DNA of 46,271 bases from contig JACPXM010000023.1 of NCBI GenBank assembly GCA_016196545.1, positions 1-46,271 of the forward strand. Direction: 5' to 3'. Each line of letters opens with the position of its first letter. Positions within the stretch are counted from its first letter, which is position 1. Made by a program: the position numbers and the translations under genes. Shown one piece after another: positions 1-46,271 of this stretch. This DNA comes from Candidatus Omnitrophota bacterium (GTDB lineage: Bacteria > Omnitrophota > Omnitrophia > Omnitrophales > Aquincolibacteriaceae). Below the pieces are notes generated by a model. The model had not been told where the DNA came from. It ran no database searches and saw only the letters and a program-made list of their open reading frames with translations.

Positions 1-114
1 AGCATCGAACAGATTCGGCGTGAAAGAATGCTGAGACTTCAACGCAATGAACTGGCTCGCTTTTATCATTGGAAACGACTTAACCTCTTGGCCCCATTAC
101 GGATTTCGCCATGA
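1..114 (+). CDS. 3' end of an unidentified ORF entering from the left edge (partial)
   Basis: Frame 1 is open from base 1 to TGA at 112-114 (...LARFYHWKRLNLLAPLRISP*). Too short to assign. Confidence 0.2.
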   Translation, partial: SIEQIRRERMLRLQRNELARFYHWKRLNLLAPLRISP

Positions 115-146
115 TTAGAAAGTGCGACAGTAAAACTAGTAAGCTC

Positions 147-701
147 TCAGAAATGCCCGGCTAGAACATCATCATGCGAGGTGACAATGGATTTGGTATC
201 GAAAAGACTACATTCAATGATGGGATAGGCGCAAAGGGCAATCATCGGTGAAGCACGAATCCAAGAATGAATTTTTTGTTCATAGGCATGCATGCGCGGC
301 CAATCTCTTTTTGGAATGGCACCGGCATCCCCCGCCCCACGTAATCTTTTGTAACCTTGAGAAAGGATTTGCATCGCATAGCCTTGGGCATTGGCCATGG
401 CCTTCGCCTCATCGAAAACGCCGTCTGCAAGATACCAGTTTTCCGCGGATAAAATCTGAAATTGTCCCGAGGCAAAATAAAACCAAAATCTGGGAATTTG
501 ATCGTCACAAAGATTAATGGCTTCCTCCACTCCCATAGGATCTGAAACAAGCCAAAGGCACGCCTCATCTTTCTCAAGTCCGGATTGAAAATAAGGAATT
601 AAAATATGGTAAAAGTCTTCTGCACTTTTATAAAATTGGTAAAGGTGCCGGCCGGTATAAATATTGTGGATGGCATCGAAATCCGCCATGCTGGGATGCA
701 T
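147..701 (-). CDS. MEDS-domain (DcmR-like sensory domain) protein
   Basis: 184-aa ORF. The pattern HxxQFY...DFYHILIPYFQSGLEKDEACLWLV resembles the MEDS family. A GAGGAG SD lies about 10 nt upstream of the ATG. Confidence 0.6.
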   Translation of the reverse strand: MHPSMADFDAIHNIYTGRHLYQFYKSAEDFYHILIPYFQSGLEKDEACLWLVSDPMGVEEAINLCDDQIPRFWFYFASGQFQILSAENWYLADGVFDEAKAMANAQGYAMQILSQGYKRLRGAGDAGAIPKRDWPRMHAYEQKIHSWIRASPMIALCAYPIIECSLFDTKSIVTSHDDVLAGHF

Positions 702-734
702 GTGAGGGGGCTCCTCTCAAAGAGAGATGAACGG

Positions 735-762
735 AGTATAGCACCTCACTTTTAAATTTCAA
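735..762 (-). promoter_or_regulatory. candidate sigma70-type promoter for the MEDS gene (TTGAAA-16-TATACT on the minus strand)
   Basis: The reverse complement of 757-762 is TTGAAA and of 735-740 is TATACT, with a 16-nt spacer. Confidence 0.3.
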
Positions 763-838
763 ATATAATATTTCTTTTTGAGTCAAAATAGAGCAAATAC
801 GATCAAAATCTATCAATTTTATAGGGCAAGGTGTTTAT

Positions 839-2020
839 TTAGCGGTTTGAAGTGGGGGCAAGGACTTCCAGGATTTCAGTTTTAACACCGGGATGGGATT
901 CGATTTCAAGGCGTAATTCCAAGAGGTGCTGGGCTTTTTCATGGTGATGGAATTGTCCGAGCGCCCAGGCTGCGTGCATCCTTACAAGTGCGGAAGGGTC
1001 ACAAAGCGCAATTTCAAGAAGCGTAACCGCGTCTTCGCGGCCGGAATTGGCGAGCACAAGGCAGGCATTGCGAAGCATTTGTTTTCGGGAGGCACGAACG
1101 AGCGGAGTTCCTTTAAATTTATTTTCATATTCCCGGTTGGATTTAATCTTCATAAGCTCTGCAAGTGAGATAAAAGGACCGGCGCCTCTTTCCGCCTGGA
1201 ATTCTTCCCAATCGCTTGGTTTTGATTTTGAACTAAAGGGACAAATGTCCAGGCATGCGTCACAGCCAAAAATCCAATCTTTGATTGCGGGACGCAAGGC
1301 CTTCTCAATCACACCTCGATGTTCGATGGTGAGATAGGCAATGCATTTTCGGGCATCGATAAGGTAGTCCTTGTCCAGGGCCCCGGTGGGACATTCGCTT
1401 TGACAATGAGTGCAGGATCCACAGTCCGCCAGGACAGGGTGATCTTCCTCAAGTTCTAAATTCGTGATAATTTCAGAAAGGAAAAGCCAGGGGCCGAATT
1501 TGCGGCTTAAAAGCAGCGTATTTTTTCCTACAAATCCAAGACCCGCGCGCTGAGCGGCAAAGCGTTCCGGCAAAGGCTGCGTGTCAATACAGGATTTGAA
1601 CGTAGGGGCGAGGTCTCCTCGCCCTGAACACGGGCGGGGGGATCCCGCCTCTACGATCTTTTGCATTTGTTCAATCAATCTCTCATGCTTTTTGCCAATG
1701 ACGTGATGATAATCCTTCCCCCACGCATAACGTGCCACACGGCCCATCAATTTTTCACTTTGCCCCATGCCCCTTGCCTCTTGCTTTTGAAAATAATTCA
1801 CCCCCAGCACAATCACACTTTTCACATCCGGAATTTCTTGAAGGAGGCGTCGCTTCCGCAATTGAAAATCCTCTAAATACTTCATTTCTCCGTGCCTGCC
1901 TTCTTCTACCCATTCTTGAAGCGCGCGCTCGCCCTCCTCCATCCCTGAAAAGGAAGTGATGCCAACTTCGTGAAAACCGATGGAAGTAGCGAGCTGTTTA
2001 ATTTGGAAGGATGAAATCAT
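839..2020 (-). CDS. queG: epoxyqueuosine reductase (tRNA queuosine biosynthesis)
   Basis: Ferredoxin-type motifs CGSCTHCQSECPTGAL and IFGCDACLDICP, plus a C-terminal HEAT-like VRMHAAWALGQ. I chose the ATG at 2020 because it makes an ATGA overlap with the nth stop. The ORF track starts at 2038. Confidence 0.9.
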   Translation of the reverse strand: MISSFQIKQLATSIGFHEVGITSFSGMEEGERALQEWVEEGRHGEMKYLEDFQLRKRRLLQEIPDVKSVIVLGVNYFQKQEARGMGQSEKLMGRVARYAWGKDYHHVIGKKHERLIEQMQKIVEAGSPRPCSGRGDLAPTFKSCIDTQPLPERFAAQRAGLGFVGKNTLLLSRKFGPWLFLSEIITNLELEEDHPVLADCGSCTHCQSECPTGALDKDYLIDARKCIAYLTIEHRGVIEKALRPAIKDWIFGCDACLDICPFSSKSKPSDWEEFQAERGAGPFISLAELMKIKSNREYENKFKGTPLVRASRKQMLRNACLVLANSGREDAVTLLEIALCDPSALVRMHAAWALGQFHHHEKAQHLLELRLEIESHPGVKTEILEVLAPTSNR

Positions 2021-2661
2021 ACTTTGGCAGAGGGGCATAAATCCTGAATTTCACAATGAGGACAATCCGGTTTTCTTGCCGGGCAGCGCGTCCTGCCGTG
2101 ATGAATAATCCAGTGGGAATAATGGGTCCAGTCTTTTTCGGGTACCAGCTTCATCAAATCAAATTCGATTTTGACAGGATCGGAATGTTTTGTAAATCCA
2201 AGCAAGCGATTGATACGAATCATATGCGTGTCCACCGTAAGCCCCGGCGTGTTAAAGGCATTGCCGAGCACCACATTGGCGGTTTTGCGGCCGACGCCGG
2301 GAAGCGTCACAAGGTCTTCCAATCGGTTGGGAATTTTCCCGCCGAACTTTTCCTGAATGACTTTGGCGGTACCTAAAATATTTTTCGCCTTATTCTTATA
2401 AAATCCCGTCGATCGAATGGCTTCTTCGAATTCTTTGGGTTTGGCCTTTGCGTAGTCTTTAACTGTCCTGTATTTTTTAAAAAGCGCGGGGGTCACTAGA
2501 TTCACTCGTTTGTCGGTACATTGTGCGGAAAGAATCGTTGCCACCAAAAGTTCCATGGGATTCGAGAAATGGAGTGCGCATTGGGGATCGGGTTCCTTTT
2601 TCCTCATCCGCGCGATGATTTTGGCAACCCTTTTTTTCTTTGCTTCCAAAGATTCAGTCAT
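2017..2661 (-). CDS. nth: endonuclease III (DNA glycosylase/AP lyase)
   Basis: LVATILSAQCTDKRVN, HhH motif LPGVGRKTANVVL, and a C-terminal 4Fe-4S cluster loop CPARKPDCPHCEIQDLC. Confidence 0.93.
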   Translation of the reverse strand: MTESLEAKKKRVAKIIARMRKKEPDPQCALHFSNPMELLVATILSAQCTDKRVNLVTPALFKKYRTVKDYAKAKPKEFEEAIRSTGFYKNKAKNILGTAKVIQEKFGGKIPNRLEDLVTLPGVGRKTANVVLGNAFNTPGLTVDTHMIRINRLLGFTKHSDPVKIEFDLMKLVPEKDWTHYSHWIIHHGRTRCPARKPDCPHCEIQDLCPSAKV

Positions 2662-2872
2662 GAATATCTAATTCTTCCCTTCAGCCAAATAATTTCTTAT
2701 CCCTTATTTCTTTCAAAACGGTTTATCGCCCAGCGGTATAAACCCAGAAGAAAAATGCGGCGAGACAGCCTCCCACCACGAGAAAAAGGATGAGTTGGCG
2801 CAGAATTTCCTGTTTCATCAATCGAAACGCTGGGGATTTCTTTTTTGCCGCGGTCTCATCCGCAAGTACCTT

Positions 2873-4603
2873 TTACCTTCTTTTTTTTAAAAATTTATCT
2901 ATTTCTTTCAGGGGTAAGGTATTGAGAACATCGTCCTTTGTGAGCCAAGCTTTACGAGCAATGCCGACGCCGTAGCGAAGGTCTTTCATGCCTTCCACGG
3001 AATGCGCGTCCGGATTAATACTGACAAGCACGCCCTTTTTGCGGGCGTAGGAAAGGATTCGCCAGTCAAGGTCAAGTCGGTGAGGATTGGCATTGACTTC
3101 CATGACCACTCCCGCGTCTTTAGCTTCATCGATGAGGGCCGTGAGGTTGACCGCGTAGCCATCGCGCGCCAGAAGCAGGCGGCCCGTGGGATGGCCGACA
3201 AAAGTCAGGAATTTATTTTGAATCGCGCGGCGAATACGCTCGGTCATTTCCTTTTCCGGAATATTGAAACGGCTGTGAACGGAACCAATCACAAAATCAA
3301 ATTGCGAAAGAATGGAATCCGGATAATCGAGTTTTCCGTCCGGGAGAATGTCCGATTCAATGCCGCGGAAAATCCGGATCTTCACGCGCTTTTGAAGCGC
3401 CTCGATCTCTTTCCACTGCAGGCGAAGCCGCGCAGGTTCAAGCCCTTTCGCGTATTTGGCAGACTGGCTGTGATCGGAAATTCCCACATATTCGAGTCCC
3501 AGATCTTGAGCAGCCTCAACCATTTTTTCAAGACTCGCCAGGCCGTCGCTGTAGGTGGTGTGAACGTGAAAGGTGCCCCGCAACTCTGATTCTTCGATGA
3601 ACCTTGGGAAAGGTTTTTTGGCGGCGAATTCAATTTCACCTGTGTTCTCCCGCGCCTCCGGCGGAACATAATGAAAGCCAAGTGTTTCAAAAATCGCAGC
3701 CTCGTCTTTACAAGGGATTAAACGGTTTCCCTTGAAAAGTCCGTATTCATTGATTTTAATCCCCTTCCTTTTGGCAAGGGTGCGCATCGCCACATTGTGT
3801 TCTTTGCTTCCCGTGAAATAATAGAGCGCGGCAGGGAATTCTTTTTCGCTGACAGTTCTCAGGTCGCAATTCGGCCCGGCCCTCAGCGCAATGGAAGATT
3901 TTGTGTCTCCGTGCGCCACAATGGTTTGCGCCTCGGGATACTTCACAAAGGCGTCGTGAACAGCTTTTGAATTATTCGCCGAAACCAGAATATCAATGTC
4001 TTTGATGATTTCCTTGGCGCGGCGAATACTGCCGGCCACTTCAATACGCGTCACACCTTTTTGTTTTTTAAGGTAGGTGACCAGTTTGCTTGCTTCCTGC
4101 ATTCCCACATCAATCAAATAAGTTCCCTGCGTACGCTTCACTCTCTGGATGCCCTCCAGGACTTTCTGCTGGCTTTTGGTGCCGAATCCGTCGAGGTCCA
4201 TGAGCCGGTTTTCCTGGCAGGCATATTCGAGCTCGCCCAGGGATTGGATGCCCAGTTTCTCATAAAGGACTTTCACTTTTTTGGGCCCAAGGCCTGGAAT
4301 TCTAAAAAGCTCAAAAAGTGTTTGCGGGAACGACTTGCGGAGTTCCTCCCAATCCTTGGATTTTCCCTTTTCATAAAGCTCGCGAAGGATTCGCGCAATG
4401 TGGCCGGCACCGATGCCCTTTAATTTTTCCAGCTCACCGGTTGGGACAAGGGCCGCTAAATCGCGGGGGTCCCCTTCCAGGACACGAGCCGCGTTTTCAA
4501 AGGCGCGGACCTTGAAGATATTTTCATTTTTAAGTTCCATCAAAATCGCGATTTCGTGAAGGATTTCAATGGCTTCGGATTTGTCCCGAATAGGCTTTTT
4601 CAC
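2873..4603 (-). CDS. polX: family X DNA polymerase with C-terminal PHP phosphoesterase domain
   Basis: 576 aa. N-terminal HhH repeats (GIGAGHIARIL, IPGLGPKKV), a pol-beta-like core, and PHP motifs HVHTTYSDG and ISDHS. Confidence 0.9.
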   Translation of the reverse strand: MKKPIRDKSEAIEILHEIAILMELKNENIFKVRAFENAARVLEGDPRDLAALVPTGELEKLKGIGAGHIARILRELYEKGKSKDWEELRKSFPQTLFELFRIPGLGPKKVKVLYEKLGIQSLGELEYACQENRLMDLDGFGTKSQQKVLEGIQRVKRTQGTYLIDVGMQEASKLVTYLKKQKGVTRIEVAGSIRRAKEIIKDIDILVSANNSKAVHDAFVKYPEAQTIVAHGDTKSSIALRAGPNCDLRTVSEKEFPAALYYFTGSKEHNVAMRTLAKRKGIKINEYGLFKGNRLIPCKDEAAIFETLGFHYVPPEARENTGEIEFAAKKPFPRFIEESELRGTFHVHTTYSDGLASLEKMVEAAQDLGLEYVGISDHSQSAKYAKGLEPARLRLQWKEIEALQKRVKIRIFRGIESDILPDGKLDYPDSILSQFDFVIGSVHSRFNIPEKEMTERIRRAIQNKFLTFVGHPTGRLLLARDGYAVNLTALIDEAKDAGVVMEVNANPHRLDLDWRILSYARKKGVLVSINPDAHSVEGMKDLRYGVGIARKAWLTKDDVLNTLPLKEIDKFLKKRR

Positions 4604-4629
4604 GGCTCCATTATAGCCGATTCAAATTC

Positions 4630-4652
4630 AAAAGGTACCGGGTTCCTTTTTG
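4630..4652. repeat. intergenic palindrome, GGTACC/GGAACC family (REP-A)
   Basis: aaaaggtaccgggttcctttttg. Related copies at 13203, 24378 and 31979. Confidence 0.7.
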
Positions 4653-4660
4653 CTTATCAC

Positions 4661-4681
4661 CCCCACACCCGGTGTGGGGGT
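4661..4681. repeat. intergenic palindrome, CACACCCGGTGTG family (REP-B)
   Basis: cccccacacccggtgtggggg forms a 10-bp stem. Related copies at 17370, 23093 and 29142. Confidence 0.7.
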
Positions 4682-4714
4682 GGTAAGAGTGCTTATAGTT
4701 TTTAGTTTTAATCC

Positions 4715-4743
4715 TTGATTTTGGACGCAAAATTCGGTACTTT
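4715..4743 (+). promoter_or_regulatory. candidate promoter TTGATT-17-TACTTT ending 6 nt before the ATG (possible leaderless transcript)
   Basis: Hexamers at 4715-4720 and 4738-4743. The ATG is at 4750 and there is no SD in between. Confidence 0.35.
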
Positions 4744-4749
4744 CGATTC

Positions 4750-5787
4750 ATGAACAAAATGAGAGCAGTGGTTTTAGAAAATCACGGCGATTTTGAAAAC
4801 CTTCAATACACTTATGTGCCCCGGCCGGTTCCCGGACCTGAGGAAGTTCTGATTAAAGTGCGCGCCTGCGCCTTGAATCATCTCGACCTCTGGACACTCA
4901 AGGGAATGCCGGGCGTTAAAATCTCCTTCCCCCATATTCTAGGATGCGACATCGCCGGCGAAATCGCGGAAATGGGAAGCCGGGTCAAGGGTCTTCCCAC
5001 CCGCCGGCCGGTGATTGCCTCACCGGGAATTTCTTGCGGTAAATGTTCCCACTGCAAGTCAGGGTGGGACAGCCTTTGCGATCACTATCGGATTGTGGGA
5101 TTTCAAATCGATGGTGGCTTTGCCGAATATGTCAAAGTTCCGGCACGCAATGTGATACGGGTCTCCCGCAAACTAAGTTTCGAGGAGTGGGCCGCCGTCC
5201 CCCTTGTTTTCCTGACGGCGTGGCATATGCTCGTCACGCGGGCCCGGCTTCAAAAAAGGGAAAAAATCCTGATTCACGCGGCCGGAAGCGGCGTGGGGTC
5301 CGCCGCCCTTCAAATTGCGAAACTGCTGGGGGCCCATGTTATCGCCACCGTGGGAAGTGATGAAAAAATAAAGCGCGCGAAACATCTGGGCGCGGATGAA
5401 GTCATTAATTATGAAAAAAAGGATTTCCTTGCCGAGATCAAGAAAATCACCCACGGCGCAGGCGTGGAGGTTGTCTTGGAACATATCGGCCCCGCCACAT
5501 TCTCCAAAAGCCTCGCCGCGCTTTCCAAAAAAGGAAGAATGGTCACCTGCGGCGCCACAAGCGGCCCCCTTGCAAATCTCGATCTTCGGTTTCTCTTCGT
5601 GCGCCAGCTCTCGGTCGAGGGTTGTTACATGGGGGGCCTAGAAGAACTTCGAAAAATCATCCGGCTCGTCCGGAAAAAGAAACTCAAAGCCGTGGTCGAT
5701 AAAGTTTTCCCTTTGAGAGAAGCCAAATCCGCCCTCCAGCGCATGCAGGACCGGGAAAATTTTGGGAAAATTATCCTCGTTCCTTAA
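4750..5787 (+). CDS. zinc-dependent medium-chain dehydrogenase/reductase (alcohol dehydrogenase or quinone oxidoreductase family)
   Basis: Structural-zinc motif CGKCSHCKSGWDSLC, catalytic region ILGCDIAGEI, and Rossmann motif AAGSGVGSAALQ. Confidence 0.85.
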   Translation: MNKMRAVVLENHGDFENLQYTYVPRPVPGPEEVLIKVRACALNHLDLWTLKGMPGVKISFPHILGCDIAGEIAEMGSRVKGLPTRRPVIASPGISCGKCSHCKSGWDSLCDHYRIVGFQIDGGFAEYVKVPARNVIRVSRKLSFEEWAAVPLVFLTAWHMLVTRARLQKREKILIHAAGSGVGSAALQIAKLLGAHVIATVGSDEKIKRAKHLGADEVINYEKKDFLAEIKKITHGAGVEVVLEHIGPATFSKSLAALSKKGRMVTCGATSGPLANLDLRFLFVRQLSVEGCYMGGLEELRKIIRLVRKKKLKAVVDKVFPLREAKSALQRMQDRENFGKIILVP

Positions 5788-5791
5788 ACCC

Positions 5792-6268
5792 TTAGCCGCG
5801 TGAAATTTTCAGGATTTCCAGTTTTATTCTTCCGGCGGGCACTTCGATTTCAACGACTTCCTTGACACCTTTTCCGAGAAGCCCTTTGCCGATGGGAGAG
5901 GTAATCGAAATTTTCCCCTGATTAAAATCCGCCTCATCCTGCGGCACGAGGGTGTAGACGATTTTATCGCTTGTGCCGTGATTTTTAATTTCGACGGTGG
6001 CCCCTAAATAAACTTTGTCGGTCGGAAGGTCCCGGGTATCCACGATTTGAGCCCCGGAAAGTTTGGCCTCCAGATTGGAAATTCGGATTTCCAGCTGATG
6101 TTTGGCCTCTTTGGCGGTTTCGTATTCCGCGTTTTCACGCAAATCCCCGAGCGAGCGCGCATGTTCCAGCTGATTGGCAACCTCGCGCCGTTTTTTGGTT
6201 TTAAGAAAATTGAGTTCTTCCACCAATTTGTTATATCCCTCGTGGGTTAAAATTGTTTTTTCGGTCAT
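5792..6268 (-). CDS. greA: transcription elongation factor GreA
   Basis: 158 aa. LTHEGYNKLVEELNFLK...GDLRENAEYETAKE is the classic GreA coiled-coil N-terminus. Confidence 0.95.
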   Translation of the reverse strand: MTEKTILTHEGYNKLVEELNFLKTKKRREVANQLEHARSLGDLRENAEYETAKEAKHQLEIRISNLEAKLSGAQIVDTRDLPTDKVYLGATVEIKNHGTSDKIVYTLVPQDEADFNQGKISITSPIGKGLLGKGVKEVVEIEVPAGRIKLEILKISRG

Positions 6269-6645
6269 AACTTTTCCTTTTCAAAATGCTTTTTAAGTTT
6301 CTCCTTTTGTTTTTCCATAAATTTTTGGAGCTCCTTATTTTCCTTGCGCTTAAACTTTGCTATTTTTTTCTGCCGCTCGTGCCGGTCCATCCCTTCATTC
6401 TTTCGAATTTTTTCCATAAAATCTCTGCGCTCCTCCACCTGCTCTTCTAAAAACTCTTCGCGCTTGCGCCGCATTTTTCTTACATAGCCATCTTCTTTAA
6501 GAACCGGCTGACGAATTTGGCTTTCTTCAAAAAGCTGCTTGGAAGATTCTTTGACATTCACAATGGCCTGTTTGGCGGAAGAGACAACGTCGGAGACGTC
6601 CGCAAATGCAACGGAGCAGAAAGGCAAAATAATAAACACTGTCAT
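6265..6645 (-). CDS. small secreted Lys/Glu-rich protein (hypothetical)
   Basis: Signal-peptide-like MTVFIILPFCSVAFA followed by a highly charged K/E/R-rich tail. Its TGA overlaps the greA ATG (ATGA). An alternative start at 6699 (MFRRPTAARLTGVAALLR...) lies inside the upstream repeat element. The ORF-track start at 6855 is rejected. Confidence 0.5.
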   Translation of the reverse strand: MTVFIILPFCSVAFADVSDVVSSAKQAIVNVKESSKQLFEESQIRQPVLKEDGYVRKMRRKREEFLEEQVEERRDFMEKIRKNEGMDRHERQKKIAKFKRKENKELQKFMEKQKEKLKKHFEKEKL

Positions 6646-6820
6646 TCTGAGGAGCGCAGCGACGCCGGTTAATCGAGCGGCGGTCGGCCGCCTGAACATC
6701 CGGCACCGCCGCTTGAATGAGCGCCGGTCGGGCGCTTGGTCCTGCGGTGCCGTACGGTCGCTACGGCGAGCGGTCGGCTCGGCGAAGAATCTAGATCCTT
6801 CACTTCGCTCAGGATGACAG
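6639..6820. repeat. about 180-bp GC-rich MITE-like element with terminal inverted repeats CTGTCAT(T/C)CTGAG
   Basis: The left end is ctgtcattctgagg (6639-6652). The reverse complement of the right end is ctgtcatcctgagc (6807-6820). The interior is visibly more GC-rich than the flanks. It fills the thiF-to-small-protein gap. Confidence 0.55.
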
Positions 6821-6832
6821 ATGCCTCCTATT

Positions 6833-7861
6833 TCATGTCCCGATATATTGCGCATAAAGACTTTTGGCTTTATTTTCGTCTTCCGTTCCCTTGACCATCA
6901 CACGCCCGTTCGAAAAAACAGTGATTTCATAGGGCTGGGCAGAAACTTTTAAAAGGTAGGGATTCAAAGTCACCGCTCCTTTAGGTAAAAGACGCGCCGC
7001 AAGCCCTCGGAGGTCTAAGTCCTCCGGATTTTTGCGGTAAATTTGAACGGCATTGCGGCCGCAAAGCTTCACCGTGCGCGTTGAAAGGGTCTGATTCAAA
7101 TAGGGATAATCTTCCTGGCGGCAACCGCTACAGGGATTTTTCTTGAGAGGCTCCATGGAAACGGCGCGGAACCTTCGGCTCCAAAGGTCCACTTTCCAAA
7201 GCCTTCTTTCGACATCTTCCGCACAACCTGCCAAATATTTAATGGCTTCGGTGGCTTGAAACGATGCAATGAGATGCGTCACCGGGGCCAGGATACCTAC
7301 CTGATCGCACGTTTGCTGGGAACCCACGGCCGGCGGTTCTGGGAAAAGACAGCGCAGGCAGGGTCCCTCATGAGGAAATATGAAATAGGACATGCCTTCG
7401 GTACGCACCGCTCCGCCGTAAATCCAGGGAATGCGGAATTTGAGCGAATAATCATTAATCAAAAACCGGGTTTCAAAATTATCGGTGCCGTCCACGATTA
7501 AATGAACGCCCTTGAGAAGCTCTTCGATGGTTTCGGAATTGATGTCGGCAACTTCAGATTCGATGCGGATTTCGGAATTCACCCGTGAAAGTTTTTCGCG
7601 AGCCGCAACCGCTTTGGGTAAATTTTCCCGCGCGTCTTGTTCCTCGTAAAGAATTTGACGCTGCAAATTATTCAGCTCGACAAAATCACGGTCAATCAAA
7701 AGCAAATTTCCAACACCGGCGCGCGCCAGAAGGTTGGCGGACACGGAACCCAGCGCCCCGAGGCCCATCACCGCCACCTTGGAACGGGCGAGGCGGGCCT
7801 GCCCTTCCCTTCCGATTTCTTTAAGAATCCACTGGCGTTCGTAGCGGGAAAATTCTTGCAT
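6833..7861 (-). CDS. thiF: ThiF/MoeB-family adenylyltransferase (long form with about 90-aa C-terminal domain)
   Basis: YERQWIL...VAVMGLGALGSVSANLLARAGVGNLLLIDRDFVELNNLQRQ matches the E1-like nucleotide-binding fold. Two Cys pairs are present (CLRC, CSGC). The gene symbol is tentative (ThiF versus MoeB). Confidence 0.8.
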   Translation of the reverse strand: MQEFSRYERQWILKEIGREGQARLARSKVAVMGLGALGSVSANLLARAGVGNLLLIDRDFVELNNLQRQILYEEQDARENLPKAVAAREKLSRVNSEIRIESEVADINSETIEELLKGVHLIVDGTDNFETRFLINDYSLKFRIPWIYGGAVRTEGMSYFIFPHEGPCLRCLFPEPPAVGSQQTCDQVGILAPVTHLIASFQATEAIKYLAGCAEDVERRLWKVDLWSRRFRAVSMEPLKKNPCSGCRQEDYPYLNQTLSTRTVKLCGRNAVQIYRKNPEDLDLRGLAARLLPKGAVTLNPYLLKVSAQPYEITVFSNGRVMVKGTEDENKAKSLYAQYIGT

Positions 7862-7867
7862 AAGGGA

Positions 7868-8362
7868 TCAATTAAAAATGACTACCGAAAGATAAAGCGC
7901 CCCCATACCCAGCACAAGATTGAGGCTCATCAATTTCACATACATTCGGTGCAGTCGGTCAAACTCCATTTTTCCGGCATGGGTCGAAGAGAGGGTGTCG
8001 AGCGTTGGAATCTTTTGTTTGAGGGATTGCATCCGGGGGCTGAGATAAAAAGTGCAAAAGGCGGTCACCGCTCCCATAAAAAGAAAGGCCAGGCTCAAAT
8101 TCCAAATCATGGAATGATACCCTTGAATAAATGGATACGAAGAAAAACTCGTTAAAACTAAAATCACGCAACATCCCAATTCAATGAGGTTAAGGCGCGC
8201 CAGAATCTTAGAGACAATTTCTCCGGCAATCGCGCGGGAGGCCATAGAATGATGAATCGAGGGAGCTGCGACGCAGGCCAAAAAGACAATTCCGCCTATC
8301 CAAAGCGACAGGGCCAAATAATGAACCCATTGAATGAGATTCCATATTCCGCTCGCAGTCAT
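7868..8362 (-). CDS. integral membrane protein, DUF4149-like
   Basis: 4-5 predicted TM helices. I moved the start to the ATG at 8362 (MTASGIWN...) because the ORF-track start (8392) lies inside the upstream hairpin. Confidence 0.55.
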   Translation of the reverse strand: MTASGIWNLIQWVHYLALSLWIGGIVFLACVAAPSIHHSMASRAIAGEIVSKILARLNLIELGCCVILVLTSFSSYPFIQGYHSMIWNLSLAFLFMGAVTAFCTFYLSPRMQSLKQKIPTLDTLSSTHAGKMEFDRLHRMYVKLMSLNLVLGMGALYLSVVIFN

Positions 8363-8371
8363 AAAGTCGCC

Positions 8372-8412
8372 CGTCCTCCTGAGTCCCGCCAACGGCGGGA
8401 TTCAGGAGGACG
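8372..8412 (-). terminator. long hairpin (19-bp stem, 1 mismatch) downstream of the 8419-9318 gene
   Basis: cgtcctcctgagtcccgcc-aac-ggcgggattcaggaggacg. There is no clear U-tract, so it may be a REP-like element rather than an intrinsic terminator. Confidence 0.45.
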
Positions 8413-8418
8413 AAAACC

Positions 8419-9318
8419 TCACTTTACCTTCCTGTAGATCCCAATTTTTAGCAGTCTTGCAATATTTGCGTTCTCATCAATGACCGGTTTCAAAAACGCC
8501 CCGCTTGTCGTCATGAGGGTTGAAAGCCCGGGGCCGTGTCCAGGGAGCATGCTATTGGAATGCACAACCACTCCCACCGAAACAGCCCCCTTGCGAAAGG
8601 TTCGGCCGTAAGAATGGTCGTGATCCATCACAGCGACCAAATCGCCAAAACAAAGCCTATCGAGATTGTATTTTTTTACGGCTTGGGCGTCATGCGTCAT
8701 GATATCGCAATCTCCGGTACCAATATTATTGTGACCCATGCCGGAGCCCATAAGTTCCGCGGGTACGATTGCGGACACACCGATTTCGAGTTTGTGCCCT
8801 GTGAGAGCGCAAATCGGAAGTTTGGCCAGAAGTCCGGGATCCAGGCTGTAAACTTTAATGTCCGGAAAATCCACGAGCTTCAGGCCCTGACCGAAGGCCT
8901 CAATTAAAATTTTGTCGTCAAGGTGAAGTTTGTAGAGGGTCGCCTCGTCAAAATCAATCGTCACGTGTTCCACACCGCCGTGATGCCCCGTCACCGTGCC
9001 GCGCTTTCCCTTGGCCTCTCCGTTGAGAATGCGCGCGCTGTTTCCGATACAGGCCAAAAAATTAAAACCCATATTGGCGCGGGAGCTGCGCTTGTCTTCA
9101 TCCAAAATTGCGGAAACGCCCGGCTCAATGTGATCGCCTTCCCAGTCAAACACATTGTGGCCGGTTTTGACATTGTAAACAATACCCCCCGTGGAGGGTA
9201 AGGCAAAAGGGGTTCCGTCGTGTGCGATTTCAAACTCGGCAAATTGCGAGGCGTTCGCCACGCGCCCCTGCACCGCCATTTTTACCAATCGATCTTCATT
9301 CGTTTTAAACTTTGTCAT
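8419..9318 (-). CDS. conserved hypothetical protein (possibly DUF4438 family)
   Basis: 299-aa soluble ORF with a clean start. The family name is from memory only and needs an HMM check. Confidence 0.5.
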   Translation of the reverse strand: MTKFKTNEDRLVKMAVQGRVANASQFAEFEIAHDGTPFALPSTGGIVYNVKTGHNVFDWEGDHIEPGVSAILDEDKRSSRANMGFNFLACIGNSARILNGEAKGKRGTVTGHHGGVEHVTIDFDEATLYKLHLDDKILIEAFGQGLKLVDFPDIKVYSLDPGLLAKLPICALTGHKLEIGVSAIVPAELMGSGMGHNNIGTGDCDIMTHDAQAVKKYNLDRLCFGDLVAVMDHDHSYGRTFRKGAVSVGVVVHSNSMLPGHGPGLSTLMTTSGAFLKPVIDENANIARLLKIGIYRKVK

Positions 9319-9375
9319 AGGCGGTATTTTATAGCATTTTTGAAGGTTCTCGTAAGCAAATTATTGATCTTCATT

Positions 9376-9900
9376 TTATTTCCTTTTTCCCCAAATTTTT
9401 CCCATTTTGCGGAGGAATATTTGATAATCCCGCTCCGCTTGGGCCTTCTGACGCGCGCGCTCTTCCTCGATTTGCTTGGAAAGGATTTCGACACCGTTTT
9501 CGGGAAGCCTCCGGCTGAGTTCGAACTCGGCAAGCTGACGTTTTTTTGCCGCCACCGGCTTCTTTTGAAACCCTGGAAGCGCTTGCTTTAATAATTCCGC
9601 GATTTCTTTTTCCGGTTCAGAAAGTTTGGTGCGGGAATCTAAAATTCCCCTCGCGATTTTTTTTACGCGGGCATTGGACAATCGAAACACCGGTTCCGAA
9701 GAGCTCCCTTCCAAAACTTCAGCAGGGCGAATTCCAAGGGCTTCACAAATCTTAAGAAAGGTGGAAAGCGTGGGGTCTTGTTTCTCTTTTTCGATTTTGG
9801 AAAGATTGGCCTGAGAAATTCCCGTACGCCTGGAGAGTTCTTCCTGGGTTATTCCCTTTTGCAATCTTAAAGGGTAGAGATTTGTTACGCGCGTAGACAC
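9376..9900 (-). CDS. XRE-family HTH transcriptional regulator with long charged C-terminal tail
   Basis: The N-terminus LRLQKGITQEELSRRTGISQANLSKIEKEKQDPTLSTFLKICEALGI is a Cro/C1-type HTH. GTG start. Confidence 0.8.
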   Translation of the reverse strand: MSTRVTNLYPLRLQKGITQEELSRRTGISQANLSKIEKEKQDPTLSTFLKICEALGIRPAEVLEGSSSEPVFRLSNARVKKIARGILDSRTKLSEPEKEIAELLKQALPGFQKKPVAAKKRQLAEFELSRRLPENGVEILSKQIEEERARQKAQAERDYQIFLRKMGKIWGKRK

Positions 9901-9909
9901 TGTAGATAA

Positions 9910-9939
9910 AATATATCAAATTCGATATATTTCTGTCAA
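9910..9939 (-). promoter_or_regulatory. candidate promoter (TTGACA-18-TATATT) overlapping a 20-bp imperfect palindrome operator upstream of the XRE gene
   Basis: The reverse complement of 9934-9939 is TTGACA and of 9910-9915 is TATATT. The palindrome atatatcaaattcgatatat lies at 9911-9930. The -10 ends about 9 nt before the GTG at 9900. Confidence 0.4.
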
Positions 9940-10006
9940 ATTCGTCAGACGCCGGACGAATTCAGAAGAAGGCCCCCTTTCTCCTTGCGTTGAATTTCAA
10001 AACGAT

Positions 10007-11089
10007 CTATCTTCCAACGTATTCATACGAACTATCCACAAGACAGGGCTCGTAGCCGGCGTCGCGGATAAGGCGCTCGAGTTCTCTGGCGGAAAGATCG
10101 ACGGGAGTTTCAGAGCCGGCGTCGTGGACGATTTTTTCATTGAGATTGGTACCGCCGAGGTCATCGATTCCAAAGGAAAGCGCGACTTGGCCCATTTTGA
10201 GGCCGGTGGTAATCCAGTGCGCCTTTAAATGCGGAATATTATCGAAAAGAAGGCGCGAGACGGCGTAGACTTTTAAATCCAAAAAACCGCCGGCCTCACC
10301 GAGCTTTCCCATGGGCGTGTTTTCGGCGTTGTAGGCGAGCGGAATAAAAGAATAAAATCCGTGGGTTTTATCTTGAAGCTCGCGAAGCCGAAGGACGTGG
10401 TCCACGCGGTCTTCGTCGGTTTCAATGTGACCGTAAAGCATGGTAGCGTTCGTGCGAAGGTCGAGTTCATGCGCGATTTCATGAATCGCAAGCCATTCCT
10501 CCGCCGTGATTTTATCTTTGCAGATTTTCTGGCGTATTTTCGGCGCAAAAATTTCCGCACCGCCGCCGGGCATTCCGTCGAGGCCGGCTTGTTTTAATTC
10601 GACGAGGACGTCTCGCCAGCTCATGGCCTCCCGCTTGGCAATGTCGTCGATTTCCGGCGCGGTGAGGGCCTTAATATAAATCGAATCCTTCACCTCACGA
10701 ATCCCTTTCATCATTTGAATATAATAATCCAAACCAAGCTCGGGATTGTGGCCGCCCACGATGTGGACTTCATTGATATTCCATTTTTCAATGCCTTGGC
10801 GCACGCGGTCCTGAATTTCTTCCACAGAAAAAGCGTAGCCACCCTCTTCCCCGGGACGCCGGGCAAAGGCGCAAAAAAGGCAGCGCAGAACACAGACATT
10901 GGTGTGATTTAAATGAAGGTTCACGGAATAAAAAACACGCTCACCGTTTAGCTTGCGGCGAACCCTTTGGGCAAGGGAACCCAGCAGGGCAAGGTCATGG
11001 GTCCGGTAAAGCCTCAGGCCGTCTTCAAAGGTAAGACGCTCGCCCGCTTCGATTTTTTCGTGAATGTCGTTAAAAGGTGAAAAGTCCAT
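10007..11089 (-). CDS. mqnE: radical SAM enzyme of the futalosine menaquinone pathway (MqnE/MqnC family, MqnE-like)
   Basis: The CVLRCLFCAF cluster motif is preceded by NLHLNHTN. The length (360 aa) and N-terminal ERLTFEDGLRLY...LLGSLA pattern are typical of aminofutalosine synthase. MqnE versus MqnC cannot be resolved by eye. Confidence 0.65.
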   Translation of the reverse strand: MDFSPFNDIHEKIEAGERLTFEDGLRLYRTHDLALLGSLAQRVRRKLNGERVFYSVNLHLNHTNVCVLRCLFCAFARRPGEEGGYAFSVEEIQDRVRQGIEKWNINEVHIVGGHNPELGLDYYIQMMKGIREVKDSIYIKALTAPEIDDIAKREAMSWRDVLVELKQAGLDGMPGGGAEIFAPKIRQKICKDKITAEEWLAIHEIAHELDLRTNATMLYGHIETDEDRVDHVLRLRELQDKTHGFYSFIPLAYNAENTPMGKLGEAGGFLDLKVYAVSRLLFDNIPHLKAHWITTGLKMGQVALSFGIDDLGGTNLNEKIVHDAGSETPVDLSARELERLIRDAGYEPCLVDSSYEYVGR

Positions 11090-11096
11090 AAATCTG

Positions 11097-11148
11097 CCGG
11101 TTCCAGGTTGCCGCCGGCAACCTGGAACCGGTAAGTTTTGTTAGGTTT
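11097..11148 (-). repeat. 52-nt element: last codons and stop of ispG plus a 35-nt perfect palindrome. Identical copy at 27905-27956.
   Basis: The reverse complement reads aaacctaacaaaacttaccggttccaggttgccggcggcaacctggaaccgg, the same string as after nuoI. Confidence 0.85.
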
Positions 11149-12208
11149 GGGTCTTTTTTTCTATGTCTTTAAACAGTTCATCCACCAGTTTTTCTTCCTC
11201 CACCACGCGGTGCTGCTTGCCGTCCAAGTAAATCATGCCTTTATCTTTGCCGCCCGTGATACCAAAATCGGATTCATGGGCCTCCCCGGGGCCGTTGACA
11301 ACACAGCCCAGCACAGAAATCGTCAGCGGATCTTTGAGTTTTTGCGCGCGGCTTTCCACTTCGTTGGCCAGTTTTAAAACATCCACTTCCGCGCGGCCGC
11401 AGCTCGGACAGGAAATCACGCGAACGCCTTTGCGAAGCTCAAGCGCTTCCAGAATCATCTTGCCAACTTTGATTTCCTCGACGGACTCTGCCGTCAGAGA
11501 AACTCGAATCGTGTCTCCAATACCCTCCTGAAGCAAGGTTCCAATACCAATGGCATTGTAAATGGAGCCGCGGAGCAAAGTCCCGGCCTCGGTCACACCC
11601 AAATGTAAAGGATAGGGAAAAGTCTGGCTGGCAAGCCGGTAAGCAGCCACCATGGTGGGAACGTTCGAGGCCTTGAGCGAAATAATAATGTCGTGAAAAT
11701 CAAGTTCTTCTAAAATCGCGACGTGGCGCTTCGCGCTTTCAACCAAAGCTTCGGGCGTGGGACCGAATTTTTCCATCAAATCTTTTTCGAGAGACCCGCC
11801 GTTCACGCCGATGCGAATCGGAACGCCCCGCTTTTTTGCCTTTTGCACGATTTCAACCGTATATTCCCTTTTTCCGATATTTCCGGGATTAAGGCGAAGT
11901 TTATCCACGCCTTCATCAAGCGCGATTAAAGCGAAACGGGAATTAAAATGAATGTCGGCGATAAGCGGGATTGTGATTCTCGATTTAATCTTTCCAAGGG
12001 CGCGTGCATCGGCCTCCGTAGGCGTCGCCACACGCACGAGCTCACAGCCGGCCTCGGCGAGCTGGGCAATTTGATCGACCGTCGCTTCCACATCACGCGT
12101 GTGTGTCGTCGTCATGGATTGAAGGCGCACCGGGGCATCGCCCCCTAGCGTGACGCTGCCGATTTTGACTTGTCTTGTCTTTTTTCGTGGTGATTGCATA
12201 GGATTCAT
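11141..12208 (-). CDS. ispG: 4-hydroxy-3-methylbut-2-en-1-yl diphosphate synthase (MEP pathway)
   Basis: 355 aa. The GcpE pattern is present: VRLQSMTTT, RINPGNIG-like LRLNPGNIG, CPSCGR and GCVVNGPGE. Confidence 0.93.
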   Translation of the reverse strand: MNPMQSPRKKTRQVKIGSVTLGGDAPVRLQSMTTTHTRDVEATVDQIAQLAEAGCELVRVATPTEADARALGKIKSRITIPLIADIHFNSRFALIALDEGVDKLRLNPGNIGKREYTVEIVQKAKKRGVPIRIGVNGGSLEKDLMEKFGPTPEALVESAKRHVAILEELDFHDIIISLKASNVPTMVAAYRLASQTFPYPLHLGVTEAGTLLRGSIYNAIGIGTLLQEGIGDTIRVSLTAESVEEIKVGKMILEALELRKGVRVISCPSCGRAEVDVLKLANEVESRAQKLKDPLTISVLGCVVNGPGEAHESDFGITGGKDKGMIYLDGKQHRVVEEEKLVDELFKDIEKKTQT

Positions 12209-12222
12209 ACCTATAACCGTGA

Positions 12223-12263
12223 GAAACAGGGGACCGGCTGAACTTCAGCCGGTCCCCTGTTTC
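12223..12263. repeat. perfect 20-bp-stem palindrome between nadA and ispG
   Basis: gaaacaggggaccggctgaa-c-ttcagccggtcccctgtttc. It overlaps the nadA stop codon by 2 nt. Confidence 0.7.
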
Positions 12264-13188
12264 ATACTATGGCCAACATTCGCTCGATGGGAAGCCGGGC
12301 GCGGTCCGCGAGCTCTTTCGGAACTTTAACTTCATACTGTAGGTTTTCAAGCGCTCGAGCGAGTTTTTCCATATCATTCATTTTCATAAAGGAACAAACC
12401 GCCTGCGGGCTGGCGGGAATAAAGGTTTTTTCCGGATGGTCTTTTTGCAGGCGGTGCAAAATTCCGGTTTCCGTGGCGATAATGAATTCCTGGGCCGCAG
12501 ATTCATGGACATAGCGAACCATGCCTTCGGTCGAAAGGATGCGGTCGGCCAAATGCATGGATTTCGTTAGGCAGCCGCATTCCGGGTGCATTAAAAATTC
12601 AGCCTTCGGATGCTCGGCGCGCAGTTTATCAATTTCATGAGATTGAATCAGAACATGCGTCGGACAATACCCGCGCCAGAGCTCCATTTTCTCCCGGCCC
12701 GTCTTTTGCTTCACATAGGTCCCAAGAAAAAAGTCGGGAACAAAAAGGATTTCTTTGTCCGGAGAAATGCTCGCCACCACCTTTTCCGCATTGGAAGACG
12801 TGCAGCAATAATCGCATTCGGCCTTCACGGAAGCCGAAGTATTAATGTAGCAGACAACAACACCCGCCGGGTGCTTTTGCTTCCATTCCCGAATATCCTC
12901 CGGGCGAATCATGTCGGCAAGGGAGCAGCCAGCCTCCAAATCCGGGACCAGGACTTTTTTGTCCGGACACAGAATGCTTGCCGTCTCTGCCATAAAATGG
13001 ACCCCGCAGAAAACAATCACATCCTTCGTGGTCTTGGCGGCTTCCTGGGCCAGGCGCAGGGAATCGCCCGTGAAATCGGCCACATCTTGAATATCACCCA
13101 TTTGATAGTTGTGAGCCAAAATGATGGCATTGCGATTTTTTTTCAGCGTTGCGATTTCGTCTTGGATGGAGTTGTAGAATTTATTCAT
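12262..13188 (-). CDS. nadA: quinolinate synthase
   Basis: ILAHNYQ...DFTGDS, FCGVHFMAE and HPEC motifs. I moved the start to the ATG at 13188 (MNKFYNS...) because the ORF-track TTG start lies inside the upstream palindrome. Confidence 0.92.
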   Translation of the reverse strand: MNKFYNSIQDEIATLKKNRNAIILAHNYQMGDIQDVADFTGDSLRLAQEAAKTTKDVIVFCGVHFMAETASILCPDKKVLVPDLEAGCSLADMIRPEDIREWKQKHPAGVVVCYINTSASVKAECDYCCTSSNAEKVVASISPDKEILFVPDFFLGTYVKQKTGREKMELWRGYCPTHVLIQSHEIDKLRAEHPKAEFLMHPECGCLTKSMHLADRILSTEGMVRYVHESAAQEFIIATETGILHRLQKDHPEKTFIPASPQAVCSFMKMNDMEKLARALENLQYEVKVPKELADRARLPIERMLAIV

Positions 13189-13202
13189 AGGCGACACCCA
13201 CC

Positions 13203-13227
13203 CCAAAAGGTACCAGTTTCCTTTTGG
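13203..13227. repeat. REP-A family palindrome between thiC and nadA
   Basis: ccaaaaggtaccagtttccttttgg. Confidence 0.65.
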
Positions 13228-13233
13228 CTTTGA

Positions 13234-15661
<2,428 letters not shown>

Positions 15662-15668
15662 AGATAAT

Positions 15669-16601
15669 CTACAACAATTTCTCCCCTAACGGCAAGGGGT
15701 GCTTCGGTGCGTCGGTGCGGAGGGGTCTCATTTTCTGGCCAAAAGCCTCGAGAAGGTGTGTTTCCTCAGGAGACAGAGCAGGACCCTCACAGGTACCTGC
15801 AAATTCATTGATTTTCTCTTCCGAATCCATTTCAAGAAGCACGGAAGCCGTAGCTGAATTCTTGAGAAGGTATTGAACCACGGCTTGATTGCGCCCGCGG
15901 CACTTTCCCCGGTCCAGTCGGTTTAAGTCCTCTATTTTTTCAAAGCCCTCGGGAATGGGAGAGCGGCTGATCACACAGGCGCCGTAGCGCTTCGCTTCAA
16001 GAAAAATCTCTTCCCGAGCCTCCCGCTCCGCCAAAGGATGGGTCAGTTGAAGCGAACGGGTTTTCCGAAATTTTAGAAAAAATTTTCCTTCCTCGAGCCC
16101 TGCACTCCCGGGATCTAAGGCCACGCCCCAGGCAATGACTTTTCCTTGCTTGCGTAATTTTTCGAGGGCGGCCACGAGATCTTCCGAGGCCCCGTCTTCC
16201 AGGTCCGGATGATGAATCTGATAAAGATCAATATGGTCGGTACGAAGCCGCCTCAAACTGTCTTCACAAGCGAGAGGTAAATACCGGGGCGTGAAATTTT
16301 TCATCCCCTTCAGGGATTTTGAAAAAGTGTCTGCAGGCAGGGATTCATAACCAAATTTGGTCGCCATCACAACCCGTTCCCGCTCCTCACGAAAAGCCGC
16401 TCCCAAAAGAGATTCCACACGCCCTCCCCCGTAAATGTCAGCGGTGTCAAAGAAATTAATCCCTCGGTCCAGCGCGTAACGCATGAGATGATGCGCCGCT
16501 TTATCTGGGATCGTATCCCATCGGCTGCCGTCGAGACTTCCGAGTTTAAAGCCGATTTCCGATATTTTTAAATGGGTTCCGGGTATGATGCGATACCGCA
16601 T
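15669..16601 (-). CDS. aldo/keto reductase family oxidoreductase
   Basis: GINFFDTADIYGGG and DLYQIHHPD motifs. Confidence 0.85.
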   Translation of the reverse strand: MRYRIIPGTHLKISEIGFKLGSLDGSRWDTIPDKAAHHLMRYALDRGINFFDTADIYGGGRVESLLGAAFREERERVVMATKFGYESLPADTFSKSLKGMKNFTPRYLPLACEDSLRRLRTDHIDLYQIHHPDLEDGASEDLVAALEKLRKQGKVIAWGVALDPGSAGLEEGKFFLKFRKTRSLQLTHPLAEREAREEIFLEAKRYGACVISRSPIPEGFEKIEDLNRLDRGKCRGRNQAVVQYLLKNSATASVLLEMDSEEKINEFAGTCEGPALSPEETHLLEAFGQKMRPLRTDAPKHPLPLGEKLL

Positions 16602-16646
16602 AAGGAAGACGTAATGATACCTCGGCAGGGCGGATTTGTCTAGGAG

Positions 16647-17324
16647 CTAGACTTTCTCTCCGCGACGCTCACGGATGTGGTGGCGCACGTCGATTCCGCG
16701 TTTGAGGTAAATGACATCTTCGGCAATATTTGTAGCAAGATCCGCCACGCGCTCCAGATTATGAGAAACCATAATAAGGCTGACGCCGGGCCGTATGCAT
16801 TGCGGTTTCTGGACCATAAGGATTTGCAGGTCATCGTAAATCTTATCGTTCAATCGATCCACGATATCGTCGCATTCGAGAATGGACTTGGCCTGGTCAG
16901 CGTCCTGCTCCATAAAGGCGTTCAGTGCATCCCGCATCATACGGCGTACATCCTGAGACATTTTGGGAAGGTCCTCATAAGGCTTGATGGGAGGCTCTTG
17001 ATTGATGATGAGCGCTTTTTCGGCGATATTCACGGCCTGGTCGCCCATACGCTCAAGGTCATTGTTAATTTTAAGCACCATCGTAATCAGCCGCAAATCT
17101 ACGGCAGCAGGCTGATTCAAAGCTATCAATTCGTGGCCAAGCTCATCGATTTCAATTTCATAAAGATTGATTTCCTGATCCCCTTTAATCACGGCAAGCG
17201 CCTTGGAGGAGTCGCGCTCAAAAAGCGAGGAGGTGGCAGCTTCCAAGGCTTGTTCCACCAAAAGGCCCATACGAAAGAGTTTATCTTTCAGTTTTTTTAA
17301 TTCTTCGTCGATGTGGCGTTTCAT
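16647..17324 (-). CDS. phoU: phosphate signaling complex protein PhoU
   Basis: Two PhoU repeats (DLERMGDQAVNIAE and NLERVADLATNIAED). I moved the start to the ATG at 17324 (MKRHIDEEL...) because the ORF-track start runs into the REP-B hairpin. Confidence 0.9.
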   Translation of the reverse strand: MKRHIDEELKKLKDKLFRMGLLVEQALEAATSSLFERDSSKALAVIKGDQEINLYEIEIDELGHELIALNQPAAVDLRLITMVLKINNDLERMGDQAVNIAEKALIINQEPPIKPYEDLPKMSQDVRRMMRDALNAFMEQDADQAKSILECDDIVDRLNDKIYDDLQILMVQKPQCIRPGVSLIMVSHNLERVADLATNIAEDVIYLKRGIDVRHHIRERRGEKV

Positions 17325-17369
17325 AGTTATGTGATCATAAAAAGAAAAATGAAGAAAAGCAACTACAAA

Positions 17370-17422
17370 CCCCACCTCCCACACACCCGGTGTGCAGCAC
17401 ACCGGGTGTGTGGGAGGTGGGG
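17370..17422. repeat. REP-B family: 53-nt perfect palindrome (26-bp arms) immediately after the rtcB stop
   Basis: ccccacctcccacacacccggtgtgc-a-gcacaccgggtgtgtgggaggtgggg. Confidence 0.85.
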
Positions 17423-18871
17423 TTATCCTTTAATGACGCCGAGGGGCCGCATACGAACCACTTTTTTTGCGACCCCGGATTCATCCATCACGCGGACCAC
17501 TTCGTTCACATCTTTATAAGCGGCCGGCTGCTCTTCATCAATTCCACGGCGGCCGCGCGCCATGACCACAATGCCTTTTTGTTCCAATTCTTTTTGAATG
17601 GAACGTCCCCGAGCTGCTTTTGCGGCCTGCGTGCGCGACATCGCCCTCCCCGCACCGTGGCAGGAGGTTCCAAAGGTTTCCTCCATGGCCCTTGCAGTCC
17701 CGATCAAAAGATAAGAATTCCGCCCCATGTCTCCCGGAACGATCACGGGCTGACCGATTTTCCGATAGCTTTCAGGGAGTTCGGGATGGCCCGCGGCAAA
17801 GGCCCGCGTGGCGCCTTTTCGGTGAACGCAAAGCGTTTTTTCTTTTCCGTCAATTTTAAAGCGTTCGAATTTTGCGATGTTATGCGCGACATCGTAAATC
17901 AAATCCATCCCAAGATCTCGAAAGCTCCGCTTAAAAAATTTTTCAAAGACTTCGCGCGTCAGCGCCATCAGGCATTGACGGTTGGCCCAGGCATAATTGG
18001 CAGCCGCACGCATGGCACCCAGATAATGTTGTCCCTCCGGAGATTTCACGGGAGCACAGGCCAGTTGAATATCCGGCACATCAATTTTATATTTTGAAAG
18101 TGACTTTCTTGAAAGGTCAAGTGAATCCTCGCAGATTTGATACCCAAACCCGCGCGAGCCGGAATGAATCATGACCGTCACTTGTCCTTTTTCCAATCCC
18201 AAGGCTCCCGCAAGGGAGGCATCCAAAATTTGATCAATGACCTGCACTTCAAGAAAATGATTTCCGGATCCAAGGGTCCCCAGTTGATTGGCGCCGCGCT
18301 CATAAGCGCGCTCAGAAACCAATTCAGGATCAGCACCTTCCAGGGCACCCCCGGCCTCGGTCGTTTCCAAGTCCTCTTGGATCCCAAGGCCCCGCGAGAC
18401 CGCCCAGCGCGCGCCCTCGCGTATTACTTTTTCTGCTTCCTTTCGGCTGAGTCGAATATTGCCCGATTCCCCCACGCCGCATGGAATCTGACTAAAGAGC
18501 GCTCCCACAAGCTCACGAAGAACGGGCCTCAAGTCTTCTTCCTTGAGGGAAGTCTTAACAAGTCGTACCCCGCAATTGATGTCATAACCCACTCCGCCAG
18601 GGGAAATGACGCCGCCTTCTTCCGGATCTGTGGCCGCCACGCCTCCGATAGGAAAGCCGTAGCCCCAGTGAATATCCGGCATCGCAAGCGAGTATTTCAC
18701 AATACCCGGAAGATGCGCTACATTGGCCACCTGTTCAAGCGCTTGGTCCGCCTGAAGCTTGGGAAGACTCTCTTCGCTGGCAAAGACAAGGCCCGGCACT
18801 CGCATTCCGGATTTATAACTTTTTGGAATTTCCCAGCGGTACTCATCAATTTTTTTGAGCGGAACTGTCAT
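17423..18871 (-). CDS. rtcB: RNA-splicing ligase RtcB
   Basis: HSGSRGFG and CHGAGR motifs, and GYDINCG. I preferred the ATG at 18871 (MTVPLKKIDEYRWEIP), which has a GGAAGGGA SD. The ORF-track start at 18949 would overlap archease by 26 nt. Confidence 0.93.
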   Translation of the reverse strand: MTVPLKKIDEYRWEIPKSYKSGMRVPGLVFASEESLPKLQADQALEQVANVAHLPGIVKYSLAMPDIHWGYGFPIGGVAATDPEEGGVISPGGVGYDINCGVRLVKTSLKEEDLRPVLRELVGALFSQIPCGVGESGNIRLSRKEAEKVIREGARWAVSRGLGIQEDLETTEAGGALEGADPELVSERAYERGANQLGTLGSGNHFLEVQVIDQILDASLAGALGLEKGQVTVMIHSGSRGFGYQICEDSLDLSRKSLSKYKIDVPDIQLACAPVKSPEGQHYLGAMRAAANYAWANRQCLMALTREVFEKFFKRSFRDLGMDLIYDVAHNIAKFERFKIDGKEKTLCVHRKGATRAFAAGHPELPESYRKIGQPVIVPGDMGRNSYLLIGTARAMEETFGTSCHGAGRAMSRTQAAKAARGRSIQKELEQKGIVVMARGRRGIDEEQPAAYKDVNEVVRVMDESGVAKKVVRMRPLGVIKG

Positions 18872-18923
18872 ATCCCTTCCATCCTTGCCGCTGCCGCTAT
18901 GAGATTGTGGGCGCTTCTCCTGT

Positions 18924-19346
18924 TTAAATGTCAAAAAGGACTTCGGCATGCCAACCGAAATTTTTGCTTTCCAGCTTAAAGCCGTGATAGGTCACAGCTT
19001 TGACCTCGTAGCGCTGCACATCCTGCTTGGGATCAAATCGATAACCCCAGGCCTGAACTTTCAAGGCCGTTTCGCGAAGGTCGTGAAATTGATAGTCGCT
19101 AAAAATAACGCCGTGAGCGGAAAATTCAAAAAGAAGCTCGCGAAGCCAAAGCATCAAAAGCCTTCCGGGGCCTTCGGCCGACAAATCAAATGATTTTTTG
19201 ATTCGCTTTCTTTCGACGGCCACAGGCCTTATTTCCGTAATTAAAGAAACAAGACCGATCGCGCCGTCTTGAAAAAGCTCGACTAAATTTTTCCCCTCCA
19301 GCGAGAGACCGATATCGGCGGTGTGTTCGAGGATTTTGTAGGGCAT
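18924..19346 (-). CDS. archease (RtcB activator)
   Basis: 140 aa with the MPYKILEHTADIG N-terminus typical of archease. It sits directly upstream of rtcB. Confidence 0.88.
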   Translation of the reverse strand: MPYKILEHTADIGLSLEGKNLVELFQDGAIGLVSLITEIRPVAVERKRIKKSFDLSAEGPGRLLMLWLRELLFEFSAHGVIFSDYQFHDLRETALKVQAWGYRFDPKQDVQRYEVKAVTYHGFKLESKNFGWHAEVLFDI

Positions 19347-19378
19347 GAACCGTCGGCGCGATGCCGCCTCGCCCCCCT

Positions 19379-19753
19379 TTAGGAAACCTTTTTGGCTAAC
19401 GCTTCCTGAATTTTTCCCACCAGAGTTTCAATGGTGAAGGGTTTTTTAAGGGTGGTGACGATATTACCCAGTTCAAAAAGTTTGGGCGGGATTTTTTCGT
19501 TGACGCTGGCGATAATGACAGGAATATTCAAACCCTTTTTTTCCGTACAGAGGCGGGTAAAAAACTCCTCGCCATCCATCACCGGCATAATCATATCTAA
19601 CACAATCAAATCCGGATTCTCTTTTTCCACCATCTCAAGGGCCTGTTTTCCGTTGTAGGCCCTGACGATTTGAAAAGACTCGCTTTGGAGATAAAGCCCG
19701 TAGAGCGTGTGAAGGTCTTCATCATCATCCACAATTAAAATTTTTTTGTTCAT
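19379..19753 (-). CDS. stand-alone receiver-domain response regulator
   Basis: KILIVDDDEDL...DLIVLDMIMPVMDG...K. I moved the start to the ATG at 19753, which has an AAAGGA SD. The ORF-track N-terminal extension is rejected. Confidence 0.88.
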   Translation of the reverse strand: MNKKILIVDDDEDLHTLYGLYLQSESFQIVRAYNGKQALEMVEKENPDLIVLDMIMPVMDGEEFFTRLCTEKKGLNIPVIIASVNEKIPPKLFELGNIVTTLKKPFTIETLVGKIQEALAKKVS

Positions 19754-19778
19754 CCCAATCCTTTTGATCTTTCGATCG

Positions 19779-21581
19779 TTAGATCTTCTGATTGAATTGT
19801 ACTTTAAAAACGGCTCCTTTGCCAAGCCCCGCGCTTTCGGCCCAGATTTTCCCTTGATGCAAGGCCGCCACATCGCGGCAAATCGTAAGCCCAACACCGA
19901 TGCCCATACTCGAGGCCGTTTTCTGGACAAAGCGCTCAAAAATGATGTCTAAGTCCTCGGGCTCAATCCCAATCCCTGGATCATCTATGCTCACGGTAAT
20001 TTGATCTTTTTCCAAAACACTTTTAAGTGTGATTTTACCGACGTCCGAAAATTTCACGGCATTCCCGATTAAATTCACGAAAAGCCGGTAGAGCATGTCC
20101 CGGTCCCCTTTCATCGGAAGCGGCCGATCGTCCAGCTCGCATTCCAGAGCAAGCTTTTTTTGTTTGCATATCGGCTCCATATCATGCGCGACTTGTCGCA
20201 GGACTTCATTCAAATTGAGATCCGTTTTCACAATCCGGTCCATGCCCGATTCGAGCTTGGTAAGGTCAAGGATACTGGTAATCGTCCGCATCAAACGATC
20301 CGTGTTGGATTTTAAAATATCGACAATGCTTTTGTATTTTTCGGCTTCCTTGTTTTTGACAACGTCTTTTTCAAGCCAGTTGACCACCATTTCAAATTTC
20401 GCGGTCGGTGTTTTTAATTCGTGCGCGACGTCTCGAATCAAGGATTCTTTCATGAGTTCAATCCGCCGAAGCTCCGTCACATCGCGCATGACCCCTTGAA
20501 TCAGTTTGATGCGGCCTTCATGATCCAAGACCGGCGTCAAATTGGTTTGATAAAAAATTTCCGTGTGATTCGTGCGGTGCAAATGGGTGGTCGCAACGTT
20601 CACCACCGGCCGTTTTTCCTCCCGGACGATTTTCAAGGTTTCTTCAAAACGTTCGCGCGATTCTTTTTCATGAAGTTCCAAAAAAAGCGGGAGGCCGCGC
20701 GCAAAAAACTCTTCGCGCGGACAGCCGGAAAACCCCTGGTTTAAGAGCGCCATTTGACCCTCTGAGGTCAGGGAAAAAATAATATCTCCCGCGTTTTCTA
20801 CAATCTGACGAAATTTCTCTTCGGATTCCTCCAAGGCCTCGGTGCGGCTTCTTAAGTTGTCAAGGCTTCGGGCAAGACGCGACACCATTTCATTGAAGGC
20901 CTCGCTTAAATCCTGAATTTCATCATAGGAATAAACCGGGGCACGGGCCGTAAGATCCCCCTTCAAAATTTCCTGTACGGTTGCCTTCAGCTCAAAAAGA
21001 GGCCGGATGGCAAGCCAGGTCACGACCCCCGTCATAATGGTTAAAAGGAGGGCCATGACAAAAGAAAGTAAAAGCCTTTCTTCAAAAACCTTGCGTAATT
21101 CCCTTTCCAGGCCAAGTTGGGAGAAGAGAATAAAGACCCGGCCAAGACGCCTGTCATGCGCGATAATTGGCACCGCCACTGCATAGGTATCTTCGGTGAC
21201 GCGTTTAACTCCGATAAAATCCCGGTCCACAAGCGAGGCGTCACCCGAAGCATAGGTCGGTGAAAGTCCTCCTACAATGACGCCTTCCGAATCCTCCACG
21301 CGCACTTCTTTAACATCCGGCCGCTTAGCCATCCACTCAATATTGGCCAAAAGCACCTGCTGATTCTTTAAAATGAGAGGGACTTTGACGGTTTCAGCAA
21401 ACACCTCGGCCACCGCCTGAAGGCGGCTTTCATTGCGTTCCAGCACCAAAGATTCCACGGTGTGAAAAGTGGTTTGGAAGAAAATAACCATCATCACCGT
21501 GGCAAAAATCATCATTGGGAAGGCAAGTTTCAGGCGCAGGGACATGCGAAACGGCTTCCGGATTTTCTTTTTCCCTTCCAT
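19779..21581 (-). CDS. sensor histidine kinase (TM - extracytoplasmic domain - TM - HAMP - PAS - HisKA - HATPase)
   Basis: H-box VAHELKTPT, N/G boxes (LIGNAVKF, DPGIGI, GVGL), and HAMP-like and PAS-like segments. I preferred the ATG at 21581, which has a GGGAGA SD. Confidence 0.88.
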   Translation of the reverse strand: MEGKKKIRKPFRMSLRLKLAFPMMIFATVMMVIFFQTTFHTVESLVLERNESRLQAVAEVFAETVKVPLILKNQQVLLANIEWMAKRPDVKEVRVEDSEGVIVGGLSPTYASGDASLVDRDFIGVKRVTEDTYAVAVPIIAHDRRLGRVFILFSQLGLERELRKVFEERLLLSFVMALLLTIMTGVVTWLAIRPLFELKATVQEILKGDLTARAPVYSYDEIQDLSEAFNEMVSRLARSLDNLRSRTEALEESEEKFRQIVENAGDIIFSLTSEGQMALLNQGFSGCPREEFFARGLPLFLELHEKESRERFEETLKIVREEKRPVVNVATTHLHRTNHTEIFYQTNLTPVLDHEGRIKLIQGVMRDVTELRRIELMKESLIRDVAHELKTPTAKFEMVVNWLEKDVVKNKEAEKYKSIVDILKSNTDRLMRTITSILDLTKLESGMDRIVKTDLNLNEVLRQVAHDMEPICKQKKLALECELDDRPLPMKGDRDMLYRLFVNLIGNAVKFSDVGKITLKSVLEKDQITVSIDDPGIGIEPEDLDIIFERFVQKTASSMGIGVGLTICRDVAALHQGKIWAESAGLGKGAVFKVQFNQKI

Positions 21582-21662
21582 TCGTTCTCCCACGAGCTCC
21601 CCGTCAATTATCTCTTTACAGTCGCTTCATCGCGTCTATAATCGTCGGACTATATAACGTAT

Positions 21663-22373
21663 ATGAAAGCAGGAATCTTTACTACTACCCTCGAGAATGT
21701 TGTGGACATGGGAATTCAGGATACCCGCCACTTTAAACTTGCCTTTGATCCCGGTACGGTTTTTGATTTCGACGCCGGCCAATTTGTGAATATCCTCGTT
21801 GAAAAAGACGCCAAGACCATTAAAAGACCCTACTCCATCGCCTCCCCCCCAAGCTGGAAGGGTTTTATTGATCTTTGCTGGAAGCGCGTGGATGGGGGCC
21901 TTGTCACCAATCTTTTATGGGATTACAAAAAAGGCGATAAACTCACCATTCAAGGTCCGCTCGGCCGTTTCACCGCCCACAAGCCGCTCCCCAAAGCCAT
22001 TATCTTTATTTCCACCGGCACCGGCATCGCACCGTTTCGCTCCATATTCCACGAATTACTTCGAGAAGGCACGGCCTGCGAGATCTGGAACATCTTTGGG
22101 AACCGTTACGATGAAGACATCCTCTATCAAAAGGAATTTGAAGAACTAGCCGGGAAGCACAAAAATTTTCACAATATATTTACCATCTCCCGCCCCAAGA
22201 CCTGGAAAGGGGAAAAAGATTACGTACAGTTCATGCTGAAAAAATATATCTCCAACCCCGCCGACAAGCACATCTATATCTGCGGCCTCACCAATATGAT
22301 TCAAGAAGTCCAGAAAACCGCACTGGAAATCGGCTTTACCAAAGAACAAATCTTTTTTGAAAAATACGACTAA
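21663..22373 (+). CDS. FNR-like FAD/NAD(P)-binding oxidoreductase
   Basis: RPYSIAS FAD-binding motif and GTGIAPF NAD(P)-binding motif. 236 aa with no Fe-S domain. Confidence 0.8.
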   Translation: MKAGIFTTTLENVVDMGIQDTRHFKLAFDPGTVFDFDAGQFVNILVEKDAKTIKRPYSIASPPSWKGFIDLCWKRVDGGLVTNLLWDYKKGDKLTIQGPLGRFTAHKPLPKAIIFISTGTGIAPFRSIFHELLREGTACEIWNIFGNRYDEDILYQKEFEELAGKHKNFHNIFTISRPKTWKGEKDYVQFMLKKYISNPADKHIYICGLTNMIQEVQKTALEIGFTKEQIFFEKYD

Positions 22374-22774
22374 CCCATCCGAAATTGCCCGCGCTTAAGG
22401 GCGTTAATGATTTCTAAATCTCCGGGGACAAATAAAAATTGAGACAGATCTTGGCGGGTCACCCAACGATAATCCCAACAGTCTCTTTTATGCAGCCACA
22501 CCTTTGAAATCACATGGCAGAGAAAAAAGTTCAGCAGAACGACCCGGTCGGAATAAGGATAAATTTTTGTAAAAAGAAAGCGCTCCGGGCGGATTTCAAT
22601 TCCGAGTTCTTCAAAAACTTCGCGTCGAAGACAGCTTTCCAGGGATTCCCCCTCTTCGCATTTACCGCCCGGAAATTCCCAGTAGCCGGAAAGAAAATCC
22701 CCCGGCTTGCGCTGGGCAATTAAAATTTTCCCTTGATCCCTAATTAAGGCACAACCGACTTCGATTTCTTTCAT
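22370..22774 (-). CDS. NUDIX hydrolase (MutT-like)
   Basis: Nudix box GGKCEEGESLESCLRREVFEELGI. Confidence 0.88.
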   Translation of the reverse strand: MKEIEVGCALIRDQGKILIAQRKPGDFLSGYWEFPGGKCEEGESLESCLRREVFEELGIEIRPERFLFTKIYPYSDRVVLLNFFLCHVISKVWLHKRDCWDYRWVTRQDLSQFLFVPGDLEIINALKRGQFRMG

Positions 22775-22781
22775 AAGAATT

Positions 22782-23084
22782 GTGTCATGCGCTATGTTTC
22801 CTTATCGGGATGCAAATCCTTCTGAGCGTTTGCCCATTGTAACCGTGTCGCTCATTATCATCAATGTCCTGATTTTTATTCAGGAAGTTTTTATGGGCGA
22901 GTCCTTGGAAGGGTTTCTTATGAGTTTTGGCGTGGTTCCGCAAAAATGGCTTTATGTGGGCCAGTCGCCCGAACTTTCCCTCTCCTCGCTTTTGTTTTCT
23001 TATTTTTCCTCCATGTTCCTGCACGCGGCCGGAATCATTTTAATTTCCATTCTCTTGCCCCGAAAGCCCTCTCCAACCTCGTAG
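22782..23084 (+). pseudogene. N-terminal remnant of a rhomboid-family intramembrane protease
   Basis: YRDANPSERLPIVTVSLIIINVLIFI...SSMFLH matches rhomboid TM1 through the start of TM2. It then departs from the expected FLHGGxxHLxxNM pattern and stops. No GxSG or His helices occur in any frame downstream. Confidence 0.5.
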
Positions 23085-23092
23085 GTTCCTAA

Positions 23093-23131
23093 CCTCCCCC
23101 CCGCCTGCACACCGGGTGTGGGGGGCGAGGG
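23093..23131. repeat. REP-B family imperfect palindrome after the rhomboid remnant
   Basis: cctcccccccgcctgcacaccgggtgtggggggcgaggg, with core cacaccgggtgtg at 23108-23120. Confidence 0.6.
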
Positions 23132-23142
23132 AAATTTGACTT

Positions 23143-24360
23143 TTGGTTTATAATGCCCTCATGATTCACGCCGCTTCGGGTTATTCTGAAATTCGCTCCT
23201 GGGAAAAAGCGGCCGTGGAAGCCTCCAAACTTGCCTTGGAGAAAGCGGGCCTCTCCCGCGCCAGCACCGTATTTTTATTTGCCACCTCCTCGCATCGAAA
23301 ACAATTGGATAAAATCTTGCCTCGGATCAAGAAAATCACGGGCGCCGAACATCTCATCGGTTCAAGCGGGTGGGGCATTCTCACCGAAGAGCTTGAAATC
23401 GAAAGGCGGCCCGGGCTGGCCGTCCTCGTGGTCGACGGACCGGAATTAGAAATCTCTTCCCTTGCCCTTGAAAATCTTCAGGAAAATAATTTTATGGCCG
23501 GGGCCGCGGCAGGAAATTGGCTCAAAACTTTAGATCTCCCTCCCGAAGCCGTTGTCACCTTCGCCGATCCTTTTAGCTTTCAAAGTCCCCACTTTTTTGA
23601 CGGTCTTGAAATAAACTACGGTTACATCCCTCTCATCGGCGGCTGTGCGGGCGAAGACGGGCGCGAGGGAAAAACGTATCAATGGGCGGGGACTCAAAAT
23701 CTTTATGATGCGGTCTCACTGGTTTCTCTGGGAGGCGCGTTGCGCCACGCAACCGGGCTGGCGCGTTCCTGTCAGCCTTTTGGCGAAACGTTCCAAGTGA
23801 CGCGCTCGGAAGGAAATTTGATTTATGAAATGGATGGCCGTCCCGCTTATGATATTTTGCTGGAGTCTCTTTCCCTGATTGAATTTTCATCGTCTTCACC
23901 GCCGGTCAAAGGAGACGATATCCTCCAACAAGTTTTTCTCGGACTCCCGGTAAAAAGTTTTCAAACGGACTTTGCGCAAAGTCCGTTTATGATTCGCCAC
24001 ATTTTAGGAGTCAATGCAAAAAAGGGGCTGTTTAGCTGCGTCAGTCCCGTGGAAGAAGGCGAGTTTGTGACGTTTACGGTACGAAATCCCGAATTCGCAC
24101 GCCAGGATATGGAATCCATGCTCTCAGAACTTCAAACGCGCATCCGGCCCGAAGAGGCCCGGTTTGGAATTTACATCAACTGTTGCGCGCGGGGCGAGGC
24201 GCTTTACGGCCAAGGGAATCACGACGTTTCAAAAATCCGAAGTTTTTTTCCAAAGCTCCCCGTCATCGGCATTTTCTCCTACGGCGAACTCGCGCCCATC
24301 GACCACGTCAACCATCTGCATCATTATTCCGGCGCTCTTTCCCTCTTCGCTGAAAAATAA
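23143..24360 (+). CDS. FIST-domain (FIST_N + FIST_C) sensory protein
   Basis: About 400 aa with a typical FIST layout (LFATSSH..., GSSGWGIL, C-terminal FSYGELAP). The start is ambiguous: TTG at 23143 or ATG at 23161. Confidence 0.7.
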   Translation: MVYNALMIHAASGYSEIRSWEKAAVEASKLALEKAGLSRASTVFLFATSSHRKQLDKILPRIKKITGAEHLIGSSGWGILTEELEIERRPGLAVLVVDGPELEISSLALENLQENNFMAGAAAGNWLKTLDLPPEAVVTFADPFSFQSPHFFDGLEINYGYIPLIGGCAGEDGREGKTYQWAGTQNLYDAVSLVSLGGALRHATGLARSCQPFGETFQVTRSEGNLIYEMDGRPAYDILLESLSLIEFSSSSPPVKGDDILQQVFLGLPVKSFQTDFAQSPFMIRHILGVNAKKGLFSCVSPVEEGEFVTFTVRNPEFARQDMESMLSELQTRIRPEEARFGIYINCCARGEALYGQGNHDVSKIRSFFPKLPVIGIFSYGELAPIDHVNHLHHYSGALSLFAEK

Positions 24361-24377
24361 CCTTCCCTTCCCACAGT

Positions 24378-24398
24378 AAGGAACCTGGTACCTTTTGG
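24378..24398. repeat. REP-A family half-element after the FIST gene
   Basis: aaggaacctggtaccttttgg. Confidence 0.5.
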
Positions 24399-24413
24399 TT
24401 GGGGAGGTTGTTT

Positions 24414-24441
24414 TTGACATTTTGGACGATGACCTTATAAT
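24414..24441 (+). promoter_or_regulatory. consensus sigma70-type promoter TTGACA-16-TATAAT upstream of nuoA
   Basis: TTGACA at 24414-24419 and TATAAT at 24436-24441. The nuoA ATG at 24452 is only 10 nt downstream of the -10. Confidence 0.55.
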
Positions 24442-24451
24442 AGCGTTCTTT

Positions 24452-24823
24452 ATGGCTACAGATTCCTACTTTTATCATTATCTATTTATTGGAATTTTCG
24501 TTCTTTTTGCCTTCCTTTTTCCCCTTTTGCCTATTGTCTTGGCCCGCTTTGTGGCCCCCAAAAAACCTTCCGCCATTAAAAATGCGACTTATGAGTGTGG
24601 TCTTGAAGCGGAGGGCGACTCCTGGATTCAATTCCGCATTCAATATTATGTGTTTGCCCTGCTTTTTGTGATTTTTGATGTGGAAACCGTCTTCATTTAT
24701 CCGTGGGCGGTGGCGTTTAAAAGCATGGAAATTTCTGCGTTGGTCGAAATGCTGATTTTTGTCGCAATTTTGGCGATGGGCCTTGTCTGGGCCTGGAAGA
24801 AAAATATTTTGGAATGGGAATGA
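24452..24823 (+). CDS. nuoA: NADH-quinone oxidoreductase subunit A
   Basis: Three TM helices and [11 protein letters not shown] moved the start to the ATG at 24452; the ORF-track extension is rejected. Confidence 0.9.
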
Positions 24824-25575
24824 AACGGACATCTATGGCATTTTCTAAAAACCAATCCGAGGTCGACGAGGGCTTAAAAGGCGAGCTCGCAAAAAAGGGC
24901 GTGGTCGTCACCACGATCAATCAACTTTACAATTGGGGGCGCCAATCTTCGATTTGGCCCATGCAATTCGGGCTCGCCTGCTGTGCTATTGAAATGATCG
25001 CTACAGCTTGCGCCCGTTATGATATCGCACGTTTCGGCGCCGAACTTTTCCGGCCTTCCCCGCGCCAATCGGATTTAATGATCGTGGCCGGCACGGTCAC
25101 CAAAAAAATGGCCCCGCAAGTGGTGCGGCTTTACAATCAAATGGCCGAACCCAAATATGTTATCACGATGGGTGCCTGTTCGATTGCCGGCGGACCTTTT
25201 ATTGACGGTTATAACGTCTTACGGGGCATTGACCGCTATATCCCCATCGACGTGCATTTGCCCGGATGCCCCCCCCGCCCCGAGGCGCTTCTTTACGGGC
25301 TCATGGAATTACAAAAAAAAATTCAAAGCCAGGAAATTGAAACTACAGAATGGTATCAAAAGGGCATGAAGCGCGAGTACCCGGTCCCGGATTTCGGACC
25401 TCATGGTCTTGTCCCTAAATTTAACCCTGAGGTCTGGCAGCCTCGGGAGCTGGACCATCGCAAGGATAAATACGGCGAGCCCATTTTAATCGGCAGAAAA
25501 ACCAAGGCCCCGGATCTGGACGCACCTCTGGCAACGCCGCCTGTCGCTCAACCCCCCAAACCTCAAACGGCCTGA
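24820..25575 (+). CDS. nuoB: NADH-quinone oxidoreductase subunit B (with about 80-aa hydrophilic C-terminal extension)
   Basis: N2-cluster motifs [13 protein letters not shown] and LPGCPPRPE. It has an ATGA overlap with the nuoA stop. The tail is rich in P/K (…[12 protein letters not shown]). Confidence 0.92.
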
Positions 25576-25586
25576 TTTTATATTTT

Positions 25587-26168
25587 ATGAATTTACAAGA
25601 GATCCAATCTAAAATCGAAGCGGCCCTTCCCGGCATACGCCTGAAACCGGTACGCGAGTCTCTCTTGATTGAAGACGCAGCGATGCTTCCCAAGGTTGCC
25701 GCGTTTCTTAAAAATGACCCCGTCCTTGCACTGGATTATCTTTCCTCCGTGACCGGGGCGGATTATCTAAAATACCTTGAATCCGTCTATCACCTTTATT
25801 CCGTGGAAAAGAAAACCGGGCCCGTCGTGCTGCGCGTGCGGGTCACACGGGACAGTCCCCGCATTCCTTCCCTTGTCCCGATTTACCGGGGCGCGGAGTT
25901 TCAAGAACGGGAGGCCTTTGATATGTATGGCCTTTATTTTGAAAATCATCCGGACCTTCGCCGCATCTTCATGTGGGAGGGCTTTGAGGGTTTCCCCATG
26001 CGCAAGGATTATGAACAGGAAGATTCCGAAATCTTGGAAACGGCCGATATCGAATGGCTGGATCGCCATGGCGCAAAAGTACCCGAGGGAATGCGCAAAA
26101 AGGCCGCCGATCTAAAAGCTCAGGGCAAACGTGCGGTCGCGGAAAAAACGGGGAAATCTATCGAATGA
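25587..26168 (+). CDS. nuoC: NADH-quinone oxidoreductase subunit C
   Basis: The 30-kDa subunit core [21 protein letters not shown], followed by a charged C-terminal tail. Confidence 0.9.
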
Positions 26169-27325
26169 TGGAAAAAATGTTTGAGGTTCAAGATCCGGTG
26201 AATCATGACACCCAGACCCTTCAGGTCAATATCGGGCCCCAGCACCCTTCCACGCACGGCGTCTTTCGCATGAATGTGGTGCTGGACGGTGAAACGGTCG
26301 TGTCGCTCAAGCCTGTCATGGGCTACCTTCACCGCAATCACGAGCAAATCGCGGAAAATATTTCCTACACGGCCTCCATGCCCTACACCGACCGCCTCGA
26401 TTATTTCAATTCCATGTCCAATAATTTTGCCTGGGCACTTGCGGTGGAAAAACTTGCCAATCTCGATGTCCCGGAACGCGCGCAATATATCCGCGTGATC
26501 ATGGCCGAGCTCACACGCCTCGTCAATCACGTCTCCGTCATCGGCTTCCTCTTAAATGATCTCGGCGCTTTCTTTACGCCTGTCCTTTACGCCTTCCGGG
26601 AGCGCGAAAAAATCCTGGATATTTTTGAAGAGGTTTCCGGCGCGCGGATGATGTGCAATTTCCTCCGTTTTGGGGGCATCAAACGGGACCTTCCCGCCGG
26701 AACACTTGAGCGGATTAAAGAAGTGATTCAAAATTTTCCGAAATTTCTTGATGAATTTGAAACCCTTCTGACCAAAAATGAAATCCTTTGCATGCGCTGC
26801 CAAAATGTCGGTGTGCTTCCGGCCGAGCTCGCCGTCAATGCAAGCATCACGGGGCCGATGCTGCGGGCCTCGGGCGTGAATTACGATGTCCGGAAGGCCG
26901 ACAAATATTCCATTTATGACCGCTTCGATTTTAAAATTCCTTTGGGCCAAACTGGCGATGTTTATGACCGCTATTATTGCCGCGTACTGGAAATGCGCGA
27001 GAGCCTGAAAATTCTCCAACAAGCCTTGAGGGACATTCCGGTCACCGGGGAAATTATCAGCAAAAAAATGGCACCCTTTGTGAAAGCACCGCGCAATTTC
27101 AAGCCGCCCGTGGGCGAAGCCTACGGCCGCGTCGAGGCCCCCAAGGGAGAACTTGGGTTTTATGTGGTCTCCGATGGAACACCCCAGCCGTGGCGCTATC
27201 ATGTGCGGGCACCTTCCTTGATCAATTTGACGATTTTAGAAGACCTTTGTATCGGCCACAAAGTGGCAGATGCCATTGTCATCTTAGGTTCTATTGATAT
27301 TGTCTTGGGAGAGGTGGACCACTGA
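26165..27325 (+). CDS. nuoD: NADH-quinone oxidoreductase subunit D
   Basis: [14 protein letters not shown] and YTDRLDY, with a C-terminus ending in DIVLGEVD. The ATG at 26165 makes an ATGA overlap with the nuoC stop. The ORF-track start at 26054 is rejected. Confidence 0.93.
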
Positions 27326-27912
27326 TGATTTTCGGAACCGGAATCATTAAGGGAATGCTGGTCACGCTTAAGGCCTTTTTGGCCTCCTATTTTAAGGGCC
27401 CCCACGAGGGCGGGATTTTCACGGTGGAATATCCGGAAAAGCGGCTTGCGGAGAAGGAACGCTTTCGGAATTTTCCCTTCCTTCTTTATGACCAAACGCC
27501 GGAAAATCTGCGCTGCGTGGCCTGTGACATTTGCGCCAAGGAATGCCCCCCAAAATGTATTTATATTGTCCGCGATTTTGATAAGGAAGGCCGTCCGCTT
27601 AAACGCCCAGCCATCTTTGATATTGATTTTACGGTTTGCATGAATTGCGGGATTTGCGAAGAGGCCTGTCCCTTTGATGCGATTTTCATGGACCATGAAT
27701 TTGAAATCGCGGGGCCGGACCGTCAGAACAAAATGCTTTATCACCGCGACGATCTTTTAAAATCCAACGAATACTTTAACAAAATCCGTCCCACGGATGC
27801 CGGCGCCATTGATGCCCGACGTCGTGAGGCCGAAGAAAAGAAAAAAGCGGCTGCGGCGCAAGCAGTCAAAGCAAAGACCACTCAGCCGCAACCCGAACCC
27901 CCCAAAACCTAA
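27325..27912 (+). CDS. nuoI: NADH-quinone oxidoreductase subunit I (2x[4Fe-4S]) with Lys/Ala/Pro-rich tail
   Basis: CVACDICAKECP and CMNCGICEEACP. It lies between nuoD and nuoH, which is not the canonical H-I order. Confidence 0.9.
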   Translation: MIFGTGIIKGMLVTLKAFLASYFKGPHEGGIFTVEYPEKRLAEKERFRNFPFLLYDQTPENLRCVACDICAKECPPKCIYIVRDFDKEGRPLKRPAIFDIDFTVCMNCGICEEACPFDAIFMDHEFEIAGPDRQNKMLYHRDDLLKSNEYFNKIRPTDAGAIDARRREAEEKKKAAAAQAVKAKTTQPQPEPPKT

Positions 27913-27956
27913 CAAAACTTACCGGTTCCAGGTTGCCGGCGGCAACCTGGAACCGG
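27905..27956 (+). repeat. 52-nt element: last codons and stop of nuoI plus a 35-nt perfect palindrome. Identical copy at 11097-11148.
   Basis: aaacctaacaaaacttaccggttccaggttgccggcggcaacctggaaccgg. Confidence 0.85.
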
Positions 27957-27973
27957 TAGAATTTGAGTGAAAC

Positions 27974-29134
27974 GTGGAATTACTTGATCCAATTTTTATA
28001 CTGATAAAAAAAGGGCTAATCACCGCTATGGCAGGCTTTCTTCCGGATTGGGTGCTTGTCATTAAATCCGTTCTGATTTCCATTGCAGCCATTGCATTTT
28101 TGGGACCCGTCACCATGATGTATCTCACCCTTCTGGAACGAAAGGTCGTGGGCCGCATGCAAAACCGCATCGGCCCCAACCGTGTCGGGAAATGGGGGCT
28201 TTTACAGCCGCTTGCCGACGGCGTCAAAATGCTCACGAAAGAAGATATTGTTCCAACCCCTGCAGATCCTATCGCGCATTTTCTGGCGCCAATCCTCATT
28301 GTCGTTCCCGCCTTGCTTGTCTTTGCCGTTATTCCCTTCGGCCGCGGCATGACCGCCGTGGATTTGAATGTGGGACTTCTTTTTTTTATCGCGATCTCCT
28401 CCACCACCACCCTTGCCATTTTTATGGCAAGCTGGGGCTCCCGCAATAAATTTTCCTTGTTGGGAGGGATGCGCTCGGTTGCGCAGATGGTTTCCTATGA
28501 AGTCCCGATGGTGCTCTCCGTGGTGCCCGTCATTTTGATCACCGGGAGCCTTTCCACCAATGACATTGTGCTGGCTCAGGGGGGCTGGGGCGGCCTCAAA
28601 TGGTTTATTTTTACACCCTGGGGTCTTTTAGCCTTCATTATTTTTTATCTTTGCGGAGTGGCTGAATGCAATCGCTCGCCCTTTGATTTGCCCGAGGCAG
28701 AATCAGAAATTGTCGCGGGATTTCATACCGAATACAGCGGCATGAAATTCGCGCTCTTCTATATGGCGGAATTCATGAATTCTTTTACGATTTCTGCGCT
28801 TGCTGCAACCCTGTTCTTAGGAGGATGGCAGGGCCCTGTGCTTCCCTCCTGGCTTTGGTTTTTTATGAAAACGTATGTACTCATTTTTATTATGATTTGG
28901 TTTCGCGGCACCCTCCCCCGTTTCCGCGTGGACCAGTTGATGAATTTGGCCTGGAAATTTCTTCTGCCGCTGACGCTCATTAATATCTTTGTGGCAGGAT
29001 TTTGGTATTTTGCCCCCAACACCATCGTGCGCGTCCTGATGTCGGCCGGGGTGTTGAGCCTATCTTTTTGGGGCCTCCAAAAATTGAATCAAGGTTATGC
29101 GCCCGAAAAGCGCGTTTATCAGTTCGGAGACTAA
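27974..29134 (+). CDS. nuoH: NADH-quinone oxidoreductase subunit H
   Basis: LLERKVVGRMQNRIGPNRVG and EAESEIVAGFHTEYSG. GTG start. Confidence 0.92.
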   Translation: MELLDPIFILIKKGLITAMAGFLPDWVLVIKSVLISIAAIAFLGPVTMMYLTLLERKVVGRMQNRIGPNRVGKWGLLQPLADGVKMLTKEDIVPTPADPIAHFLAPILIVVPALLVFAVIPFGRGMTAVDLNVGLLFFIAISSTTTLAIFMASWGSRNKFSLLGGMRSVAQMVSYEVPMVLSVVPVILITGSLSTNDIVLAQGGWGGLKWFIFTPWGLLAFIIFYLCGVAECNRSPFDLPEAESEIVAGFHTEYSGMKFALFYMAEFMNSFTISALAATLFLGGWQGPVLPSWLWFFMKTYVLIFIMIWFRGTLPRFRVDQLMNLAWKFLLPLTLINIFVAGFWYFAPNTIVRVLMSAGVLSLSFWGLQKLNQGYAPEKRVYQFGD

Positions 29135-29141
29135 CCCTCTA

Positions 29142-29170
29142 CATACCCGGTGTGCTGCACCCCGGGTATG
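29142..29170. repeat. REP-B family hairpin between nuoH and nuoJ
   Basis: catacccgg-tgtgctgcacc-ccgggtatg. It resembles the inner part of the 17370 element. Confidence 0.6.
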
Positions 29171-29197
29171 CAGGAAGGGATGTAATGGGATAAACCT

Positions 29198-29713
29198 GTG
29201 ACTCATTTATATGACATCGTAAAATTTGGAATCTACGCCTTGATGGCCTTTAGCGTCCTTGCGGCCATTCTGGCCGTCACGGTGCGTAATCTCTTTCATG
29301 CCGCACTATGTTTTGCGGCAGTGCTGATTGGCATTGCAGGCGTCTTTCTATCCCTGCACGCGGATTTCCTGGCCATGGTTCAAATCCTGATTTATGTCGG
29401 TGCGGTCATGACGCTTGTAATCTTTGCCATTATGCTTACCGAGCGCTTTGGGGATAATTCGTCGCCCCAGAATAACTCTTTAACCCTCGCGGCGTTCGGC
29501 TTGGCGATTGTCTCGCTGATTGCATTTTCCACGATTTCCGTGAAAACTCGATGGCCCATTCAAGAAAATGCGGGGGCGCTTCATTTATCCGTGGGGGAGC
29601 TCGCCTATGCTCTGCTGAACACTTACGTGCTCCCCTTTGAAGTCATTTCGGTCCTCTTGATTACCACGCTTATCGGCGCTGTGATTATTGCAAAAAAGGA
29701 CAGGGTCTCATGA
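29198..29713 (+). CDS. nuoJ: NADH-quinone oxidoreductase subunit J
   Basis: 171-aa polytopic membrane protein with the ILIYVGAVMTLVIFAIML pattern. GTG start. Confidence 0.88.
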   Translation: MTHLYDIVKFGIYALMAFSVLAAILAVTVRNLFHAALCFAAVLIGIAGVFLSLHADFLAMVQILIYVGAVMTLVIFAIMLTERFGDNSSPQNNSLTLAAFGLAIVSLIAFSTISVKTRWPIQENAGALHLSVGELAYALLNTYVLPFEVISVLLITTLIGAVIIAKKDRVS

Positions 29714-30018
29714 TTCCTCTGACCCATTATCTAATTTTCGCAAACTTTCTTTTTGTGATTGGAATTTTTGGCGCTCTCGTACGCCGTAACATTATCGGTA
29801 TTTTAATCGCGCTGGAACTTATCTTAAACGCGGTGAATGTGAATTTTGTCGCATTTTCTCAAAACACATCGCCGGATCCGGCGACAGGGCAGATTTTCGC
29901 ATTTTTTGTGATCGCCATCGCCGCGGCGGAGGCCACCGTTGGGCTTGCAATCGTGCTGGCGCTCTTCAGAGTCCGTAAAACCATCTTAACCGACGAGATT
30001 CACCTTCTGAAATGGTAG
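29710..30018 (+). CDS. nuoK: NADH-quinone oxidoreductase subunit K
   Basis: 102 aa with three TM helices, LIALELILNAVN and AAAEATVGLAI. It has an ATGA overlap with nuoJ. Confidence 0.9.
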   Translation: MIPLTHYLIFANFLFVIGIFGALVRRNIIGILIALELILNAVNVNFVAFSQNTSPDPATGQIFAFFVIAIAAAEATVGLAIVLALFRVRKTILTDEIHLLKW

Positions 30019-30022
30019 CTTT

Positions 30023-31975
30023 ATGACTTCCTACGCTTATCTTATTCCTGTGTTTCCACTTCTCGGCTTCATCATTAATATTTTCTTTGGAAAATTTTTG
30101 AAGCGCGGGGCCGCCTGGGTTTCCATTCTCTCCAGCCTTGCCTCCTGCGCCCTTGGACTTCCCGCGGCTTATGAAGTGGCCAAGACAGGACAAATTTTTT
30201 CCGCGCATGCGGAATGGCTCACGCTCGGCCGGTCCACGCTCTCCTTCGGCTATTTGCTCGATCCCTTGGCAGCCACTCTCCTATTTGTCGTCACGATTAT
30301 CGGAACGCTAATTCAAATTTATTCCGCGGGCTACATGCAGGACGATCCGCGTTTTTCCCGTTTCTTTGCCTATGTCTCGCTTTTTATGTCGGCCATGCTT
30401 ACACTTGTGATTGCCGATAATTATGCGCTTTTTTTCATGTCCTGGGAAGTCATGGGGCTTTGCTCTTACCTTTTAATCGGTTTCTGGTTTGAAAAAAATT
30501 CTGCGGCGAATGCCGGTCTCAAGGCCTTTCTTACGACCCGCGTCGGCGATGTCGGATTTTTCTTGGGGATATTGACGCTTTTCACAGCTACAGGAAATCT
30601 CAATTTTACCGAGCTCGAATCGTCAGTTCATGCGGCCGGCGCAACGCCAGCGCTGGCCTTGGCCGCGCTCTTGATTTTTTGCGGCACGATCGGGAAATCC
30701 GCACAATTCCCGCTTCACGTATGGCTCCCCGATGCCATGGAAGGCCCCACTCCGGTAAGTGCGCTCATTCACGCGGCCACGATGGTGGCGGCCGGCGTTT
30801 ACCTTGTGGCCCGGTCCTTTGCGCTTTTTTCCGCCTTTCCCAGTGTGATGCAAGTCGTTGTCCTCATCGGAACCCTCACCGCGTTTATGGCTGCCTTTAT
30901 CGCGCTGAGCGCAACCGATATCAAAAAGGTACTGGCCTATTCTACGATTTCACAGCTGGGTTACATGGTCACAGCACTCGGCCTCGGAAGCCTCAGCGCC
31001 GGCACGTTTCACTTAATGACGCATGCTTATTTTAAGGCCCTTCTCTTTCTCGGCGCCGGAAGCGTCATTCATGGCACGCACAGCCAGGACATTCGTGAAA
31101 TGGGCGGCCTCTTAAAAAAAATGCCACACACGGCCTGGACTTTTATCATCGCCTCCTTGGCAATCGCGGGAGTTCCTCCGCTTTCCGGATTCTGGAGCAA
31201 AGACGAAATCCTTTTAGCCGCCTTTGATTCCGGAAATAAAATTGTATTTTTCCTGCTTCTTGTCATTGCCTTTATGACCGCCTTCTATATGTTCCGGCTG
31301 GTGTTTCTGACCTTTTTCGGAACGCTTCGCAATCACAAAATTCATCCTCATGAATCCCCGGCCACGATGACCGGCCCGCTTTGGATTCTTGCGCTCGGAG
31401 CCATTTTGGTCGGACTCCCGGGCTCACCCTTTTTCGGACATTGGTTTTCAAATTTTATCCATGGTCCCGTGACGCAGGGCACCCATGAAATTCATGGCTC
31501 GGGGGCTGTCCATCATGCCCTTAATTGGTTTGTTGTCGGATGTTCGGTGGCCGCAGGTCTTGGCGGCATTTTGCTTGCCGCGGTTTTTTATCTTGGAAAA
31601 TTAAATCCCTCGGTGTGGGTCATGCGAACTTTTAAGCCCCTTTATGATCTTTCGATTCATAAACTCTGGTTTGATGAAATTTATTCCGTCTTGCTGGTCC
31701 GCCCCTTTCTTAAACTGGGTCAGTGGCTTTTTATATTCGATCAAAAGGCCGTGGACGGCTTGGTCAATGCAGCCGGAACAGGCACCGTGAAATCCAGCAA
31801 TTTGCAGGGATGGATAGACAAACATATTGTAGACGGACTGGTGAATTTGGTCGGTGTTGTGACCCAGCTCACAAGTGCGACGGTCCGGCGAGTTCAAACC
31901 GGCTTGGTCCAGCATTATCTTTTAATTACCTTTGTGAGCGTGATCTTGCTCATGTACTTTCACGTTAAACCGTAA
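30023..31975 (+). CDS. nuoL: NADH-quinone oxidoreductase subunit L
   Basis: 650-aa antiporter-like subunit with GKSAQFPLHVWLPDAMEGPTPVSALIHAATMV. Confidence 0.93.
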   Translation: MTSYAYLIPVFPLLGFIINIFFGKFLKRGAAWVSILSSLASCALGLPAAYEVAKTGQIFSAHAEWLTLGRSTLSFGYLLDPLAATLLFVVTIIGTLIQIYSAGYMQDDPRFSRFFAYVSLFMSAMLTLVIADNYALFFMSWEVMGLCSYLLIGFWFEKNSAANAGLKAFLTTRVGDVGFFLGILTLFTATGNLNFTELESSVHAAGATPALALAALLIFCGTIGKSAQFPLHVWLPDAMEGPTPVSALIHAATMVAAGVYLVARSFALFSAFPSVMQVVVLIGTLTAFMAAFIALSATDIKKVLAYSTISQLGYMVTALGLGSLSAGTFHLMTHAYFKALLFLGAGSVIHGTHSQDIREMGGLLKKMPHTAWTFIIASLAIAGVPPLSGFWSKDEILLAAFDSGNKIVFFLLLVIAFMTAFYMFRLVFLTFFGTLRNHKIHPHESPATMTGPLWILALGAILVGLPGSPFFGHWFSNFIHGPVTQGTHEIHGSGAVHHALNWFVVGCSVAAGLGGILLAAVFYLGKLNPSVWVMRTFKPLYDLSIHKLWFDEIYSVLLVRPFLKLGQWLFIFDQKAVDGLVNAAGTGTVKSSNLQGWIDKHIVDGLVNLVGVVTQLTSATVRRVQTGLVQHYLLITFVSVILLMYFHVKP

Positions 31976-31978
31976 ACC

Positions 31979-32025
31979 CAAAGGTACCAGGTTCCTTTTT
32001 GCAAAAAGGAACCTGGTACCTTTTG
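31979..32025. repeat. REP-A family 47-nt near-perfect palindrome between nuoL and nuoM
   Basis: caaaggtaccaggttccttttt-gc-aaaaaggaacctggtaccttttg. Confidence 0.8.
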
Positions 32026-32035
32026 AAGGAGTGCT

Positions 32036-33505
32036 ATGAAATCCCATTTATTATCCTGGATTATTTTTTCACCGCTTCTTGTGGCCCTCGCCCTTCTTTT
32101 TGTTCCCAGGTCCCAGACTTTTCTCCTTAAATGGATCGCCGCGGCGGGCACGCTTTTTGTCGGCATTCTTTCCTTGATCGCGCTAGGGGCCTTCGACCCC
32201 GCCCAAACCGGCTTTCAATTGGTGGAACGGGTGAGCTGGATTCCCGCCTTTCAGGTACATTATTTCGTGGGAACGGACGGCATCAGTTTTCCGATGATTG
32301 CCCTGACTGCCTTGATTTCATTTCTGGGCTGTATCGGCTCTTTCGGAATCAAAGAAAGAGAAAAAGAATATTACTTTCTTTACCTTTTGCTTGAAACCGG
32401 AATGCTAGGAAGCTTTTTGGCGCTCGATTTATTTCTTTTCTATATTTTCTGGGAAGTGGTGCTGGTCCCGATGTATTTTTTAATCGGCATCTGGGGGGGA
32501 CCCCGAAAAGAATACGCGGCGATCAAATTCTTCCTTTACACGTTGGCAGGCTCGCTGTTCATGCTGCTGGGCATCCTGGCGCTTTATTTTAACGCGACTC
32601 CACACACCTTTGATTTAACGCTCTTGGTGCAAAATTCCTTCGCCGTGCCGCTTCAAAAAATCCTGTTCCTGGCCTTTTTTCTCGGTTTTGCGATTAAAGT
32701 CCCGGCCTTTCCGTTTCACACCTGGCTGCCGGACGCTCACGTGGAGGCCCCGACCCCCATCAGCGTCATCCTCGCGGGCATCCTGCTCAAAATGGGTACC
32801 TACGGATTTTTCCGTTTCAGCTATCCCTTGTTTCCGGAGGCTGCACTTTGGTTTCGGCCCGCCATGGCGTTGATCGCAGTCATTGGAATTATCTACGGCG
32901 GTTTTGTGGCAATGGCTCAAACGGACTTTAAAAAAATGGTTGCCTATTCCAGCGTCAGCCACATGGGCTTTGTGCTGCTGGGGCTTGCGGCCTTCACCGC
33001 AAACGGTTTTAACGGCGCCCTGCTTCAAATGTTTACCCACGGCATTATCACAAGCGCCCTTTTTTTGCTGGTCGGTGTGCTTTATGACCGCGCCCACACA
33101 CGCGACATGGGAGCCTTCGGGGGTTTAAGCGCACAAATGCCGGTTTATTCCGGAATTCTTATTTTATTTTCGCTGGCCTCTCTGGGACTTCCAGGTTTGG
33201 CGGGATTTATCAGTGAATTTTTGGTGCTGCTTGGAACTTACCAAGCTCAAAAACTTTGGGCGGGCCTTGCCTGTATTGGAATTATTCTGGCTGCGGCCTA
33301 TCTTTTGATGATGGTGCGCAAAGTCCTCCTGGGCCCCGCCCATGAAAAGTGGGCCAAACTTCCGGATATCCATGCGCGGGAGATTTTTACACTTGCCCCG
33401 CTCGGGGTTCTTGTGATTTTGTTCGGCCTGCTTCCCAGTTTGATTCTCAACTACATCACACCTACGGCTCAGGCGCTTTTACTTTCGCTCGGAGGCAAGC
33501 TGTGA
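32036..33505 (+). CDS. nuoM: NADH-quinone oxidoreductase subunit M
   Basis: 489-aa antiporter-like subunit with AIKVPAFPFHTWLPDAHVEAPTPISVILAG. Confidence 0.93.
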   Translation: MKSHLLSWIIFSPLLVALALLFVPRSQTFLLKWIAAAGTLFVGILSLIALGAFDPAQTGFQLVERVSWIPAFQVHYFVGTDGISFPMIALTALISFLGCIGSFGIKEREKEYYFLYLLLETGMLGSFLALDLFLFYIFWEVVLVPMYFLIGIWGGPRKEYAAIKFFLYTLAGSLFMLLGILALYFNATPHTFDLTLLVQNSFAVPLQKILFLAFFLGFAIKVPAFPFHTWLPDAHVEAPTPISVILAGILLKMGTYGFFRFSYPLFPEAALWFRPAMALIAVIGIIYGGFVAMAQTDFKKMVAYSSVSHMGFVLLGLAAFTANGFNGALLQMFTHGIITSALFLLVGVLYDRAHTRDMGAFGGLSAQMPVYSGILILFSLASLGLPGLAGFISEFLVLLGTYQAQKLWAGLACIGIILAAAYLLMMVRKVLLGPAHEKWAKLPDIHAREIFTLAPLGVLVILFGLLPSLILNYITPTAQALLLSLGGKL

Positions 33506-34920
33506 CGATTGCCGACAGCCTGCGCTATTTTGTCCCTGAAATCTTTCTGCTTTCAGGCGCCTTTCTCGCATTGATGCTGGATCTTTTCATTAAAAATAAA
33601 AAGGCGATCGGTTTTTTCGCAATCCTCATTTTAATCTTGACCCTCTATCTGGCCAGGACTCCCCCGGTGCCGATGGACCTTTTCTTCGGATTTTTCCGGC
33701 TCGATGTCTTCACCCATTTTTTCCGCCTCACTGCGCTTGGAATTCTCGCCGTCACCGTTTTAATCTCGCTTTCCTACAAACCCCTGATTAAATCATATGA
33801 GGGCGAATATTATTCTCTGCTCCTTTTTATGGCCTTTGCGCTGATTTTGATGGCGGCCTCGACCAATCTTCTAGCCCTCTTTCTTCACATTGAATTCGTT
33901 TCGATTCTTTCGTATTTGTTAGTGGGGTTTTTGAAAAATGACGCGCGCTCCAAGGAGGCCTCCATGAAATACCTGCTTTTCGGAAGCCTGGCCTCCGGGA
34001 TTATGCTCTACGGCATGTCGCTCCTTTTCGGTGTCACAGGCTCTTTAGACCTTGAGACCATCCGCTCTAAAATCATCGATCCCCCCTATTTTATGATTTC
34101 GCTCATTTCGTTGTTTCTGCTTTTGGCCGGGCTGGGTTTTAAAATTTCCATGGCTCCCTTTCACATGTGGGCACCGGACGTTTATGAAGCGGCGCCAACC
34201 CCGATTGCTGCATTTCTGACCGTGGGTCCCAAGGCCATCGGCTTCGCGGTGCTTTACCGCGTCCTGATGGTCGGTTTCGGATGGATGGCCTGGAAATGGA
34301 AGCCGCTTTTGATCTTTTTCTCCATTCTCACCATGACGATAGGAAATATCGTTGCGATCTCGCAAGGCAATATTAAAAGGCTTCTCGCTTATTCCAGCAT
34401 CGCGCAGGCAGGTTACATTTTGATGGGACTTGCCGCAGCCAATGAAACGGGGCTCTCAGGCGTTTTGATTTATCTTCTGGCTTATACACTCACCAATCTC
34501 GGCGCGTTCACGGTGGTGATTTATGCCTCGAATGTTTTCGGCAATGACTTGATTGAATCTTATGCGGGCCTGGGCCGGCGCTCACCCTTTCTGGCTGCGG
34601 CACTCACGTTCTTCTTGATTTCTCTGGCGGGGCTTCCACCGTTTGCAGGATTTATCGGAAAGTTTTTTGTTTTCTCAGGCGCGATTGAGGCCAAGCAATA
34701 TGGGCTTGCGATTGCCGCGACACTCAATAGCGCCGTGGCCGCGTTTTACTATTTTAAAATCGTGCGACAAATGTATCTGGTGGCGCCCACCCACCACGAA
34801 CCCATGACCCGCAGCCTGCCGCTTTCCCTGGCACTTGTGTTGCTTTCGGCCGGGATTCTTCTCTTCGGCCTCTGGCCCAACCCTGTGATTGAACTCGTCA
34901 AATCTTCGATTTTAATTTAA
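33502..34920 (+). CDS. nuoN: NADH-quinone oxidoreductase subunit N
   Basis: Antiporter-like subunit with FKISMAPFHMWAPDVYEAAPTPIAAF. The GTG at 33502 overlaps the nuoM TGA (GTGA). The ORF-track start at 33349 is rejected because it overlaps nuoM. Confidence 0.9.
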   Translation: MTIADSLRYFVPEIFLLSGAFLALMLDLFIKNKKAIGFFAILILILTLYLARTPPVPMDLFFGFFRLDVFTHFFRLTALGILAVTVLISLSYKPLIKSYEGEYYSLLLFMAFALILMAASTNLLALFLHIEFVSILSYLLVGFLKNDARSKEASMKYLLFGSLASGIMLYGMSLLFGVTGSLDLETIRSKIIDPPYFMISLISLFLLLAGLGFKISMAPFHMWAPDVYEAAPTPIAAFLTVGPKAIGFAVLYRVLMVGFGWMAWKWKPLLIFFSILTMTIGNIVAISQGNIKRLLAYSSIAQAGYILMGLAAANETGLSGVLIYLLAYTLTNLGAFTVVIYASNVFGNDLIESYAGLGRRSPFLAAALTFFLISLAGLPPFAGFIGKFFVFSGAIEAKQYGLAIAATLNSAVAAFYYFKIVRQMYLVAPTHHEPMTRSLPLSLALVLLSAGILLFGLWPNPVIELVKSSILI

Positions 34921-34948
34921 ACAAAAAAACTCATAGGACAATTTTAAG

Positions 34949-35281
34949 CTAAGCGCGGTACATCATGACTTGGGCTTTTTCGAGAGTCACTAGCCCCTCT
35001 TTAACCATGAGGTCGAGGTGGGGAAGAAAGCGATTGATTTTCTCCTCAGTGTCTACGATTTCAATAACAATGGGAAGATCCTCAGAAAGCCGGAGGAGTT
35101 TGGCGGTGTGCATATGGCTTTTCGCGCCAAATCCCAAAAAGCCTTTGAGCGCGGTAGCACCGGCCATGCCTTCTTTTTTGGCAAGGTGAACAATCGCTTC
35201 ATAAAGAGGCGCACCCTGCCATTTGTCTTGCTCGCCGATAAAAATCCGAAGCAGTTTTCCATGTTCAGGCAATTTCACCAT
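34949..35281 (-). CDS. DUF190 (UPF0166, PII-like) protein
   Basis: LLRIFIGEQDKWQGAPLYEAIVHLAKKEGMAGATALKGFLGFG...DLPIVIEIVD is the pattern typical of DUF190. I moved the start to the ATG at 35281. Confidence 0.65.
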   Translation of the reverse strand: MVKLPEHGKLLRIFIGEQDKWQGAPLYEAIVHLAKKEGMAGATALKGFLGFGAKSHMHTAKLLRLSEDLPIVIEIVDTEEKINRFLPHLDLMVKEGLVTLEKAQVMMYRA

Positions 35282-35310
35282 AAAACAACCCCCCTTAAAC
35301 GGTTTTCCTC

Positions 35311-36327
35311 TTAATAACTCGATTCTTCCAGTTTTACTTTTCCACGAAAAATCCAATAAATACTTACCGTATAAGCCATCACAAGCGGCATGCCGAGTAA
35401 TGCGATCAGCCCCATAATCTGAAGCGTTTTTTGAGAAGAGGCGCTGTTATAAATCGTGAGGCTGAATTCCGAAAAAGGCCTGGAATAAACCAGATTCGGA
35501 TACATGTCGATTCCAAAGAGCGCCATCAAGGTCACCATGGCCAAACACGAAGACAGGAAGGCCTTAAAATCATTTCCTTTGGAAATTTCGCGCGGGATAT
35601 TGGCAATGGCAAGAATATTAAAAAGGGGGACCATAAAAAATACGGGGGAACGTTTTAAAACATCCGACATTTGAGGGGCATAAAGCAGCGTGGCAACCGT
35701 CGCAAGGGCGTAGGTGACCATAAAAAAAATCATTGTGGATTTGATCCATCCTTTGATTTGACGTTGTAACTCCCCTTCGGTTTTTAAAACTCCATAAATG
35801 GCGCCATGCATCATAAAAAGGGAAAGCACAAGGACGCCGATTAAAAGGCTGTAAGGATGAATCAACGTAAAAAAATTCCCCGTAAATTCCTTATCCGGCC
35901 CAAGGGGAATCCCCCACGCCAAATTGCCAAGCGCGATCCCAATGATAAGACTTGAAAGGATGCTTGAGACGCTAAAGCTAAAATCCCAAACATCCTTCCA
36001 CCACTTCATGGGTTGCTTGCTGCGAAATTCAATGGCGACCGCTCGAAAAATAAGGCAAAACAAAAGAAGCATAAAGGCCATATAAAATCCGGAAAATACG
36101 GTGGCATAAACATCCGGGAAAGCCGCAAAAAGCGCCCCCCCTCCCGTGACAAGCCAGACCTCATTACCGTCCCACACAGGACCAATGCTGTTGAGCAGAA
36201 TGCGTCGGTTGCGATCGCTTTTTGTAAACAGATGAAGCGCTCCCACGCCGAGGTCAAAGCCGTCTAAGACGGCATAGCCGGTCATCAAAATGCCGACGAG
36301 TAAAAACCAAAGGGTATTAAGATCCAT
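35311..36327 (-). CDS. cydB: cytochrome bd-type quinol oxidase subunit II
   Basis: 338-aa polytopic protein with the N-terminus LNTLWFLLVGILMTGYAVLDGFDLGVG, directly downstream of cydA. Confidence 0.92.
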   Translation of the reverse strand: MDLNTLWFLLVGILMTGYAVLDGFDLGVGALHLFTKSDRNRRILLNSIGPVWDGNEVWLVTGGGALFAAFPDVYATVFSGFYMAFMLLLFCLIFRAVAIEFRSKQPMKWWKDVWDFSFSVSSILSSLIIGIALGNLAWGIPLGPDKEFTGNFFTLIHPYSLLIGVLVLSLFMMHGAIYGVLKTEGELQRQIKGWIKSTMIFFMVTYALATVATLLYAPQMSDVLKRSPVFFMVPLFNILAIANIPREISKGNDFKAFLSSCLAMVTLMALFGIDMYPNLVYSRPFSEFSLTIYNSASSQKTLQIMGLIALLGMPLVMAYTVSIYWIFRGKVKLEESSY

Positions 36328-36329
36328 TT

Positions 36330-37679
36330 TTAAGCCCGGTGGCCGGAGATTTGCGATTCTTCCGCTCCCGGCCCCTTTTTAATTTTTTGATCCAACAGAT
36401 AAACAAAGAGAATGAAAAGCAGAAGATAGACCACGGAAAACATGAGGATGGAGGCAAGCACCTGTCCCGAACTCACGACACGGGAAACCCCCTGCTCGGT
36501 TCGCAAAAGACCGTAAACAATCCAAGGCTGTCTTCCGATTTCAGCGGTTGCCCAGCCAAGCTGATTGGCAATTTGAGGTCCCAAAACAGAAATCACAAAA
36601 AGCCTTAGCAGCCACTTTTTTTGAAACAAAGTGCCACGCCACCAAAAAAAGCAGCCGAGCAAGCTCAAGACGATGAGGGCAAGACCTATGAGAATCATGC
36701 CATGAAACGCTTGAAACGTAATATTGACGGGCGGCCTGTCCTCCGGCTTGAAGGCTAAGAGCCCCGCCACGGGCTGCTTCGGATTGCCCGAAATGAGAAG
36801 ACTAAGAAAATTTGGAATCGCAATGCCGTATTTAACGGCTCGATTTTTTTCATCGACCCATCCAAAAAGATTCATATCCGCAGGAGCGCTTTCGGGAAAA
36901 TGGGCCTCCATCGCCGCCAACTTTGCTGGCTGATAACGGCTGACGGTCACCGCGCTGGCATGCCCGCTTACCAGCTGAAGGAGAGAAGCCATCGTTGCAA
37001 GGATTAATGCGATTTTGAGGGAGGCCTTGGCAAAATCTTGATGCCTTTGCTTCAATAAATAATAAGCGCTGACACTTAACACGAGCCAAGCGCCCGCCTG
37101 CCAGCAACCCATGATCACATGACTCAGCCGGTCCATGGAAGAAGGGTTAAAGACAAGTTGCCAAAAATCAGTGACTTCCGCCCGCTCAAAACCGTTTGTT
37201 TTCACAAGGTGATAGCCCGCCGGGGTTTGCATCCAGGAATTGGCCACGACAATCCAAATCGCACTGAACATCGATCCCAGCGATACCATGCAGGTGGAAA
37301 AAAAATGCATGCGGGGACCGACCCGGTTCCAGCCGAAGAGCAAAAGCGCCAAAAATCCCGACTCCAGAAAAAAAGCAAAAATCCCTTCCGCGGCAAGCGC
37401 ACTCCCAAAAACATCGCCCACATAGCGGGAATAATAAGACCAGTTGGTTCCAAATTGAAATTCCATGACAATGCCCGAGGCCACACCCATAGAAAAAGTG
37501 AGGCCGAAAATTTTGACCCAGAATTTGGTCATTTGTTCGTAGAGCGGCTGGCGGGTACGAAGATAGGTCGCCTCCATCAAAACAAGCAAAAGTCCAAGGC
37601 CGATGCTGAGCGGCGGGAATATGTAATGAAAGGAGATGGTGAGGGCAAATTGTATCCGGGAAAGCAAGACAAGGTCCAT
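36330..37679 (-). CDS. cydA: cytochrome bd-type quinol oxidase subunit I
   Basis: [23 protein letters not shown] and the [13 protein letters not shown]-loop-proximal motif. Confidence 0.93.
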
Positions 37680-37696
37680 CGAAGCTCCTCAAAACT

Positions 37697-37742
37697 AAAA
37701 GGGCCGGTCGCCTTTTCCATTTCGGCGAGCCCGGCCCTTTTT
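37697..37742 (-). terminator. intrinsic-terminator-like hairpin after the LTXXQ protein gene
   Basis: On the minus strand, aaaagggccgg...ccggccctttt is followed by agttttg. It lies between the 37756 stop and the cydA start. Confidence 0.55.
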
Positions 37743-37755
37743 GGCTGACAACGAC

Positions 37756-38253
37756 TTATTTTTTCTGAAGCCAGAGTTCCTTGGCCTTAGCCATTTGTGC
37801 TTCCGTCAAAACGGCTTTAAGTTTTACATAGGAGGCAAGCGTTTCTTTGGCTGTGGTATTCATGGCAGCACTCATTTGGTCGATCATGGCATTCAATCCT
37901 TCTTGATCTACGGGATTTTGGGCCATCATATGTTTGACATCCAGAGAAAAAATCTTATGGTCTGTCATGGCGCGCAGATAGGCTTTTTTAGATTCCAGCT
38001 TTAAGGTCTTGATGGTGTTCATCTGATCTTCAGTAAGCGCAAGTTCGGTTTGATGATCCAGGAAAAACTCGGCCTTGCTCATGAGTTTGTCGGTGATGGG
38101 ACACATGGATTTGCCCTCGCCCTTTGAAAACTTTCCGCTATAAGGGCATTTTCCCATGGGGCATTGACCTCGGGAGTGATCTGCGAATACGCTCGTTCCT
38201 AAAAGCGTCAGAAAAATTGCGCTCATGAATAACGTTCTCGATGTCTTTTTCAT
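37756..38253 (-). CDS. periplasmic LTXXQ-motif protein (Spy/CpxP/ZraP family) with Cys-rich N-terminal segment
   Basis: Signal peptide MKKTSRTLFMSAIFLTLLGTSVFA, LTEDQ and LTEAQ motifs, and a CPMGKCP...CP segment. Strong AGGAGGGA SD. Confidence 0.7.
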   Translation of the reverse strand: MKKTSRTLFMSAIFLTLLGTSVFADHSRGQCPMGKCPYSGKFSKGEGKSMCPITDKLMSKAEFFLDHQTELALTEDQMNTIKTLKLESKKAYLRAMTDHKIFSLDVKHMMAQNPVDQEGLNAMIDQMSAAMNTTAKETLASYVKLKAVLTEAQMAKAKELWLQKK

Positions 38254-38387
38254 AGTTCCCTCCTGTTTTTTTCTGTGACGATGTACTATGATACCACAGC
38301 AAATTGCGGGGAAAAAACTATTCTTTATTTTTAGGAAGACTGTCGGCTATTTCATAAAGACAGGAGGGTCGGTAGAACAGATGGATT

Positions 38388-39161
38388 TCAGGCTGCTTTA
38401 AAAATCGGTGTGGTTTCTTTCAGGAGATATTCGGAAATCGTGCCGACCTCGGTGACATTGACAAAATCGATGATCGGCGCCTCGTGGAGGCTGCGCACCC
38501 TCAAACTTAAATCCTTAACGACTTCCTGAAAGGAGCGGGAGGAACCCTTAAGCCTTAAGCCAATCACGCAATGGGGGGGTTCTTTTCGTTCCGTATAAAA
38601 AACTTGCCCCAGATAGGCGCACTCGATATCAAGATGACTTGAAAAATAAGCTTGGAGGGCCTCAAGGGTTTTTTGAGGAGGCTGGGCCGGTTGGCCAAGG
38701 ATGAGCTTCTCCCCTTGCCTTAAGTTAAATTCAAGAACTTCAAAAATTTTCCCGCTTCTCAAATCTTCGATTTCCTGCCAGGTGAATTTTTTCCCAACCG
38801 GGGCTCCCGCGTTGAGGATAAAAAGGGATTCGGGTTCTAACATTTCCAAAAAATCTCGGGTCTTCATGCGAACATAGGTTGTTTGCTCTTGAATCGATTG
38901 GGTGAGTATTTTTAGAGAACTGTAGGCGCAAATTTGTTTTTGGCCTTCAATATCAAATAAATTAAATTGAATTTCGCCCCCTTCCACAAACTTGTCTCCA
39001 TCCCCGGAAATTTGAGCCGGCCCAAGCGCCTTTCCTATCACATAAAGTTCTCCTTCTAAAAAGGCACGATAAAAATCCGGAACCGCACTCGGGTTCCGGC
39101 TTGCTTTTTTTATGAGCGCTTCGAGTTTTTCTCCCGGCTCCTCAAATGAAAACCACCCCAT
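38388..39161 (-). CDS. SseB-like protein (hypothetical, two-domain)
   Basis: The 257-aa N-terminus LEALIKKASRNPSAVPDFYRAFLEGELYVIG resembles the SseB N-terminal domain. The assignment is from memory only. Confidence 0.45.
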   Translation of the reverse strand: MGWFSFEEPGEKLEALIKKASRNPSAVPDFYRAFLEGELYVIGKALGPAQISGDGDKFVEGGEIQFNLFDIEGQKQICAYSSLKILTQSIQEQTTYVRMKTRDFLEMLEPESLFILNAGAPVGKKFTWQEIEDLRSGKIFEVLEFNLRQGEKLILGQPAQPPQKTLEALQAYFSSHLDIECAYLGQVFYTERKEPPHCVIGLRLKGSSRSFQEVVKDLSLRVRSLHEAPIIDFVNVTEVGTISEYLLKETTPIFKAA

Positions 39162-39248
39162 GGGCGTCTCCTTTTTCTAGAAGGATACCTGACAGAAATG
39201 ATGAAATCAAAGGTATCGAGAAAAAGGGATTTATTCGATTGAAACTTT

Positions 39249-39407
39249 TTAGAGGGATTGCAGGGCGTTAGCAATCGTATTAAAGCTCACGGCGAGCTGA
39301 TCGCTAAACAAAACAAGAGAGGCGACCAGAACAACAGAAACAACAGAGATAATGAGGGCATATTCAACTAATCCCTGGCCATTTTCCCCTTTAAGAAATC
39401 TTTCCAT
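39249..39407 (-). CDS. flp: Flp/Fap-family type IVb pilin (52 aa; not in the ORF track)
   Basis: MERFLKGENGQGLVEYALIISVVSVVLVASLVLF... contains the Flp processing motif G/xxxxEY followed by a hydrophobic helix. An AAGGGAG SD lies 4 nt upstream of the ATG. Confidence 0.7.
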   Translation of the reverse strand: MERFLKGENGQGLVEYALIISVVSVVLVASLVLFSDQLAVSFNTIANALQSL

Positions 39408-39718
39408 AAAACTCCCTTGAAGTAGCCTAATCTTTCATCTAATCAAAGCGTAATGTAAGTTTTGTTATTTGTCAAAAAATTGAGTCAAATAGAGTGTGCC
39501 ATAAATATACAATTTGAAACCTCTTTGGCGATGAAAAAATCCATTGAAAAACATGCCCGCTCTAAAAAAGATTGAGAATCAAATGAAATAGAAGCGGGAT
39601 GCAAGCGAAGGCCCAGATTTAAATCCCGGAAAATTTTTGGCATTTTCATTTTTATGCCTTTCATTTTTGAATGCTGAATTCTATTAAAATGCCGGCGAGA
39701 CCAATGCCGGCGAGACCA

Positions 39719-39747
39719 TTGACCCTTACTATCGCCTCGCATATAAT
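39719..39747 (+). promoter_or_regulatory. promoter TTGACC-17-TATAAT for tRNA-Asn
   Basis: Hexamers at 39719-39724 and 39742-39747. The tRNA 5' end lies 27 nt downstream of the -10. Confidence 0.6.
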
Positions 39748-39773
39748 CGGTCCCAATCTGCTGGAATCTTCAT

Positions 39774-39846
39774 TCCCCTGTAGCTCAGTTGGTAGAGCGG
39801 CACGCTGTTAACGTGCATGTCCGTGGTTCGAGCCCACGCGGGGGAG
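39774..39846 (+). tRNA. tRNA-Asn (anticodon GTT), CCA not encoded
   Basis: Hand-folded cloverleaf: acceptor tcccctg/cggggga, D arm gctcagttggtagagc, anticodon loop ctGTTaa, T arm cgtgg-ttcgagc-ccacg, discriminator g. Confidence 0.9.
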
Positions 39847-39960
39847 ACTCATAAAAAATGCCGGAGGCCTTAAGGTCTTCGGCATTTTTATTTAGGTTTT
39901 CCCCCGCGAGTCCTGATCTCCCAAAATCCCTAATCAAAATTAGGGCACGCGGGGGAGCCA
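39841..39960. repeat. direct repeat copy 1 (120 bp, identical to 44397-44516); candidate att region
   Basis: Base-by-base comparison of the two copies shows no mismatch. It spans the last 6 nt of the tRNA, the terminator, a dyad-symmetric segment and the last 21 nt of the recombinase ORF. Confidence 0.9.
39853..39889. terminator. bidirectional intrinsic terminator downstream of tRNA-Asn and recombinase 1
   Basis: aaaaaatgccggagg-cctt-aaggtcttcggcattttt: a stem flanked by an A-tract and a T-tract. Confidence 0.7.
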
Positions 39961-41571
39961 ATACATCCTCTCATCAAACCGAGAGGATAACGAAAAACCG
40001 CCAGAGCCAGTCTTTCCAGACTGCTTTGGCGGTTTTTTTATTTCAGGAAGATTGTAAAACTGAATCTTGAGTTTCGACGGCTCCTTGTGATAGACAATCT
40101 TCTTGATAAGCAGGTGCAGTAAATCCCGCTGCTTTTCAAAGGTGAGCTGCGTAAAAACCATCTTGAAATACTTGAAATTGCGAGAAATGGCTTGAGGGTC
40201 AATAATTTTCTGTTGCTCTTGAGCGATTTCTTCGTCCATCTCATTTAATTTTTTCTCCAACACGATCTTTTGTTCTTCCAAAGGCTTTAACTGTTCTTCA
40301 ATCAAAGAAAACCGCTTCCTACCGTAGGCTTTTAACCAGGGCTGCGCTTGTCTTTCGATTTTGGTTAATTGTGCGACGATTCGCTTTCTCTCCGTGCGAA
40401 GACTGGTTAATTTTTGCTTTGAAATCTTGATGGCTTGTTTAACGATCTTCTGAATAAGTCCCTCTCGTTCCGAAAGGAAACTGATTCGGTCAATTACGAG
40501 TTGTTCCAGAGTTCTGGCGGAAACACGTCTGATTTCGCAAGCCGTCCGATCCGCATGACCAACTTTCGTGCATTGATAATACAGGTACTTCTTACCGCCT
40601 TTGATGGAGGAGTTGTGCGTCATTTGTGACCCGCAATGACCGCACCATATCAAACCTGTAAGCAACAGTTGATGAATGTTCTGGCTGATCGAAGTTCGGT
40701 GGACGGTATTGGATTTGATGATCTGTTGGACTCGACTAAATAATTTTGTATTGATGATCCCTTTCCACTGAGCAGGAAACGATTTTTCATGCGTGCCTGT
40801 ACGCCCGATGTAGTAAAGGCTTTTTAGCATGTTCATGATCATGACTTCGGTGAATTTCTTCCCGCCTCGATGAACACCCGATTTCGTCTTCCAAATTTTG
40901 GTTGTATAACCGTTTTTGTTGCAGTAAGTCGCAACAAGATTGCCTGATTGAATCTCAACATACTTGCGGAAGATGAGGCGAGCCAGTGGGATTTCTTCTT
41001 GGTTCGGTTTAAGGACGCCTTTTTCGGTGGGATGGAGATCAAAGCCAAGTGGAATTGAGCCACCGTGAAACAGTCCTTTGCTTGCCCGAAACTGCATTTT
41101 GTCTCTGGTGCGTTCGGATGCCAATTCTCGCTCGTACTGCGCAAACCTTAACACGATGTCGAGATGTAATCTGCCCGTTGATGAAGCCGTGTTAAATTCT
41201 TGCGTTGCGGATGCGAGTTCAATCCCAAGTTTCTGTAATTCCTCCCAAATTTCATAAAAGTGTTTGAGGCTGCGGGTAAAACGGTCAATCGCTTTGACAA
41301 CAATCATGTCGAACTTACCAAGTCTTGCGTCCGCAAGAAGACGCCTAAAAGCAGGACGCACAAGGGTTCCGCCTGAAACATTTCTATCATCGTATCGGGT
41401 TGGGACGAGCGTCCAACCATTTTCCTCATGCAGCCCGATGTAATCTTCGCATTTTTGCCTTTGCGCTTCGATGGTATCAAAAGGACTGATCTCGCTTTTT
41501 TCTTGATCAGATGTTCTGGTGTAAACGACGCATCGGTAATTCTTCTTTGTCTTATCGCTCGATAGAAACAT
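39940..41571 (-). CDS. large serine recombinase (element 1)
   Basis: Catalytic motif VVYTRTSDQ...DTIEAQRQ, resolvase core DMIVVKAIDRFTRS, recombinase domain, Zn-ribbon CGHCGS...CTKVGHADRTAC, and a coiled-coil C-terminus. The last 7 codons (6 sense codons plus the stop) lie in the direct repeat. Confidence 0.9.
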   Translation of the reverse strand: MFLSSDKTKKNYRCVVYTRTSDQEKSEISPFDTIEAQRQKCEDYIGLHEENGWTLVPTRYDDRNVSGGTLVRPAFRRLLADARLGKFDMIVVKAIDRFTRSLKHFYEIWEELQKLGIELASATQEFNTASSTGRLHLDIVLRFAQYERELASERTRDKMQFRASKGLFHGGSIPLGFDLHPTEKGVLKPNQEEIPLARLIFRKYVEIQSGNLVATYCNKNGYTTKIWKTKSGVHRGGKKFTEVMIMNMLKSLYYIGRTGTHEKSFPAQWKGIINTKLFSRVQQIIKSNTVHRTSISQNIHQLLLTGLIWCGHCGSQMTHNSSIKGGKKYLYYQCTKVGHADRTACEIRRVSARTLEQLVIDRISFLSEREGLIQKIVKQAIKISKQKLTSLRTERKRIVAQLTKIERQAQPWLKAYGRKRFSLIEEQLKPLEEQKIVLEKKLNEMDEEIAQEQQKIIDPQAISRNFKYFKMVFTQLTFEKQRDLLHLLIKKIVYHKEPSKLKIQFYNLPEIKKPPKQSGKTGSGGFSLSSRFDERMYWLPRVP

Positions 41572-41591
41572 AAATCACCTCAAAATTTGGC

Positions 41592-41620
41592 TTGACTCTT
41601 TTCTTCATGAGTGTACACTC
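41592..41620 (+). promoter_or_regulatory. candidate promoter TTGACT-16-TACACT with an overlapping 12-bp perfect palindrome (gagtgtacactc) in the divergent region of element 1
   Basis: Hexamers at 41592-41597 and 41614-41619. The palindrome is at 41609-41620. Confidence 0.4.
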
Positions 41621-41632
41621 GTCGTAGACACG

Positions 41633-42292
41633 ATGCAAACCAAAGAATATCAAGGCTCACTCCTCTACACCGCAAAAGACCTCTTGAAAAAAGCAGGCGT
41701 TGGTAGAAGTATCGGCACAAGAACCTTCGAGTATCTGCGGGATAAACTGCAAATTTTGCCGAAGCCTCTCAAGATCGCTCAACCTCATGGGCGTGGGACG
41801 GTCGGTTTTTACCCCGCTGAAACAGTCAAGCTCCTGCAACGACTTGAGAAAGAACGCCAGAAGGGGAAAACTTATCCAGAACTGGCGATTGATTTGAGAC
41901 AGGAAAGCGAGCAAATCCGAGCGAGGGCAAGTGAACTGCGGAAGCAATACGAGGGCGAAAAAAAAGCCTTGCGACGGTTATCGCATGGTTTGATTTCAGA
42001 TCAACATCCCGCCGAAGGTATCAAACCACTAACTAAAAGCAAGGGTGCAATAGGAAGTGACAGCATCCAAACAAAAGAAGCCGTGGCTCTTGAGATCAGG
42101 AATGTGACGGATGATCTGAAGGATGAGATCAAGAGACTTCTGTCTGCCTGGGATGGCAAGGATGTTGGAAAATTGCAAGGCGTCAGAGAGAAAATTGAGG
42201 AATTGGAGCATCTTGAAGGTGTGAGGACTGAGCAGGAGGTTTTTGAGAGGGTCAAAGGAGCGTTGAAGTCCAAAAATGGCAAACGACGGTGA
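41633..42292 (+). CDS. hypothetical DNA-binding/coiled-coil protein (possible MerR-like HTH; candidate directionality factor)
   Basis: The N-terminus YTAKDLLKKAGVGRSIGTRTFEYLRDKLQILPKP...FYPAETVKLLQRLEKERQKG is HTH-like, and the rest is a charged coiled coil. It is divergent from the recombinase. The function is inference only. Confidence 0.4.
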   Translation: MQTKEYQGSLLYTAKDLLKKAGVGRSIGTRTFEYLRDKLQILPKPLKIAQPHGRGTVGFYPAETVKLLQRLEKERQKGKTYPELAIDLRQESEQIRARASELRKQYEGEKKALRRLSHGLISDQHPAEGIKPLTKSKGAIGSDSIQTKEAVALEIRNVTDDLKDEIKRLLSAWDGKDVGKLQGVREKIEELEHLEGVRTEQEVFERVKGALKSKNGKRR

Positions 42293-42336
42293 ACTGTCAC
42301 GAAATGTAAAGGCAATGATAAGGAATTGTAAAGGTT

Positions 42337-42762
42337 ATGGAGAGCATGGAAGTAAAAGACAAATTTTTGACGTTGCGGGCGCAAAATCTCAGCTACGCCA
42401 AAATCGCTGAGCAGCTTGGCGTCAGCAAACAGACCTTAATCGCTTGGAGCAAATCGCTACGAGTCGAAATTGGCAATTTGCGGGCAATTCATCTTGAGGA
42501 ACTGCAAGAAAAATATCACGTGCTTCGAGCAGGAAGATTGGAACTTTTCGGGCAGCAGTTACACACCGTTACGGAAGAACTCAAGAAGCGTACTTATGCA
42601 GACGTTCCCACAGATAAGTTGGTTGAAATGTTTATCAAGTTTGCACAAATTCTTAAACAGGATGACAGCGGTCTTTTGTTTATCGAAGAAAAAATGAATA
42701 ACGAAACTGACATTGAAGACCTTACGATGGATATGAGCCAAAAAAGGAAATGGGAAGCATAA
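42337..42762 (+). CDS. small HTH protein (hypothetical)
   Basis: LRAQNLSYAKIAEQLGVSKQTLIAWSK is a clear HTH, followed by a coiled coil. Confidence 0.55.
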   Translation: MESMEVKDKFLTLRAQNLSYAKIAEQLGVSKQTLIAWSKSLRVEIGNLRAIHLEELQEKYHVLRAGRLELFGQQLHTVTEELKKRTYADVPTDKLVEMFIKFAQILKQDDSGLLFIEEKMNNETDIEDLTMDMSQKRKWEA

Positions 42763-42792
42763 CCAAAACTTTACCGTTTTTTGACCAAGTTT

Positions 42793-42954
42793 ATGCAAAT
42801 CGATTACTCACCGACTGAACGATTGGCTTTGATCGTAGATATTCTCGCCGAAGGCGTGATTGCTCTTTCGGCTGTGATGAATCTCTTGGAAGCCTTTGAT
42901 CGCCTTAAAGTTAAAGAGTTTGTTAAGATTGAAATTATGCGGTCAGACTTATAA
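42793..42954 (+). CDS. 53-aa hypothetical ORF sharing a motif with the ORF upstream of recombinase 2
   Basis: MQIDYSPTERLALIVDILAEGVIAL... versus ...LTPEERLSRIVHILALGAIRLA at 46114-46271 (12 of 20 identical by eye). It is below the ORF-track size cut-off. Confidence 0.35.
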   Translation: MQIDYSPTERLALIVDILAEGVIALSAVMNLLEAFDRLKVKEFVKIEIMRSDL

Positions 42955-43020
42955 ATTTCAAAATGTGAAGGAAATCAATCACAAGCCGATGAATCTTACA
43001 CAGGATAAGGGCTGAAAAGC

Positions 43021-44268
43021 ATGGAAAACTGGGTATGTGTAGGAGAATACTTGAGCCGACAAGAAGCCGAATTTATTCAGTCGCTTCTTAACGGTAAAGG
43101 TATTGAGGCAATGATCTCTGCCGACGATCTCGGTGGAATGAGACCGCATTTATCAATGGGCAAGGCGGTTAGACTTTTGGTTGCTCCAAAAGATTCCGAG
43201 CGAGCAGTCAAGATTATCAAAACTTCAGAAAACATTAAATCTGAGGTCAAACTCCGAAACAAAAGTTATGTCCCAACGTTCATCCTCGTAACAATTTTAA
43301 TCGGACTTGGACTTTTCTTGGGGCGGGAGGTTTATCGGAATTTACATGAAGTAAAAAAGACTTATTATGAAAATGGTTCACTCAAGGCGGAATGGCTTTA
43401 CTCGAATCATCGGTTACACGGAGTGAGCAAAGGATACCATAAAAATGGCGCCTTGAAATTTGAAGCTCTATACAAATTTGGAACCATTAGCGGTCCAATC
43501 AAAACCTATAATTCAAACGGAAAAATTGCTGCAGAATTTCATTCGGTTGATGGAAAAGTTGAAGGTCTTAAAAAAACTTATTATGAAGGTGGTTCGCTGT
43601 GGACGAAGGAAAATTACAAGGCGGATAAATTAAATGGTTTGAGTCGAGAGTATTACCAAGATGGTACGTTGTTGGCGGAATCAAATTATAAAGACGATAA
43701 GCTGGTCGGAGTCTCTAAGACTTTTTACAAGACTGGAACCATAGAATCTGAACTGCGATCGGAGGACGGCATCAGTAAGGCATTGAAAACGTTCTATCCA
43801 TCAGAGAAAACCAGGCTTGAGTGTGTCTATGAGCAGGTCAATGATAAAACGATTGAGAGTTGTAAAGGATTTGCCGAATCAGGAGAGACAGCAAACGGTC
43901 TCGTCAAAGCCTATTTTCCAGATGGCAAAGTGGAATCGGAATTTCAGTATATCGAAGGCATCCCTCACGGAGATTTTAAGAAGTACTATGAGAATGGAAA
44001 CGTGAAGTCAGAAGCTCACTTTGAACATGGCAAGATGCATGGAGCAATGAAGGAATACTACGAATCTGGAAAGTTGTGGCGAGAATGGAATTACAAGATG
44101 GGCATGTTAGACGGCCCGTCTAAGGAGTATTACGAATCTTCTCAGCGGGCCGTTGGCGAAGCTCATTATGTCGATGGGAAATTAGAGGGCAAGGCGGTTT
44201 CCTACGATGAATTTGGAGAAGTTGCCGATCAAGTCACATACAAAGCGGGTGAATTGGTTCAAAGTTAA
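43021..44268 (+). CDS. DUF2007-like N-terminal domain + one TM helix + about 11-12 MORN-variant (YwqK-like) repeats
   Basis: The N-terminus WVCVGEYLSRQEAEFIQSLLNGKGIEAMI resembles DUF2007. The TM helix is VPTFILVTILIGLGLFLG. It is followed by repeats such as KTYYENGSLKAEWLYSNHRLHGVS and KEYYESGKLWREWNYKMGMLDGPS. Confidence 0.7.
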   Translation: MENWVCVGEYLSRQEAEFIQSLLNGKGIEAMISADDLGGMRPHLSMGKAVRLLVAPKDSERAVKIIKTSENIKSEVKLRNKSYVPTFILVTILIGLGLFLGREVYRNLHEVKKTYYENGSLKAEWLYSNHRLHGVSKGYHKNGALKFEALYKFGTISGPIKTYNSNGKIAAEFHSVDGKVEGLKKTYYEGGSLWTKENYKADKLNGLSREYYQDGTLLAESNYKDDKLVGVSKTFYKTGTIESELRSEDGISKALKTFYPSEKTRLECVYEQVNDKTIESCKGFAESGETANGLVKAYFPDGKVESEFQYIEGIPHGDFKKYYENGNVKSEAHFEHGKMHGAMKEYYESGKLWREWNYKMGMLDGPSKEYYESSQRAVGEAHYVDGKLEGKAVSYDEFGEVADQVTYKAGELVQS

Positions 44269-44396
44269 AAATCTCTGCCCCATCTCTCCCCCCTCTTAAC
44301 CCTATCATCTGCAATAAGTTGCACCTCTCCCTTCGCACGTCTGAGAATTTCAAATTGAAACTCGTCTTGAAATGTGTTTTGATCTGACAGTGTCAC

Positions 44397-44516
44397 GGGG
44401 AGACTCATAAAAAATGCCGGAGGCCTTAAGGTCTTCGGCATTTTTATTTAGGTTTTCCCCCGCGAGTCCTGATCTCCCAAAATCCCTAATCAAAATTAGG
44501 GCACGCGGGGGAGCCA
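44397..44516. repeat. direct repeat copy 2 (120 bp, identical to 39841-39960)
   Basis: See copy 1. It is preceded by gtcac, an imperfect mimic of the tRNA 3' stem cacgc. Confidence 0.9.
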
Positions 44517-46154
44517 TTTTGTACGCTCATCAAAACTGACCTTGTCGCCTTCTACCTCGAGATCAAGCTCGGGGAGAGGGCGCAGGGTCATTTTGATTTT
44601 AGAGGGGTCTTGGTTGTAAATGATCTCTTTGATGAGGAGTCTTAGCCGGTCTTTCTTTTCGTTGGGCGTGAGTTTATCAAACACTGCGTCGAAGCGCTGG
44701 AGATTGTGGCGAATCACATCAGCGTCAATCATCCGGCCTTCAAGGCTTTGGAGCGACAGTTCAATATCGGCAAGCCTTTCTTCTGCCTTTTGTTTCTTTT
44801 CCTGCAGTTCGTCCAGCCGGTCTGTAATAAAGCTGTTGCGGGAACCGTTCTTGTGAGCGCCTAAAGCATTGACCAGTTTCTTGGCTTCTTCGTCGGTTTT
44901 ACGGATTTCTTCCTGAACACGCTTTCTGTCCTCCCTTAATGGCCCAAAGGCTTTGACCGAGGATTCCTGCGCATCTTTCACAATGGCTTCGACTACTTTC
45001 TTATTCTGACCGAGAAATGACAATCGCTTCACGATCAGATTTTCAAGCTCTTTCGCGGGAGCGCTTTTGACGGAGCAAGCGTCTTTGTCATTCTTATTAA
45101 CCTTCGTGCATTTGTAATAAAAATATTTCCTTCCTCTTGAGTAAGCAAAGTTAGGCGTCATAAAAGACGCGCATACTTTGCAATGCACAAGTCCCTTCAA
45201 GAGGAAATCATGTTTATCCTGATTTGCCGAATGATGAGTGCCGTTATTTTGGCTGAGAAGCTTCTGGACTCGGTTGAAAAGCGTTTCATCAACAATGGCC
45301 TTATGCTCGCCGGGAAAAAAATTGTCTTTATACCGAAGCTGTCCGATATAAAAAGGATTTCTCAGGATTTGGGCAAGATTGGACTTATTATACCGGCTGC
45401 CGCCTTTCTCAAGCCCTGCCTTGTTAATCCATTGTTTTAGGCGGTAGCCGCGTTCATTCAATCGTTTGGCCGTCTTGCCAAGGGATTTTTCTTTGAGATA
45501 AAAAAGAAATTGATCTTCTGCCTGCCTGGCTTCGCTTTTATTCAGGACCAGCTTCCGGTTTGCCGAATCAATGTCATAGCCAATGACCGGCATTCCACCT
45601 GCCCATTTGCCTTTTTGAATCATGGCGATGCGTTTGTCCCGCGTCCGTTCGCTGACCAGCTCGCGCTCAAACTGAGCAAATCCCATCAGCATGGTTTGGA
45701 AAATCCGCCCGATTGAAGTCGAGGTATCGAATTGCTGAGTGACGGAAACAAAAGCAACGCCGTGCTTATCAAAAAGATCGAGGATTTTGACGAAGTCTTT
45801 GATGTTCCGACTCATGCGGTCGTATTTGTAAGCCACAACTATCTGAACTTTTCCCTGACGGATGGCGGCAAGAAGATGTTGCAAGGCGGGCCGATTCGTA
45901 TTGCCGCCGGAATAAGCAGGATCGTCAAAGCGTTCGGGGTAAAGCTGCCAGCCTTCGGCCTTCCGGCTCTTGATAAACGACTCGCAGGATTCCCTTTGCG
46001 CATCGAGTGAAGTAAAATCTGAATTGAGATTTTCATCCGTGGATTTGCGGGTATAAACAGCACAACGCTTGATTTCTAGTTTTTGGCTCACAGCTTTGTC
46101 CCTGGGTTTTGTGTTAGGGAGTGTGAGCATAGCCTTTAAATTTTGGACTGTCAA
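44496..46154 (-). CDS. large serine recombinase (element 2)
   Basis: CAVYTRKSTDENLNSDFTSLDAQRESC, resolvase core QIVVAYKYDRMSRN, Zn-ribbon CKVCAS...CTKVNKNDKDAC, and a coiled coil. The start is either TTG at 46154 or ATG at 46130. It is clearly diverged from recombinase 1 except for the identical last 21 nt. Confidence 0.9.
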   Translation of the reverse strand: MTVQNLKAMLTLPNTKPRDKAVSQKLEIKRCAVYTRKSTDENLNSDFTSLDAQRESCESFIKSRKAEGWQLYPERFDDPAYSGGNTNRPALQHLLAAIRQGKVQIVVAYKYDRMSRNIKDFVKILDLFDKHGVAFVSVTQQFDTSTSIGRIFQTMLMGFAQFERELVSERTRDKRIAMIQKGKWAGGMPVIGYDIDSANRKLVLNKSEARQAEDQFLFYLKEKSLGKTAKRLNERGYRLKQWINKAGLEKGGSRYNKSNLAQILRNPFYIGQLRYKDNFFPGEHKAIVDETLFNRVQKLLSQNNGTHHSANQDKHDFLLKGLVHCKVCASFMTPNFAYSRGRKYFYYKCTKVNKNDKDACSVKSAPAKELENLIVKRLSFLGQNKKVVEAIVKDAQESSVKAFGPLREDRKRVQEEIRKTDEEAKKLVNALGAHKNGSRNSFITDRLDELQEKKQKAEERLADIELSLQSLEGRMIDADVIRHNLQRFDAVFDKLTPNEKKDRLRLLIKEIIYNQDPSKIKMTLRPLPELDLEVEGDKVSFDERTKWLPRVP

Positions 46155-46271
46155 TATTGGCTTTCAAAACGGGCCTATTCTTTTCGCTGTCAGCCAGGCG
46201 GATTGCTCCCAAGGCTAGGATATGCACAATCCGGGAAAGCCTCTCCTCCGGCGTGAGATCATCGGGATCAT
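46114..46271 (-). CDS. partial small ORF upstream of and overlapping the recombinase 2 start
   Basis: The open frame reads DPDDLTPEERLSRIVHILALGAIRLADSEKNRPVLKANIDSPKFKGYAHTP*. The N-terminus lies outside the window. Confidence 0.35.
   Translation of the reverse strand, partial: DPDDLTPEERLSRIVHILALGAIRLADSEKNRPVLKANIDSPKFKGYAHTP

Follow-up and report, generated by a model that had tools for sequence, protein, structure and literature searches.

The locus analysed here raises the question of how two elements, each carrying a different large serine recombinase (LSR), came to lie head to tail downstream of a single tRNA gene, and of what exactly each element comprises. The window, by which we mean the whole stretch of DNA analysed, is a complete contig of 46,271 nucleotides from a Candidatus Omnitrophota bacterium (JACPXM010000023.1); the second element thus runs off its end, as a preliminary description of this DNA had stated. 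We think it probable that two unrelated elements, each with its own LSR, inserted side by side downstream of tRNA-Asn. The features are collected in Table 1.

Table 1. Features of the tRNA-Asn locus, with positions numbered along the window
Feature	Position	Strand	Description	Evidence
tRNA-Asn(GTT)	39774-39846	+	intact, own terminator kept downstream; last 12 nt CACGCGGGGGAG (39835-39846), the sequence copied in the stubs	ARAGORN; Rfam RF00005, 64.3 bits; 12-mer search
Repeat copy 1	39841-39960	+	core GGGGAG 39841-39846 (tRNA end); bidirectional terminator hairpin 39854-39889, then second hairpin; stub M1 CACGCGGGGGAG 39946-39957; CCA 39958-39960, antisense of LSR1 Trp codon	repeat search, alignment, BLAST; terminator scan
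LSR1	39940-41571	-	543 aa; integrated form ends in FDERMYWLPRVP and stop	Pfam PF00239, PF07508, PF13408; PHROG 95; homologues
Element 1 (recombinase-defined)	39958-44402		4,445 bp, LSR1 CCA to core GGGGAG 44397-44402	junctions, composition
orf219	41633-42292	+	partner gene; weak MerR-like HTH and coiled coil	tblastn; alignment A4
orf141	42337-42762	+	small helix-turn-helix protein	weak HTH_23, HTH_Tnp_1; PHROG DNA-binding families
orf57	42781-42954	+	small ORF	tblastn
orf415	43021-44268	+	cargo gene: DUF2007 and MORN-variant repeat protein	Pfam, NCBIfam
P arm of attP and "tail exon"	44265-44402	-	far end of element 1 (tail 44265-44396)	homologous tails, codon-position differences, dyad
Repeat copy 2	44397-44516	+	core GGGGAG 44397-44402, attR of element 1, 4 Gs as in attP; terminator 44410-44445; stub M2 44502-44513; CCA 44514-44516, antisense of LSR2 Trp codon	repeat search, alignment, BLAST, 12-mer search, terminator scan
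LSR2	44496-46154	-	integrated form ends in FDERTKWLPRVP and stop	Pfam; 96% identical relative P0104
Element 2 (left part only)	44514-46271		runs off contig	blastn; L083/L084 gene content

The two recombinases and the content of element 1

Judged by their domains, LSR1 and LSR2 are both complete large serine recombinases. Profile searches find Resolvase, Recombinase and Zn_ribbon_recom domains in each (Pfam), with the PF00239 resolvase catalytic domain at E = 8e-32 in LSR1 and 5e-37 in LSR2 and with PF07508 and PF13408 exceeding their gathering scores in both; LSR1 also matches the PHROG 95 integrase (E = 1.8e-105). In alignment A3, no variation is seen at R19 and S21 (motif YTRxS) or at four cysteines (C310, C313, C334 and C345), and a Lys/Glu-rich stretch of ~100 aa follows the Zn ribbon in the LSRs. 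Read from the TTG at 46154, LSR2 would have 552 aa, and from the ATG at 46130, 544 aa, the ATG being the likelier start by comparison with P0104. The two recombinases are 36% identical over 535 aa and each has closer relatives elsewhere (65% to P0002 and P0003 for LSR1; 96% to P0104 for LSR2), which bears out the earlier view that these are two distinct elements and not a duplication.

Element 1 has a G+C content of 41-47%, compared with ~50% across most of the upstream 38 kb, and its gene content is limited to the recombinase gene, the conserved gene of a MerR-like partner, a pair of small ORFs and a single MORN-repeat cargo gene. The partner, orf219, has tblastn matches in every LSR1-type element examined (L001-L005, L168/L169 and L170); MerR_1 is matched by three of eight members (best E = 0.002), and we regard the protein as a candidate regulator or directionality factor. 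The HTH_23 and HTH_Tnp_1 matches of orf141 are weak and lie under the Pfam gathering scores. The N-terminal 25-29 aa of orf57 are kept in L001, L004, L005 and L170 (tblastn), and orf415 combines MORN_2 (E = 3.5e-43) and DUF2007 (Pfam) with a weak match to the LIC20035 adhesin family (NCBIfam). Pfam, PHROGs and NCBIfam gave no structural, conjugation or replication family match in the cargo, in keeping with the earlier portrayal of a minimal element, and Phage_integrase had no match in the four element 1 ORFs scanned with Pfam (LSR1, orf219, orf141 and orf415).

The attachment site and the recombinase frame

The acceptor end of the tRNA closes with GGGGAG, which is the crossover core and is followed directly by CCA. 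Core and CCA together are the antisense of the terminal WLP of the LSR, the Trp codon TGG being the antisense of the tRNA CCA, and attP therefore lies inside the LSR frame; sequence comparison supports the assignment of both LSRs to a clade in which the recombinase gene holds attP within its 3' end. In this clade the codons FDERxxW make up the P' half-site, and the core, read as CTCCCC (GGGGAG on the tRNA strand), encodes Leu-Pro. DNA-level checks of nine relatives showed, in every case, an LSR frame that runs over 22-145 nt of a tRNA-Asn or tRNA-Gln on the minus strand and has its TGG at the CCA, and tRNA-antisense peptides continue 20 of the 51 homologues that bear the FDERxxWL[PR] motif. 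In the window, the repeat encloses the final seven codons of LSR1 and of LSR2 (WLPRVP and stop), a point overlooked in the preliminary description.

LSRs catalyse attP x attB integration and require a directionality factor for excision. What is seen of the reaction in this family are its end products, namely integrated forms and one 11,282-bp circle, and catalysis here is predicted. The circle is represented by L168 and L169, two independent assemblies that are 100% identical and circularly permuted, with terminal overlaps of 141 and 123 nt, and it joins the LSR to a conserved tail, which in the integrated elements L002 and L004 sits at the far end. The attP form in L001 reads LSR-TGG-CTCCCC-GTGACACTG and agrees over 27 nt, without a mismatch, with what the window junctions J2 and J3 predict. 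Both in L001 and in the circle, the LSR frame continues into the tail, TGG being joined directly to CTCCCC plus tail with the module of the window absent. For element 1, the expected attP would join ~44400 to ~39956, with a predicted circle junction of GGATGTATTGG-CTCCCC-GTGACACTG; the junction of 44396 to 39847 proposed earlier is at odds with these relatives.

Five LSR1-type attPs have a dyad centred on the TC of CTCCCC in which 12-16 of 27 positions pair, as against 5-9 of 27 at neighbouring centres, and they are flanked by outer TTTGAT/ATCAAA blocks. The attP and attB arms have the 6-nt core alone in common, and GGGGAG and CCA are the only sequence that attP shares with the tRNA. Strand exchange most likely occurs at the GA of GGGGAG, one base ahead of the discriminator, so that integration would supply nothing but G and CCA.

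Two isoforms are proposed because attP lies inside the recombinase frame. After integration, the frame runs antisense into the target, and the protein would end in a tRNA-antisense peptide or, in the window, in RVP; after excision, the frame is joined to the conserved tail from the other end of the element and the protein would gain 33-60 aa, and in some relatives a ParB-type HTH domain possibly extends the excised form (P0015). The tail of element 1 would be in frame with LSR1 upon excision (LP-VTLSDQNTFQDEFQFEILRRAKGEVQL..., 43 codons past LP and then a stop), giving a predicted circle form of 583 aa, and among the differences in this tail those at third codon positions are in excess (58/47/93). 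The integrated LSR copies keep all Pfam domains, and the exchange is limited to the segment after WLP. For element 1, the excision, the circle and the expression of the tail are all predictions made from sequence. We suggest, tentatively, that the two isoforms may report the state of the element, tail-less when integrated and tail-extended when excised, with the tail as a built-in directionality or copy-control switch, and that host-side stubs with their terminator may be landing pads that spare the tRNA gene. A state-dependent C-terminus is a testable idea on directionality control.

The repeated module and the stacking of the elements

The two copies of the direct repeat match exactly over 120 bp, with a spacing of 4556 bp (repeat search, alignment and BLAST), and chance is excluded. 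That such a module occurs twice downstream of tRNA-Asn(GTT), each time followed by a minus-strand LSR, had been noted before and holds, with both LSRs complete. [quoted passage not shown] This 12-mer is found three times in the window, always on the plus strand, whereas none of 100 shuffles reached three matches. The displaced tRNA 3' fragments have the same orientation as the intact tRNA gene, one fragment per island. A promoter-like TTGACC-17-TATAAT lies before tRNA-Asn at 39719-39747 (terminator/promoter scan).

The tRNA gene itself is unoccupied, and each element abuts a 12-nt stub that closes a 111-bp module. Both elements are at the same kind of site, as had been proposed, but element 1 measures 4,445 bp in place of a module plus about 4.5 kb, and its placing at tRNA-Asn gives way to one at a stub. 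LSRs of the family also occur at stubs without a tRNA (L083 and L085). The 111-bp module most likely belongs to the site or locus and not to the elements. The locus would have carried two tandem modules beforehand, and each element would have integrated at one stub, a candidate attB that has only 12 nt in common with the tRNA half-site, via canonical attP x attB-like recombination.

It is unlikely, on the other hand, that each element consists of module, LSR and cargo, with the 120-bp repeat as the att repeat and P arm.GGGGAG.module as attP. Each newcomer would then enter at the tRNA 3' end, and the newest element would thus adjoin the tRNA, as in tyrosine-integrase tandem arrays. Such elements reproduce all four window junctions and need no prior tandem modules, they fit the G-run counts as well as insertion at the stubs does (4 Gs in J3, as in attP; 5 Gs in J1, J2 and J4, as in the tRNA), and tandem LSR genes are also present in L085. 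However, first of all, the free relative L001 and the circular L168/L169 have no module between P arm and LSR. Second, the homology of element 2 to the L083 element (89% DNA identity from the contig end down to window 44508; blastn) ends exactly at the core adjoining the LSR, 44508 being the core edge, and this relative has no module. Third, L002 has a module-like stretch outside the element, beyond attR. It is because of these relatives that element 1 is bounded as in Table 1, by a junction logic drawn from the attP forms of L001 and L168/L169 and the attL/attR of L002 and L004, and they contradict the earlier account of the module as the left end of each element. Furthermore, 100% identical 111-bp modules are unexpected in elements with 36% identical LSRs, and the reaction needed resembles attR x attB, which, given the site selectivity of LSRs, is not a canonical LSR reaction.

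Insertion side by side at two stubs has difficulties of its own: a pair of modules that are 100% identical presupposes a recent duplication or some other non-canonical event, and an assembler can thread a 120-bp repeat wrongly. Among the relatives searched, the locus was never found empty or with a single element, and we thus infer its native state, one module or two. We consider it improbable that the stacking is an assembly artefact, with the repeat as a collapsed node, a real chromosome of tRNA-module-LSR2, and element 1 plus one module as a separate 4,556-bp circle or at another module-bearing locus. Many assembly k-mers or read lengths do exceed this exact repeat, both threadings are permitted by the graph (two in, two out), and relatives exist as circles, but those circles carry no module, and paired reads or k = 141 normally span a 120-bp repeat. 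Moreover, no more than 12-15 nt of J2 (stub.LSR1) and of J3 (P arm.B') recur in other junctions, so both must exist in the reads; it follows from them that a stub.B' site was the partner of element 1 in recombination, and thus that two adjacent modules existed somewhere.

The same junction J3, in which the P arm is joined to the tRNA's own downstream sequence, could be explained without prior tandem modules if element 1 first entered the true tRNA end beside a resident element 2 and a later exchange put the second module between tRNA and LSR1. Sister or incoming chromosomes would have recombined at the shared 15-nt CACGCGGGGGAGCCA or at the 111-bp module, whether through short homology, through homologous recombination or through an LSR-mediated attL x attL reaction. 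This course of events matches the integration in L002 and L004, where the LSR is fused directly to the tRNA, but it needs a rare non-canonical event and no tRNA-LSR1 fusion intermediate is seen; we regard it as very doubtful.

Relation to known integration systems

The recombinases resemble the phiC31, Bxb1, A118/LI and TP901-1 LSRs in their three-domain architecture, with the catalytic Ser in YxRxS and a Zn ribbon with a coiled-coil insert, and, as in phiC31-type systems, attP is short (~48 bp) and dyad-symmetric with a central dinucleotide and attL/attR have no long target repeat. Here, on the other hand, the target is the extreme 3' end of a tRNA gene, either in place or as a displaced copy (tRNA-Asn, and in a sister clade tRNA-Gln), and attP lies inside the recombinase frame, so that the protein C-terminus would differ between the integrated and the excised state. 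The design is compact, with the Trp codon doubling as the tRNA CCA, Leu-Pro as the core and FDERxxW as the P' half-site. This LSR branch targeting tRNA 3' ends is widespread and is barely described for the enzyme family in the literature found, as the preliminary description had presumed. A large LSR survey classes targets by the disrupted protein-coding gene and never mentions tRNA (PMC10083194), and a tRNA-island database paper states that serine integrases are not known to target tRNA gene ends.

In SSV-type "suicidal" integrases, att likewise lies inside the integrase's own gene, and integration thus alters the integrase reading frame. Those enzymes belong to the tyrosine recombinases and are reported to be confined to archaea (PMC8371274); their gene is split on integration into two non-functional halves, whereas the bacterial serine recombinase here would lose or swap only a C-terminal tail of 33-60 aa and keep all catalytic and DNA-binding domains. 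If true, the two-isoform reading would give the archaeal logic a bacterial parallel built on a serine recombinase.

The arrangement also recalls the tyrosine-integrase arrays of Islander/TIGER, in which a tRNA gene is followed by displaced 3'-end copies with one integrase island each, in the same orientation. In contrast to these, the integrases here are serine recombinases, the islands bring no replacement for the tRNA 3' half, and a 111-bp module separates the intact tRNA from the first island. Such elements and their tandem arrays will escape island finders that depend on a tyrosine integrase or look for disrupted protein genes alone. The junctions provide a record, across many uncultivated lineages, of an LSR branch whose target is the extreme 3' terminus of tRNA-Asn or tRNA-Gln, and ready-made attP/attB pairs in which attB is a near-universal tRNA end, a possible LSR tool for genome engineering in non-model bacteria.

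Finally, tycheposons are likewise small cargo islands beside tRNA genes; those bearing LSRs are a minority (27 of 937), and no att anatomy is described for them in the preprint (bioRxiv 10.1101/2020.12.28.424599). Unlike tycheposons, element 1 has no recognisable replication module, and its host is not Prochlorococcus. The relatives compared here come from Omnitrophota, Desulfuromonadales and Chloroflexota MAGs, with further relatives named Elusimicrobia.

Two recombinase-driven units beside tRNA-Asn

The preliminary description had placed two repeat-flanked units, each driven by a large serine recombinase (LSR), beside tRNA-Asn. That arrangement is confirmed by the 120-bp repeat, by the full LSR domain set and the match to the PHROG integrase family in both LSR1 and LSR2, and by the 36% identity between the two enzymes, because of which a simple duplication of one element is ruled out. 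The observation and its central claim stand, with the limits of the elements and their mode of attachment redrawn from junctions in relatives. The start of LSR2 is more likely the ATG at 46130, which would give 544 aa, because P0104, a relative 96% identical to it, begins at the corresponding Met. Exact-protein matching found no identical protein on record for LSR1 or for the neighbouring SseB-like gene. The LSR relatives in IMG/VR are all distant (<=37% identity), and there is no sign that either element is a phage.

Features and junctions of the window, the complete contig of 46,271 bp
Feature	Position	Strand	Remarks
Promoter-like site ahead of tRNA-Asn	39719-39747		
tRNA-Asn(GTT)	39774-39846	+	ARAGORN, Rfam
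Exact 120-bp direct repeat, copy 1	39841-39960		Followed by minus-strand LSR ORF
LSR1	39940-41571	-	543 aa
Exact 120-bp direct repeat, copy 2	44397-44516		Followed by minus-strand LSR ORF
LSR2	44496-46154	-	Longest ORF 552 aa, from TTG at 46154
Tail	44402-44265	-	LP-VTLSDQNTFQDEFQFEILRRAKGEVQL...; element 1 far end, immediately left of repeat copy 2
Element 1, as putatively defined by its recombinase	39958-44402		4,445 bp
J1			tRNA.GGGGAG.ACTCAT...; unoccupied attB-like site
J2			Stub M1.GGGGAG.CCA-LSR1; attL-like
J3			P arm.GGGGAG.ACTCAT...; attR of element 1
J4			Stub M2.GGGGAG.CCA-LSR2; attL-like

Element 1 carries five genes, namely LSR1, orf219, orf141, orf57 and one for a DUF2007 and MORN-repeat protein, and profile searches gave no hit to families for virion structure, transfer or replication. 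All LSR1-type elements examined have orf219, which combines a coiled coil with a weak MerR-like HTH signal and has no significant match among solved structures; orf141 is a small HTH protein, and orf57 has a conserved N-terminus. The G+C content of the element is 41-47%, against ~50% across most of the upstream 38 kb. Relatives share the same core and differ in cargo, which includes a full-length SecY homologue of 469 aa (L001, 2627-4036), unusual as mobile-element cargo, in a small LSR1-type element in attP configuration; a type I restriction-modification system with a trypsin-like protease in L168/L169; and a KAP NTPase with an HNH protein in L002. The cargo of LSR2-type elements includes a methylase, Vsr and PDDEXK set and a MazE-like protein with an M50-like protease. 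Upstream of the tRNA (35311-39407) lie cytochrome bd oxidase subunits I and II, the SseB-like protein, whose nearest homologue is merely 68% identical, and a 52-aa ORF that resembles, by eye only, a Flp-type pilin.

Recombinase frames that read into tRNA genes

The C-terminal motif FDERxxWL[P/R] is common to the homologues of LSR1 (49-65% identity) and those of LSR2 (identity up to 96%). In 20 of 51 it is followed by peptides such as REDSNLG, RLGSNQ or GQDSNLR; in the loci examined at the DNA level, such peptides are what the T-loop and acceptor arm of a tRNA encode when translated antisense. Each of the nine relatives checked at that level has an LSR frame that shares 22-145 nt with a minus-strand tRNA, its Trp codon TGG lying antisense to the CCA of that tRNA. 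The target is tRNA-Asn in L002, L004 (an Omnitrophota MAG), L006 (Desulfuromonadales) and L013 (Chloroflexota), and tRNA-Gln in L007, L008, L017, L018 and L046. Two Omnitrophota MAG contigs (L003:2355-2652 and L005:11600-11851) show an LSR fusion of the same kind to a tRNA-like 3' end; a group I intron (73-82 bits to Rfam RF00028) splits the gene, which ARAGORN misses. That P0005, P0006, P0011, P0013 and P0106 have read-through peptides such as GYDLTPITRRVGLS suggests that this intron-bearing tRNA is targeted recurrently.

In the window, the last seven codons of LSR1 and LSR2 (WLPRVP and stop) lie inside the repeat, a detail absent from the preliminary description, and read on the plus strand as TTAGGG-CACGCGGGGGAG-CCA. 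The repeat copies start with GGGGAG and end with GGGGAG-CCA, with a core-to-core period of 111 bp. The 12-mer between TTAGGG and CCA, which forms the stub, is identical to the final 12 nt of tRNA-Asn, from four nucleotides of the T-stem through the acceptor strand to the discriminator G; the window has it at 39835, 39946 and 44502, and none of 100 shuffles contained three matches. Stubs without a tRNA nearby are found elsewhere: the L083/L084 element adjoins a 21-nt stub, and the first LSR of L085 is fused to a degenerate T-arm stub. L085, a 12.5-kb contig (1-872, 3540-3640, 9885-11546), has two LSR2-type genes in the same orientation with 92% DNA identity, whose homology stops at the core, and between them an LSR1-type tail with TGG-CTCCCC before it; it looks like another stacked or hybrid array.

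A large LSR survey never mentions tRNA (PMC10083194); integration at tRNA-Met was predicted for a Paracoccus phage with a serine recombinase (PMC6536676), and an LSR is present in 27 of 937 tycheposon-type elements (bioRxiv 10.1101/2020.12.28.424599). Integrases with an att site in their own gene have been reported as exclusively archaeal tyrosine enzymes (PMC8371274). In the literature covered, which is incomplete, we found no LSR reported to have attP within its own reading frame; an earlier report may exist elsewhere. Several predicted viral contigs in IMG/VR (L088, L095, L096, L099, L125, L136 and others) encode distant LSRs (30-35% identical) with tRNA-Asn on the same strand, 1-4 kb upstream of the LSR start and ~1.2 kb in most, and two Phycisphaerales loci (L010, L023) resemble them; other LSR lineages may use tRNA-Asn in a different arrangement.

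Excised forms, crossover and the tail

Free forms of relatives show how the ends join. P0003, the LSR of L001, reads LSR-TGG|CTCCCC|GTGACACTG... and its frame goes on as VTLPNQTTFTDVFQYQLLRKARGEVEL. P0008 is encoded on two independent assemblies, L168 (11,423 bp) and L169 (11,405 bp), which differ only by circular permutation (100% identity); their termini overlap by 141 and 123 nt, giving a circle of 11,282 bp that has the LSR joined to a homologous tail. A homologous tail is also found at the far end of the integrated L002 and L004 elements. Joining J2 (LSR1...TATTGG|CTCCCC) to J3 (CTCCCC|GTGACACTG...) reproduces the L001 attP exactly over 27 nt. The predicted attP junction of element 1 is ...GGATGTATTGG-CTCCCC-GTGACACTGTCAGATC..., linking ~39956 to ~44400, and the predicted reciprocal junction, between the stub and the module-side sequence B', is ...TTAGGGCACGCGGGGGAG-ACTCATAAAAAATGCC...; the circle would be expected to encode an LSR1 of 583 aa. 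The junction proposed earlier, 44396 to 39847, gives way to this one, the free relatives (L001, L168/L169) being without the module.

A dyad-symmetric site is the shape expected of an LSR attP. Five LSR1-type attPs show dyad symmetry about the TC of CTCCCC, with 12-16 of 27 positions paired (5-9 at neighbouring centres, with ~7 expected by chance), and with the conserved blocks TTTGAT and ATCAAA further out on either side. Furthermore, J3 has four Gs in its G-run, as in attP, and J1, J2 and J4 have five, as in the tRNA; these counts would fit a crossover at the GA of GGGGAG. For element 2, 89% nucleotide homology with L083 extends from the contig end to window position 44508, the core edge, beyond which the flanks are unrelated.

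The tail looks translated rather than a mere binding site, because the LSR frame is open for 33-60 codons in four tails (window, L001, L002, L004) with the other two frames closed, the differences among them split 58/47/93 over the first, second and third codon positions, and conservation reaches well past the ~25 bp expected of a half-site. In LSR2-type attP forms (L085, L086) the tail is merely 9 aa, so that not all family members have a long one. Some members are 670-750 aa long; in P0015 (L170:10001-12031), WLP is followed by ~130 aa with a ParB-type HTH domain (PF17762), which P0162 also has.

The module and the origin of the stack

The fold of the 111-bp unit (z = -8.1) comprises a bidirectional terminator and another long hairpin, which closes on the stub. 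In L002, where tRNA and element are fused with nothing between them, a region of like architecture (terminator, hairpin and an exact 16-nt copy of the host's own tRNA-Asn end; z = -9.7) lies unoccupied beyond attR. We infer that the module is a property of the locus, because it is outside the element in L002 and missing from the free forms. The first reading, in which a module belongs to each element, accounts for the window junctions too; being at odds with these comparative data, it is improbable. As a locus feature, the module may be left over from an older island that targeted the tRNA, or may be a degenerate copy of a tRNA; a third possibility is a structure maintained by selection. A decayed tRNA gene was considered as a candidate; the match to the tRNA is limited to 6 nt at the 5' end and 12 nt at the 3' end. 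An Rfam search of the module returned nothing except chance microRNA matches, and an exact-pattern search of genome and metagenome collections for the stub and hairpin (TCAAAATTAGGGCACGCGGGGGAG) gave no match.

The two junctions of element 1 imply that its partner in recombination would have been a stub.B' site, where one module borders on the next. Paired modules could have arisen by slippage or unequal exchange, ahead of integration, between the 12-nt repeats flanking the 111-bp unit; by recombination at attL-type junctions between a chromosome that has element 1 and one that lacks it; or by homologous insertion of a module-bearing circle. The two modules in the window are 100% identical; that the 120-bp repeat was mis-threaded in assembly, making the stacking an artefact, we consider unlikely. 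Searches with the SseB-like protein and with stub/hairpin patterns yielded no empty or singly occupied form of the locus; the metagenome scan with that protein returned no relatives, and its best homologue (68%, L087) is not syntenic and lacks the tRNA.

Finally, an imperfect 70-nt palindrome (39837-39908) is centred on the terminator loop and pairs the tRNA 3' end (CGCGGGGG) with CCCCCGCG at 39899-39906; the latter can pair instead with the stub (39949-39956), which allows for two alternative folds.

Follow-up and report, generated by a model that had tools for sequence, protein, structure and literature searches.

The perfect 120-bp direct repeat that a first-pass annotation had noted in this stretch of DNA was recovered when both copies were compared (120 of 120 bases identical), and our results suggest that it is probably the boundary module in a series of integrative elements arrayed in tandem at the 3′ end of a tRNA-Asn gene. 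The window, i.e., the whole stretch analyzed, is a complete contig of 46,271 nucleotides. Two stacked elements, each with a serine recombinase, had been proposed, and Pfam domains agree, both enzymes being large serine recombinases (LSRs); judged from their relatives, both belong to an LSR clade whose attachment site overlaps the end of the recombinase's own gene.

The repeat and the tRNA gene

The bases flanking the two copies differ on both sides, without any extension of the identity, and the chance expectation for such exact repeats in 46 kb is about 6e-64. The relevant features are as follows.

39719-39747, + strand: promoter-like site of tRNA-Asn, TTGACC-17-TATAAT, 11/12
39774-39846, + strand: tRNA-Asn(GTT), 73 nt, Rfam 64.3 bits, CCA not encoded
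39841-39846, + strand: core copy 1, GGGGAG; the junction tRNA/core/trailer resembles an unoccupied attB
39841-39960, no strand: repeat copy 1, core GGGGAG plus unit U plus CCA (120 bp)
44397-44516, no strand: repeat copy 2, identical to copy 1
39847-39957, + strand: unit U copy 1, with trailer ACTCAT, terminator, dyad and an orphan tRNA-end 12-mer ending in core copy 2
39854-39889, no strand: terminator hairpin, -24 kcal/mol, z -6.8, flanked by an A-tract and, on the opposite side, a T-tract
39900-39956, no strand: dyad, arms 39900-39917 and 39939-39956, folding at -29.4 kcal/mol, z -4.8
39946-39957, + strand: orphan copy of the tRNA 3′ end, CACGCGGGGGAG; core copy 2, where element 1 has its left crossover, makes up the final 6 nt
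44403-44513, + strand: unit U copy 2; core copy 4 (44508-44513), where element 2 has its left crossover, forms its final bases

Since the Rfam match ends at 39846 (ARAGORN placed the bounds at 39773-39848), GGGGAG at 39841-39846 forms the last six nucleotides of the tRNA, discriminator included, as had been read earlier. It had also been supposed that the repeat rebuilds the tRNA end, which is not the case here: the gene is intact and continues into trailer and terminator as in element-free relatives. A search of GTDB species representatives with the 21-mer of the tRNA 3′ end yielded 16 loci, and the element-free relatives with the same tRNA end (L009, L014, L016, and L017) lack CCA and proceed to an A/T-rich stretch and a terminator. 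In canonical relatives, CCA and terminator are supplied by the recombinase's own 3′ end. The SseB-like neighbor gene, used to look for an orthologous element-free locus, had no match in GTDB genomes.

Comparison with relatives assigned only nine nucleotides of the repeat (GGGGAG and CCA) to the ends of recombinase elements; these are common to all such elements and, added to 111 bp, make up the 120 bp. The remaining 111 bp, a period taken from the GGGGAG positions, constitute on this comparison a separate unit without LSR, here called U. Its terminator was found only on the + strand in the terminator scan. The dyad arms of 18 nt each are 83% complementary, the inner 7-bp hairpin lies at 39928-39945, and the tRNA 3′ end recurs in inverted form (TCCCCCGCG) within the left arm. 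The 12-mer CACGCGGGGGAG is located at 39835-39846, 39946-39957, and 44502-44513, and a shortened form, CAC-GGGGAG, precedes repeat copy 2 at 44394-44402; the right arm therefore does repeat the tRNA end, as first noticed, with the genic copy at 39835-39846 instead of 39836-39847. Read antisense, the orphan 12-mer supplies the L-P-R-V codons of LSR1.

An Rfam scan gave no family match above threshold for the repeated unit, and a pseudo-tRNA origin of the dyad was dropped, the scan having returned only sub-threshold microRNA-type hairpin matches and no tRNA match. The dyad had also been put forward as a candidate attachment site; this was abandoned, as neither arm carries the family half-site motifs GTTYGAK/ATCAAA at the right spacing. 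The 120-mer was absent from the 16 GTDB species-representative loci sharing this tRNA end, the trailer/terminator 23-mer of U had no match in a JGI metagenome scan and its hairpin 21-mer none in a viral-contig scan. A blastn search against 103 loci retrieved nothing beyond 12-15 nt of the tRNA end and short words matched by chance, and no U-like unit was seen in L027 on inspection; these searches thus found no second genome carrying U.

Two recombinases and their attachment sites

39940-41571, - strand: LSR1 ORF, 543 aa, Resolvase, Recombinase and Zn_ribbon_recom
44496-46154, - strand: LSR2 ORF, 552 aa, Pfam Resolvase, Recombinase and Zn_ribbon
39958-44402, no strand: element 1, 4,445 bp including one core, with LSR1, accessory genes, cargo and tail-coding P arm
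39965-40043, + strand (tRNA-sense): P′ arm of element 1, a hairpin followed by a strong terminator (z -9.5)
41633-42954, + strand: accessory genes of element 1, 219 aa, 141-aa HTH and 57 aa
43021-44268, + strand: cargo of element 1, a 415-aa DUF2007 and MORN-repeat protein
44265-44396, - strand: P arm ("tail exon") of element 1, encoding VTLSDQNTFQDEFQFEILRRAKGEVQL... in frame with the core L-P
44397-44402, + strand: core copy 3, right crossover of element 1; attR composed of P1 arm/GGGGAG/trailer
44514-46271, no strand: element 2, cut by the contig end

Both proteins contain the catalytic resolvase domain with its serine nucleophile (PF00239, E values of 8e-32 and 5e-37), with Y17, R19, and S21 invariant across 25 sequences, together with the Recombinase and zinc-ribbon domains (PF07508 and PF13408, above cut-off in both). 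They share 36% identity and yet terminate identically in WLPRVP*, as the first-pass annotation had remarked, because each ORF leaves its own arm at the core and enters the same U arm; the final 21 nt of each (seven codons including the stop) lie inside the repeat. In antisense, the tRNA 3′ end (GGGGAG-CCA) reads as the codons WLP. The 3′ coding region of LSR2 holds a 35-bp hairpin with a U-tract on the tRNA-sense strand (~44524-44600). Exact-protein look-ups returned no record for LSR1, LSR2, or the 58-aa ORF spanning U.

Comparison of attP, attL, and attR among relatives points to GGGGAG as the crossover core, with strand exchange most likely at its GA, the symmetry center of GTTTGAT-N13-GGGGAG-N15-ATCAAAC, a sequence compatible with attP. 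The repeat does contain attachment-site material, as anticipated, and the earlier argument that a 120-bp identity exceeds a serine-recombinase crossover also stands. Serine recombinases leave 2-bp staggers, on which ground a target-site duplication was dropped as the origin of the repeat.

The canonical attL (L002 and L003) reads tRNA-Asn...GGGGAG/CCA/LSR. The tRNA overlaps the recombinase 3′ end convergently in L010 and L097 (tRNA-Asn) and in L028, L029, and L032 (tRNA-Gln), the same overlap is present on a 162-kb chromosome contig (L105), and tRNA-antisense tails such as ...WLPREDSNLG were found in 25 of 65 classified homologues. Terminators are embedded in the LSR 3′ ends of relatives, antisense to the coding sequence. 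All ten P arms carry GTTYGAK at -20/-21, and the tRNA arms carry the motif at -15 in five of six cases and at -14 in the remaining one, for which a read end is the only source; in the window, the T-loop GTTCGAG of tRNA-Asn at -15 to -9 from the core corresponds to this B-type half-site. ATCAAA lies at +16 in P′ arms, and the right half of attB has no conserved motif. The 5-bp shift between tRNA arm and P arm fits the expectation for LSR attB versus attP. A conserved in-frame tail is encoded by five P arms, four of which stop after exactly 35 codons.

Element 1 was delimited at 39958-44402 because its two ends are joined at GGGGAG in L001, where homologues of window positions 44343-44402 and of 39951 onward are contiguous and overlap solely in these six bases. 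The loop of its P′ arm hairpin holds ATCAAAC, the F-D codons of FDER, and the following terminator is embedded antisense in the LSR1 linker EIKKPP..SGG, an architecture that recurs with different stems in L002 and L003. In the P arm, GTTTTGA at 44376-44382 represents the P-type motif at -21 to -15, and the encoded tail adds 43 aa to L-P (45 open codons when counted from L-P up to the stop). The right junction, GTGTCAC/GGGGAG/ACTCAT followed by the terminator, is a normal attR; the left junction is formed not by the tRNA but by the right arm of U, and element 2 begins likewise. The 219-aa gene adjoining the LSR and the 57-aa gene are both conserved in L001-L003 and are candidates for directionality factors. 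A look-up of the MORN protein returned only a 1,813-nt Logan contig.

Assembly support and the order of the array

Logan contigs (k=31) from three groundwater runs served as independent assemblies and reproduced all junctions, i.e., tRNA to repeat, element-1 end to repeat (the 1,813-nt contig, L104), repeat to LSR1, and repeat to LSR2. It is highly improbable that a single repeat node, collapsed or mis-threaded, was assembled as two copies and that the tandem order is unreal: against such an artefact stand this reproduction of each junction in three runs and the depth of the repeat, ~2-3x that of its flanks, so that several copies exist, and an alternative threading would still leave the repeat common to two different elements. 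In its favor, no Logan contig reaches across the repeat from one unique flank to the other, the window's contig stops 117 bp past LSR2, and several related elements occur in the community, with a depth of up to 73 at the LSR2 3′ end. It is thus the window's own assembly that pairs each left partner with its right partner, and the same graph also fits a 4,556-bp circle (U and element 1) together with a chromosome arranged as tRNA-U-element 2.

In the reads, three sequences adjoin the repeat on its left, namely the tRNA, the end of element 1, and an E2-type P arm that matches the one in L006 exactly, and at least three adjoin it on its right, namely LSR1, LSR2, and a third ORF; the metagenome contigs point to a third copy of U and also a third partner. 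The right end of element 2, AAAAGTTTGATAGGCGTCGTCCTC/GGGGAG/ACTCAT..., was found only in metagenome contigs and matches the P arm that an 87%-identical element carries in L006. A reading of the left arms in L006 and L007 (tails WLHESYSRTTVF and WLPEEHSKTPVF) as E2-type attP was dropped because the E2-type P arm, AAAAGTTTGATAGG(C/G)GTCGTCCTC, sits at the other end of the element (L006 and L004). One run, X3, showed an odd right-hand sequence after U (U 1-112 plus AGTGTCACGGGGCGGGTTAAAACC...), which is absent from the window. Neither an excised circle nor an empty U/U junction was seen in the Logan contigs, which drop rare forms.

Possible origins of the array

Canonical insertion joins the tRNA directly to CCA and the antisense recombinase 3′ end, including a terminator for the tRNA, and leaves the far end (P arm) beside the former tRNA trailer. 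Once the element is excised, the reading frame of the recombinase continues through the core into the P arm and gains the conserved tail of ~33 aa; for element 1, the predicted excision joint is GTGTCAC/GGGGAG/CCAATACAT. The array in the window would have the order tRNA-U-E1-U-E2-U-..., and precise excision of element 1 at its cores would leave two tandem U copies, so that the simplest history for each element is one integration into a U/U junction. Such a junction (...TTAGGGCACGCG/GGGGAG/ACTCAT...) may have acted as a reiterated secondary landing site, the empty form of which would read ...TTAGGGCACGCGGGGGAGACTCAT..., and slippage between 12-bp repeats 111 bp apart could be one origin of the U duplication. 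Speaking against integration at U/U, the perfect tRNA/core/trailer site at 39835-39852 stands unoccupied.

The right arm of U shares ten core-proximal bases with the tRNA arm and lacks GTTYGAK at both B-type and P-type spacing, so it is a poor predicted half-site, which casts doubt on site-specific use and makes homologous recombination through U a serious, though less probable, rival. Here, a circle of U-bearing element 1 would have recombined in Campbell fashion, via the 120 bp, with a U between tRNA and element 2, which would have placed a copy of U at either side of the insert, and this route, or unequal exchange or gene conversion between U copies, would also have built and homogenized the array. 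The repeat is indeed the maximal stretch common to "P1 arm-U-LSR1" and "tRNA-U-LSR2", exactly what a single crossover would duplicate; the U copies are 100% identical compared with 36% for the recombinases, and 120 bp is enough for RecA-type recombination. On the other side, three right partners join U precisely at core/CCA, which implies that an event at the core first gave each element its U; moreover, U is missing from close relatives of both elements (L001-L004 and L105), and no circle junction occurs among the Logan contigs.

The absence of U from these relatives also bears on the earlier suggestion of a shared element-borne attachment arm, which in its simple sense was not borne out. A fuller version, in which the mobile unit consists of U, recombinase, and cargo, with an attP of the form "P arm/GGGGAG/ACTCAT..." that regenerates tRNA end, trailer, terminator, and a reusable site, appears quite unlikely. 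It would explain the intact-looking tRNA/core/trailer and the alternation of U and elements; direct tandem arrays (L006 and L105) show that insertion beside residents is possible, and islands without recombinase that open with trailer/terminator-like sequence exist in L004, L016, L017, and L018. Nevertheless, the excised form in L001 joins the P arm straight to CCA-LSR with the tail in frame, the LSR2 relatives in L004 (96% identical) and L105 (76%) are without U, "P arm/core/trailer" has by composition the character of an attR and not an attP, and the intact tail exon of element 1 predicts excision between 39952-57 and 44397-402.

Tandem arrays of such elements were found elsewhere in L004, L006, L016, and L105, and recombinase-less islands at the same tRNA measure 165 bp in L018 and 0.9-2.8 kb in L016, L017, L004, and L006. 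Small islands of this kind, with their own arms, lend some credit to a further and improbable reading, by which U is a miniature non-autonomous element mobilized in trans that entered the tRNA core on three occasions, always following the arrival of a recombinase element; all six junction types would follow from such successive insertions. The family half-site motifs, though, are missing from both U arms, a circle of 111 bp would be an improbable intermediate, and U carries the 12-nt tRNA end of this host and was not found elsewhere in the JGI, viral, and 103-locus searches.

Returning to the boundary module of an element array as the preferred reading, a more far-reaching and unlikely proposal would make U an attachment-site cassette, at once a reiterated landing pad and an insulator. 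It would multiply behind the tRNA, capture elements away from it, and give each neighbor a terminator, while leaving the recombinase a 3-aa stub (RVP*) in place of the conserved 33-aa tail or that of a neighbor, which would lock the stack; behind it would stand a clade of serine integrases in which integration switches the C-terminal tail and so controls activity or direction.

Implications

Serine integrases are workhorses of large-DNA genome engineering, and the natural landing sites of enzymes such as these would be highly conserved. The locus and its relatives reveal a widespread clade in uncultivated bacteria that targets the last bases of tRNA-Asn or tRNA-Gln, marked by an attachment site in its own C-terminal codons (FDER..WLP), an antisense terminator for the tRNA, and a tail lost on integration. 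For annotation, C-terminal peptides like ...WLPREDSNLG are antisense tRNA, and the "conserved" protein motifs in this clade are in part DNA signals. LSRs that target tRNA ends and keep the attachment site in their own gene are a little-described clade. A 2014 reference database paper (PMC4383910) assigned tRNA genes to tyrosine integrases, with serine integrases going to protein genes or intergenic sites, tRNA is nowhere mentioned in the main survey of large serine recombinases, and our literature search found no published description of tRNA targeting by LSRs. Questions raised are whether the tail controls direction, whether occupied sites are reused, and what the 111-bp cassette is.

Comparison with known systems

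The array is not an integron, each unit having its own serine recombinase and the repeated unit matching no Rfam family above threshold. In SCC/SCCmec, Ccr elements and recombinase-less pseudo-elements stack at the rlmH 3′ end, separated by repeated integration sites. The likeness is limited to stacking: the target here is tRNA-Asn instead of rlmH, each element has a single recombinase in place of a ccrAB pair or ccrC, and the repeated unit is 111 bp with terminator and dyad instead of a 15-20-bp site.

Islander-type tRNA islands resemble the array in their insertion at a tRNA 3′ end with the gene restored, in an integrase gene adjoining the tRNA, and in direct repeats of the tRNA 3′ fragment; in Islander tandem arrays each member has its own tRNA fragment (PMC4383910), as here. 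The island indeed lies between the tRNA gene (39835-46) and repeats of its 3′ fragment (39946-57, 44502-13, and shortened 44394-402). Islander islands have tyrosine integrases, whereas both integrases here are serine recombinases; the true crossover repeat is 6 bp, and the 120-bp repeat is a separate cassette and not the attP/attB identity block of the elements' relatives.

Integrase genes that contain their own attP, and whose 3′ end is altered by integration, are known from Myxococcus phage Mx8 (IntP to IntX), which likewise inserts at a tRNA gene, and from Sulfolobus SSV1. Both of these integrases are tyrosine recombinases; what differs here is the removal of a conserved ~33-aa tail from a serine integrase.

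The large serine integrases (phiC31, Bxb1, A118/LI, and TP901-1) have the same set of Resolvase, Recombinase, and zinc-ribbon domains; the sequence comparison suggests that they may also share with the present enzymes a short attP/attB identity (6 bp here), a quasi-palindromic attP with distal motifs, and an attB motif 5 bp nearer the center; for the LI integrase, the rule of attP/attB motif spacing has reportedly been established. In contrast to these systems, the target here consists of the last nucleotides of a tRNA and not of a protein gene or intergenic site, its right half is without conserved motif, attP lies within the integrase ORF so that integration swaps the C-terminal tail, and the elements stack in tandem.

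The 120-bp repeat and the recombinases it joins

We read the 120-bp direct repeat as, quite probably, a cassette that marks the boundaries in a tandem array whose elements end at GGGGAG, which would also explain the tail shared by its two recombinases. The first-pass annotation had called the two copies identical, and they match at 120/120 bases, the flanking bases differing on both sides (chance expectation for such repeats in 46 kb, ~6e-64).

Features at the tRNA-Asn end of the window (strand where assigned)
39774-39846: tRNA-Asn(GTT) (Rfam tRNA model, 64 bits; ARAGORN 39773-39848)
39841-39960 and 44397-44516: repeat copies
39847-39957 and 44403-44513: copies of unit U
39854-39889: terminator hairpin with A/T-rich flanks (-24 kcal/mol, z -6.8)
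39900-39917 / 39939-39956: 18-nt dyad arms
39928-39945: 7-bp hairpin enclosed by the dyad
39946-39957: CACGCGGGGGAG
39940-41571, minus: LSR1 ORF, 543 aa
44496-46154, minus: LSR2 ORF, 552 aa

By the Rfam boundaries the repeat does start with the last six nucleotides of tRNA-Asn, GGGGAG including the discriminator, and the terminator and dyad (fold -29.4 kcal/mol, z -4.8) lie within it as first described. The tRNA-Asn gene of the window does not encode CCA. CACGCGGGGGAG is a second exact copy of the last 12 nt of the tRNA and is followed by CCA; the tRNA copy, first placed one base off, lies at 39835-39846. The common WLPRVP-stop ending of both recombinase ORFs was likewise borne out, the final 21 nt of each falling inside the repeat. 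LSR1 and LSR2, 36% identical, are large serine recombinases (LSRs) by their domains, each having Resolvase, Recombinase and zinc ribbon, and their att architecture is consistent with that family. Over its first 39 kb the window is ordinary chromosomal sequence, with the nuo operon, ThiC, RtcB, PolX and cydAB, and since the window is a complete contig, element 2, which carries LSR2, is cut off. A 15-bp tandem repeat (ATGCCGGCGAGACCA x2, 39690-39719) adjoins the tRNA-Asn promoter at its -35 box and may be a regulator binding site.

Element ends and crossover

When the window was compared by blastn with L001, a locus from another genome, the homologues of 44343-44402 and of 39951 onward were contiguous and overlapped in GGGGAG only. 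This indicates that element 1 spans 39958-44402 (4,445 bp), that crossover occurs within GGGGAG, and that 44376-44408 is a normal attR of element arm, core and tRNA trailer. The LSR1-type gene of L001 has the configuration ...GGGCAGTGTCAC, GGGGAG, CCA-LSR, while in L002 and L003 a tRNA-Asn is fused directly, ...GGGGAG then CCA, to the antisense 3' end of such a gene. The LSR2-type far-end arm, AAAAGTTTGATAGG(C/G)GTCGTCCTC before GGGGAG, shares this core and was defined from three loci, L004/L005 (96% identical), L006 (87%) and L105 (76%). Convergent overlap of LSR ORF and tRNA also occurs in L010 and L097 (Asn), in L028, L029 and L032 (Gln), and in L105, a 162-kb chromosomal contig. Homologues often end in WLPRLGSNQ, WLPREDSNLGHSGY or WLRAQDSNL, peptides that are tRNA T-arms translated antisense, with W = TGG = CCA.

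A 219-aa protein without Pfam match (41633-42292) and a 57-aa protein (42781-42954) are kept beside LSR1-type genes in L001-L003, where they make up the core module of this small (4.4-5 kb) element type; either may be a directionality factor or regulator. Element 1 also carries cargo (43021-44268), a gene for a 415-aa protein that starts with a DUF2007 domain and has numerous MORN_2 repeats.

An attachment site inside the recombinase gene

The P arms (far ends) of five LSR elements (window 44265-44396, minus; L001, L004, L006, L105) continue the W-L-P reading frame into a conserved tail, 33-43 aa long, with the pattern ..Q(N/T)TFxDEFxFEIxLxxKG.., reading VTLSDQNTFQDEFQFEILRRAKGEVQL... in the element-1 type and EDDPYQTFLEDEFVFEIALATKGQKRL... 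in the element-2 type. A stop follows after exactly 35 codons in four of the five, and the LSR homologue P0008 carries a tail of like kind. Therefore attP lies within the recombinase ORF, and integration takes away a conserved C-terminal segment. LSR1 is predicted to end in ...WLPVTLSDQ...RDF-stop when excised (43 aa after WLP) and in ...WLPRVGSNHGHAR-stop when joined to the tRNA of the window, where its actual end is ...WLPRVP-stop. Conservation of the tail is in part that of the DNA motif (Q-N = CAAAAC); the remainder reaches past a normal half-site and may act at the protein level.

With arms aligned on the core GGGGAG, a GTT(T/C)G(A/T)-like motif stands at -20/-21 in 10/10 P arms and ATCAAA at +16 in the P' (recombinase-side) arms, giving attP as GTTTGAT-N13-GGGGAG-N15-ATCAAAC with its symmetry centre at the GA of the core. 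The T-loop GTTCGAG lies at -15 in five of six tRNA arms, 5 bp nearer the core, and so matches the 5-bp shift between attB and attP half-sites in the spacing rule from work on LI integrase. The tRNA trailer, as the right half of the target, is without conserved motif.

Three stretches of the gene are dual coding. The W-L-P codons are the tRNA end; the conserved protein motif FDER holds the ATCAAA half-site (TTT GAT = F-D), coinciding with the P' half-site motif CTCATCAAA(A)C (window 39970-39980 and 44526-44536), itself palindromic with the GTTTGAT of far-end arms; and opposite the codons of the LSR1-type linker EIKKPP...SGG, on the tRNA-sense strand, lies a strong intrinsic terminator.

Terminators embedded in LSR1-type coding regions
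Window 39992-40043, plus: inside LSR1
L002, about 11530-11580
L003, about 4965-5015

Their stems differ among the three, but all retain the fold (z -6.7 to -9.5); the LSR2 counterpart at the corresponding place is a 35-bp hairpin with U-tract (about 44524-44600). Given core, CCA and antisense terminator at the LSR 3' end, the tRNA acquires from a canonical insertion an encoded CCA as well as a new terminator.

The unit U and its array

The repeat minus 9 nt belonging to the elements (core and CCA) leaves U, 111 bp with a period from GGGGAG to GGGGAG. Its left part, ACTCAT and the terminator, resembles what element-free relatives carry behind an identical tRNA-Asn 3' end (in L009, TTTTCATAAAAAAGGCCGC...; in L014, L016 and L017, where CCA is absent, an A/T-rich stretch with a hairpin), and its right part holds the dyad and the orphan 12-mer.

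Window junctions, in order
1: tRNA, core, trailer; looks like an empty attB
2: U arm, core, CCA-LSR1
3: P1 arm (far end of element 1), core, trailer; attR
4: U arm, core, CCA-LSR2

LSR1 and LSR2 share WLPRVP-stop because each ORF leaves the arm of its element at the core and runs into the same U arm. The possibility that U is part of each element is contradicted by L001, L004, L105 and the intact tail exon.

In Logan contigs from four groundwater runs the repeat behaves as a hub, with the tRNA, the element-1 end and an element-2-type P arm (identical to that of L006) on its left, and LSR1, LSR2, a third ORF and, in run X3, another sequence on its right; its unitig depth in run X2 is 17.9 vs 5.5-10.6 for the flanks. 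The array order is likely tRNA-U-E1-U-E2-U-... (E1 and E2, elements 1 and 2). Every junction was reproduced independently, but none of the Logan contigs aligned to the repeat runs from unique sequence on its left to unique sequence on its right; a mis-threaded assembly, with a 4,556-bp U+E1 circle and tRNA-U-E2 as the actual molecules, therefore fits the same graph. The source community also has LSR2-like genes canonically joined to another tRNA-Asn (...CCCTGGTTCGAGCCCAGGG meeting GGGAGCCATTTTGT). The third right partner (runs X1-X3) reads ..CCATTATCTCTACCCTCCCATCAAGGCG.., with ATCAAG at +20 and the frame shifted by one. In X3, a 168-nt contig joins an element-2-type arm, U(1-112) and AGTGTCACGGGGCGGGTTAAAACCAGCCAG, and one contig jumps 137 bp around the LSR2 start (window 46053-46189), a deletion variant in the population.

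LSRs are stacked directly, spacer-free, in L105 and L006; recombinase-less islands with their own arms occur in L004, L006, L016 and L017, with a 165-bp mini-island in L018. No reiterated identical unit was found in these other tandem arrays (L105, L006, L004, L016, L017, L018).

Recombinase-less tandem islands (0.17-2.8 kb) in other MAGs sharing the tRNA-Asn end
L016 (reverse complement): 2444, 3308, 5237
L017: 7109
L004: 15784, 16861, 18554
L018: about 186

These islands start trailer- or terminator-like and end in a conserved arm, ..CCAGTTGCGAAAGTCG(A/T)CCAC.. before GGGGAG, whose antisense codes ..DFRNWL...

If either element were excised precisely at its cores, two U copies would remain in tandem, for element 1 from the sequence and for element 2 from the reads, so the history with the fewest events is LSR integration of each canonical element into a U-U junction. 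Slippage between the 12-bp repeats, which lie 111 bp apart, could have produced this junction. We weakly favour this route, against which stand the unoccupied perfect tRNA site and a U right arm that matches the tRNA arm at only 10 core-proximal bases, without the distal motif at either spacing. Homologous recombination between a U-bearing circle and a chromosomal U, slightly less favoured, would copy exactly the 120 bp common to P1-U-LSR1 and tRNA-U-LSR2 and accounts for their 100% identity, yet it requires prior gain of U at the core for each element. Were U instead a miniature element mobilised in trans, it would be one with no recognisable half-sites, and one found nowhere else in the metagenomes, viral contigs and related loci searched. 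The structure of the repeat, its origin excepted, appears accounted for.

Comparison with known systems

The word 'tRNA' occurs nowhere in the large LSR discovery paper (PMC10083194), and no description of a tRNA-targeting LSR clade was found in the literature searched, whose coverage is incomplete so that a later report is possible. The system would therefore be a variant of large serine recombinase elements without description in that literature. The integron was excluded as a class. In mode of working the system resembles tRNA-targeting islands, and in stacking the SCC composite islands, but its serine recombinases are not the tyrosine integrase that defines the former, nor does it have the ccrAB/rlmH pair that defines the latter. 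As in Mx8 IntP/IntX and SSV1, integration alters the C-terminus of the integrase, which here, in contrast, is a serine integrase.
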